The notes under the pieces were generated by a model, which was not told where the DNA came from, ran no database searches, and saw nothing but the letters and a program-made list of their open reading frames with translations. Positions 1-64,000 of a stretch of DNA of 64,000 nt are shown here, one piece after another (position 1 is the stretch's first letter; every line of letters starts with the position of its first letter). Both the position numbers and the translations under genes were made by a program. This stretch comes from Bacteroidota bacterium (GTDB lineage: Bacteria > Chlamydiota > Chlamydiia > Chlamydiales > FEN-1388): NCBI GenBank assembly GCA_013285825.1, contig JABDGV010000002.1, positions 132,245 through 196,244 on the forward strand, read 5' to 3'.

Positions 1-431
1 ATTTGTTCATTGTGGATTTGGTCATGGATAATTTGCTGCAATGCATTGGGTTTTGTCTGCTCTTTATGCAGCTCTTCATCTTTGATCATTTTTGCTATTT
101 TTGCATTTGACTCGGCCCATTTATCCAACATCTGCAAGATGATTTGCTGCTGTTGTATTGCCAAGGTTTTTAGGTCAAGAGTTGCTCCGCCTGTTTTATC
201 AATTGAGAAATGTTGTGGAAAGTTTGCGGCAATAGTCAAAAAAAGCGCAGGAGGAAGATAGGGAGGCGGCATTACCGATAGAACTTCTGCGGCCTCTTCA
301 GCTTCGCTTCTTTTGGAAGCAGGTTTTGATTCATCTTTAGATATAGAGCCATCTTCTTCTTCTTGCTCTTCAAATTTTGTAAACCATGTTTCCAGACTAA
401 GATTATCGCCCTTGACTGAATCTAAACTCAT
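1..431 (-). CDS. hypothetical protein, N-terminal part only (3' end lies beyond window start); acidic N-terminus
   Basis: Not in the ORF track because it has no in-window stop. Reading the minus strand from the ATG at 431-429 gives MSLDSVKGDNLSLETWFTKFEEQEEEDGSISKDESKP..., open to position 1. A GGAGG lies about 10 nt upstream, inside the last codons of the upstream 1253-aa gene, so the pair looks like a tight operon. Confidence 0.55.
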   Translation of the reverse strand, partial: MSLDSVKGDNLSLETWFTKFEEQEEEDGSISKDESKPASKRSEAEEAAEVLSVMPPPYLPPALFLTIAANFPQHFSIDKTGGATLDLKTLAIQQQQIILQMLDKWAESNAKIAKMIKDEELHKEQTKPNALQQIIHDQIHNEQ

Positions 432-437
432 AATTTT

Positions 438-3400
438 TTAACCTCCAAGCATGACGGGGGGTTGGTTTCTCTTATCCGTATTCGTTCTCGTAATAATTGA
501 AAAATCGCGAATGATTGATTTTGCAGGATCGATTAAGTAGTTCAAGAAAACATTTTGGAAACTGGAGAGTTTTGACACGCTTTGAATAAAATTTTGAATT
601 CCTACAGTGTCGCCTCCAGTAATTTGTGCAACCTCATTGATACGATCTCTATAAAGTTTTGTAGCATTCTGTTTGAATTGGATTTCTTTATCCTTAATAT
701 GTTTAGCTTTAACATCTTTCACGGCCTCCTGTAGCCTAAAAATAACTTCTTGAGGAGAAGGGGTAAACAGTTTTTGTATGATGGCTGTTTCAGTATTTGA
801 TAAGTTGCTTTCAGCGAGAGTGTAATTGAGAAGCGCTTGTGACTGTGGAATTGTGAGAGCGCCTGTTTTTGTAGCAAGAAGAAGAGCTGCAAGCTCTTCA
901 TTTGTGAGTGTGCTTCCAGAGGTAGATGTACTTCCTGGCGGAGGGGTAGTAAGTAAGCTTGATCCAGAGACTTGTGCTATCAATGATTGCTGGGTAGAGG
1001 GTGGAAGTTTTTGAAAGTTTGCTACGAGATTGCTGAGTATTTCCGATGGGAGGACGTTCCCTAAAGCAATAGGGTTTTGGGTCGTTGTGCCAGTTGTTGC
1101 GGTTGTCCCTGCAGTTGCAGTTGTACCGCTTGAACTTGTACCGCTTGAACTTGTACCACCAGAACTTGTACCGCTTGAAGAGGCAGGCGGTGTAAATGCA
1201 TTAATTACCGCTTGGATGACGGCTTGATCAGGAGTGTTTGTTGATGATCCGAGCTCTGCTTCAGCTATATTGATATTATTTTGATTAGCTGCAAGTAGAT
1301 CGGGGTTGGATTTGACTGCGTTAATTTGTTGTTGGAAATAGGAGGTAAGTTGTTGCTGGAACGCAGTCGTTCCTGGTTTTGCCGAAAATACAATTCCATC
1401 CGCATTAAGTTTCTGAATTGCAGCATCGACCTGTGCTTGTCCTCCAGGCAGAAGGGCTGCAGGATTTAGGCCCAATTGGGCTGTAATATAGAGGAACGAA
1501 AGCGTTGTGGCATCGCCTGCTGATACACCGCCACTTTGGAGTATTCCACCAAGTGCAGGTCCAAAAGCGCCTATGCTTTCGGCAAGTAATGCTGCAGTGG
1601 TTTGATCAAGTCCAAGGCTTGCAAATGCCTGTGCTTGATTGGCTGTAGCTCCGCTTGCTTTAGCCAGAACCTGATCGATGGGAAGATTTGCTTCCTGGCC
1701 AGTGAGTGATGCAAGAAGGAGAAGAAGGATTTTTTTAAGTGCAGCTATTAAGCTAAGCAATTTTTTGAAATCATCAGATGAAAGATCTTCAGATCCTGAA
1801 ATGCCGCTGAGAGTTGCAGCGGCATTTTTAAGTAAAAGTTCATCATTGCCTGCAGCAGTGAGAAGGTTATTCGTGAGGGAGGTGTTAATTGCACCATTTA
1901 AATCCTTATCTTTATCAGGAATATCACCCACTTCATCTGTAGTAATTCCCAGTTGGGATGTCTGTTGAGTTTGGCCTTGAAGTTTCGACAGCGCTTGCAA
2001 TCCTGCGGTTAAAGAAAGTTGTTCGAGTAGATTCTTTGTCGGTTGGTCGGCAAGAAATTTTTCCATCACCTGATTGATCGTATAGGTGGTTTGAGCGCCT
2101 GGTGCGAAGGGATTTGCAACACTCAGTCCAGACCCGCCGCCTAAGTTTGAAGGGTTTACTGCAGGAAATTTTTGAAGAACTCTGGTTGTTTGCGAAGTGC
2201 CATAGGTTGATCCCTTGGCAGTTGATGAAATATTAGAGGCTATAAAGGCGAGCACATCATAGTAGTTTGCCGTTTGCATGCTTGCAGCACCTGAAGCAAA
2301 TGCGTTTGAAGATAAGAAATGGCCAAAGGCATTTTGAAGGAAAGCAGGAATGCGAATCGGTATTATTTGTTGCTGGTAAAATAAGGGTATTGGATTTGAT
2401 CCTGAGAGGAGGATACTTGAAATAGAGGGAAATTGATTGAGTACTGCAAGTTGATTATTAATTGATTCAATATTGGCATTAAAGGCTGTTATTTGGGCAG
2501 GTGTCGCCGTTGTTGGTGGAACACTTACATAGTCAAGTTGAGGTGGTGCAGGGACTCCGCTCACACCTCCAAAAGGAGGAATTGTTGAGGTAGGATTGGG
2601 TAAATTTGGTGGCACAGGAACCAGTGGTGGGGGTGTAAGAGTCGGGTCGGCACCCAATACATTGAAGTAGTTTTGGGAATCTGGCGGGGATATATTAGCA
2701 GCATTAATTCCTGCGGCTGCTGTTCCACCGAGGGCATTCGTTTGGTTGATGAGGTCGTTCGTCTGGTTATTAAACTGAGACAATTGAGCATTGACTCCAG
2801 TATTGGCCTTGTTAATAGCCGTGTTTATTAGTGATATTGAATTATTGAAAGAGTTGTAATCAGCTAAGATTGTACTGTAATTGTTTTCGTTTTGTGTCTG
2901 TACCTGGGCGTCATAGGATAAGTCGGCCGTATAGATAATTGTAGCCCAAAGGTCTTGTGCTTGTATGACTCCTCCTGCACCTAGAACGTCATTAGTCTGG
3001 CCTTGGAGTCGTATTCGGTTTTGGTTTGTCTCAGCATCAGAAAGCGATCTTGTAAGCTCGTTAATCATGACCTCAATGCTTGTAATTATTGCCATGAGCC
3101 CCTTCATTGAAAGAGATGTTCCTGGTGGCGGCAGGGTAGGTATTGTGGCGACGCTTGAAATAATACCTGCACTCGATTGCTGATTATTCTTGAGGTTGGC
3201 TTCTGCAGCAGCGACTGCTGCGTCTGTAAATGTAGCATTAAGCGTAGGATAGGCTGCATTGTGCGCATTTTCTGCAGCTTGATCGTTTGTCTGTGCTTGA
3301 TTGTAGGCATTTTGGACCATAGTTTGAGCGGCGTTTTGAGCAATAGTAATATACGTCGACCAGTTGTCTTCTACATTGGTTCCTGTTGCAGCCGCTGATT

Positions 3401-4199
3401 CAAAAGTATTGTAGATACCAGCAAGATCATTTGCATAGGTACTGAGAGCATTATTCAGAGTGGTCGTTGCAGATCCCCTTTGGCTGACAAGGGAATTAAT
3501 TGTTGAGACATCGTTATTCACTTGTGTTTGAGCATTATCAACTTGCGTTAAAGTTGCTTGGCCTAAATCAAGTTGAAAAGAGAGAACATCGCCATTCACC
3601 ACATCTGAGATACTGTTAACCCGAGCTAATGAAATTTCTGAATCTAAGTAGCGGTAGGCGTTGAAGGCGTTCAAAAGCGTGGTATAATCGTTTATCATAG
3701 TATTGTTTTGGTTCTGGAGGGAATTGTATGCGGATGAAGTTAATCCTGCTCCTCCAGGAAATGATGATACATCGCCGCCCAGGTTATTTATCTGTTGAGA
3801 AATCGTATTAAGGGAAGTAGTGGTATCCCACATCTGCTTTTGAGCAAGAGCTGTAATGTAGGCAACTGCTGAGTTGTAGTAACTGTTTGCGGATGCTGAA
3901 TATTGTGCACCAATGACTTGCAAGGAGTTTATACTAAGAGTAAAGCCTGCAGTAGCAGTATTAAGTGCATTCAGATTAGCTGTTGTTTGATTGGCATTAT
4001 ACGTAGCTAAGGCTGATTCATAAGTATTGGCGGCACTTTGAGTAGCACTATACTGTATGTTGTAGTTGGTATTCGCTGAATTCAGATCAGATAGGCTTGT
4101 GTTATAGACAGGTTGGGTTGAGGAAATTATACTGTCTATCTGTGCTTCGCTGGTAAAGCCCGAAATGCTTGGGCCTCCTGGAGTTGCTACCGTTCCCAT
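438..4199 (-). CDS. large Asn/Gln/Ser/Thr/Ala-rich low-complexity protein with no Sec signal; candidate secreted (T3S) substrate
   Basis: Uninterrupted 1253-aa ORF with AAGGAG 8 nt upstream of the ATG. The N-terminal half consists of degenerate N/Q/S/T/A/Y helical repeats. There is a central Pro-rich linker (PPPLVPVPPNLPNPTSTIPPFGG) and a Gly/Ala-rich hydrophobic stretch (ESIGAFGPALGGILQSGGVSAG...LSFLYITAQLGL). A (GTSSS)n/(GTTAT)n tract is also present. Confidence 0.8.
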   Translation of the reverse strand: MGTVATPGGPSISGFTSEAQIDSIISSTQPVYNTSLSDLNSANTNYNIQYSATQSAANTYESALATYNANQTTANLNALNTATAGFTLSINSLQVIGAQYSASANSYYNSAVAYITALAQKQMWDTTTSLNTISQQINNLGGDVSSFPGGAGLTSSAYNSLQNQNNTMINDYTTLLNAFNAYRYLDSEISLARVNSISDVVNGDVLSFQLDLGQATLTQVDNAQTQVNNDVSTINSLVSQRGSATTTLNNALSTYANDLAGIYNTFESAAATGTNVEDNWSTYITIAQNAAQTMVQNAYNQAQTNDQAAENAHNAAYPTLNATFTDAAVAAAEANLKNNQQSSAGIISSVATIPTLPPPGTSLSMKGLMAIITSIEVMINELTRSLSDAETNQNRIRLQGQTNDVLGAGGVIQAQDLWATIIYTADLSYDAQVQTQNENNYSTILADYNSFNNSISLINTAINKANTGVNAQLSQFNNQTNDLINQTNALGGTAAAGINAANISPPDSQNYFNVLGADPTLTPPPLVPVPPNLPNPTSTIPPFGGVSGVPAPPQLDYVSVPPTTATPAQITAFNANIESINNQLAVLNQFPSISSILLSGSNPIPLFYQQQIIPIRIPAFLQNAFGHFLSSNAFASGAASMQTANYYDVLAFIASNISSTAKGSTYGTSQTTRVLQKFPAVNPSNLGGGSGLSVANPFAPGAQTTYTINQVMEKFLADQPTKNLLEQLSLTAGLQALSKLQGQTQQTSQLGITTDEVGDIPDKDKDLNGAINTSLTNNLLTAAGNDELLLKNAAATLSGISGSEDLSSDDFKKLLSLIAALKKILLLLLASLTGQEANLPIDQVLAKASGATANQAQAFASLGLDQTTAALLAESIGAFGPALGGILQSGGVSAGDATTLSFLYITAQLGLNPAALLPGGQAQVDAAIQKLNADGIVFSAKPGTTAFQQQLTSYFQQQINAVKSNPDLLAANQNNINIAEAELGSSTNTPDQAVIQAVINAFTPPASSSGTSSGGTSSSGTSSSGTTATAGTTATTGTTTQNPIALGNVLPSEILSNLVANFQKLPPSTQQSLIAQVSGSSLLTTPPPGSTSTSGSTLTNEELAALLLATKTGALTIPQSQALLNYTLAESNLSNTETAIIQKLFTPSPQEVIFRLQEAVKDVKAKHIKDKEIQFKQNATKLYRDRINEVAQITGGDTVGIQNFIQSVSKLSSFQNVFLNYLIDPAKSIIRDFSIITRTNTDKRNQPPVMLGG
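1084..1180. repeat. in-frame tandem repeat (about 15-bp units, gtaccgcttgaactt x about 4, preceded by a degenerate 12-15 bp periodicity)
   Basis: Direct reading of 1123-1180 shows four consecutive 15-bp units with 0-4 mismatches. On the minus strand they encode SSSGTSSGGTSSSGTSSSGTTATAGTTATTGTT. Confidence 0.85.
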
Positions 4200-4349
4200 G
4201 TCATTATTCTCCTTTTAAATTTCCCGGTAGGAGGGAAAGGAGGAAAATGCTTGTACTGTGCATTTTTGAATTCTTGGTATGTTTGAATTCTTGACTGAGT
4301 ACAAGTACTCCTTACACTAGAGATTGTACCACAAAGACAATAATTTTTT

Positions 4350-7300
4350 TTACTTATATGTCTCTTTAATTAAAGTACTTAAAATTTCACTCCTATATTT
4401 GATTTCCTCTTCATTGAGCTTCTTAATGTCCGACGGCTCTTGTGTTTCCTCTCTGAGTTTATTGATATCTGCTATTTTCCACTCGGGATCATTAACTGTT
4501 ATATTGAGGAGTTCATGGCTTTGCCTTGCCCATTTAATAATAACTTCCTCAGAGAGAGAAGTGCTTTGGATGAGTGCGTGAAGTTTATTGAAAATAGCAG
4601 TAGAGACCTGTCTATCCCAGCAAGTTGTTAGGATTTTCTCTACATGCGAATGTATAGTAAAAATGTTCTTATTTTGAATATTGCCCTTTTCCTCTACACG
4701 GTAGAGAGTCTCAAGCTCTTTGATTAAGGATCCAAGCGGCTTAGTATTTTCAGTTTCATAGGTAACGGATGGAACGCCTAGCTGTATTTTTTCCCAGTTG
4801 GTTATGGGTGCTAGGGCTGTTTTGAGAAATTTGATAAAGGTGCGTATTTGCTCTTGAGTATTTGCTTTTTCAGAGGGGAGAAAGCTTAAGCGCAGCCCTA
4901 AAATAATAGCTGAATTCATATGGCTTTTATTCTCTGGAGGAAGAGGCGCTAGGTCAATAAGCCCAGATGCGAGATTTGCAAGCGTTGAGCAATACAGCGA
5001 GGGCTCTATTTTCGCATTCTTTATCATCACGGTATCAGAGTACAATTGGGTGAGGAGTTGGGATGAGTTCACTAAGCTTGATATTTCATCCAAGGTAATG
5101 GTCGATTCTTTTTTCTTCTCAAGCTCAGAAATTGTCTCTAAAATCGACTCTTGCGCCACGTCAAATCGTGAGCTTGTTTGAAGGATTGCCAGCCTTTTCA
5201 ATCCTGCCTCATTAGTATGGTCACTAGGGTTTTTTTTCAGTTCCTTGTCAAAATAATCAATTTTTTCGATTGCTGTCATATCCCCAATGACCTCTTCTTC
5301 TCTATATCTTTGCCAAGAAGATGCTATAGGTTTCAAAGCGTTCATAAGCTCTGAAGGTCTATTTGATTCTCGAAGAGTTGAGAAATGAGAGGGATCAATG
5401 GAAAGCTTAAGCTTTTTAGCAAGCTCGCCTAATTTTTCAACCCCCTCTTTCCTTGACTCCACCATTTTTTCCAGAGCGTCAATGGAGAGCAGCTCTTTAA
5501 AATAGTTGTTTGTAGGACGCGGGGCGGACTGTAAACATTCAACAAAATTTGGATGTGCTGTTGCTGTTTTGATCGTATTTTTAAAGTTGCGAAAGTGGTC
5601 ATTAAGCTCTTTTTCTTTAAGAGTCAGTTCATTGAGCGCTTCGTTAATTTTTGTTGTGTATTCCAGCTTTCCATGCGCAACAGTGGGAGGATTTTGGAGC
5701 GCATGTATATAAGATGAACGATGTGTTTCAAATGAATTAAAGATTTTTTCAATCTCTTTTAGCTCTTTTTGGCTCGTACAATACGACTCTGCGAGAGCAA
5801 TACGCTCTTTTCCTTGGGGGGTGAGCCTTTTATCCTCTTCAAGCCCTTTAAGCGTTGTCACCATTTGATTACGCATGAGCAGGCGCAGAGATTCAATCTG
5901 CGGAGTGCTGCTTTTGGCTTCATCAAGGCGGCTTATGGTGCTTTTGATTTCATATCGAGCTGTTTTATCCGTTGCGGCTGCCTCTGTTTGTTCAAGAACT
6001 GTCTGTTCAAACAGCTTCCAATTATGATGTAAACAGCTTTCATCAACCTCTAATCCAGAATGCAATTCTTTGAGGGAATAAGATGTAGAGCGTAAGAAAA
6101 GTTCAATGTCCGTTTCCAGCTTATTTAGCGTCTGGTACATGAACTCATTGATAGGAAGCTTTCGATATTCGTCAATATGCTGGAGTGCATCATCGGCAAG
6201 TTCAAGCCGTTTGAGAAGGGTTGGCGATTCATTATTTTGCGGATTTGTATGTATCCATTGGCAGATCTCTTTGATAGTTCTTTCTGTTTGTGCATGTCGG
6301 TATGGGGCGGCTGTTTGCAAGATACTTATTCGGTTATCAATAGTTTGAGCAGCTCCTGCAAGCTGTTCGAGCTCTTCGAGTTCATGCGGGTTGAACACTT
6401 GGCTATTCGAATCGAGGATTGTTTTAAGCGCTCCCTGATTCTGTTTTAGGTTATATTCGGCTGGTTTAAACCAGCGCTTAATTCTTCCAAGAAGCCGCAT
6501 GATCGCCGATGTCGGTTTTGGTTCAAAGATAATGCGCTCGCCTATTTTTCGAATGAGTGTTCCTTGCCCAGGTTTTAGAACTGCTCTAATTTTTAAATAA
6601 CTGGTTTTTACGTCTGCAGCTATGCTCTCTTTTCCTTGCGGAACTGGAGGGGAGATTGTGTGGTTAAGCAGATGTTCTACAACATGCTTAGGGGATGCAA
6701 AAGTGGCTCCGCTTAATTCTGAGACAAGCATGGTCGCGCCTGTGAGGCCAGTTTTTAAGTGAAATTTTTCTAGATGATCAATGCCTTTTTCATCTTTCCA
6801 GGAGAAAACCATGCTCTGAGATGAATCAAGAGGGTGCCAGGCGATATTTTTTTCCGAGGCAAGAAGTGCTGCTATCTGGTTATTCCAAAATGAAAAAGTA
6901 CCCATGGTATAGGTAAAGAGCCCTTTGAAAAAGGAGGAAATCTGTATATTGATTTTTGTGATGAGCGAGAGTTCAGACTTGGGGGCTTTTGGAGCAACTT
7001 TCTGAAGGGTAGCTTCTTGGAGCTGGTATTCTTTAAGCAGCTTATTTAAAAGGAGCGTTTCTTGTTTTAAATAGGAAGGATCGGTTTTCTTATCTTCGGC
7101 ATTGAGGCGTATTTTTTCTTGAATGGCTCGGACTCTCTCATTCTCAGGTAGGCTCTCGATGAAATATTGTACCATATGTAAGTAGTCTGTGTTGGACTCC
7201 AAATCTACTTTCTTCTCTTTAGGCACTGGCTTTTCAACTTTAGTTGTCGGGTCGATCCCTCGGATAAGGGAGTCGTAAAGAGCGCGAAGATTCTTGGCGA

Positions 7301-10300
7301 TTACCCTGCACTCAACCATCCTCTCTTCTAAGTTTTGATTTGAGGGGAGTTTTTGCAGCTTTTCAAAACACTCCGCTTCTCTTTTTTCATAAGATTTGAT
7401 TTCACCTAAGAGCAGGTTTCCGACCGCACGCTGTGAAAAAATTGCATTGTAGAGCTCGATTTTTTTGGGTGTATCTTTCGCCTGAAAGGCTTTAATAATC
7501 TCTGAAGGCTCTGTAAGAGGTTTATCTTCCGATAGCAAGTGAGATAAGAGTTTTTGCTCCGTCTCTCCCAAAGATAAAAACCAATTTTCAGAGCAATCTA
7601 AAAAGCTGATCCGCTCTTTATTATCGATATCGGTGGCGTTATTGAAGAGGTAGCAAAGAAGCCCATACGCCTTTTTTTGCATCTCTCGAGCCATGGGGGA
7701 TGTGGTTTTTGTTGTCTCAGAGAGAAGGGGTTTAACGATTTTTTGCCCCTCTTCAGATAATTTTGGGAAAAGAGCATTTTTTTCTTTATCAGAAAGAAGA
7801 GGAAAGAGAGTTCTCTTCTCGTCGAGAGAAAGATTGTCGATGTAGTTGTTGTTTTTAAGCAGGGTATAGATTTCTTGGGCTTTTTCGAGGCCAAATTTTT
7901 CAAGGGTCGAGGGTTGAAGGATGCGGCGATCTTCGATTGTTATATCTTTTTGATGCTTCAAAATGAGTTCAATATCTTCTCTTTTGGGCTTTGTTTTTAC
8001 CTGCTCATACTGTTTAAACCAGTTCCAGGAATCGGGAATATTAAGCTCATTTTGATACGATTGCATATTGCAGACGGTGTAAAGGAGGTCGGAGCGCTCT
8101 TTATCGGAGAGAAGAAAGTAATCCTGAATGGTCATTGAGGTTATTTTTTGCTTGAGTTTCGGGTCAAGTGCCCAATACCTTTTGCAAAGCTCCAAGTCGT
8201 GCAAAACGTTTCCATTTGAATCTTTTGCTTTGTCTCCCAATGCTTTGAGAATAGTTTTACGAAGAGTTTCATTGTTTTTAAGAGCCGTTGGCGTTCCAAC
8301 AAAGGAGCGATCTCTTCCAAGAGAATCAAAGACAACGAGGCAAAGGCGCGCAACTCTGTCTGGAGTTGTTTTGCTATCTAAAAGCTCTTTAGTTTCGCTC
8401 TTGGACAGTTTATTCGTGATTATTGCAAGTTCAACGAGATGAGTTCTTTCGTCTTTTGTTAAGTCTTTGGTAAATCTCTCTACTCTGAGAGGGTCGACGG
8501 CGCTTGCAGGCAGAAGCTGTCTATGTACAAGGCGGGTCAAGCTCTCTGTGTGGTATCCTGCAAAGTCGAAGAGATCATTTGTCTCTTCTGAGAGTGTTTG
8601 GCCTAATTGACTTGAAGCTTGCGAGAGGGCGCTAAAGAAAAGGGGAGCCCCTTCTGCAACTCTAGGTCCAATTGCATGCACCATTCTCCCCAAACTGCGG
8701 GTAAGTGATTTAATGAGAAATTTACTCGTTACAATGTCAATTACAACTCCCGTGCCCCATAAACCCCATGAGGCTCCCTTCCAGCCAAGCCAAGAGCCGT
8801 CCTTATCAAGTGATTGTTTTTTAAGGTTCTGAGCAAATTCTTGAGGCTTGCCTATCATAAGACGATTTGCAGCATTTTGAGCCTTATTTTGGAGCTTATT
8901 GCCTGTTTGCAAGCCCTGGAGGGCTAATTCAGAAAGTTTGGATTGAACGCGTGCTGCTTCACGCAGGTTTTCTGTTGCCGAAACTGTGGTAAGGGTTGCG
9001 CTTCCTAAAAATGATTTAAGAAAGCCGCTCCATGAACTTGTAAGCGAGTCGACAGTTTTAATATCCAAATTTTTACCAATGAGAACTTCGGCAGATTTTC
9101 CTGCCTGTTCTAATGCAACTGTTGTTTGCTGAAACAGGTAGCTTCCTAAACTTGTACTTGCAGCTTTTAAGATTTTTTCTTCCTGCTGACTCGCAGAAAG
9201 GGTGGCTGCCCCAATTTTTATCGTTTTAACGCAAGGGTCGAGGATTTTGGCTTTAAAATCCTCAAAGGAGGTAGATAGGGAAATACCAAAGTCGTCTTTG
9301 AACTTATTTGCATAGGCATCAAAGGCGCCTTTAAGCGCATCATTTCGAGCAGTCTCAAATTGGCTTGCTGCCATTGTTTTTGCATTTTCAAGAGCTGGCT
9401 TTAGATAATTTGTCCAAATTCCCTCTTCGCTATTTCTTAAGTATTGGCAGGATTGGAGCAGATATTCACCGGCAGTTCCTGATGCATTTATGGCGAACTC
9501 AGATATTTTTAAAGAGGCTGCTGTTGCAAATTCTGTGCAGCCAAAGGTTGACATAAGCCCTGTAACTGCTGTTTGAGCTAATTCCATACCTGCAAAATTC
9601 TCAAGTACAAACCCAGTTCCATTAAATAGGCCGGAAAGCACACTTGAAAGATATTCACTATTCCCCAAATTAAGAAGGTATGAAAGCGTCTCTCCAAGGT
9701 AGTATTCGCTGCCTCCTAAGGCTTTACCTGCAAGCGATATTCCACCATGCACAAGGCCTTTGGTTCGAAGGTCTGCTGAAATTTTGTCTTCAAGAACGAC
9801 CGTGTCGAGCACTCTCTTATCTGTTTCAACTTGTTTCTTGGAGGAATCGGATACTGGCTTTGAGCCCCTAATATCGAGCAGTTTTTGCGTCAGTATTTGG
9901 CGTGTTTTTAAGCTTTTTTCAGCAGCGCTGAGTGTGCTATTTTCAAGAGCTTGAATTTCAGGAGCTGCCATCTCCTCAATTTTGTTGATGACATCATTGG
10001 GCAGTTCGATCATATCGATTTTTTGATCGAGAAGAGTCTTGAACTGGATCTGTTTTTTTATGGGCAGATTTTCGGTAATAAATGAAGCTAATTTATCAAA
10101 ATCCTTTTCTAGCTTTTGAAGATCCATTTTTGTGTATGGCAGCTCAGATTTGAGAAATTCAATGAGGGCAAAACGATCTTCTTGAGAAAGCTGTTTGAGA
10201 TCTTGTGGAGAAAAACAGCCCAGCTCTTTTTGTTTATTAGAGGGCAGTTGATTGAAGGCAATAAGGGCTAAGGTTTCAATAGCGGGCAGGTCAAAGGTAC

Positions 10301-11510
10301 TCGATTTAGAATCAGGATATGCTTTCTCAGATTCCAATAACTTGGCCATTTGGGCTAAAACTTTATTTTGTTCAGTCCCAAGTTTTTGAGGGATGCCATT
10401 TTCAAATGCAAATTTGATGAGCGCACGTTTTTCATTTGGGCTGAACTTTGCAAATTCATAAGGAGTTAGCCAATTTTGATCCACGTGGGAAAGAGAGCTA
10501 AAATCTTTGCAGGTTCTTGTAATTATATCTTTTGCTTGGCTGACCACTAATTTTTCGTTCTTTGAAAGGACCCTTTTAGCTCGTAGGGCATAGGCTAAGT
10601 CTATAATTTCTGATTCATAATTTGCTCGCGTGGACCCGACGGGCAATCTTCGAGCATGCTGCGATATCCAAAGAATTGCTAGTTGGTCGGAAAGAGAACA
10701 ACTGAGAAATTCTTCTTTGCTGATTTTTTCTCCTTTCTGGAGAGTTCTGAACTCAATTTTTTCTTCCTTTTGACCTGTGGGCAAATAGCTCTTAAAGCCT
10801 CTCCAAGCTTTTCCAAATTTTGTGGCATTGGGATCTTTGTAGTATTTCTTAGCCCCTTCTGCAACGACTCCAGTCCCGTATGAAATGCCGCCGAGGACTT
10901 TGTCAGTCAAAAATTGGAATGGGGTGTTGAGAGTCGATCCCATTGCTTTCCAGATGCCTAAGGAGGTCTCAAGTTTTGCAAGTGTGATGGAGGTATTTGT
11001 TTTACTTGCAAATCGAGTAGCTGTGGCACCATATTTTGCAGCGTATCCAACACCTTTGACAGCCGATGTTCCAATATTGCCGATATTTCCTACGATCGGG
11101 ACATAGGAGAGAATTGATGAGACAATGTCTGTTTTCGTTATGAGCTGTTCGGCTGCTGTTTCTACTCCCGTTGCAATTAGGTCTGTTCTTGTGTGCGCTT
11201 CTTGAGTCACACTTGTTGCAATATCAACCACAGATTCGCCGACAGCCCTGAATGTGAGTTCATTGATGAATACAGGAATGACTTTTTGTCCGGACCACGC
11301 CACAGTACTTACAGCATAGGATGTGAGAAATGTTGCAAGGCTTGCTATTTTAATTGGATAGTAGGCGTAGTTGGTCGGATCTTTCTTCTTTAAAAATTCC
11401 ATATCAACGGGAAGATAGGATTTCCCCCCAAGCTGCTTTGAAATTTTTATAGAGGTCTCTTTCTCTGTAGGAAATTGTTTACCAGAGCCCGTTACAGGAA
11501 TGGTGCTCAT
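4350..11510 (-). CDS. giant hypothetical protein (2386 aa), no Sec signal; candidate effector
   Basis: Single 7.2-kb ORF. It lies directly upstream of, and on the same strand as, the 1253-aa gene. It contains degenerate internal helical repeats of the type 'FSP..L..LS.E[DK]R..LI.F' (e.g. FSPNEKRALIKFAF, LSQEDRFALIEFLK, LSDKERSDLLYTV, LSLDEKRTLFPLLSDKEKNALFPKLSEE). I recognised no catalytic motif. Confidence 0.8.
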   Translation of the reverse strand: MSTIPVTGSGKQFPTEKETSIKISKQLGGKSYLPVDMEFLKKKDPTNYAYYPIKIASLATFLTSYAVSTVAWSGQKVIPVFINELTFRAVGESVVDIATSVTQEAHTRTDLIATGVETAAEQLITKTDIVSSILSYVPIVGNIGNIGTSAVKGVGYAAKYGATATRFASKTNTSITLAKLETSLGIWKAMGSTLNTPFQFLTDKVLGGISYGTGVVAEGAKKYYKDPNATKFGKAWRGFKSYLPTGQKEEKIEFRTLQKGEKISKEEFLSCSLSDQLAILWISQHARRLPVGSTRANYESEIIDLAYALRAKRVLSKNEKLVVSQAKDIITRTCKDFSSLSHVDQNWLTPYEFAKFSPNEKRALIKFAFENGIPQKLGTEQNKVLAQMAKLLESEKAYPDSKSSTFDLPAIETLALIAFNQLPSNKQKELGCFSPQDLKQLSQEDRFALIEFLKSELPYTKMDLQKLEKDFDKLASFITENLPIKKQIQFKTLLDQKIDMIELPNDVINKIEEMAAPEIQALENSTLSAAEKSLKTRQILTQKLLDIRGSKPVSDSSKKQVETDKRVLDTVVLEDKISADLRTKGLVHGGISLAGKALGGSEYYLGETLSYLLNLGNSEYLSSVLSGLFNGTGFVLENFAGMELAQTAVTGLMSTFGCTEFATAASLKISEFAINASGTAGEYLLQSCQYLRNSEEGIWTNYLKPALENAKTMAASQFETARNDALKGAFDAYANKFKDDFGISLSTSFEDFKAKILDPCVKTIKIGAATLSASQQEEKILKAASTSLGSYLFQQTTVALEQAGKSAEVLIGKNLDIKTVDSLTSSWSGFLKSFLGSATLTTVSATENLREAARVQSKLSELALQGLQTGNKLQNKAQNAANRLMIGKPQEFAQNLKKQSLDKDGSWLGWKGASWGLWGTGVVIDIVTSKFLIKSLTRSLGRMVHAIGPRVAEGAPLFFSALSQASSQLGQTLSEETNDLFDFAGYHTESLTRLVHRQLLPASAVDPLRVERFTKDLTKDERTHLVELAIITNKLSKSETKELLDSKTTPDRVARLCLVVFDSLGRDRSFVGTPTALKNNETLRKTILKALGDKAKDSNGNVLHDLELCKRYWALDPKLKQKITSMTIQDYFLLSDKERSDLLYTVCNMQSYQNELNIPDSWNWFKQYEQVKTKPKREDIELILKHQKDITIEDRRILQPSTLEKFGLEKAQEIYTLLKNNNYIDNLSLDEKRTLFPLLSDKEKNALFPKLSEEGQKIVKPLLSETTKTTSPMAREMQKKAYGLLCYLFNNATDIDNKERISFLDCSENWFLSLGETEQKLLSHLLSEDKPLTEPSEIIKAFQAKDTPKKIELYNAIFSQRAVGNLLLGEIKSYEKREAECFEKLQKLPSNQNLEERMVECRVIAKNLRALYDSLIRGIDPTTKVEKPVPKEKKVDLESNTDYLHMVQYFIESLPENERVRAIQEKIRLNAEDKKTDPSYLKQETLLLNKLLKEYQLQEATLQKVAPKAPKSELSLITKINIQISSFFKGLFTYTMGTFSFWNNQIAALLASEKNIAWHPLDSSQSMVFSWKDEKGIDHLEKFHLKTGLTGATMLVSELSGATFASPKHVVEHLLNHTISPPVPQGKESIAADVKTSYLKIRAVLKPGQGTLIRKIGERIIFEPKPTSAIMRLLGRIKRWFKPAEYNLKQNQGALKTILDSNSQVFNPHELEELEQLAGAAQTIDNRISILQTAAPYRHAQTERTIKEICQWIHTNPQNNESPTLLKRLELADDALQHIDEYRKLPINEFMYQTLNKLETDIELFLRSTSYSLKELHSGLEVDESCLHHNWKLFEQTVLEQTEAAATDKTARYEIKSTISRLDEAKSSTPQIESLRLLMRNQMVTTLKGLEEDKRLTPQGKERIALAESYCTSQKELKEIEKIFNSFETHRSSYIHALQNPPTVAHGKLEYTTKINEALNELTLKEKELNDHFRNFKNTIKTATAHPNFVECLQSAPRPTNNYFKELLSIDALEKMVESRKEGVEKLGELAKKLKLSIDPSHFSTLRESNRPSELMNALKPIASSWQRYREEEVIGDMTAIEKIDYFDKELKKNPSDHTNEAGLKRLAILQTSSRFDVAQESILETISELEKKKESTITLDEISSLVNSSQLLTQLYSDTVMIKNAKIEPSLYCSTLANLASGLIDLAPLPPENKSHMNSAIILGLRLSFLPSEKANTQEQIRTFIKFLKTALAPITNWEKIQLGVPSVTYETENTKPLGSLIKELETLYRVEEKGNIQNKNIFTIHSHVEKILTTCWDRQVSTAIFNKLHALIQSTSLSEEVIIKWARQSHELLNITVNDPEWKIADINKLREETQEPSDIKKLNEEEIKYRSEILSTLIKETYK

Positions 11511-11624
11511 TTACGACCTGTCTTCTGCTCTCTGATCCTACTACTTTAAAAAAATATTGTACACAGTGGTACTTACTGAGAACTCTATAAGTCGGTATTA
11601 TAATGTTAAAATTAATGAGATTCT

Positions 11625-12386
11625 ATGAGCGATAATGATCACTTTAAGGGCAAAGGTCCAATGCAGCACATCGTTGAAGTGCAGGCCAATGGCATGACGA
11701 TGTCCGCAGAAGTTCATGGTGCTGAAACTCCAGGCGCTCTTTTTGCCTGCCTCGATTCATTTCGGGAGAGCATGCTTTGGATAGCATTTTTTGTGCTTGT
11801 GGGACACTTTCTTGATTTTGGCTTATTTCATGCATGTGTTATTTCGTCAGCCCTCTTTTTAGGGTATGCTTTGTGGCGTGGATGTCGAGCTGTTCATATC
11901 GCTAACTTTCGATTGGAGAGATTGCATCGGGTAGCTCTTGAAGAAAAAAAAGAAATCGAGACCAATCGCGATCAGGAGAAAGAGGAGCTGAAAGCGCTCT
12001 ATAAAGCCAAAGGCTTTGAAGGCAAGCTTTTAGACGATGTCGTTGATGTTTTGATGGCCGACAATGAGCGCTGCTTACGGGTCATGCTCGAAGAGGAGAT
12101 GGGTTTTCGGCTGCGCGAAAATCAGCATCCGCTGGTGCAGGGGTTGGGCGGTGCTCTTGGCGTGCTCTTCTCTTTCCTTTTGAGTCTTCTTTTGTCCTAT
12201 TTTGGACTTCTTTACATGCTTATCGGAGCTATTGGGATTTCTGCAATTTCTTGGGCAATTATTGCCAAGCGGGAAAAGAATAGAATCATTCCAGCAGTTG
12301 TTTGGGGAGCTTCAGAGATGATTGCATCCTTGGCTGTTGCCTACTTTATTTTACGCTCTTTGCTTGTAGGTAGTACCAGTGGATAA
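11625..12386 (+). CDS. VIT1/CCC1-family (DUF125) iron/manganese transporter-like membrane protein
   Basis: The central cytoplasmic segment ...EKEELKALYKAKGFEGKLLDDVVDVLMADNERCLRVMLEEEMGF... matches the characteristic VIT-family helix pattern and is flanked by hydrophobic helices. The stop overlaps the downstream ATPase start. Confidence 0.55.
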   Translation: MSDNDHFKGKGPMQHIVEVQANGMTMSAEVHGAETPGALFACLDSFRESMLWIAFFVLVGHFLDFGLFHACVISSALFLGYALWRGCRAVHIANFRLERLHRVALEEKKEIETNRDQEKEELKALYKAKGFEGKLLDDVVDVLMADNERCLRVMLEEEMGFRLRENQHPLVQGLGGALGVLFSFLLSLLLSYFGLLYMLIGAIGISAISWAIIAKREKNRIIPAVVWGASEMIASLAVAYFILRSLLVGSTSG

Positions 12387-14373
12387 TACCTCTCAAGCCG
12401 TTCAATTTCCCTTTGCGAGAAAAAAGGTTCGTGAGAGCACTTTTTTACGCTTTATTGCTTTAGGTTTAGAAGAGAGCTTAAGCCCATTTTTGGATCCTTA
12501 TGGCAGAAATTTAAGCCGAAATCTCTCTTTGAAGGCAGCAATCACCGCAGCCGTTCTTCTCCTCTCTGCTTTCCTTTTCAGACTGTTCTTGCCTGAAAGC
12601 CCTGTAGATTACGTGCTCTTAACACTTTGTCTTCTCGTTGTAGCCCCTACAGCCTGTATTGAGTCCATTGAAGATTTATCAAAGAAAGATATCAACATCG
12701 ATGTCCTCATGACAGTAGCCGCTCTCGGCGCCTGCTTGATTGGCCGCGGATTTGAAGGAGCGCTTCTTCTCGTGCTCTTTGCCCTCTCTGGCGCTATGGA
12801 AGATGCAGTTACCTTGAAAGCTAAGAAGAATCTTACCGATCTTGAGGAGCTTCTTCCTGAAAAGGCAACGATTATTGACGACGGAGTTGTGTTTGAGCGG
12901 GCAGTTTCCGATATCAGGCTTCAAGACGTGCTTCTTGTGCGCCATGGAGAGATGGTAGCGCTTGATGGAACAGTTATATCGGGCACAGGCGCTTTGACCC
13001 TTGCCCACCTGACAGGTGAAGCAAGGCCCCAGGCCGTATCAAAAGGGGATAAGGTATTATCTGGCGCGAGATTAATTGAAGGGTCAATTGAAATTCGAGT
13101 TGAGTGCACCTCTTCTGATTCAACCCTTGCCAAGCTTGTAAAACTCATTACGGTTGCTCACGAAAGAAAGCCGGTCTTGACACGCAGTTTTGAGCGTTTT
13201 GGCCGCTATTATGCTGCGGGAATTATGACAGCTGCTGCACTTGTTGCAGCCTTTCTTCCCTTCTTTGGAGTTGAATTTTTGGGCGATAGTGGTGCTCTCA
13301 TTCGAGCGCTTTCTTTTCTTATCACGGCGTCGCCTTGCGCCCTAGTTTTAGCCGTTCCTATTGCCTACATTAGCTCTCTCGGACTTTTTGCAAGGAAGGG
13401 CATTTTAGTAAAAGGCTCGCACATTTTGGATGCGTTGGTGATATGCCAAGCAGTTGCCTTTGATAAGACAGGGACTCTCACCTATGGAGTGTTGAAGCTT
13501 TGTTCAGATGTTGATCCAGAAAACTTGAGAGCATTTGCAGCCGTCGAACGAGGATCTAACCATCCTATAGCTATTGCCATTGCTGAAGAGGCCATTAAAA
13601 AAGGACTTACTCTCCCAGAAGTCTCTGAATTTATCTCCATTCCTGGCGAGGGGGTTGAGGGCAAGGTTTCTCTTAACGGAAATATACAAACCGTTTTTAT
13701 AGGTTCGGTTGAAGGGGCGCTGAAGAGGATTTCAACAGAAACGGATCTCATGAAGAGTGCTGAAGAGGCGCGGCAAAAAGGATTTGGAACAGCATGCGGA
13801 GTTATCGATGGCAAAGGGTATCTCCTCCAATTTTCCGATACGATTCGAGAGGGGGCTGCAGCATCTATCGAACGGTTGAAGTCTCTGGGGAAAGAAGTGC
13901 TTATCCTTACAGGAGATAGCAAGGAAAATGCAGATAGAGTTGCCGATGAAATTGGGATTGATATTGTTGAGGCTCAGCTGAAACCGGAAGATAAGCTTAA
14001 ATGCATTCAGCAGCTTTCAGAGCAAGCGGGGCTTGTCATGGTTGGAGATGGGATTAACGATGCCCCCGCCTTGGCTCGTGCAACCGTCGGGGTATCCATG
14101 GGCACTATGTCGAGTGCGACAGCTCGGGAAGCATCCGATGTGATTCTTCTCCATGATAGAATTGACCTTCTTGACTGGATGTTTCAACAGGCGATCAGAA
14201 CGCAGCATGTGGTTTGGCAAAATCTAATTTTGGCGCTTCTCGTCATTGTACTGGCTTCGATGTCGGCGCTTTTAGGAGAACTTTCTCTTTGGGTTGCAGT
14301 TGTTTTGCATGAAGGGGGGACAGTCCTCGTCGGATTAAATGGCTTGCGATTGCTTCGGGAGAAATCACGGTGA
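12379..14373 (+). CDS. heavy-metal P-type ATPase, P1B-4-like (SPC / HEGGT signature; Co/Zn/Fe(II)-type exporter)
   Basis: Motifs seen: DKTGTLT phosphorylation site, TGDS, GDGINDAPAL hinge, SPC in ITASPCALVLAVP, and HEGGT in the last TM helix. There is no N-terminal CxxC metal-binding domain. At 664 aa the size fits the short P1B-4 class. The GTG start overlaps the upstream stop by 8 nt. Confidence 0.85.
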   Translation: MDNTSQAVQFPFARKKVRESTFLRFIALGLEESLSPFLDPYGRNLSRNLSLKAAITAAVLLLSAFLFRLFLPESPVDYVLLTLCLLVVAPTACIESIEDLSKKDINIDVLMTVAALGACLIGRGFEGALLLVLFALSGAMEDAVTLKAKKNLTDLEELLPEKATIIDDGVVFERAVSDIRLQDVLLVRHGEMVALDGTVISGTGALTLAHLTGEARPQAVSKGDKVLSGARLIEGSIEIRVECTSSDSTLAKLVKLITVAHERKPVLTRSFERFGRYYAAGIMTAAALVAAFLPFFGVEFLGDSGALIRALSFLITASPCALVLAVPIAYISSLGLFARKGILVKGSHILDALVICQAVAFDKTGTLTYGVLKLCSDVDPENLRAFAAVERGSNHPIAIAIAEEAIKKGLTLPEVSEFISIPGEGVEGKVSLNGNIQTVFIGSVEGALKRISTETDLMKSAEEARQKGFGTACGVIDGKGYLLQFSDTIREGAAASIERLKSLGKEVLILTGDSKENADRVADEIGIDIVEAQLKPEDKLKCIQQLSEQAGLVMVGDGINDAPALARATVGVSMGTMSSATAREASDVILLHDRIDLLDWMFQQAIRTQHVVWQNLILALLVIVLASMSALLGELSLWVAVVLHEGGTVLVGLNGLRLLREKSR

Positions 14374-16202
14374 GAGTTTTATCTGCGATTGTGCATTTTG
14401 CCGAGCAAGTGCTTTTTGGTGATAAAATGCAAGTTTCAGAATTGGATAAAAAACGAGCTTTTCAAGAGCTTATTCCTCTTGAAGAGGCCTATATTCGCTA
14501 TTGGAAAGAGGGTGGAAACAAGCCTGATTTCCCACACGATCAAAGCAACCTCTTCTTTAAAACTATCCATGATGCCTTTCAAGCTTGTACAAGAACAAAT
14601 ACTCTTCTCAACCCCGAAGTTTTAGGATTTCGCTTCGATGGCTGGGTGCTTGATGGACATAAATATCCAGTTCGCCCTTGGGCCCTTTTTTATTTTTGGA
14701 GTGAGAATTTTTTCGCCTTTCATATCCGCTTTCAAGATATCGCCCGAGGCGGGCTTCGTACGGTAATACCTCGGGAACTTGTTGTAGAAGAGTGGGATAA
14801 AAAGCAGATCTTTTGCGAATGCTATGACTTAGCCTACACCCAAGAGTTGAAGAATAAAGATATCCCTGAAGGGGGTTCAAAAGGCGTTATCTTTATCCCC
14901 TATACGCTCTCCTCTCAGCAAGAAGAGATTCAAAGGAAGTGCATTGAGGCGTTCTTGTCCATGCTGATTGCAGGCTCTGAGTGGGTCTTTTTAGGGCCTG
15001 ATGAACGAATGTCTGACTCTATGCTTGATTGGATAGGAAGCTGCGCTAAGCGTATGGGCTACAGTTTGGGGCCTGCTTTCATGACCTCAAGGCCAAACGG
15101 CGGCATCAACCATAAAGAGTATGGCGTTACCTCCTTTGGCCTGATGGTCTATATAGAAGAGGCTTTAAAGGCTGTAGGCATTGATCCAGCAAAACAGAAA
15201 TTTTCGATAAAGCTCTCCGGAGGCCCGGATGGCGATGTTGCTGGAAATACGATCAAGTTTTTGGCTGAAAAGTATCCCGATACTGCATCCATTGTTGCCA
15301 TTAAGGATGTTTCAGGACTGCTCTATGATCCGTTCGGAATCCCTTTTGCTGCCTTAATGCCGCTAGTTGAAAAGGGGCTTCCTATTGCCACTATTGATTT
15401 GAATGCTCTTCATGAGGGCAGTTTTCTGCTCGATATGCGGAAAAAACCTCTCTTTATTCATGGAATTAGAGAAGAATTAGATCCGACGGTAGCTAATACC
15501 CTTTTTGATGTGTTTTTGCATCGAGTTTTGTCGGATCTCTTTATTCCCGCTGGCGGGCGCCGATCATCGCTCCGAAGAGAAAATATTGCCGATTTTATGC
15601 CCGATGGAATTCCGAGCAGTAGAGTTATCGTCGAAGGGGCTAATGTCTATTTGACCCAAGAGGCAAGAGATGCCCTTGAATCCCACGGGGTTTTAATAAT
15701 TCGAGATAGCAGCGCAAATAAAGGGGGAGTTATCTCCTCTTCCTATGAAGTTCAGGCGCTACTTACTTTGGGAGAAGAGGGGCTTCTTAAGAATAAGGAT
15801 CAAGTCGTTCAAGAGATTTATCAGGTTATAGCCCGTCTTTGCCGATTTGAGGCAAATCTCCTATTAAAAGAGAGAGAGAGGCAAAAACGTCCAGCATCTC
15901 TCCTCTCCTCTGAGCTTTCACTAGCTATTGAATCTTTGACCCATAAACTCTTGGTTTGGGTACAAAATTGGGAGAGTCCTCTCTATAAAAAGTGCCTAGA
16001 AGCCCATTTTTTGCCTATTGTTCGTGCTCTAGGTGATAAGGCGGGCGAATCACTCACCCCCTCCTATATTCACGCCATTATAGTCTGTTTCATTGCATCT
16101 CACTGCATCTATAAGCACGGACTTGTGCTGCCCTATGAGATTCGAAAAGAAAACCTCGATAGAATGGCCACTGAATCCTTAGAATTTAGCAGTCAAGCTT
16201 AA
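14370..16202 (+). CDS. NAD-glutamate dehydrogenase of the 'large GDH' (Bac_GDH) family, catalytic core only
   Basis: Motifs seen: ARGGLRTV, KNKDIPEGGSKGVIF (catalytic Lys region), GGPDGDVAGN (dinucleotide fold) and EGANVYLT...RDSSANKGGVISSSYEV. The GTG at 14370 overlaps the ATPase stop. An ATG at 14427 (MQVSELDK...) is an alternative start. Confidence 0.7.
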   Translation: MRVLSAIVHFAEQVLFGDKMQVSELDKKRAFQELIPLEEAYIRYWKEGGNKPDFPHDQSNLFFKTIHDAFQACTRTNTLLNPEVLGFRFDGWVLDGHKYPVRPWALFYFWSENFFAFHIRFQDIARGGLRTVIPRELVVEEWDKKQIFCECYDLAYTQELKNKDIPEGGSKGVIFIPYTLSSQQEEIQRKCIEAFLSMLIAGSEWVFLGPDERMSDSMLDWIGSCAKRMGYSLGPAFMTSRPNGGINHKEYGVTSFGLMVYIEEALKAVGIDPAKQKFSIKLSGGPDGDVAGNTIKFLAEKYPDTASIVAIKDVSGLLYDPFGIPFAALMPLVEKGLPIATIDLNALHEGSFLLDMRKKPLFIHGIREELDPTVANTLFDVFLHRVLSDLFIPAGGRRSSLRRENIADFMPDGIPSSRVIVEGANVYLTQEARDALESHGVLIIRDSSANKGGVISSSYEVQALLTLGEEGLLKNKDQVVQEIYQVIARLCRFEANLLLKERERQKRPASLLSSELSLAIESLTHKLLVWVQNWESPLYKKCLEAHFLPIVRALGDKAGESLTPSYIHAIIVCFIASHCIYKHGLVLPYEIRKENLDRMATESLEFSSQA

Positions 16203-16212
16203 CGACTGCTAA
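16186..16212. promoter_or_regulatory. CIRCE operator (HrcA binding site): TTAGCAGTC-N9-GACTGCTAA
   Basis: Perfect 9-bp inverted repeat with a 9-nt spacer. It matches the CIRCE consensus TTAGCACTC-N9-GAGTGCTAA except for the symmetric C/G swap. It lies 44 nt upstream of the hrcA ATG (16256) and spans the upstream gene's stop codon (16200-16202). A TAGAAT sits immediately upstream at 16180-16185. Confidence 0.85.
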
Positions 16213-16255
16213 ATTTTTGTTGCATTTCGAAAATCGGTCTGGTTATACTAAAAAT

Positions 16256-17389
16256 ATGACCAAGCAAGTAGATTCCAAAACAAGAATAAAGCCGACCAAA
16301 AAAGAGCGCGAAATGAGCGTTCTCTTTGGCGTAGTTGAGCAATATTTAAGGACCGGAAAACCAGTCGGATCCCAGCTGCTTCAAGAGATGGGCTTTCCCG
16401 AATTAAGTTCGGCCACCATTCGAAACTATTTCACGACGCTTGAATCAGAAGGGTACCTTCTTCAACAGCACACTTCCGGCGGACGAGAACCCATGCCAAA
16501 AGCGTTTCGTCTCTATGCCCATGCCTCTCTTGATCAGGCAACTGGAAGCGTAAAAGGGGTAAAAACCGATGATTCGAGCATTGAATCTAAGGAAGTGGTC
16601 CGCTTTTTGCATGAGAGCGCAGATAAAGTCTCTTTGAATTTGAATGCAGCGGTTTTTTTAACTCTTCCCCGATTTGATAGGGACGGCCTCCTTGAGATTA
16701 AGTATGTTCCTCTTGATCGGAAGCAAATCTTAGCTGTTTATGTGACAACTTTTGGTACGGTGCACACAGAGATTGTCCCAGTATCTCGAAAGGTTCGCCC
16801 CGAAGAGGTGCGCAATTTAGAGTCTTTTAGCCGGGCATGCCTTGTTCGCGCTCAAGGCGGCGAGAGAGAGCAGCTTGAGACCATGAGCTTTGCTGAAAGA
16901 GAATTTGCGCGTGCGCTGCATCAAGAGGTGATGGCCCGCTTTTTAGTTGCCTATTCGAGTGTTTCTGAAGAGGATCTTTATCGAACCGGCTTTTCACGGC
17001 TTCTCTCGTGTACAGATGGAAAGCAAACACAAGCGCTCTCATCAGGCTTTGCGCTTTTTGAGAATCGCCCTGTGCTGAGAGGTATGTGCCGAGATGCCCT
17101 TCGATCAAATAGCGTTCGATTTTGGATTGGCGATGATCTTGACCCCTTCGTTAAGGATGAGGCGGAGTGCGCTCTCATTACAGCTCCCTACCGAGTTGGA
17201 TCTAAATCTGTTGGGGCGATTGGGGTTATTGGTCCTATGAGGATGTTTTACAGAGAGCTTTTTGAATATTTATTGAATGAGACAGATCGGGTTTCTAAGG
17301 TACTTACGAAAAGTCTTTGCACTTTTCAGATTGGGTATAAAGAGCCCGAAACTGGCTCTTCCAAGGAACTTATGAGGATAGAGAGATGA
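16256..17389 (+). CDS. hrcA: heat-inducible transcription repressor HrcA
   Basis: N-terminal winged-helix region (VLFGVVEQYLRTGKPVGSQLL...SSATIRNYFTTLESEGYL). First gene of the hrcA-grpE-dnaK order and preceded by CIRCE. The track start at 16217 is a TTG, so I prefer the ATG at 16256. The stop overlaps the grpE ATG (ATGA). Confidence 0.9.
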   Translation: MTKQVDSKTRIKPTKKEREMSVLFGVVEQYLRTGKPVGSQLLQEMGFPELSSATIRNYFTTLESEGYLLQQHTSGGREPMPKAFRLYAHASLDQATGSVKGVKTDDSSIESKEVVRFLHESADKVSLNLNAAVFLTLPRFDRDGLLEIKYVPLDRKQILAVYVTTFGTVHTEIVPVSRKVRPEEVRNLESFSRACLVRAQGGEREQLETMSFAEREFARALHQEVMARFLVAYSSVSEEDLYRTGFSRLLSCTDGKQTQALSSGFALFENRPVLRGMCRDALRSNSVRFWIGDDLDPFVKDEAECALITAPYRVGSKSVGAIGVIGPMRMFYRELFEYLLNETDRVSKVLTKSLCTFQIGYKEPETGSSKELMRIER

Positions 17390-17895
17390 GTGATACGCCG
17401 ACAGAGGTGCAGGAGCCAGTGGTTCCTGAAAACGAATTAGAAAAGGTTCGATCAGAAGCTTTGGAATGGAAAGACAAGTACTTTCGCGCACTTGCTGAGA
17501 TCGAAAATAGCCGAAAGAGGCTCCAGAGGGATAAAGTAGAATCGCAGAGCTTTGCAATCCAAAATGTCCTTGTAGATCTACTGCAGCCGATTGACCATTT
17601 TGAAAAGGCGCTTATGCATGCGGAAAATACCACTCCAGAAGTTAAGAACTGGGCGATTGGCTTTGAGATGATTTTACAGACCATGCGTCAAGTTTTAGAG
17701 GATCATGGAGCTCAATCTTTTTCTTCAAAAGGGCAGCAGTTTGACCCGCATCTGCATGAGGCAGTTGAGACAGTTCCTACCAGTGATGTTCCTGAAGGGA
17801 CTATTTTAGAAGAGTTTCAGAAAGGCTACAAGATGGCAGGACGCATTATCCGGCCTGCGAAAGTAAAAGTTGCAACAGCACAAGTTCAAGAATAA
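17386..17895 (+). CDS. grpE: nucleotide exchange factor GrpE
   Basis: Position between hrcA and dnaK. Motifs seen: ...YFRALAEIENSRKRLQRD..., ...FDPHLHEAV... and ...GYKMAGRIIRPAKVKV. Confidence 0.92.
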   Translation: MSDTPTEVQEPVVPENELEKVRSEALEWKDKYFRALAEIENSRKRLQRDKVESQSFAIQNVLVDLLQPIDHFEKALMHAENTTPEVKNWAIGFEMILQTMRQVLEDHGAQSFSSKGQQFDPHLHEAVETVPTSDVPEGTILEEFQKGYKMAGRIIRPAKVKVATAQVQE

Positions 17896-17904
17896 GGAGT
17901 TATT

Positions 17905-19842
17905 ATGACTAAAAAAGAGAGAATTATAGGTATCGACCTAGGAACGACCAACTCCTGCGTTGCCGTAATGGAGGGTGGAAAGCCTGTGGTTATCGCATCT
18001 GCTGAGGGTTTGAGAACAACTCCTTCGGTCGTTGCATTTAAGGGTCCTGAGCGCCTTGTAGGTGTTACTGCAAAACGCCAGTCCATTACCAATTCAGAAA
18101 ACACCATCTACTCTTCCAAGCGATTCATTGGTCGTAAATACAATGAGATCGGCGAAGAGGCGAAGATTGTGCCATTCAAGGTCATGGAAGGGCCAAGCGG
18201 AAACGCTGTGTTCGAAGTTACAGGCAAGATGATAACGCCTGAAGAGGTTGGCGCCTATATCTTGACCAAGATGAAAGAGACGGCAGAAGCGTACTTAGGC
18301 GAGAAGATTACAGAAGCAGTTGTCACCGTTCCTGCCTATTTTAACGACTCCCAGCGCCAGTCGACTAAGGATGCAGGACGTATTGCTGGCCTTAATGTCC
18401 GAAGAATTATTCCGGAGCCTACAGCTGCAGCCTTAGCGTATGGCCTTGATAAGCAGAAGACGAGTAAGAAAATTGCCGTGTTTGACTTAGGCGGTGGAAC
18501 GTTTGATATTTCCATCCTCGAAATTGGCGATGGCGTTATCGAAGTGCTCGCAACCAACGGCGATACTCACTTAGGCGGCGATGACTTTGATGCTGCGATC
18601 TTGAAGTGGATTGTCGAGACCTATAAGCAAGAGCAGGGCATTGATTTAAGCCATGACAAGATGGCGCTTCAGCGCCTTCGCGATGCAGCTGAAAAAGCTA
18701 AGATCGAGCTTTCAGGAACGATGACGACAGAGATCAACCAGCCCTTCATCACGATGGATGCCTCTGGGCCTAAGCACTTGGCCTTGACTTTGACCCGTGC
18801 GAAGCTCGAAAGCCTTTGCGAACATTTGATTGAGCGTACTCGTGAGCCATGTCTCAAGGCAATGAAAGATGCAGGCGTTACCAAAGACGATATCGCCGAA
18901 GCAATCTTAGTGGGCGGTATGACCCGCATGCCGAAAGTGCAGGAGATGGTTCGACAGATCTTTGGCAAAGAGCCTAACAAGAGCGTAAACCCCGATGAAG
19001 CGGTCGCAATTGGAGCCGCTATTCAAGGCGGTGTACTTGCTGGCGAAGTCAAAGATATCCTTCTCTTGGATGTCACTCCTTTGACGCTTGGTATTGAGAC
19101 GATGGGCGGCGTTATGACTCCGATCATCGAAAGAAATACCACGATCCCGGTTCAAAAGAAGCAGATATTCTCAACCGCTTCGGATAACCAGCCTGCAGTG
19201 ACCATTCGAGTTTTGCAGGGCGAGCGTCCCATGGCCAATGATAACAAAGAGATTGGCCGCTTTGATTTGAGCGATATTCCACCCTCTCCTCGAGGACTTC
19301 CTCAGATCGAGGTAATATTTGATATCGATGCGGATGGTATTTTGCATGTATCTGCGAAAGATAAAGCAACGGGCAAGGAGCAGAAGATTCGAATTCAGGC
19401 ATCCTCGGGCCTTGATGAAAACGAGATCAAGCGGATGGTGACCGATGCCGAAGACCACGCTGCTGAAGATAAGAAGCGTAAGGAAGAGGTTGAAATCAAA
19501 AACCATGCCGATGCAACTGTCTTCCGTGCTGAAAAGTCTTTGAAAGAGTTCAAGGATCAGATCCCTCAAGATATCGCTACTGGCATTCAAACCCGGATCG
19601 ATGCTGCGAAAAAAGCGCTTGAGTCCAACGATTTAGGCAGCATTAAGCAGACGAAAGAGGATCTTGAGCAGCACTTGATGCAGATCGGCGAGGCGCTCTC
19701 CAAAAAAGCGGGGGCTGAACAACCCGCTGGAGGCCCAGATGGCCAGCCGCATCCTCAAGCAGGCGGTGGCCCTAAGCAGCCGCACGATCCAAACAAAGTC
19801 GAAGACGCTGAAGTTATCATCGATAACAACAACAACGAGTAA
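17905..19842 (+). CDS. dnaK: molecular chaperone DnaK (Hsp70)
   Basis: Motifs seen: [24 protein letters not shown] and [11 protein letters not shown]-type. Full NBD+SBD architecture at 645 aa. AAGGAG upstream of the ATG. Confidence 0.97.
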
Positions 19843-19858
19843 AGTCTTCTCCTCCCAC

Positions 19859-19890
19859 GAAGCCTGGCGATCTGCCAGGCTTCTCTTTTT
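19859..19890 (+). terminator. rho-independent terminator of the hrcA-grpE-dnaK operon
   Basis: GAAGCCTGGC-gatct-GCCAGGCTTC (10-bp perfect stem) followed by TCTTTTT, 17 nt after the dnaK stop. Confidence 0.8.
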
Positions 19891-19966
19891 AGTATTTAGT
19901 TCAAATTGACACCAATTTTATTTATTGTTATACTTACCCCTAAAATTATTTTGTTAGGAGTTTGAA

Positions 19967-20656
19967 ATGGTATTAATTAAGAATCAGACAGAAGTGCAAA
20001 AGAGCTTGCGCGAGCTATTTTCATCAGAAGATCTCAAAGTTTCAGCAGAAACTAATTTCGCTTATGAGATTTCAGGCAGCGCTAGTACCTTAGAAAAAAT
20101 GTTTAATATTATTCTAGCCTCCACAAATTGGGAAATTGGCAATGTAACTAGTGATCGTACATTTACCGAAAAAGATTGCAGCGCGGCTAATGCGACATTT
20201 TTAAAACTCTCCAACGTATATAAAAAAGTCTTGATGACTCCTAAGGCAGTTGAAGACGTGCAAAAATTCATTAGTGAGAAGGTCAAGGAGTATGTGTCAG
20301 AAAAATATTGGCCGTATTTACAGATCACAGCAGAGAACCGGAAAGTAGATGTAAAGAAGTTTGTATTAGATCTTGCAACTACCGTAGAACTACAGAAACA
20401 GGCAGAAAGTGATTGCGTTGAGTTTAATCTCAAGCAAAAATCGTCCACTACATCGTCCACAAAAAAGATTGAACCTTTTGAAGAAGATCTTACAAAACAG
20501 GTTAAGACACTGACACTAGAGGATAAAGATTCAACGACTCAACCAACAGGTCAGGGTGATTTGAAAAAGAGTGACAATACTGTTCAAGATAAGATGAATG
20601 AGGATGAGACTAATTCATATCCCTACGGTCATCCAACTAGTTGCTACCAACAATAG
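19967..20656 (+). CDS. hypothetical protein (229 aa), acidic/Ser-Thr-rich C-terminal half
   Basis: ORF with AGGAG upstream (ttaggagtttgaaATG). No recognisable motif. Confidence 0.6.
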   Translation: MVLIKNQTEVQKSLRELFSSEDLKVSAETNFAYEISGSASTLEKMFNIILASTNWEIGNVTSDRTFTEKDCSAANATFLKLSNVYKKVLMTPKAVEDVQKFISEKVKEYVSEKYWPYLQITAENRKVDVKKFVLDLATTVELQKQAESDCVEFNLKQKSSTTSSTKKIEPFEEDLTKQVKTLTLEDKDSTTQPTGQGDLKKSDNTVQDKMNEDETNSYPYGHPTSCYQQ

Positions 20657-20665
20657 AGATTGATC

Positions 20666-20688
20666 AAGAGGTGCTTTTTGCACCTCTT
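20666..20688. terminator. hairpin between convergent genes (possible bidirectional terminator)
   Basis: AAGAGGTGC-ttttt-GCACCTCTT (9-bp stem), 10 nt after the stop at 20656 and upstream of the convergent gene's stop at 20769. Confidence 0.55.
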
Positions 20689-20768
20689 TACTCCTTATGC
20701 AATTAATCTTTTGCGACATTTTTACGACACGTTTCACGACAGAATTCATCAGCGTGGAGATTTTTGCT

Positions 20769-23576
20769 TTAAGAGACGAGAGCCTTCAGCTCTTGAGATG
20801 AAATTGTGGACTCTTTTTCGAGGAGATCTTTCATGTCATCCCCGATGAGCTGGGTAATGAGGGGAAACTTGGAAGGGTTCTCTTTATGGACGGCGAACAT
20901 AAGGCGGACTAAGTCTCCGTAGTAGTCTTGGCTTTTGTGCTCTAAATGGGTTCGCACTTTTTGATTATCGGTAAGCTCGATAAAATCAAAAATTTCGTTC
21001 ATGGCTTTGTTGCAAAGCTCTTTTTGCTTTGGGTCGAACTTAAAAAAGCAGAGGTGCTTTGTATTAAAAGTATATCGGCTGATGACACGAGTAATTTCGA
21101 GGCAGTCAGCATCGTGAACAAGCATCTGATCTACGGTTGAAAATTTGTCCCCTTTGGGGTCCTTTTCAGCAACGGTTTGAACATGTTTTTCAATTGTTTT
21201 CGTATCTAAATCAGTCGATTGTAAAACGGCCTTGAGCAAGAGGGAGCTTTCACCGTCCCAATGGTCAATTCCTTCTGCTTCTCGGCCGCTGTCATGCATA
21301 CCTGCACTCAAAGCTAAAAGCATGGAGTTTTCGGGCAGTTTTTGGCCCAATTTTTCGTAGAGGCGCTTCAATACTTGCGTCCAAAGGGTCGTTCGTACTG
21401 CATGCATGGTATCATGAAAGTCTCTGGCGGGCTCCTTTCCTTCCTCAACCTCATGAAGATGCTTGTTGTACTGTGATTCATTGGTAGCGCCGCTTTTAAC
21501 GCGAAGCTCTGAAACCTCGCTGATGTAGCTGGGATCTTTCGGCATCGGCTCTTTGTAGATGGGAACCACGACTTGTTGAATGAGGCTTGCAATAGTGAGC
21601 TGGTTCTGGGGATCACTTTTTGGTTTGAGAAGGTCATTTGAGAAACTTAATCCTTGAATTTTCTCCAGTAATCTGTTTTGGTGCTGCGAGATTGCCTTCT
21701 CTTTGCTAAACCAACCATCGGAGAGATTGGGGTTCCCTAAAATCGATCCCACCTCTTTTTGAATGAAGTCTAATTGTGTGCTTGAAACAACTTTGGTGTG
21801 GGGGAATCCCTGCTCTTTTAAGGTTTTAACAATCTTTAACTTATCGATTTTTTGGGCTGCTTTGTTTTGATTTGTTTTCACTCCAATAAGATTCTTTTGC
21901 GTCAGAGGAACCGCTTTTTGCAACCCTCGCCAGCGGTGATCGGCCCATTCAAATCCGATAAATGGCTGTGGATCGAGCTGGCTGATCCGATTGCTCAATG
22001 AGATGGTGTAGGGACCAAACTCACCTTCCAGCTTATCCGAAACCCATGAACCTTTAAAACGTTGTTGATGGCGCACTTCGATTTGACCGCTCTTCGATAT
22101 GCCCTGTATCCCTTTTTCTCCCGTTGTATGGTACCAGCGGGGAATCAATATCATGCTCTCATCAAGCACCAACTGCTCTTGAAAGAAGCTGCGCGCCTTG
22201 CCTGTTCTCTTGAGTTCGTCAATAAGAGAAGTTGTCTGAACTTTAGGATCGCAGCAAAGCCAGATAAGGCATTCAGAGACGTTCTGATCGTTAGACCAAT
22301 CGCCAAAAGATTTTTTTTCAGGATGGTTGTGAGCTGCAAGCTCTTTTTCAAGAGCTTTTCGTAAGGAAGAGAGGTTGTTGTCGCTTAATTCACTTTTTGA
22401 AATCAAAATGGAGGCAAGTTTACGAGTATCATCAGGGGATACTTTATTTTTCTTCAGGTGGTTAATGAGTTGAGAGGTTTTGGTATCCTCTTTTTTCTGC
22501 AGTTCCGAAATCAGAATGTCGAGCTGCTCTTTCTCGCTGAGAAAAAGATTTGGGAAAGCCGTTCGCTCTTGAGGAGAGGGCAAATTTGCAAACCGTACTT
22601 TGAGCTCAAGTTTCAACTTTTGATCGACTTGGTCGATATTTTTATCAACAAGGGTAAATAAATCGCGAAAAATGAGCAGTTTTTCCTTTTTTTTCTCCCC
22701 AAAGCCGATGCCCGAGTGAATTTTATCGAGAGCAAATAGCTGTTGGATAAATGATCTATTTTTTCGATTTTCAACGATCTTGTATTCGGGATTAAAGAGC
22801 GTTTGAGAGAGAAACTGGTTGATGCTCTTGAGACAATGTTGTTTAAGCTCTCTATTGTCCTCATTTTGTTCCATCAGCTCTACGAGCTCAGACACTATAC
22901 GTCGAATCTCAGGTTTATTTTCTTTGAGAAACTGCGTTTCGAGTTCTGTTGTCAAAAGTGTGACAAACGCTTGAGGGTCTGCAGCTTTTAGCTTTTCAGA
23001 GTATTTGAGAAAGAGGGGGTTTATAGAGCGATTGGCGCCATTAAGAGAGTCGAGAGAGCTCTTTGACATTCCCTTATCTTCTTTATGGAAAAACTTGCTC
23101 CAGTCTTGAACAAGCGTTGCAGCAGCTTGAGGAGATGATGTGTCGAGCAGCATCTCCATATTGCGCATTTCACGTTTTTGGAGACGGCTATCTTTCGATA
23201 TGGAAGCCTCTTTAATTTTATTAAAGACCTCGTCCGAAAGAGAGGCGAGAGATCGATTTTTGATAACGGCCTCTTCAACCTCGTGTATGAGAGGGGCACA
23301 TTTTTTAAGCAGCTCTTTGTTGTGTATTTTATCTAGGATTTGATGGATTCGTCCTAAAATATCGAGTTGCTTATCAATATCAAGGTTTGAAAACTCTTTC
23401 ATGGATTGAGAGAGTTTTGTGCAGACAGCAAGTAGGTGGTCGCCTCGGCTTTTTCCAAGAAAAAAATCGATGATGCGGTTAAAAATAGAGAGTTTTTTTC
23501 CATCGCTTCGAATGAGGCTGTCGCCTGAACAGGTGCGGGCTAAATTGTCAAAAAACGATGGGCTGATTTGAGTCAT
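20769..23576 (-). CDS. large hypothetical protein (935 aa) with ART-fold-like stretch and C-terminal HD-type phosphohydrolase signature; candidate effector
   Basis: No Sec signal. Residues 478-550 read IPRWYHTTGEKGIQGISKSGQIEVRHQQRFKGSWVSD...GFEWAD. Residues 715-835 read FHDTMHAVRT...(36 aa)...LSAGMHDSGRE...(about 55 aa)...LVHDADCLE, i.e. an H..H / HD / HD..D spacing. Confidence 0.75.
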   Translation of the reverse strand: MTQISPSFFDNLARTCSGDSLIRSDGKKLSIFNRIIDFFLGKSRGDHLLAVCTKLSQSMKEFSNLDIDKQLDILGRIHQILDKIHNKELLKKCAPLIHEVEEAVIKNRSLASLSDEVFNKIKEASISKDSRLQKREMRNMEMLLDTSSPQAAATLVQDWSKFFHKEDKGMSKSSLDSLNGANRSINPLFLKYSEKLKAADPQAFVTLLTTELETQFLKENKPEIRRIVSELVELMEQNEDNRELKQHCLKSINQFLSQTLFNPEYKIVENRKNRSFIQQLFALDKIHSGIGFGEKKKEKLLIFRDLFTLVDKNIDQVDQKLKLELKVRFANLPSPQERTAFPNLFLSEKEQLDILISELQKKEDTKTSQLINHLKKNKVSPDDTRKLASILISKSELSDNNLSSLRKALEKELAAHNHPEKKSFGDWSNDQNVSECLIWLCCDPKVQTTSLIDELKRTGKARSFFQEQLVLDESMILIPRWYHTTGEKGIQGISKSGQIEVRHQQRFKGSWVSDKLEGEFGPYTISLSNRISQLDPQPFIGFEWADHRWRGLQKAVPLTQKNLIGVKTNQNKAAQKIDKLKIVKTLKEQGFPHTKVVSSTQLDFIQKEVGSILGNPNLSDGWFSKEKAISQHQNRLLEKIQGLSFSNDLLKPKSDPQNQLTIASLIQQVVVPIYKEPMPKDPSYISEVSELRVKSGATNESQYNKHLHEVEEGKEPARDFHDTMHAVRTTLWTQVLKRLYEKLGQKLPENSMLLALSAGMHDSGREAEGIDHWDGESSLLLKAVLQSTDLDTKTIEKHVQTVAEKDPKGDKFSTVDQMLVHDADCLEITRVISRYTFNTKHLCFFKFDPKQKELCNKAMNEIFDFIELTDNQKVRTHLEHKSQDYYGDLVRLMFAVHKENPSKFPLITQLIGDDMKDLLEKESTISSQELKALVS

Positions 23577-23722
23577 GGGTTACACCCTTTACCACTTAAG
23601 TATATACGTAGGCAAATTTAAAAAATAATTTATTAGTACGTAGAGCCTGTAAATCCCCTTTGCAGCTTGTTTTGTTAGAAGTAATCGGGTAGTGTTGAAG
23701 CACCAACTTTCGAGACAAAAGT

Positions 23723-26700
23723 GTGAGACTGTTATCGATTGAGCTTCAAGGCTTCAAGTCCTTTGCCGATAGAACGAAAATTTCATTCAACGAGGGCATC
23801 AACGCCATCGTTGGCCCCAATGGCTGCGGAAAATCCAATATTGTTGATGCATTTACTTGGGTCTTAGGCGAGCAGTCGGCAAAAAGTTTACGCGCAGACA
23901 AGATGATCGATGTCATTTTTGCCGGGACAAAGTCGAGAAAGGCAGTAAATTTTGCTGAAGTGACCCTTATCTTTTCCAACGAAGATGGAAGGCTTCATCT
24001 TCCCGTTAAAGAAGTCGCCATCACTCGAAGGCTTTATCGATCGGGCGAGAGCGAGTACCTCATCAATAAAAAAGCGGCAAGGCTCAAAGATCTCCATGAA
24101 CTCTTTTTACATACAGGCTTAGGCAAAGAGGCTTTTGCTGTCATTGGACAGGGAAGGGTTGAAGAAGAGATCGCCCAATCCTCATTTGAACGTCGCAAAA
24201 TCTTTGATGAGCTTTCAGGCATATCCCGGCCGCTTTTAAAGCGAAAAGAGACTTTAGACCGATTGAGAAAGTCTACGGAAAATGTAGAAAAGGCAAAGAT
24301 CCGATTTGATGAGATCTATCGGCAGCTTGAGGAGCTGAAAAACCAGGCAGAGGTGGCTAAAACTTTTGAGGAGAAAAAGGAGCAGCTTGGGCAATTCAAG
24401 CAGCTGCTCGCTTCCAAAAGAAAGCATAAATTTCAGGCAAAATTTCATGACTTGAATACGCGAAAGGCCGCTCTTGAAGCGCAAAAAGATGAACGATCCG
24501 CTTCGGAAAGCAGTGAATTTCGAGAAGTTTCGGCTCTTAAAGAGCAGGTCGAGATAAGCTGGAAAACGCTTTCAACTCATACGCAAGAGCTTGAGCGAAT
24601 AAACGGGCAGAAGAATCTTGTTCAGCAGATGCTCCAGCAGCTCGATGATAAGCTGAAGAAGACAAGCTTTCGCCAAAACCAGATTGCTCAAGAGTGTGCC
24701 AAAGCTAAAAAACTGCATCAGGAACTCGATGGCGAGCAGTCAAGCCTATCTCAGCAGTATCAAGCGCTTGAAAAGAAATTGCGAGAAGAGAAGGGGCAGT
24801 GGGAAAAGCTTGCAGGAGAGCAAAAAAAGCTTGAAGAGTCCTTTAATAAGCAGTTCGTAAACGTCAAGTCTGCTCAAAGTGCGCTTGTCCAGCAGGAGAG
24901 GCTTAAAAACAGCAAGCAAGTTTCCTGCGATGCGTGTGCAAAGGGGCTTGAAGAGATCAAAAACAAGCTTGAAGGTATTGCTAAAGAGCATAAGGAGCTT
25001 ATTCGATCTTCTCCAGATACAGGTGAGTTTGAACAGCTCAAGAAAGAACAAAAGAAACAGACCGATGCTCTTTCAAAGTTGCGAAGTGCCCTCGTCGACC
25101 TGAACAAGAATATCGTTGATGCTGAAGACGGTTTAAAGAGTATTCGGTCTGAGAAAATGCAGCGGCAGACGGCCCGTCTTTCAACGCAGACAAAGCTCTT
25201 AACGCTCGAAGGGCTTCGAAGAGAGCATATAGGACTTGATGCCGGAGTCAAAAAACTTCTCGAGCAAAACAAAAATCTAAAATCGCCCCTTTACAACAAG
25301 CTCTTCCTCTTAGCAGATATCTTGAAAGAGGATAAAAAGTTTCTAAAAAATACAGATATAGAGAGCTTTAGCGCTGTCTTCAGCTCATTTTTAGTAGTTG
25401 AAACCGTTGAAGATCTAGAGCTTCTTATTGAGACCTGCTCAAAGCTAAAGGTGCAGCAGTTTCACTGCTTCTGCCTAAAACTCTTGGGAATGAGCCGGGA
25501 AGCTTTTTGCAAGTGGATTACGACTCTTCCGACAGTCGATGCTATTTCTCAAGCCAAGGGCAGCGGCTACGTTATTGTGAAGGGTGGAAAGCTGATTCGA
25601 GAAGGGATCATCACTGGATTTGGCAATGAATCGAAAAATCCCCTTGTGCTCGATGGTGAAATTGAAACCCTTTCTGGCCAAGTAAAGGTACTCATTGCTG
25701 AAGAGGAGAAGGTTACACTCCAGGAAAAAGAGAAAAGCTCTGCCTTTGATGATCTTATCCAAAAACGGCGAACGACCGACCAAGAGATGCGTTCGCTTGA
25801 AGTGAAGCTGTTGGAAATAAACAAGCAATCCCATGAGTTTGAACGTAAAAGTTTGGGACAATCGGAGCGAATTCGGATACTTGAGCGAGAAAGTCAGCGC
25901 CTTCAAGACTCTCTTGATCCCCAAAAAAAAGAGCTCAAGAAGCTCGGTGAAGAGCTTGAAGAGGCAGAAAAGCTTCTTCAAAATTCGAAAAATGAGCTGA
26001 TTAAGCAAGAGTCGCTCTCAAAGAAGATTGAAAAGGAGCGAGAGGGGCAAAGCGAACGGCTTTTACATGCTGAGAGCGCGTATCGAGAAGTTGAAAGGGC
26101 GCATAGAGAGTGCGAGCGAAAAGTGGTTGAAAGCTCTTCTCGCTTAAAACGGACTAAGGAAGAAATTGATCGTTTAGAGCTTGAGACAAAACAGATCACT
26201 TCAAATTTGGACAATAGTGAGGATAAGCGCGAACCTCTGTTTAAAGAAGTGTTAGAAAAGCAAGAGCTTCATGACGAATACAAAGCGCGCCTTGATAGAT
26301 TGAAAACAGATGCTGAAGAGAAGAAAAGGCTGCTCAAAGAGAAGGAAGAGCTTGTTGCAGCTATTCGCGAGCAATTGGAATCCATTCGAAATGAGCATCT
26401 CCAAGTATCCAAAGAACTCGTTTCTGTTGAAGCCGAGCTTGAGAAGGTAAAGGATGCAGAAGCTGTCTCTTCCGACGTCCTTGATAAATACAAAGAGATG
26501 TCGGAATCAAAGCTATCCAGTGAGATCCAAAAGCTTGACAGCCTCTGTTCCGATGCAAGCCAAATCAATTTCCGAGCAATTCAAGATTATGAAACCTTGA
26601 AGGGCAAGCAAAACCTTTGTGGAGATGAGCTTCAAGATTTAGAATCGAGCCATTTATCCTTGCTTGAGCTCGTACAGCAGATCGAATCAGATGCGGAAGA

Positions 26701-27157
26701 TTTATTTAGAAAAACCTTTGAACAGGTGCGTCAAGCATTTCAGCTTAACTTCTCAAAACTTTTTGGCGGCGGGGATGCCGACCTTCTCATGGTTGAATCA
26801 GACACTCAAGACCCTTTTTCTCGAGGCGTTGAAATAATTGCCAAGCCGCCCGGAAAAGATATGAGAACTCTGCAGTTGCTCTCAGGCGGGGAAAAGACCA
26901 TGACTGCCTTTGCGCTCCTAATGGCCTTTTTCCAAGTTCGCCCCTCTCCTTGCTGTATATTGGATGAGGTGGATGCGCCGCTTGATGAAGCAAACGTTCT
27001 TCGCTTTACTGATCTTCTTCGCAGCTTTTCTGCTGTCTGCCAGTTTCTTCTTATTACGCATAATAAAAAGACGATGGCTACATGCGAGCATCTCGTTGGA
27101 GTTTCTATGGAGCAAAAGGGAATTTCTACCGTGCTGCAACTTCAGTTAGTTAATTAG
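23723..27157 (+). CDS. smc: chromosome partition protein Smc
   Basis: Walker A GPNGCGKSN, long coiled-coil arms with a central hinge, LSGGEKT signature and Walker B CILDEVDAPLD. 1144 aa, GTG start. Confidence 0.95.
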   Translation: MRLLSIELQGFKSFADRTKISFNEGINAIVGPNGCGKSNIVDAFTWVLGEQSAKSLRADKMIDVIFAGTKSRKAVNFAEVTLIFSNEDGRLHLPVKEVAITRRLYRSGESEYLINKKAARLKDLHELFLHTGLGKEAFAVIGQGRVEEEIAQSSFERRKIFDELSGISRPLLKRKETLDRLRKSTENVEKAKIRFDEIYRQLEELKNQAEVAKTFEEKKEQLGQFKQLLASKRKHKFQAKFHDLNTRKAALEAQKDERSASESSEFREVSALKEQVEISWKTLSTHTQELERINGQKNLVQQMLQQLDDKLKKTSFRQNQIAQECAKAKKLHQELDGEQSSLSQQYQALEKKLREEKGQWEKLAGEQKKLEESFNKQFVNVKSAQSALVQQERLKNSKQVSCDACAKGLEEIKNKLEGIAKEHKELIRSSPDTGEFEQLKKEQKKQTDALSKLRSALVDLNKNIVDAEDGLKSIRSEKMQRQTARLSTQTKLLTLEGLRREHIGLDAGVKKLLEQNKNLKSPLYNKLFLLADILKEDKKFLKNTDIESFSAVFSSFLVVETVEDLELLIETCSKLKVQQFHCFCLKLLGMSREAFCKWITTLPTVDAISQAKGSGYVIVKGGKLIREGIITGFGNESKNPLVLDGEIETLSGQVKVLIAEEEKVTLQEKEKSSAFDDLIQKRRTTDQEMRSLEVKLLEINKQSHEFERKSLGQSERIRILERESQRLQDSLDPQKKELKKLGEELEEAEKLLQNSKNELIKQESLSKKIEKEREGQSERLLHAESAYREVERAHRECERKVVESSSRLKRTKEEIDRLELETKQITSNLDNSEDKREPLFKEVLEKQELHDEYKARLDRLKTDAEEKKRLLKEKEELVAAIREQLESIRNEHLQVSKELVSVEAELEKVKDAEAVSSDVLDKYKEMSESKLSSEIQKLDSLCSDASQINFRAIQDYETLKGKQNLCGDELQDLESSHLSLLELVQQIESDAEDLFRKTFEQVRQAFQLNFSKLFGGGDADLLMVESDTQDPFSRGVEIIAKPPGKDMRTLQLLSGGEKTMTAFALLMAFFQVRPSPCCILDEVDAPLDEANVLRFTDLLRSFSAVCQFLLITHNKKTMATCEHLVGVSMEQKGISTVLQLQLVN

Positions 27158-27171
27158 TTAATTTTATTTTA

Positions 27172-27250
27172 TTACCACAGAGGACACTGAGCGCACAGAG
27201 AGATAAATTATCTATAGACTCTCTGTGTGCTCTCAAGTCCTCTGTGGTAA
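27172..27250. repeat. imperfect palindromic element (CCACAGAGGAC...CACAGAGAG / CTCTCTGTG...GTCCTCTGTGG), copy 1
   Basis: The left arm (27172-27202, ttaccacagaggacactgagcgcacagagag) pairs with the right arm (27219-27250, ctctctgtgtgctctcaagtcctctgtggtaa). It starts 15 nt after the smc stop. The same sequence family occurs at 57799-58039. Confidence 0.8.
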
Positions 27251-27376
27251 TAAATGAACAAATATCTTTGTCCTTATTCGTTTTGTTAATAAAAACTTTT
27301 ATAACAAATTAATTTATAAAGTAATATTTTGTTATATCTGATACTATTATTGAAATTAATAGTAATCAGGAAATAA

Positions 27377-37989: not shown

Positions 37990-38841
37990 ATGTTTACAGA
38001 ACGACTTCCTTCTACTGAACCTATATTATATATTGAAGTACCCAAGCCGTCTGAGGGTATAGTTAGAATTGAAGTGCTGCAACCTTCGGTAACTGTCCAG
38101 AAAGTTCAAATTATTTTTACAGATACTCCAAAAGAAACGCCAAAGTTAACTGGTTTATTCAGCTGTCTTTGCATTACTCCTACTACCGTACAAGTCCCTA
38201 ATGAATTTACCGGAAAGGCTGTAGAAGTTATCAAGGCATGGCTTCAAGCAGAGCCAGGAACCACTTTTTCAGAGCATTCCCTAGCAGACTTTATTAAATT
38301 AGAGGGGCAAAAAGAGCGCTTTATAGGGTATGTGAATGCATTAGTAGATAAAATGAATACGTTCTTTATAGACTGTTTTAAAGAGAAAATCAAACTCACA
38401 AGAAAAATTCTTGAGGGTTCAGTTTCAGCTAGAAATCTGGATATTGAGCTCTCTCAGTTCGTGATTTTTGGAACCATGAATAACGCTTTATTTGTTCCCT
38501 CTGAAGATAATCTACAGTTTTTGATAAGGTTCTTAAAACGCTGCTGTAGGGCACTTAACGATGCGGTCCAGAAGGGAGAGTATGTTCCTACAATATTACA
38601 GGACAGTCTCTGCAAAACTCTAGGTAACCTTTTGGTGCTTAATAGGGGAACTGAGGTAGATTATAGCCACCTCACTTGTATATGGACTCTTATTAAGCCT
38701 GAAATGCTAGAGACTATATCGAAAAAGTTTGGGTTGCAACCAAAGTTAGAAGTACAACAGTTAGAAGTGCAGCAGTTAGAAGTTCAGCTGTTAGAAGTAC
38801 AGCCCCAACCTATTGTAGAAGAAATAGTACTCTTGAAATGA
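37990..38841 (+). CDS. hypothetical protein, paralog A1 (283 aa)
   Basis: Clear paralogy with the next gene: VQKVQIIFTDTPKE...VQVPNEFTGKAVEVIKAWLQAEPG...FIKLEGQKERF... versus EKVQITFTSTPKE...IQVPKEFTGETAEFIKKWLNAEPG...FLKLEGQKERY.... The C-terminus carries an (LEVQQ)n repeat. Confidence 0.75.
   Translation: MFTERLPSTEPILYIEVPKPSEGIVRIEVLQPSVTVQKVQIIFTDTPKETPKLTGLFSCLCITPTTVQVPNEFTGKAVEVIKAWLQAEPGTTFSEHSLADFIKLEGQKERFIGYVNALVDKMNTFFIDCFKEKIKLTRKILEGSVSARNLDIELSQFVIFGTMNNALFVPSEDNLQFLIRFLKRCCRALNDAVQKGEYVPTILQDSLCKTLGNLLVLNRGTEVDYSHLTCIWTLIKPEMLETISKKFGLQPKLEVQQLEVQQLEVQLLEVQPQPIVEEIVLLK
38746..38805 (+). repeat. 4 x 15-bp in-frame tandem repeat (ttagaagtNcagNNN) encoding LEVQQ-LEVQQ-LEVQL-LEVQP
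   Basis: Units at 38746, 38761, 38776 and 38791, each with 1-3 mismatches. Confidence 0.9.
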
Positions 38842-38889
38842 GCATAGAGCACCAAGAGCTGTGTAAAAGTCAAAATAGTGGGGACTTTT

Positions 38890-39774
38890 ATGACGACAGA
38901 GTTGAAACAGGCGATTGAGATAATTAAAGTTCAGGATTTATCTTCATCTTCCTCAGAAGATGAAGAGGAGAAAGGCAACAAATTTACCTCATTCGGTATA
39001 AATAATCTTAAATTATCTGAAAAGGTACAAATCACTTTTACAAGTACTCCTAAAGAGTCGAAGTCGACAAGCGGCACCCTCTGTTGCTTCAGCAATTCAT
39101 CTTCTATACAAGTGCCCAAAGAATTTACTGGAGAGACGGCAGAATTTATAAAAAAATGGCTTAATGCAGAGCCGGGAGAAATTTCCCTTCCAGATACATT
39201 GGCGGAATTTCTCAAACTAGAAGGACAAAAGGAACGCTATAAAAAGTATATGCACGCCTTTGTTTTAGAGCTGAATACCTTTTTGTCTGCCTGTATCAAT
39301 AGGAAGATTCCTTGCCCTGAGAACCTTTTACAAGGTGAGGTTTCAGCAAAAGATCTCGATAAGGTGTTTACTCGCCTTATCATTCATGGGACTTTTGATA
39401 AGGCGTACTTTGAGGTTAAAAAAGATAATTTACCCTTTTTAGCCGCCTTCTTAAAGCGCTATTGCAATCAACTCATAGTCGGCAAAATCGGCAAAGAATT
39501 TCAAGAAACTCTGAGCAAAACTCTTAATTTTCTTTCTCAATTAATGAATGTAAAATACGAAACAATTCCAACTCGAGCTCCTATGGTGTGCGCTCTTGTC
39601 ACCATAAAAAAGAGTGAATTGGATTCAGATGCGATTTTGGAGAGGAAAGAATCAAAGAAAATAAACACCACACCGACTAATTTAAGTACGACCACCACAC
39701 CCAATCTAGAAACAATCCAAAAAAAAATATATTATGATCTTTCAAAGCTAGATCAGCGTCAGGGAGATGAATGA
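38890..39774 (+). CDS. hypothetical protein, paralog A2 (294 aa from ATG 38890; track start GTG 38878)
   Basis: Paralog of A1. The 11-mer AAAAGTCAAAA lies 13-14 nt upstream of both ATGs (37966-37976 and 38865-38875), which supports ATG 38890. The stop overlaps the next gene's start (ATGA at 39771-39774). Confidence 0.75.
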   Translation: MTTELKQAIEIIKVQDLSSSSSEDEEEKGNKFTSFGINNLKLSEKVQITFTSTPKESKSTSGTLCCFSNSSSIQVPKEFTGETAEFIKKWLNAEPGEISLPDTLAEFLKLEGQKERYKKYMHAFVLELNTFLSACINRKIPCPENLLQGEVSAKDLDKVFTRLIIHGTFDKAYFEVKKDNLPFLAAFLKRYCNQLIVGKIGKEFQETLSKTLNFLSQLMNVKYETIPTRAPMVCALVTIKKSELDSDAILERKESKKINTTPTNLSTTTTPNLETIQKKIYYDLSKLDQRQGDE

Positions 39775-42323
39775 CCCACTTTATCGGCATCGATTTAGGC
39801 ACTACCAATTGTGCGGTTGCCTTTGCGCCCTTAAGCGGCCGTGTCGAACTCTTTGCGATTCCGCAGCTTGTCCTTGAAAATATTGTGCAAGCCTCCCCTT
39901 TGCTTCCATCGGCCTGTTTTTTATCTGGTTATGAGGGCCGCAAGCTCTTTTCTTGGGAAAATGAGCAGAGCCCCATTATCGGCTCTTTGGCGGTAACCTT
40001 AGGGGATAAGGTTCCAACAAAGCAAATTGTCTCTGCAAAAAGCTGGCTGAGTACAAATAGAGGTGTTCGAGGCGAAGAGCTTCTACCCATCGATGGAGAT
40101 GCCCTTCGATATTCGCCAAGGCAGGTATTAAGCTTTATTCTTCAGCATATCCGCTCTGCATGGAATGAATCGCATCCAGAATCAATTCTTGAAGAGCAAA
40201 ATGTGGTTGTGACTATTCCTGCTTCGTTTAATGAGCGGGCACGCGCTGAGGTTGCTCAAAGCATTGAAAAGGGCGGGATTTACAAGTTTACCCTTTTAGA
40301 AGAGCCCATTGCAGCCCTCTATGCTTGGATGGGGGTAAAGGAAAATGCAAAATCGATCAAGACAGGCGATTCCATACTCGTAGTCGATATAGGCGGAGGG
40401 ACGACCGATTTTGCCCTCATCCATGTAGACGACGATCACCTTAATCGTGTCGCTGTCGGCAAGCACCTGATATTGGGCGGAGATAATATCGATGCCTTTG
40501 TCTCCAATCAGATCGGATATAAGGGGCCTTTTGGCGCCTCTTCATGTAAGCAGTTAAAAATCCAAGCTTTTCAAAACGATGCCCCATCAACATTGTCGGC
40601 AACAATTCAAAAGCGCGGCGCCTCGGTTATTGCTCAAGGTCAAGTCTTCCAAATTAAAAAAGAGGCTCTTCGAGATGATATCCTGGATGGATTTTTCCCG
40701 AAAGTTTCCTTCGATGAAGAGATAATAAAAAATCAGGCGATTGCCTCTTTTGGACTGCCCTATGAGCGGGACTGCAGGATTACTGCCCATTTGGCCGCAT
40801 TCTTGCGCCAAGCAACAAAGAGTGAGGGAGCGAGATACCCAAACAAAGTGCTCTTTAATGGCGGCTCATTAAAGCCTAAAGAGTTTCGTAGTCGACTTCT
40901 AGAGCAGATTTCGGCTTGGTCTGGATCTGAGGTTTTAGAGCTTGAAGCTACAAGCCTTGATTTTGCAGTCGCATATGGTGCTGTCTATTCGCAGCTTTCA
41001 AGTTCAAGAAAAATTCATTTAGGGCTTGCAAAAACACTCTATATACAGCTTCAAGGGAATAAGTTATGCACCATTTTGCCCAGAGGATCGGAGGCGGGAG
41101 TTGAGCATGAGGTTAAAAAAGAGCTTTTGCTTCAGGTGAACCAGCCGGTCTCTTTTCCTCTCTATTCCTCGCAAGTTCGTCTGCACGATAAGGTTGGGGA
41201 GATTATCGAGCCAAATGAAGATGAGATATCGCAAGTATCAACCCTTGTTTCTGCTTTAAAGTATGGATCTCAAGCCAAATCGGTGCCCATTCATCTAAGA
41301 GCTATGCTGAGCCCAATCGGAACCGTAGAGGTTTCATTGAAAGGGCCAAAGGTATGGACGTTGGAATTTGAAACACATGACCACTCTAAGCAAGCTATAC
41401 GAAAAGATGAGCTGCTTTCAGAGGATGTTAAGCAATCAATTACACCCTTAATTGATAGACTCATTCATGAAAACTGTTCCCTATCCATTATTGAAGAAAA
41501 ACTGCAAAAGCCAAAGGAAGAGTGGACGAGCTCGCTCCTTCGTTTTATTGCAGATCTGCTTTTAAAAAATGACAAGCCGATTTCATGGCGGATCTGGCAG
41601 CTTTTAGGTTTTACCTTGAGGCCAGGAATAGGCGCTCCTGGAGATGAGTGGCGCTTAAAGCAACTCTGGAAGAAAGTACTGCTGCAAAAAAGTACAACGC
41701 CAGAGATACAGCTCCATATGCTGATTGCTCTTCGAAGAGTTGCAGCCGGATTAACCCTGGGCCAGCAGGCGCAGGTTTTATCTGGTCATATCTTGCCGCT
41801 CTTTATCAACCCTGGAGTTCTTGCAGATCCAAAAAAGGTTGGCAAGGCTCTTTATGAAGAAAAGATTCGGGCAGCATCTTCTTTTGAGCATCTTAATTTT
41901 GGGTTTAAAGAGACACTTTTTAAAGCTCTCTCTAAGAAATTACGTACAAATAACTATACAACTGTTGATTTTTGGGGCTGGGCAAGACTTCTTTCTCGAT
42001 TAAAACTCTATGCGCCGCTCAGTACAGCGCTTCCCTTGTCGATCGTTGAGTTTGATGCCGCTTTAGTGTTTCAATCTCTACCTGAGTCGTTTATAGATGC
42101 ACATTTAGATACTGCTGCTATGGCTCTTGCTCCCTGCGGAATTGCAAATCTTGACTTAAAGGTTGATTCTATTTTTCCAGAAAAATTGTCTACTATTCGT
42201 CAGCAAATCAATTACCGTATAGAATCAAATAAGAAAAAAGAAGTTCACTTTGAGCTTTTAGGTGATCTTCCTGTTCACGGTTTAAAAATTACTGGAGCGT
42301 TAATTGAAGACAGTTTGGGATAG
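39771..42323 (+). CDS. Hsp70-family ATPase (actin-like NBD) with about 450-aa non-canonical C-terminal domain
   Basis: NBD motifs: [15 protein letters not shown] (phosphate 1), VVVTIPASFNERAR, ILVVDIGGGTTDFALI (phosphate 2) and LGGDNID. The C-terminal half does not resemble the DnaK substrate-binding domain. AGGGAG upstream. ATGA coupling to A2. Confidence 0.8.
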   Translation: MTHFIGIDLGTTNCAVAFAPLSGRVELFAIPQLVLENIVQASPLLPSACFLSGYEGRKLFSWENEQSPIIGSLAVTLGDKVPTKQIVSAKSWLSTNRGVRGEELLPIDGDALRYSPRQVLSFILQHIRSAWNESHPESILEEQNVVVTIPASFNERARAEVAQSIEKGGIYKFTLLEEPIAALYAWMGVKENAKSIKTGDSILVVDIGGGTTDFALIHVDDDHLNRVAVGKHLILGGDNIDAFVSNQIGYKGPFGASSCKQLKIQAFQNDAPSTLSATIQKRGASVIAQGQVFQIKKEALRDDILDGFFPKVSFDEEIIKNQAIASFGLPYERDCRITAHLAAFLRQATKSEGARYPNKVLFNGGSLKPKEFRSRLLEQISAWSGSEVLELEATSLDFAVAYGAVYSQLSSSRKIHLGLAKTLYIQLQGNKLCTILPRGSEAGVEHEVKKELLLQVNQPVSFPLYSSQVRLHDKVGEIIEPNEDEISQVSTLVSALKYGSQAKSVPIHLRAMLSPIGTVEVSLKGPKVWTLEFETHDHSKQAIRKDELLSEDVKQSITPLIDRLIHENCSLSIIEEKLQKPKEEWTSSLLRFIADLLLKNDKPISWRIWQLLGFTLRPGIGAPGDEWRLKQLWKKVLLQKSTTPEIQLHMLIALRRVAAGLTLGQQAQVLSGHILPLFINPGVLADPKKVGKALYEEKIRAASSFEHLNFGFKETLFKALSKKLRTNNYTTVDFWGWARLLSRLKLYAPLSTALPLSIVEFDAALVFQSLPESFIDAHLDTAAMALAPCGIANLDLKVDSIFPEKLSTIRQQINYRIESNKKKEVHFELLGDLPVHGLKITGALIEDSLG

Positions 42324-45300
42324 CCTTATACCTCTTGCCAAGGAAGCGCATCTGCTCAAAAGCGTTTTGGCTCCTCGAGATATTGCCTATTCCGAACAGG
42401 TGTATCAGATCCTCTTTCCTCAATCGGAGTCCGAAGAGGGACGCCCTTGTGTTGTTCTCCAAGTCCAAAAAAATGTTGATGACGGTGAGAGCACATACCA
42501 ACCTTTTGATCTCTTTTGCAGCTCTTGCGACTCCTCGAGCCATGCTATCTGCATCCATCAAGCAGCAGCTGTCCTTTGGATGTATGATTTTGGACTTGCG
42601 CCGCCGCATATATTCTTCAACCATTCGCCTTGGCGCTATCTCTTTGAAAGCCTATGTGAAAGTTATGGGTATGATGGGTATGTTTTGAATCGCAAAGGTA
42701 AAGAAGTATCTATCCGTAAGGGAAAAAAAGAGCCCTTCATTACTCTTCAAGGAAGCGAGGAGTTTTTAACTCATATTCAGGAGATTTTTGAACGCCCTAT
42801 TGAGTCTGAGGAAAATTCGATCAAATTTTCTGCGCTTGATGATAATGAGATTGAGCGCTATCGAAAGGGAAGGCCTTCAAGAAAGCTGAAGTTTGAGCTC
42901 TCACGGCTATCCGATTTGGCGCAATATTTGGCGCTCATCGAACAGATGCAGGGGTTTAAATCTACCTTTTCTCCTTCGAGCTCTGGCGGTCAGATTAAGC
43001 TTAGCAAAAGCATCGCTATCGAGTACGTAAGCCCTACGAAGCGGGAGGCAGAAGCTCTTGGTTTATTGATGCAGGAGCATATCTACTCCTTTCACGGCTT
43101 TGATCAAAAAACAGATGGGGCAAAGTTTCAGGTAGGTGACAAGCGCGTACTTGTTAAAGATCCAAAACAGATAGCTCTTCTGCTTGACCTCACACGGCAC
43201 GCTCTTCCAAGCCGTGTAGAAAAGATGCAGGTTTCACCTCAATTGATACCGCTGCACGCATCTATCAAAATTAGCGCGGATGCGCTTGTTATAGACCCTT
43301 ATCGAAATTCTATCGGCGATCTTCAACAAAATACCTCTTGGTATGGTCGCTGGATCACATCTGAAATGTATGGACTGTTTCCAGTTGAGTATACTCCCTT
43401 TTATCCAAATAAATGCACAGTACCGCGTAAAGAGATATCATCCTTTGTCAGTCAGTATCCCCATTTTTTAAGCAGGCATCCTGGATTCAAGGTGCACCAT
43501 ACATCAAAAGAAGAGGCCGTATCCTACACTGTTGAGCCAAGCGGGGCGCTTCGATTTGTATCAAAAACTCGATTGCAGTCAAAAATTGATGTTCCCCATA
43601 TTGATTTTGGAGCCTACACATGGGTTAAGGGGGCGGGGTTTTATCCTAAAGAGGGGTTAAAAGGGCAAAGCGATCTTCAAACTGATTCCTCTATTCTTCC
43701 CTATCAGGTTGCAGACTATATCCGGAGTCATAAAAGCGCTCTTGAGCAGCTGCCAGGCTTTTTTACTGATGACTCGCCGCTTGTCAAATCGGGACTCAAA
43801 ATTTATCTAGATACACCTGATATTGTATCTATTGAGCCTTTAATCCTCTGGAAATCAGGCATTCATTCTGACGACGTACGCATTTACGATGAGTATGGCT
43901 ATCTCGATAAAACTGGCTTTTTCTTAATTCCGGATGGGCAAATGCTCTTTGCTCAAGAGCGAAATATTGAAGCTGCAAACCCTGAAGAGTGGGACCATTT
44001 TTTTGCATCTGGGTTGCATCAACTCAGCACCGAGGTTTTGTGCGAGATTGACCCGCAGCTATGTCCTCCAAAGTCCTTGACTCTGCTTGCAAGCGATATT
44101 GAAGAGAAGAATTTGAAAGAGAGAGGTTCGGCCGCTTTATGGCAGATGAACCTTTCCTGGGAAAGTGAGCTTGGACGAGTAAGCCTTGACGAAGTCGTTG
44201 AGGGGAAGGCAAAGGGCATTCGCTATTTGCCGACAGAAGCTGGCCTTTTGGATCTATCTCAAGATCGTTTTGCTTGGATAGAGTCTAAGAAAAAAATGAA
44301 GAAAAAGGAAAAGGTCCAGAAGGATCTTGCCCTGGAGTTATCCTCTCTTGATCTTATCCGCCTTCATGCTCACGACACCATTACTTTTGACTCGGATTCA
44401 TGCGCTCACGGCCCTGTCGAACTTATCGAGCGCCTTTTAGAGATGAAATCGCCAGAGCCGCCCGATAGGCATCTTTTAAACTGTCAATTACGCCCCTATC
44501 AAGAACACGGTCTTTATTGGCTCTGGTATCTCTATACAAGCAGGCTTTCCGGGCTTTTATGCGATGATATGGGTGTTGGTAAAACCCATCAGGCAATGGC
44601 TCTTTTAGCCTCTGTAAAGGCGCTTGCAGATAGGGATGGAAAAAAGATACGGTTCTTGATTATCTGCCCGACATCGCTTGTATGGCACTGGAAAGAAAAG
44701 CTTCATCAGTTTGTGCCAAGCCTTGATGTATGCGCCTATTTTGGAAGCACCCGTTCCGATAGCTCTTTAAAAGATGCCGATGTTTTGCTTACGACGTATG
44801 GAATTTGGCGAAACGAACGTAAAAATTTACAGAAGCTTGAATTTGATGTGGCCATCTTCGACGAGCTTCAGATTGCCAAAAACCACTCAAGCCTAATTTG
44901 GTCGGCTCTCTCTGATGTCAAATCGCGTATGCGGCTGGGGCTTACCGGAACGCCCATAGAAAACCAGCTGCGGGAACTCAAAGCGCTCTTTGACCTCATA
45001 TTGCCAGGATATATGCCTGAAGAGCATGCCTTCCGTGAGCTTTTTGCACGTCCCATTGAACGAGGATATTTAGAGGGTCGGAAGGAGCTTTTAAGCCGGT
45101 ATGTAAAGCCATTTATTTTACGTAGGCGCAAGCAAGATGTTCTTCAAGATCTGCCTCAGAAATCGGAAGAGATCTGCCATGCAGAGCTTATTGGCGATCA
45201 AAAAAGCCTCTACCGCTCAGTGGCCGCAACTCATAGCGCCTCTCTTTTAAGCGCCCTCAAAGACAATGCTACCCATGTGCCCTATATGCACATCTTTGCT

Positions 45301-45903
45301 CTATTATCGGCTCTAAAGCAGATATCCAACCATCCAGCTACCTATCTCAAAGATGTTATAAACTTTGAAAAATATGAGTCGGGGAAATGGAGTGTATTTG
45401 TTGAGCTCTTAGAAGAGGCTCAAGAGAGTGGTTTGAAGGTTGTTGTCTTTTCTCAATATCTTTCAATGCTCGATATCATGGCCAAATATCTCGATTCCAA
45501 AGGAATTGGCTATGCACAGGTTCGCGGACAAACAAAAAAGCGCGGTGCTGAGATTTCACGCTTTCAAACAGATCCAAGCTGCAAAGTCTTTTTAGGATCT
45601 TTGCAAGCAGCAGGACTTGGGATCGATCTTACAGCCGGCTCAATTGTTATCCACTACGACCGCTGGTGGAATGCTGCGCGGGAAAATCAGGCGACTGATC
45701 GAGTACACAGAATTGGCCAGGAGAGAGGTGTGCAGGTGTACAAGCTTGTCACTCTCAATAGCATTGAAGAGAGAATTGATTTAATGATTGAATCCAAAGC
45801 TTCTCTTTTAGAAGATGTGGTCAGCTGGGATGACCATCAGATCGTCAAAAAGCTCTCCCGAAACGAACTTATTGAGCTTTTAGAGGGGCTGCAGGAAAGG
45901 TAA
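42304..45903 (+). CDS. SNF2-family helicase with N-terminal SWIM zinc finger
   Basis: SWIM motif CSSC...CIH at nt 42517-42558. SNF2 motifs: LRPYQEHGLYWL, DDMGVGKT (I), FDELQIAKN (II), LTGTPIEN (III), helicase-C with QATDRVHRIGQ (VI). The TTG start at 42304 overlaps the Hsp70-like stop by 20 nt, so the start is uncertain. Confidence 0.9.
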   Translation: MKTVWDSLIPLAKEAHLLKSVLAPRDIAYSEQVYQILFPQSESEEGRPCVVLQVQKNVDDGESTYQPFDLFCSSCDSSSHAICIHQAAAVLWMYDFGLAPPHIFFNHSPWRYLFESLCESYGYDGYVLNRKGKEVSIRKGKKEPFITLQGSEEFLTHIQEIFERPIESEENSIKFSALDDNEIERYRKGRPSRKLKFELSRLSDLAQYLALIEQMQGFKSTFSPSSSGGQIKLSKSIAIEYVSPTKREAEALGLLMQEHIYSFHGFDQKTDGAKFQVGDKRVLVKDPKQIALLLDLTRHALPSRVEKMQVSPQLIPLHASIKISADALVIDPYRNSIGDLQQNTSWYGRWITSEMYGLFPVEYTPFYPNKCTVPRKEISSFVSQYPHFLSRHPGFKVHHTSKEEAVSYTVEPSGALRFVSKTRLQSKIDVPHIDFGAYTWVKGAGFYPKEGLKGQSDLQTDSSILPYQVADYIRSHKSALEQLPGFFTDDSPLVKSGLKIYLDTPDIVSIEPLILWKSGIHSDDVRIYDEYGYLDKTGFFLIPDGQMLFAQERNIEAANPEEWDHFFASGLHQLSTEVLCEIDPQLCPPKSLTLLASDIEEKNLKERGSAALWQMNLSWESELGRVSLDEVVEGKAKGIRYLPTEAGLLDLSQDRFAWIESKKKMKKKEKVQKDLALELSSLDLIRLHAHDTITFDSDSCAHGPVELIERLLEMKSPEPPDRHLLNCQLRPYQEHGLYWLWYLYTSRLSGLLCDDMGVGKTHQAMALLASVKALADRDGKKIRFLIICPTSLVWHWKEKLHQFVPSLDVCAYFGSTRSDSSLKDADVLLTTYGIWRNERKNLQKLEFDVAIFDELQIAKNHSSLIWSALSDVKSRMRLGLTGTPIENQLRELKALFDLILPGYMPEEHAFRELFARPIERGYLEGRKELLSRYVKPFILRRRKQDVLQDLPQKSEEICHAELIGDQKSLYRSVAATHSASLLSALKDNATHVPYMHIFALLSALKQISNHPATYLKDVINFEKYESGKWSVFVELLEEAQESGLKVVVFSQYLSMLDIMAKYLDSKGIGYAQVRGQTKKRGAEISRFQTDPSCKVFLGSLQAAGLGIDLTAGSIVIHYDRWWNAARENQATDRVHRIGQERGVQVYKLVTLNSIEERIDLMIESKASLLEDVVSWDDHQIVKKLSRNELIELLEGLQER

Positions 45904-45910
45904 GCGGGAG

Positions 45911-46312
45911 TTACTCTAAGTATCTTTCTATAATGAGCTCTTTTACCTTCTCTTCGAGCTGCTGAGAGAGCAATCTCAGCTGCATTGCATGTTCATTTGT
46001 TTCTGGATAACGGCTGGAAACAAGGAGCTTTTTGATTTCAGCGACATCCTTAATTTTTTTAATGAATTCGGATAATGCAACAGGATCTGAGCTTTTAGGA
46101 TCGAATATCTCCGTATAGTTGTTTTTAATGACTGTAACGGCATTGGTTAATTGGATCGCTTGAGCCTTCTTAAGCTGATCTTTGATTTTTCGAGTTGTAA
46201 AATCTTGGTATTGAGAAAGCTGTAGAGCTGACTTATGCAAATTTGAATAGTGTTGTGAAATTTCGAAAAACTTTTTGGTGCATGAAGGGCCTAATTGTAG
46301 AAAAAGTTTCAC
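45911..46312 (-). CDS. small hypothetical protein, paralog B1 (133 aa)
   Basis: Homologous to the two upstream genes: shared N-terminus (F.LG...F.EFS/ISQ...Y), a mid 'K..Y.EI.D' block and a C-terminal 'L...LEE.VK' block. It starts 1 nt after the stop of B2. Confidence 0.65.
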   Translation of the reverse strand: MKLFLQLGPSCTKKFFEISQHYSNLHKSALQLSQYQDFTTRKIKDQLKKAQAIQLTNAVTVIKNNYTEIFDPKSSDPVALSEFIKKIKDVAEIKKLLVSSRYPETNEHAMQLRLLSQQLEEKVKELIIERYLE

Positions 46313-46313
46313 T

Positions 46314-46748
46314 CTAAAGCTCCTCGTTATTTTTTAAATGGGTAATAAAGCAGCTATTCTGGAGAGTTTTTTTGACCTCCTCTTCAAGGTCTGTGAAAAG
46401 CCTTCTTTCCAGATTAATAAGCTTTCCAATACGGTTGGGATGCGGTTTTGTCTTAGGATAGCGATGTTTTTCAAACTCTCCTTGAATGAAGTTGAGGGAT
46501 TGTATTTTGACAGTAAAGGGTGATAACTGGACAGGATGCGTCTTTGCCGTATCGATGATCTCTTCGAATTTATATCTAAAAAGGTGGGAAGCCTTATTTA
46601 ATGCCACAGATTGAGCATCAATATATGATTTTCTGATCGGGTCAATTTCAGGGGTATTTTGAACAAGGTATTGTATTTCACGGTAGTTCTTTGCTATTTG
46701 AGAAAATTCCTTGAAGACTTGACTGCCTAATCGAAAATAGAGGCTCAT
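46314..46748 (-). CDS. small hypothetical protein, paralog B2 (144 aa)
   Basis: See B1. AAGGA upstream of the ATG. Confidence 0.65.
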   Translation of the reverse strand: MSLYFRLGSQVFKEFSQIAKNYREIQYLVQNTPEIDPIRKSYIDAQSVALNKASHLFRYKFEEIIDTAKTHPVQLSPFTVKIQSLNFIQGEFEKHRYPKTKPHPNRIGKLINLERRLFTDLEEEVKKTLQNSCFITHLKNNEEL

Positions 46749-46763
46749 GGGCTTTTCCTTATG

Positions 46764-47186
46764 TTATTCATCTAAAAAGTCGTCATAGGTAATTAAGCGG
46801 CTATCCTCAATGAGCTGCTCTTTGATCATTTTTTCTAATTGAAGATAGAGAACTTCTTTTTGATTAATGAGCTTTTTATGCTCTTTTGTGTAGGAAATAT
46901 TCTTCATAATAAGGTGGTTTTGAATTGTATCGATTTGATTTATGGTATTGGTAAATTTCGATACCTCTAAGGAATCTGAGCCTTCAATATCGATAATCTC
47001 TTTATATTCTTGTTTGAAGAGCAGGACCGACTTTGTGAGTGCAAGAGTTTGTCCCATCTCAAACTTTTTTTTGATGAGAACATTTAAACGAAATGCATAG
47101 GCGCGAGTTTTCATTGCATGGTAATCTGTTGCAAATCCAGAAAATTCTGCAAAGGCATCAGTCCATCGCCGAAATTGAATTTTCAT
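46764..47186 (-). CDS. small hypothetical protein, paralog B3 (140 aa from ATG 47186; track start TTG 47225)
   Basis: See B1. The ATG at 47186 is preceded by GAGG (agaggtattaATG), and MKIQFRRWTDAFAEFSGFATDY aligns with the N-termini of B1 and B2. Confidence 0.65.
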   Translation of the reverse strand: MKIQFRRWTDAFAEFSGFATDYHAMKTRAYAFRLNVLIKKKFEMGQTLALTKSVLLFKQEYKEIIDIEGSDSLEVSKFTNTINQIDTIQNHLIMKNISYTKEHKKLINQKEVLYLQLEKMIKEQLIEDSRLITYDDFLDE

Positions 47187-47302
47187 TAATACCTCTGCAT
47201 GCGTTATAACGAAGAAGCTTAGCAATGATGTTGATTTTTCATCAATTTAAATTGAATTATTTCCTTAACTTTGATATAGTTTTTTAAAAAATATGTATTA
47301 AC

Positions 47303-48403
47303 ATGACTTTATTACGCAGAGTACTTAACGATCCCACTTTGAAAGGAGAATCACTTCTTTCTCCCATCAACTATTTTAGTAACAAAATTCGATCATCGAA
47401 GAGTGATGTTTCTGAAGCATTTGATGAATGCGCCACCTATCGAAAATATAAAAATTTGATCCCTGCGCATGGCCAAAAAACTGTCATGAAGGCTCAGGAT
47501 TTAGCATGCTTGAGCATTAACAAAGATGGAACGTCGGATAGTCTGTTCTTTAAACATGACACCTTTGAAGTGACAGCTCTTCCAGGCGGAAAATCCTATG
47601 AAGTGATTCGAAGGCGAGATCCCGCGTTCCAGAACCATTCGTATCGCCGGATTTTGTTTAATGAAACAGTTTCAAGAATTATAAAGTCCATTGGATGGAT
47701 TGCTCTTGCCATTTTAGTCATACCCTTTCTTCTTCCCGTTGGAGCGATAGCTCTTTGTCAAAAAGCCGCCGATCTTCGGACCAGACGGTTACATTGTCAG
47801 CGGCCGCTTATTGTTGAAGAGCTTCCCCTAAATAAGAAAGAGTACCAACAGGTAGCTGATATTGCTCATCTTTGGGAGCGTGAAGGAGGTGCAAGGAAGA
47901 CTCAAATAGCGGATAAAACTGAAAAGGAAGTCTTTGCCTCGACCGAATCTGTCTGCAGGGCTCTTGCTTCGTGTCTGGAAAACTCTAAAGAATCAAAACC
48001 CTATTTTGACTCAATGTATATCTGTTCGGATGTTGAACATAAGAGACCTCAAGCAATTGCTTTGACTAAAACTACAGCGATTTGGAAAAGAAGCAGAAAA
48101 AAATTAGGCAACTATCTCAAACTCTCCTATCTTGCTTCCAACCCAGATAATATACGTTCTAAACTCAACGAACATATTTATACTCGAGTTGAGGGCGCCG
48201 GTAAAAAAACGCTTTTCCACCTGCTTAAAATAGCTAAAGATAAGAGTCTCAAGGGTGTCTATCTCGAAGCTGTTGAGAGCGCGGTTCCCTTCTATAAACG
48301 ATTTGGTTTTAAGCCTCTTAATCCTAAAGTGGTGAAGATGTCTGAGAAAAATCTTCAGCCTATGCATATCACTCAAGATGCGATTCGTCAGCTGGCGCTT
48401 TAA
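47303..48403 (+). CDS. membrane-anchored protein with C-terminal GNAT N-acetyltransferase domain
   Basis: Hydrophobic segment IGWIALAILVIPFLLPVGAIALC at about residues 130-155. The C-terminal RVEGAGKKTLFHLLKIAKDKSLKGVYLEAVESAVPFYKRFGFKP matches GNAT motif A (R/Q-x-x-G-x-G/A) plus the 'FY.+.GF' end. Confidence 0.65.
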   Translation: MTLLRRVLNDPTLKGESLLSPINYFSNKIRSSKSDVSEAFDECATYRKYKNLIPAHGQKTVMKAQDLACLSINKDGTSDSLFFKHDTFEVTALPGGKSYEVIRRRDPAFQNHSYRRILFNETVSRIIKSIGWIALAILVIPFLLPVGAIALCQKAADLRTRRLHCQRPLIVEELPLNKKEYQQVADIAHLWEREGGARKTQIADKTEKEVFASTESVCRALASCLENSKESKPYFDSMYICSDVEHKRPQAIALTKTTAIWKRSRKKLGNYLKLSYLASNPDNIRSKLNEHIYTRVEGAGKKTLFHLLKIAKDKSLKGVYLEAVESAVPFYKRFGFKPLNPKVVKMSEKNLQPMHITQDAIRQLAL

Positions 48404-48411
48404 TTTACTCG

Positions 48412-50853
48412 CTATTTTTTTGAAGACTTGAAGAGATGTTTAACAACAAAGGGATCATCTGATTTAGCGAAAAAGTCTTTGTCAGTGATGTACTTTTTTA
48501 AAACGTTTGGGGCCATTTTTTCCAATTGTACATTGGCGGGGAAGATCTGCTTGAAAAGAGCGGGTTTTTGTTGAGGAGTTTCAGGGAGTTCTGAGAGAAG
48601 CTTCTCTTCAACGTTTTTTAAGGCCATTATCGTGACAGCCCCGACGAAGTCTGAGCAAAATATCTCTTTTGGGTTCTTTTCTGAACCACCTAAGAGAAGT
48701 TCTTTTTCTTCTCCAGCTTTTGATTTTCCTAAAGAGGGCAGAATCGATTTCATTGCACGATTCCCGTCAAAAAACTTTAGGCTGCTTTTCCATTGTTCCG
48801 TATGTTCAGCTATCAGTCTATTAACCTCTGCTTCATATTGGGCTAGAACATCTTTAGCAATGGATTCATCCGACTGATTTTTATACGTATCAAGCTGTTT
48901 TAACGATTGAAGACCATTAGTGGTTAGGATTTTGTTAAAATTGGGATGAAATCCATTACAACAAAGAGCATCGCTTACACCATACTTTTGTCGTCCAAAA
49001 GACTTAATTATATGAGCAACATTTTGGTTGGAGTTGTCCCGTTTTGTACCTATGGCTGCATGAATAACCCCTTCCGTTCCGAGTGGTTTCAGGGCTCCTA
49101 TTCCCTGCCTTTTGACATCAGCGACAAGAGCTGTTGCGGTTTTATATAGAGCCTTGATGTTCAAAGCGAGGACATCCTGGAATATTCCTTGGAGGGTGTA
49201 GGGCTCTCCTCCCATAGTTTCTTTCTTTAAGATCTCATCATCAAGCAGAATCTCTCCAGATTTATAGGAGGGGGTTAAATCAGATATAAATTCGATTGTA
49301 TTTCCAATTTTTGCACTCTTTGAACTTATTTTATGGATATTATGCAATTCTGAATCTTCATCTAATTTACCACGTAATTGTTCAAATAGATCGCCTTTAC
49401 CTTCGACGCCGGCCATTTTGCTGATGGCGCCATACTCCTTTCTCGTTAATTGAAGATCAGACGCTGTTTGGGGTAAAGATGGGTCGTTCGATAGATTTTG
49501 GATTGTGCTCAAATAGGTACATACAGCTTCATTTTCAGGACTGCTGCATCTTTTGGTTAGAGCATCATCACAATCTCTGAAGAGCTGTATTAGATTTAAT
49601 ATTTCATCATCTTGTTTTAGTGAAAATAATTCGTATTTTAAATCAGTTAATTTATCTATATCAGCTTCATTTACACCTTTAGATTTTATACTGTCCATTA
49701 TATCTGCTACTCGAACTTGAAGTTGGTTGCTATATTGATCATTAGCTTTTTTATCACTACCAAAAGGCTGTTTTTCCTCGCCAACCCGCTTTATTTCACC
49801 ACAAAGATAGGAAAGATTGCCCACTGTCTTAGCAACTGTATTGTTATAGGCTTCACTAATATCAGTTTCTTGAGGGAGGTTTAGTTTTAAGGAATTTAAT
49901 AAATTGTCGCCTTTCTCATTCGCTGAGGTAGCTGCGTTCAAAAATGTCGTTTTAAAGGTAAATGTTCGAAGATCTTCTAATACGCTTAGCTCTTTTTTCA
50001 AGATACTGAGTTGTTCGTTTAATTTTTTTGCATGGGGAGTCCATGTGGGCTCCTCCTCAATCTCCTTTTTCAAAACCTCAATTTTTTTCGATAGGATGGA
50101 GATTGGCTTTGATAGTCTCACATTAAAATCCATGTTCCCTATGCAGTACTTGATAAAATCGTTTACTTTAGGCTTATCTTCATCTGCGAGTGTAGCTGGA
50201 TCTTTTATAAACTTAGTAAGGATCGAAATATTCTCATTTTCATATTTACTTTGTTCTTTGGTTGGTTTGAGACGCATCGGGTTGGACTCAATATTTTTTG
50301 CTCCCGCATTTAATTCGGGAAAGTTATCGAGTACTTTTTCATACTCACTGCGTTCTGTTACCGTTGCAAGAAGCGCGGAAGCCTCTTTCAATTTTCCTTG
50401 ATTTTGGAGACTAACTGCCTGACGAAGAACTGATTCGGTCGATTTCTCAGCTCTTTTTCCCATGAACATTTCAATGCCAACTTCTTTTTCGATGTGGCTA
50501 TCATACAGCTTCTGCTTCCAGGTAGAGGCGCTTTTAGCAATACTAGTATGGTAGTCATACTTCTCTGTTGCGGTATTCATCGATTTCAAGTCGCTCGTCA
50601 TCGATTTAAGAGCGCGATCAGCCCGCCACTTGCTTACTCGTTCAACCACATCGAGGATTTTCATTGGTATGTCGTGAGCAATCTTATTGAGCGACGTTAA
50701 AAATTTGGTGATATGGCCAGGATTAACGCCTGAATCGGCTGCCTTAGGATTGAGCGTAACATCTCTTCCGTCCAATTCCCCTCGTTCTTGGGAGATAGGC
50801 TGTGAGGATTCTTTATTTACAGGAGTGATATTAGGAGGTTGAACGGACATCAA
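48412..50853 (-). CDS. large hypothetical protein (813 aa), no Sec signal; candidate effector
   Basis: Long uninterrupted ORF, mostly helical and Lys/Glu-rich. No recognisable catalytic motif. Confidence 0.75.
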   Translation of the reverse strand: MMSVQPPNITPVNKESSQPISQERGELDGRDVTLNPKAADSGVNPGHITKFLTSLNKIAHDIPMKILDVVERVSKWRADRALKSMTSDLKSMNTATEKYDYHTSIAKSASTWKQKLYDSHIEKEVGIEMFMGKRAEKSTESVLRQAVSLQNQGKLKEASALLATVTERSEYEKVLDNFPELNAGAKNIESNPMRLKPTKEQSKYENENISILTKFIKDPATLADEDKPKVNDFIKYCIGNMDFNVRLSKPISILSKKIEVLKKEIEEEPTWTPHAKKLNEQLSILKKELSVLEDLRTFTFKTTFLNAATSANEKGDNLLNSLKLNLPQETDISEAYNNTVAKTVGNLSYLCGEIKRVGEEKQPFGSDKKANDQYSNQLQVRVADIMDSIKSKGVNEADIDKLTDLKYELFSLKQDDEILNLIQLFRDCDDALTKRCSSPENEAVCTYLSTIQNLSNDPSLPQTASDLQLTRKEYGAISKMAGVEGKGDLFEQLRGKLDEDSELHNIHKISSKSAKIGNTIEFISDLTPSYKSGEILLDDEILKKETMGGEPYTLQGIFQDVLALNIKALYKTATALVADVKRQGIGALKPLGTEGVIHAAIGTKRDNSNQNVAHIIKSFGRQKYGVSDALCCNGFHPNFNKILTTNGLQSLKQLDTYKNQSDESIAKDVLAQYEAEVNRLIAEHTEQWKSSLKFFDGNRAMKSILPSLGKSKAGEEKELLLGGSEKNPKEIFCSDFVGAVTIMALKNVEEKLLSELPETPQQKPALFKQIFPANVQLEKMAPNVLKKYITDKDFFAKSDDPFVVKHLFKSSKK

Positions 50854-50942
50854 AATCTCACACTTTTCTCAACTTCAGTATATACTTTTTTTGATTTATA
50901 GAGTGAGGTTACTTAGGGGTATAAGAGGGAGAATCAAAGAAG

Positions 50943-52355
50943 TTATATCTCTGTATCGGATTCTTCAGTGAGCTCATTCATATCGCGGTCGATCTGTCCG
51001 CTGGTGCCGAGGCCGCCTTTACTTTGGCGTCTCTTGGTGCGCTCTTCTTTTCCACGTATATGGAAGACGAAGGGGACGCCGGCGAAGGCAAAGGTTTCAC
51101 GCAGCTGGTTGATCAGATAGCGCTTATAGCTATCATCAAGAAGTGCGGGTGAGTTGACAAAGAGGACAAAGCGGGGAGGCGTGATGCCCACCTGAGCTAA
51201 GTAATAGATTCGAAGCCGTTTTCCGCCGATAACAGGAGGATGGTATTTCTGCAGCCAACTCATGGTCGCTTTATTGAGCTGGTGGGTGGTAATACGATTG
51301 CTGGATGCTTTTATCACCTGATCTACGAAGATGAAGACCTTTTCAAGGTTACGTCCAGAGAGAGCCGAAATACAGATTTTCGGGCAGTGCTTGACAAAGA
51401 AGTTTTCATCATCAACTTCCTTCAAAGCGTGCTCCATCCGGAATCCTTGAGCCAAGTCCCATTTGTTAAGAGCTATGACTAAGCCTTTGCCAGCCTCTTC
51501 AACTTGGCTTACGATCTTCTTATCTTCCGTTGTCAAGCCTAGCTGGCAATCAATGAGGAGGACGCAGACGTCGGCTCGATCGATCGCTGTCTGGGTTCGA
51601 ATGGTAGCAAACTTCTCAACAACTTCCTTTTCCTTATGCTTTCTTCGAATTCCAGCGGTATCGATCAGGATAAATTTCTTTCCCTCAATCTCAACTTCCG
51701 TGTCGATGGAATCGCGCGTTGTTCCCGCAATGGGGCTGACAATGCAGCGCTCTTCGCCCAAGAGTTTGTTGACAAATTGAGATTTCCCAACGTTTGTCCT
51801 TCCAATAATGGCAACTTTTGGAGGGGTTGCAACTGTTTCGTTTGAGAAGTTTTCAGGATTAAGAGGATTTAATGCCGCATCGAGAAGCTCTGCAATCTGG
51901 AAGCGGTGAAGGGCTGAGACTCCAATCATTTGTGGAATGCCAAGGGATGCAAAAGCTAAAAGTTCTTCAGCGCGCGCTTCATTGTCGACTTTATTGACGG
52001 CCAGACAGACCGGTTTTTTCGTTCTGCGTAAAACTTTGGCAACTTCTAAATCAAGAGGTGAGACGCCCACAGTGACATCGACGACCTGAATGATGCTGTC
52101 TGCCTCTTCGATAGCGATGAGTGCTTGGCGTGTGACATCGTCAGAAAAGGGAGCGTGCCCTTTTTCAGAAATTCCCCCAGTGTCGATAAGGTCAAAAACG
52201 CGGCCAAAATGGTCTGTGGTAGCGTAGAGGCGGTCGCGAGTGACTCCTTCAGCTTCATCAACAATCGAGATTCTTTTTCCCAATATTGCGTTAAAAAGAG
52301 CCGATTTACCAACGTTTGGGCGCCCAACTAGGGCAACAAGTGCATGACGTGTCAT
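50943..52355 (-). CDS. der: ribosome-associated GTPase Der (EngA)
   Basis: Two tandem G domains (GRPNVGKS...DTGG...NKVD and GRTNVGKS...DTAG...NKWD) plus a KH-like C-terminal domain. Confidence 0.95.
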   Translation of the reverse strand: MTRHALVALVGRPNVGKSALFNAILGKRISIVDEAEGVTRDRLYATTDHFGRVFDLIDTGGISEKGHAPFSDDVTRQALIAIEEADSIIQVVDVTVGVSPLDLEVAKVLRRTKKPVCLAVNKVDNEARAEELLAFASLGIPQMIGVSALHRFQIAELLDAALNPLNPENFSNETVATPPKVAIIGRTNVGKSQFVNKLLGEERCIVSPIAGTTRDSIDTEVEIEGKKFILIDTAGIRRKHKEKEVVEKFATIRTQTAIDRADVCVLLIDCQLGLTTEDKKIVSQVEEAGKGLVIALNKWDLAQGFRMEHALKEVDDENFFVKHCPKICISALSGRNLEKVFIFVDQVIKASSNRITTHQLNKATMSWLQKYHPPVIGGKRLRIYYLAQVGITPPRFVLFVNSPALLDDSYKRYLINQLRETFAFAGVPFVFHIRGKEERTKRRQSKGGLGTSGQIDRDMNELTEESDTEI

Positions 52356-52426
52356 AAAATGAGGAAATTCTATCAGATGGGATTGATTAATACGACCTAA
52401 TATCTCTGGTTTGGTATTAATACTAC

Positions 52427-53788
52427 ATGGACAACTACCTATTATTTAAACAAGCCGTCTGTTTGATTTGGTTTTTTGAAACTCTTGTGCTATGGCCGAG
52501 ATTTGATATCTATTTTGGTCCTCAGGTATTTCCTAAGAGTCTGTTTACAACTCCCTTTCGTATCCACGCCTTTCACCTGCTTCTCTTGACAACCCTGATT
52601 TTTTTGTTCCTGAACTGCTATTCGCTTGCGGCCAGTTTTATTCTTTTTCTTTGCATGCGCTATCTCTTTGTTTCAGGCGCTAATAGTCGGATTGCCACAT
52701 TTGGAGCTGTAGGACACATCTGCTTTGTCACTGCAGCCTACCTCTTCTTTTTTGAAGCGGCCTTTGTTCTCGATCCATCGCATACGCTTGCACTCTTCAT
52801 TCAGACTGTTTTGGCAATTGAAATTGGGATCATTATGCTCTCGTCTGGGGTTCATAAGTATTTTTCAGGATATCTACATGAGAGCGGGTTTGAATATGCA
52901 CTCGTAAATCCAAGTTGGGGAAAATTTTTCTTCTTTTTCAAGAAACTAAAACCTTCGTCGTGGTTTTTTAAAGTTAATAACTACGCAGCCGTTTCTTCCG
53001 AACTTTTGATAGGGCTCTTTTTCTTCCTGCCTCAAACGCGAATATTTGGCGCCTATCTTCTTCTGATCACATTTCTGTATGTATTTCTGACGGTGCGCGT
53101 CAACATCTTACCCCTTCTCATGATGAGCCTCACTCTGCTCTATATAAAACCGATCGCCTTCCATTTCCCCATTTTAAATGAGGCTGTCCCTCAGTTTGTT
53201 ATTCCAGAAGCCGCCATCCAACTTATAAAGGCCATTTTTATCCTCTATTTGGCTCTCTATATTTTGATTACTCTTGTTCGTATGTTGCAGATGAACGGAA
53301 AAGTGGCTATTCCCACTTTCCTCATAAAACCTATGCGCTTTTTTATACGTGCCAGGCCCTGCTTTGAATGGAGTGTGTTCACGTTTAAGTTTACCCACTT
53401 TTTTATCAAAATTACAAAAGTTTCCAAGAGGACAAAAACGATCACAGCTACGCTCTTTGATGGCTTTTCAAAGAACTATCGAGAGCTCTTTGATGATCCC
53501 AGATTGTTTTTCAGGTTTATCCATCATCATGAGGCCTCTTTTTTACTGAATATCTTTGCTCCATTGAGCTTAGCAAGAAATGAGGAGATGGAGTGGTATC
53601 TGAAACTGTTCATTCAAAAAATAGGTATGTACGTAAAGAGTTTTGTTTCTGAGTCTGAGTTGGAAGATACAGTTATTGTTTTTACTCTCATGCATATCAA
53701 GAAGGGAGAGGATGCATTTTTCTATTCGCCTGTGATGAACTTCTTCGTGGATGTGAAATCAGGCGAAGTCCTAGTTGACGATTCTTGA
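52427..53788 (+). CDS. polytopic integral membrane protein, function unknown
   Basis: About 8-10 hydrophobic helices in the first 300 aa, followed by a soluble C-terminal domain. The N-terminal part is only loosely reminiscent of HTTM-type membrane domains, and this is not established. Confidence 0.7.
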   Translation: MDNYLLFKQAVCLIWFFETLVLWPRFDIYFGPQVFPKSLFTTPFRIHAFHLLLLTTLIFLFLNCYSLAASFILFLCMRYLFVSGANSRIATFGAVGHICFVTAAYLFFFEAAFVLDPSHTLALFIQTVLAIEIGIIMLSSGVHKYFSGYLHESGFEYALVNPSWGKFFFFFKKLKPSSWFFKVNNYAAVSSELLIGLFFFLPQTRIFGAYLLLITFLYVFLTVRVNILPLLMMSLTLLYIKPIAFHFPILNEAVPQFVIPEAAIQLIKAIFILYLALYILITLVRMLQMNGKVAIPTFLIKPMRFFIRARPCFEWSVFTFKFTHFFIKITKVSKRTKTITATLFDGFSKNYRELFDDPRLFFRFIHHHEASFLLNIFAPLSLARNEEMEWYLKLFIQKIGMYVKSFVSESELEDTVIVFTLMHIKKGEDAFFYSPVMNFFVDVKSGEVLVDDS

Positions 53789-53940
53789 TTATTTTACCTG
53801 CAATATGCTATATTTTTACCCATGAATATCCGATCTTTTGTCCTACAGCATCGCACTCTGTCCTTCCTGCGCCCATCGGCGCAATAACCTATCTCTCTAT
53901 TCACAGTTTTAGTATTTATTTATAAATTTTAAGGTTAATT

Positions 53941-54357
53941 ATGGAACCGTTCAAAAATAAACTTGTCGCTGTTTTAAATGAAAAAGTTGAGCCTGGGGTT
54001 ATTATGAATGCCCTTGCGCATATGTGCATTGGTTTTGGGGCAGCTCTTGGAAGAGATCCTTTGCGTCTTACAAGTTACATAGATGCAGATGGTGGAGAGC
54101 ACCCAGATATTTCTGAAATGCCCTTCATTATTCTCAAATCAAATTCAAATAAGATTCGCGCTCTTCGGCAGGAGGCGAAAGCCAAGGGGATTTTATTCTC
54201 GGATTTTACTGATACCATGACTATCGGGACCTATATCGAGCAGATAGAAAGGACAAAAATAACAAAAGATGAAAATCTGATCTATTACGGCATCGTTCTT
54301 TTTGGTGAATGGAATACAATCTCCGAGATGACGCGGAAGTTTTCACTGCTCAAATAG
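53941..54357 (+). CDS. DUF2000 domain protein
   Basis: Pattern K-LVAVLNEKVEPGVIMNALAHMCIGFGA...YIDADG...PFIILKSN...IRALRQEA...LIYYGIVLFG...TRKFSLLK matches my recollection of the DUF2000 (PTH2-like fold) family. The size, 138 aa, also fits. Confidence 0.6.
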   Translation: MEPFKNKLVAVLNEKVEPGVIMNALAHMCIGFGAALGRDPLRLTSYIDADGGEHPDISEMPFIILKSNSNKIRALRQEAKAKGILFSDFTDTMTIGTYIEQIERTKITKDENLIYYGIVLFGEWNTISEMTRKFSLLK

Positions 54358-54359
54358 AG
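54338..54359. repeat. 22-bp direct repeat, copy 1 (agttttcactgctcaaatagag), plus nearby gatttgagctatattt at 54387-54402
   Basis: Identical 22-mer at 54818-54839. The second block recurs as gatctgagctatattt at 54842-54857. Copy 1 forms the last codons and stop of the DUF2000 gene. Confidence 0.9.
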
Positions 54360-54442
54360 AGCAAGCTGAGGTTTCATCTAGATGTTGATTTGAGCTATAT
54401 TTGGCGCTCCGATCTCGTGGTAAAACTTGTCCTTAGGAATTT

Positions 54443-54492
54443 AACGCAGAGTAGCAAAGAAGTCGTCTTTGCGCCTCTGCGTTTAATATTTT
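54443..54492 (+). terminator. compound hairpin terminator downstream of the DUF2000 gene
   Basis: AACGCAGAG-ta-GCAAAGA-agtcg-TCTTTGC-gc-CTCTGCGTT (9+7 bp stems, 54443-54483) followed by TAATATTTT. Confidence 0.6.
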
Positions 54493-54588
54493 AAAAAACA
54501 ATTTTACACACGAAATCTGGAACGATACAATGACAACATTTTACCAGATAGGGCATCTCTTAAACAGTAAAATAGAGAGAATGATTTC

Positions 54589-54807
54589 ATGAAAACTAAG
54601 AAAGACGTCATTAAGAAAGAGAAAGAGGCGCTCTTGGAGGAGTTTTTATCAGCTGATAAAGATGCTGGAAATATCGAAGTAAAGAGAGATTTTTCTGCAA
54701 TTGCTGGGGAAGATTTTTTACATGATAGACTGAAAAAATCGATACAACAATCCAAAGAGGGCAAGGTAAAAAGCCAAGGCTCTTTTGCCAAGTACGTCGA
54801 CGAATGA
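54589..54807 (+). CDS. small hypothetical protein (72 aa), Lys/Glu-rich
   Basis: ORF preceded by gagagaatgatttcATG. It lies inside a segment bracketed by a 22-bp direct repeat. Coding status is uncertain. Confidence 0.4.
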   Translation: MKTKKDVIKKEKEALLEEFLSADKDAGNIEVKRDFSAIAGEDFLHDRLKKSIQQSKEGKVKSQGSFAKYVDE

Positions 54808-54817
54808 AATTTGGATT

Positions 54818-54857
54818 AGTTTTCACTGCTCAAATAGAGTGGATCTGAGCTATATTT
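54818..54857. repeat. 22-bp direct repeat, copy 2, plus second block
   Basis: See copy 1. Here the two blocks are 2 nt apart instead of 27 nt. Confidence 0.9.
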
Positions 54858-54883
54858 AATAAAACTACAAGTGCTACTCTTCC

Positions 54884-56770
54884 ATGGCTCGAAATCCTGA
54901 TGAAATTTCATTAAACCCGCTTCGGCGGGACATTTCAAGGTGCACCCCAAGCACCTTGAAGCAGGATTTTGTCTCAGGGTTGGCTGTCGCTCTTTTATCT
55001 CTGCCCCAAGCGCTTGCCTACTCAATCGTTGCAGGATTGCCACCCTCTGCGGGTATATTTGCTACAATCTTTGGGACGATTACTGCAGCTTTATTAGGCT
55101 CTTCAAGGCAGCTTGTTATTGGCCCAAACAACGCCTCCGTTTTGCTCCTCCAATCTGCAACCGCCGATATTCTCTACCGCTACTACCCATTTCTTGATGA
55201 CTCAGATCGAATGCTTGTCACAATTGAAATTATGGCGGCACTCACTCTCATCATTGGTCTTACACAAATGTCGGCAGCATTTTTCCGTTTGGGACGAATT
55301 GTGCAGTTTGTAAGCTTATCAGTAGTTGTTGGCTACGTTGCAGGATCAGCCTTCGCAATAGCCATCGATCAGCTCTATACCATTACAGGCATACGGCCTC
55401 CGACCGATCCCTATTCGCTCTATGAGAAGATTCAGTTCATCATTCTTCACTTGGGAAGAGTTCATTGGATTACCCTTGGAGTTGGGTTGGTTAGCCTATT
55501 TTGCTTGAAAACACTCAAGCGGTTGAATCTCAATATCCCCGTTTCGATTTTAATGGTTGTTGCAGTGACTGTTTTTGCCTCCATTTTTGAACTATCAAGC
55601 TACCACGATACTCGCGGGCGCGCTCTTCAACTTATTGGAGAGACAGAACTTGGAGGAGCCTTCTTTACTGCACGTCCTCCTCTTTTCGAATTCCGCCTCT
55701 TAAGCACCCTTATGCCCTACGCATTCGCTATCGCCTTTATTGGCATGCTTGAAACGCATTCTATTGGAAAATCCATTGCTGCCAATACGGGACAGCACCT
55801 TCAGACTGGCCAGGAGCTCTTTGCTCTTGGCTGCTCTAATTTTCTCATGTCGTTCTTTGGAGCGCTTCCCTGTTCCGGCAGCATCTCCAGAAGTGCATTG
55901 AACTATGAATCGGGGGCGAAGACTCGTTTTGCAGCTGTATTTTCAGGCATTATTGTCTGGATCATGGCTTGGTTTTTATGGCCATTAATGCAGTACATTC
56001 CCTTGGCGACACTTGCAGCGCTTCTTTTAGCTACATGTATACGGATGATTGATTTTAGACAGCTCAAGCTTTGCATGAGAACAACTCACTCTGATGAGCT
56101 CGTGCTCGTGGTTACATTCTTATCCTGCGTATTCTTAAGCCTTCAGGTGGCTTTTTACATAGGCATTATGCTTTCGATTGTTCTCTATTTGCGAAAGGCT
56201 GCCACACCTCGGGTGATGGAGTATGTCTACGATCCGGTCGCGTATGAACTCAAGCCTGTTTTGAACCATGTAAATAATGGCTCAAATAATAGTCCAAACA
56301 GTAGTCACCGTCCTGTGAGAATTATTAATGTCGAAGGCGAGCTCTTCTTTGGCGCAGTTGACCTTTTTCAGTTTGCCTTGCGAGAGATTGCTGAAGATGA
56401 TGTATCGACTAAAGTGATCATTTTGCGCTTGAAGCATGTTCGAGACTTGGATGCAAGTGCAGCTCTTGCCTTAAAACAGCTCCACGATTACTTGAGAAAG
56501 TATAACCGCCACCTAATTGTTGCAAGCTTTCCTCACCCAGTCTATGAAGTGCTTGAAAGCTCAGGGCTTACAAAAATACTTGGGAAGGACAACCTGATTC
56601 CTATCGATGAAGAGGCTCCATACCTATCTGTAGAACGAGCGCTCGCTCGCGCGCAGGTGCTCATTGAAGAGGATAAGCTCCACATCCCTCAGTCAGATGT
56701 TGCTGAAGATGACCTGGCTCCGCTTGCTCCGGAACACCCACAGCCAACAAACTTGTCCTCAAAATCCTGA
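54884..56770 (+). CDS. SulP-family anion transporter with C-terminal STAS domain
   Basis: N-terminal DFVSGLAVALLSLPQALAYSIVAGLPP motif, about 11 TM helices, and a C-terminal STAS domain (INVEGELFFGAVDLF...VIILRLKHVRDLDASAALALKQL...). Confidence 0.9.
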   Translation: MARNPDEISLNPLRRDISRCTPSTLKQDFVSGLAVALLSLPQALAYSIVAGLPPSAGIFATIFGTITAALLGSSRQLVIGPNNASVLLLQSATADILYRYYPFLDDSDRMLVTIEIMAALTLIIGLTQMSAAFFRLGRIVQFVSLSVVVGYVAGSAFAIAIDQLYTITGIRPPTDPYSLYEKIQFIILHLGRVHWITLGVGLVSLFCLKTLKRLNLNIPVSILMVVAVTVFASIFELSSYHDTRGRALQLIGETELGGAFFTARPPLFEFRLLSTLMPYAFAIAFIGMLETHSIGKSIAANTGQHLQTGQELFALGCSNFLMSFFGALPCSGSISRSALNYESGAKTRFAAVFSGIIVWIMAWFLWPLMQYIPLATLAALLLATCIRMIDFRQLKLCMRTTHSDELVLVVTFLSCVFLSLQVAFYIGIMLSIVLYLRKAATPRVMEYVYDPVAYELKPVLNHVNNGSNNSPNSSHRPVRIINVEGELFFGAVDLFQFALREIAEDDVSTKVIILRLKHVRDLDASAALALKQLHDYLRKYNRHLIVASFPHPVYEVLESSGLTKILGKDNLIPIDEEAPYLSVERALARAQVLIEEDKLHIPQSDVAEDDLAPLAPEHPQPTNLSSKS

Positions 56771-56795
56771 TAATGATAAAACATTTTTTCAAGAA

Positions 56796-64000: not shown

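Follow-up and report, generated by a model that had tools for sequence, protein, structure and literature searches.

A long Hsp70-like ATPase encoded beside a SNF2 gene in a chlamydia-like genome is probably the detached member of a DUF2760/two-Hsp70 triad

In the window analyzed here, a stretch of 64,000 nucleotides from a chlamydia-like MAG (metagenome-assembled genome), four genes follow one another on the same strand: A1, A2, a long Hsp70-like gene (Hsp70L) and a gene for a SNF2-family ATPase (SNF2) (Table 1). This arrangement raises the question of whether Hsp70L and SNF2 form one machine with A1 and A2 as adaptors, as the initial annotation had proposed, or are neighbors for other reasons. 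Our preferred answer, to which we assign a probability of about 0.7, is that the string consists of three functionally separate parts, that Hsp70L belongs with a triad of proteins encoded at two loci, and that its position next to SNF2 is inherited gene order.

Table 1. Features of the A1-SNF2 string and its borders (window coordinates)
Feature	Coordinates	Strand	Description
ald (alanine dehydrogenase)	36775-37890	+	Pfam AlaDh_PNT_C/N, E 2e-89
Stem-loop 3′ of ald	37907-37933	+	11-bp stem, 5-nt loop; terminator-like
A1	37990-38841	+	283 aa; ORF; genus-specific orphan
A2	38878-39774	+	298 aa; ORF; A1 paralog
Hsp70L (long Hsp70-like gene)	39771-42323	+	850 aa; ORF
Hsp70L NBD, residues 1-410	39771-41000	+	Pfam HSP70, E 4.7e-18; actin-fold ATPase
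Hsp70L beta-sandwich, residues ~420-535	41028-41375	+	AlphaFold (8 strands), Foldseek, paralog alignment
Hsp70L DUF3731 domain, residues ~551-820	41421-42230	+	Pfam PF12531; predicted all-alpha armadillo/HEAT-like solenoid
Hsp70L extreme C-terminal motif FG[ED]xLPxGLxL	42258-42290	+	window version LGDLPVHGLKI
SNF2-family ATPase gene	42304-45903	+	1199 aa; ORF; stop codon 45901-45903
SNF2 SWIM-derived Cys3His motif, residues 72-85	42517-42558	+	CxxC...CxH, CSSCDSSSHAICIH
SNF2 motor core, residues 722-1194	44467-45885	+	Pfam SNF2-rel_dom + Helicase_C
Small convergent orphan gene	45911-46312	-	ORF list; first of three tandem paralogs; 3′ limit of string

The four open reading frames of the initial annotation were all recovered on the plus strand with unchanged coordinates. 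The ATGA overlap of A2 and Hsp70L is visible in the sequence GGA GAT GAA TGA, and a Shine-Dalgarno-like element (AGGGAG) is located just 5′ of the Hsp70L start. The SNF2 start proposed earlier, a TTG that places the first 20 nt of SNF2 within the end of Hsp70L, also holds. It is the first codon past an in-frame TAA, a GGAG is present ~8 nt upstream within the Hsp70L 3′ end, and the N-terminal TVWD common to the SNF2 orthologue of the same genus is kept only with this start. The reported 7-nt gap between SNF2 and the convergent gene was confirmed as well. The terminator assigned to ald stood in part: the hairpin is present and the intergenic region (37891-37989) gave a folding energy of -30.9 kcal/mol (z = -5.5), but the U-tract behind the hairpin is weak (UUAUUGAAUUU). 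Scans for consensus promoters and terminators were at background level (16 vs 17.9 and 13 vs 11.5, respectively, in shuffled sequence).

Both phosphate loops of Hsp70L are intact, as had been noticed before (DLGTTN, residues 8-13, and DIGGGTTD, residues 206-213). Along with the catalytic Lys/Glu equivalents K90 and E177/E178, they were invariant or nearly so in an alignment of 50 homologues. In addition, Hsp70L matched DnaK NBDs from PDB in a profile comparison (E 2e-24), and pLDDT of the AlphaFold model was mostly >85 in this domain. By its loops and catalytic Lys/Glu equivalents, Hsp70L can be placed in the Hsp70 superfamily as a predicted actin-fold ATPase, resembling the canonical DnaK-DnaJ-GrpE system and E. 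coli HscC in having all catalytic loops. It was rejected as a canonical DnaK (57.9 bits for TIGR02350, cut-off 822; the NCBIfam DnaK cut-offs are 648 and 822) and as HscA (59.9 bits, NCBIfam cut-off 708). A canonical dnaK occurs in the same genome (window ~17.9-19.9 kb), and, in contrast to the canonical system, no J-protein or GrpE gene adjoins Hsp70L.

The remainder of the protein had been described as an unrelated region that takes the place of the DnaK substrate-binding domain (SBD). This description fits the helical lid of DnaK, which is replaced by DUF3731, but not the preceding part, where an SBD-beta-like sandwich is predicted. Foldseek aligned Hsp70L with lid-truncated DnaK (7kru) over ~590 columns (TM 0.67 on target, rmsd 5.0 Å), and the predicted sandwich takes the same docked position as in structures of DnaK in the ATP state (7kru, 4b9q). 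Hsp70L and a short Hsp70 paralog have this sandwich in common (alignment over residues 1-536). Since the AlphaFold model is composed of an ATPase, a DnaK-like β-sandwich and a helical solenoid, it indicates that only the lid is replaced, by the armadillo-like solenoid.

DUF3731 was detected in Hsp70L at residues 608-760 with 96.2 bits (cut-off 25; 99 bits in the whole-genome search), and the family signature W..W.L.GF.LRPG.G.P.D..R is present at residues 606-633. With this domain located C-terminal to the ATPase and scoring above the Pfam gathering threshold, Hsp70L is classified from its sequence as a DUF3731-type long Hsp70. The domain was modeled with pLDDT 85.5 and pTM 0.84. Foldseek found no significant solved relative for it, the best match being armadillo-repeat/importin-alpha (E 0.027, TM ~0.4), and "armadillo-like" is used here as a description of the predicted fold that carries no claim of homology. 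The extreme C-terminal motif is conserved across phyla in alignments and ORF ends of the Hsp70L family, and a short strand is predicted at residues 838-840 in the Hsp70L model.

In Pfam, HSP70 is family PF00012, DUF3731 is PF12531 and DUF2760 is PF10816. A module consisting of DUF2760, a short Hsp70 and Hsp70L was found in Proteobacteria, Acidobacteriota, Myxococcota, Planctomycetota, Lentisphaerota and other phyla. Among 80 non-chlamydial Hsp70L loci, both DUF2760 and the short Hsp70 were alongside in 45, nearly always directly upstream, and one of the two was beside Hsp70L in 13 further loci. The Hsp70L of these triads shares with the protein studied here the ATPase domain, the beta-sandwich, the DUF3731 solenoid and the FGxxLPxGLxL end, at 30-36% identity. 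Both partners are also present in the studied genome: on another contig (G000:C1:140704-142763), a DUF2760 gene (151 aa, E 4e-41) passes with an ATGA-type overlap into the gene for a 562-aa paralogous Hsp70 (L020). The resemblance to Hsp70/DUF2760 clusters pointed out in the initial annotation is borne out, and Hsp70L is one of their long "Hsp70 family protein" members.

The three genes also occur together across Chlamydiia. We examined 300 genomes, of which 62 had DUF3731, 60 had DUF2760, 60 had both and 238 had neither; DUF2760 was therefore present in 60/62 genomes with DUF3731 and in 0/238 without it (Fisher p 2e-61). In all 60 genomes with both domains, DUF3731 and DUF2760 were separate, lying either on two contigs or at a distance of 81 kb or more, and a contiguous triad operon was found neither in the studied genome nor in any of these 60. 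Whereas the triad is contiguous elsewhere, chlamydial Hsp70L lies apart, embedded in an ald-Hsp70L-SNF2 string. The fact that every triad-keeping genome of Chlamydiia has the triad in two loci implies that co-translation of the three proteins is not needed. Based on co-occurrence alone, Hsp70L most likely works with the distant DUF2760 protein and short Hsp70.

The triad was absent from ~240 of the 300 genomes, including all sampled members of one group with genomes of ~1.0-1.2 Mb (family f22/genus g33). Its members have been lost together many times in Chlamydiia, and this repeated joint loss therefore identifies the triad as an accessory unit of larger-genome lineages. In the tree, chlamydial Hsp70L was monophyletic (99/99) and placed next to a Verrucomicrobiota/Lentisphaerota clade; its monophyly fits a single ancient origin. 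Literature searches with DUF2760, DUF3731, PF12531, PF10816 and "DNA-K related protein" returned no paper, and a survey of M. xanthus Hsp70s contains nothing on DUF3731 (PMC8265645). The Myxococcus stk locus, which includes the Hsp70 StkA, was considered as a triad and rejected, since the other products, StkB (SCP2-like, 141 aa) and StkC (89 aa), do not fit (PMC4319316).

Under our preferred reading, Hsp70L would be the third member of this widespread triad, in which DUF2760 is combined with two Hsp70s, one short and lid-less, the other long and equipped with DUF3731. The triad is split throughout Chlamydiia, with DUF2760 and the short Hsp70 at one locus and Hsp70L alone between ald and SNF2. 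Together with its two distant partners, Hsp70L would most likely act as an Hsp70-type ATP-driven clamp, with no J-protein or GrpE encoded beside it. The solenoid would serve as a platform for a client or partner, and the C-terminal hydrophobic peptide could dock into a groove of the beta-sandwich. The structural model, in which a DnaK-like ATPase and beta-sandwich are followed by a solenoid instead of the lid and by the conserved C-terminal peptide, provides concrete constructs for triad biochemistry.

The neighborhood of Hsp70L in Chlamydiia is a conserved string, SMC-ald-(Hsp70L)-SNF2. Comparison of neighborhoods, which the initial annotation had suggested as a check, showed that Hsp70L is directly followed by SNF2 in at least 12 chlamydial families, often with an overlap or a gap of at most 3 nt, and the adjacency is therefore not one that is conserved nowhere. 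Co-transcription of Hsp70L with SNF2 is plausible, and we infer that the co-directional genes of the A1-SNF2 string are probably transcribed together. Among the 62 genomes with Hsp70L, SNF2 was directly downstream in 28, separated by intervening genes in 6, inverted in 2, at a distance of 49-358 kb in 8 and on a different contig in 16; 2 had no SNF2 orthologue.

Such conservation could indicate a chlamydia-specific pairing, in which Hsp70L, after the triad was split, remained coupled to SNF2 because it acts on this protein. For example, the long N-terminus of SNF2 might be folded, loaded or released by Hsp70L, or Hsp70L might link the triad to nucleoid remodeling in the developmental cycle. 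The co-directional arrangement (the 28 genomes above and 6 with an inserted gene) agrees with this idea, as do a plausible Shine-Dalgarno sequence, the GGAG within the Hsp70L 3′ end, and a predicted solenoid that is a generic protein-binding platform. In addition, the junctions of five genomes of different families measured -20, -8, 0, +2 and +3 nt, which is tighter than most ald-SNF2 junctions. The tight junctions, and an adjacency that persists across at least 12 families, may reflect some selection for co-expression, and the retention of Hsp70L by SNF2 while the triad is split everywhere in Chlamydiia could represent a new partnership.

However, by its phyletic pattern Hsp70L goes with DUF2760 and the short Hsp70, not with SNF2. 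SNF2 is nearly universal in Chlamydiia (an orthologue was found in 39/41 relatives and 54/55 further genomes, irrespective of Hsp70L) and is retained in ~240 genomes without Hsp70L, where it aligns to the window protein over nearly its full length, including the N-terminal region. Where Hsp70L is lacking, ald directly precedes SNF2 (6/15 genomes, the gap ranging from -1 to 110 nt), and one genome has dnaK 3 nt upstream of SNF2. Conversely, Hsp70L occurs without SNF2 in at least one genome (G024), whose SNF2 matches are only at paralog level. Both genes are present but unlinked throughout family f21 and in two f24 genera. The more faithful neighbor of Hsp70L is ald, located directly upstream in 45/50 genomes as compared to 28/62 for SNF2. 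Linkage of Hsp70L and SNF2 was seen in no other phylum: no SNF2 orthologue was detected within ±10 kb of Hsp70L in 77 non-chlamydial loci, and the sole helicase match there was a weak, opposite-strand helicase-C (L079).

On this evidence we regard the pairing as unlikely. Its strongest form, in which Hsp70L was detached in the chlamydial ancestor and kept translationally coupled to the SWIM-type SNF2 in order to act on it, yielding an Hsp70-assisted DNA translocase or nucleoid remodeler with the SNF2 N-terminus as DUF3731 client, appears slightly more doubtful still. If true, it would offer the first functional clue to the DUF2760/Hsp70 triad. According to our preferred reading, SNF2 would be a universal chlamydial SWIM-type DNA translocase independent of Hsp70L, and the adjacency, dating from the chlamydial ancestor, would persist by gene-order inertia and operon packing and not by mutual need. 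Inherited gene order most likely accounts, by accident, for the proposed Hsp70-SNF2 machine, and adjacency alone is no sufficient reason to pursue it as a new system.

SNF2 itself has both lobes of the motor (SNF2-rel_dom PF00176, 206.9 bits, 4.7e-61; Helicase_C PF00271, 64.8 bits) and intact motifs I, II, III and VI (DDMGVGKT, DELQ, GTPIEN, QATDRVHRIGQ), which assign it by sequence to the SNF2 family of ATPases. Among solved structures, the Sulfolobus Rad54-like core ranks as its best relative (1z63, E 2e-84). The same motor motifs occur in this core, in E. coli RapA and in the NCBIfam SCO1167/SCO6262 and pilus-regulating Snf2 helicases; SNF2 scored far under every NCBIfam equivalog cut-off (385 vs 1200; 321 vs 1100). 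The N-terminal region of ~700 aa is family-specific and confined to Chlamydiia. The SWIM zinc finger attributed to SNF2 is supported by orthology as a SWIM-derived variant, but the window version, CSSC...CIH, had no match to Pfam SWIM (PF04434, CxCx(n)CxH) even at E<=5. The orthologue family has an N-terminal SWIM-type Cys3His motif in which the studied genus has CxxC where SWIM has CxC. An orthologue with canonical FCSC...CxH (L017) passed the 19.6-bit cut-off with 21.6 bits, and another (L118) reached 16.6 bits, below it. No usable literature was found on the chlamydial SNF2 (CT555/CT708).

Given that SNF2 helicases are components of Zorya (ZorD), Dpd (DpdE) and DISARM (DrmD), the locus might be a module against phages or mobile elements, with Hsp70L as an accessory. 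The SNF2 core did match PADLOC models of DpdE (E 3e-114) and ZorD (E 1e-96). However, these matches cover the generic helicase core alone (residues ~670-1190), and scores against NCBIfam models failed the family cut-offs (ZorD, 209 vs 1500; DrmD, 47 vs 950 and 45 vs 610; DpdE, 39 vs 500). No partner genes of the three systems were present in the neighborhood, PADLOC gave no defense-system assignment for A1/A2 and no meaningful match for Hsp70L or DUF2760, and SNF2 has the near-universal, syntenic distribution of a chlamydial core gene, in contrast to the patchy one of island genes. Scores below the family cut-offs, together with this distribution, already go most of the way to refuting a defense function, which we consider highly improbable.

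The two remaining genes, A1 and A2, are paralogs, as suggested previously (44% identity over 178 aa, E 8e-45); A2 starts more probably at ATG 38890 than at GTG 38878. A1 had no match in Pfam, NCBIfam or PADLOC. Apart from A1, the only homologue of A2 was a very distant gene (E 0.009), which occurs as a single copy at the corresponding position of the same-genus genome. Other relatives had none, the lone match in G006 being marginal (E 5.5e-4, 18.8 bits, within a 675-aa ORF). The proposed role of A1/A2 as adaptors is not sustained: the A genes were found only in one genus and therefore are not conserved adaptors.

The limited occurrence of A1/A2 also allows for a genus-specific neofunctionalization, in which a diverged Hsp70L acquired them as new partners in an ATGA-coupled, lineage-specific system, possibly effector-related, apart from the triad. 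The Hsp70L of the studied genus is the most divergent copy, with a very long branch (stem length 1.72), DUF3731 scores of 99-110 bits as compared to 131-270 bits in other Chlamydiia, the shortest length in the family and a C-terminal third that aligns poorly, and within family f1 only this genus keeps the gene. Yet its catalytic and signature residues are conserved, and both genomes of the genus also retain an intact pair of DUF2760 and short Hsp70. Furthermore, the same-genus relative has only one, barely recognizable A gene upstream of Hsp70L, at a distance of 43 nt from the earliest start that Hsp70L could use and of 58 nt from the one that matches the window N-terminus. We therefore view neofunctionalization as improbable. 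In our preferred reading, A1/A2 would represent a fast-evolving, genus-specific orphan, recently duplicated in tandem and inserted between ald and the next gene. At the A1 C-terminus, pentapeptides of the LEVQQ type are encoded by a 15-bp repeat that is present in four copies (38744-38803).

We found the four plus-strand genes A1, A2, Hsp70L and SNF2 exactly at the positions proposed in the initial annotation (see table), whose observation of close packing is sound. The ATGA overlap between A2 and Hsp70L, an 850-aa Hsp70-like protein, was borne out and has an AGGGAG element upstream. TTG 42304 also held as the start of SNF2, a SNF2-family ATPase: it overlaps Hsp70L by 20 nt, directly follows an in-frame TAA and has GGAG about 8 nt upstream. 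Only this start keeps the N-terminal TVWD common to the window SNF2 and its same-genus ortholog. The string is limited upstream by a strong hairpin with a weak U-tract 3′ of the alanine dehydrogenase gene ald (z = -5.5) and downstream, as proposed, by a convergent gene 7 nt beyond SNF2. We estimate a probability of about 0.7 that these genes form a string, probably co-transcribed, whose three components are unrelated to one another: an orphan pair specific to the genus (A1/A2), the detached third gene of a DUF2760/two-Hsp70 triad (Hsp70L), and a universal chlamydial SNF2 ATPase. The source genome belongs to class Chlamydiia (1.68 Mb, 45 contigs, about 75% complete); the named genomes closest to it are metagenome-assembled genomes (MAGs) labeled 'Parachlamydiaceae' and 'Chlamydiales bacterium'.

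Features of the gene string, its surroundings and the predicted Hsp70L domains
Feature	Window position	Strand	Hsp70L residues	Source
Leader 5′ of A1	37958-37989			
A1	37990-38841	+		ORF list
A1 3′ repeats	38744-38803			
Leader 5′ of A2	38860-38889			
A2	38878-39774	+		ORF list
Hsp70L gene, 850 aa	39771-42323	+		ORF list
Actin-fold ATPase domain			1-410	AlphaFold2 model
Eight-stranded beta-sandwich			420-535	AlphaFold2 model
Disordered linker			between beta-sandwich and helical domain	AlphaFold2 model
All-helical domain			551-820	AlphaFold2 model
Short strand			C-terminal	AlphaFold2 model
C-terminal motif, LGDLPVHGLKI	42258-42290		830-840	
SNF2 gene, 1199 aa	42304-45903	+		ORF list
Three small orphan genes	45911-47225	-		
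GNAT-tail protein	47303-48403			

SNF2 orthologs were detected in 39 of 41 relatives and 54 of 55 further Hsp70L-bearing genomes, and are essentially universal in Chlamydiia; the majority of SNF2-bearing genomes lack Hsp70L. Among the 62 Chlamydiia genomes with Hsp70L, SNF2 lies directly downstream on the same strand in 28, downstream beyond one or more intervening genes in 6, adjoining in inverted orientation in 2, on the same contig 49-358 kb away in 8, on a different contig in 16 (including every member of family f21), and has no ortholog in 2. The adjacency is kept within Chlamydiia but not beyond: an SNF2 ortholog occurred within ±10 kb of Hsp70L in 0 of the 77 non-chlamydial loci among the best 80. 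As a control, of the 50 genomes having ald, 45 carry it immediately 5′ of Hsp70L. In 9 of 15 genomes lacking Hsp70L, SNF2 comes after ald in the same orientation (gaps of -1 to 110 nt in six of the nine), and SMC often precedes ald. The breakdown and these neighbors suggest that the ancestral string was SMC–ald–Hsp70L–SNF2. Hsp70L is able to leave it, and breaks fall between Hsp70L and SNF2. Since ald, a metabolic gene, neighbors Hsp70L more faithfully than the SNF2 helicase does, conserved adjacency here measures synteny, not function. The single nucleic-acid surveillance machine proposed initially is not supported.

Junctions between Hsp70L and SNF2 of -20, -8, 0, +2 and +3 nt in five genomes of different families make co-transcription likely and coupled translation perhaps so, judging from gene spacing. 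This tightness is the one point in favor of the initial interpretation. A real chlamydia-specific Hsp70L–SNF2 partnership would be interesting as a first clue to what the triad does, but we consider it unlikely because SNF2 mostly occurs alone, the link to ald is more faithful, and one 97% complete genome (G024) has Hsp70L followed by holA, with SNF2 matches at paralog level only. Several other arrangements were observed. Hsp70L and SNF2 adjoin convergently in G296 and G133, so that inversion breakpoints fall exactly at their junction, and a TPR-repeat gene of 603 aa separates them, on the opposite strand, in one family (G033, L014:10493-12304). In G003, a genome of the window genome's own family without Hsp70L, canonical dnaK (643-aa ORF; L119:8518-10450) precedes the SNF2 ortholog by 3 nt, so that the helicase gene there has a second kind of Hsp70 just before it. 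The usual arrangement in family f1 is dnaK and SNF2 in the same orientation with 2.5-24 kb between them (in the window, dnaK is located at ~17.9-19.9 kb), and the contact in G003 probably reflects deletion of the genes between.

The SNF2 motor is intact, with a Sulfolobus Rad54-like core as best solved relative, and the ~700-aa N-terminal region contains a Cys3His element. Orthologs have the canonical FCSC...CxH, one passing Pfam SWIM; the own-genus protein has CSSC...CxH and did not match the Pfam SWIM model.

Among 40 relatives, the long Hsp70 was confined to the same genus and six other families. Exactly the same genomes encode a ~560-670-aa Hsp70 paralog at another place, in every case directly preceded by a DUF2760 gene. 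When one genome per prokaryotic species was scanned, at least 529 loci with Hsp70L relatives emerged in many phyla; 45 of the best 80 had DUF2760 and a short Hsp70 beside Hsp70L, nearly always directly upstream, and 13 additional loci had either. Of 300 evenly sampled Chlamydiia genomes, 62 had DUF3731 and 60 had DUF2760, the 60 being a subset of the 62, and 238 had neither (Fisher p 2e-61, phylogeny not corrected for). The two were never close, lying on separate contigs or else 81 kb or more from each other, a split arrangement that our locus survey brought to light. In the tree, chlamydial Hsp70L sequences fall into a single clade (99/99) adjoining Verrucomicrobiota/Lentisphaerota sequences. 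This single clade, together with co-occurrence at separate loci, suggests that the triad is ancient in the chlamydial lineage, split early and was repeatedly lost as a unit. The window genus is the sole genus of its family retaining the triad. Its Hsp70L branch is very long, with a stem of 1.72 substitutions per site, and no other Hsp70L of the class scores as low against DUF3731 (99-110 vs 131-270 bits); both features leave some room for a lineage-specific change of this protein, which seems quite improbable.

The N-terminal part of Hsp70L matched Pfam HSP70, and residues 608-760 matched DUF3731 (PF12531, 96 bits); the protein scored far below both the DnaK and HscA equivalog cut-offs. The AlphaFold2 model, built from 50 homologs (pLDDT 85.7, pTM 0.72), was aligned by Foldseek with lid-truncated, domain-docked DnaK (7kru) over ~590 columns (target TM 0.67, rmsd 5 Å), suggesting that the replacement of the DnaK substrate-binding domain claimed initially applies to the lid alone and that an SBD-beta-like domain is retained. 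Modeled separately (pLDDT 85.5, pTM 0.84), the helical domain weakly resembled armadillo/importin-alpha solenoids (best Foldseek E 0.027). An extreme C-terminal motif, FG[ED]xLPxGLxL, is conserved in the long-Hsp70 family across phyla (homologs L028-L107); it resembles a hydrophobic peptide of the Hsp70-client type and could serve for docking, either within the same molecule or onto a partner.

A1 and A2 are indeed paralogs (44% identity across 178 residues, E 8e-45), with no family match in any profile library searched. A same-genus genome has a single, barely recognizable homolog (E 0.009) at the same position, sharing FTG...WL and LK..C motifs. Other relatives gave no convincing homolog, the sole further match being marginal (G006; E 5.5e-4, 18.8 bits), which contradicts a conserved role as adaptors; in other families ald abuts Hsp70L with nothing between. 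Both genes are preceded by the leader AAAAGTCAAAA(A/T)AG, implying that the tandem duplication took in the upstream leader and favoring ATG 38890 as the A2 start. From their sequences, A1/A2 appear to be a fast-evolving lineage-specific insertion, duplicated with its leader in the window genome. The four 15-bp repeats at the A1 3′ end encode (LEVQQ)-type pentapeptides, and the tract could expand or contract in frame.

Beyond SNF2, and converging on it, is a tandem array of three small orphan paralogs (133, 144 and 153 aa; no Pfam match for any), which form a lineage-specific block with the GNAT-tail protein and an 813-aa orphan.
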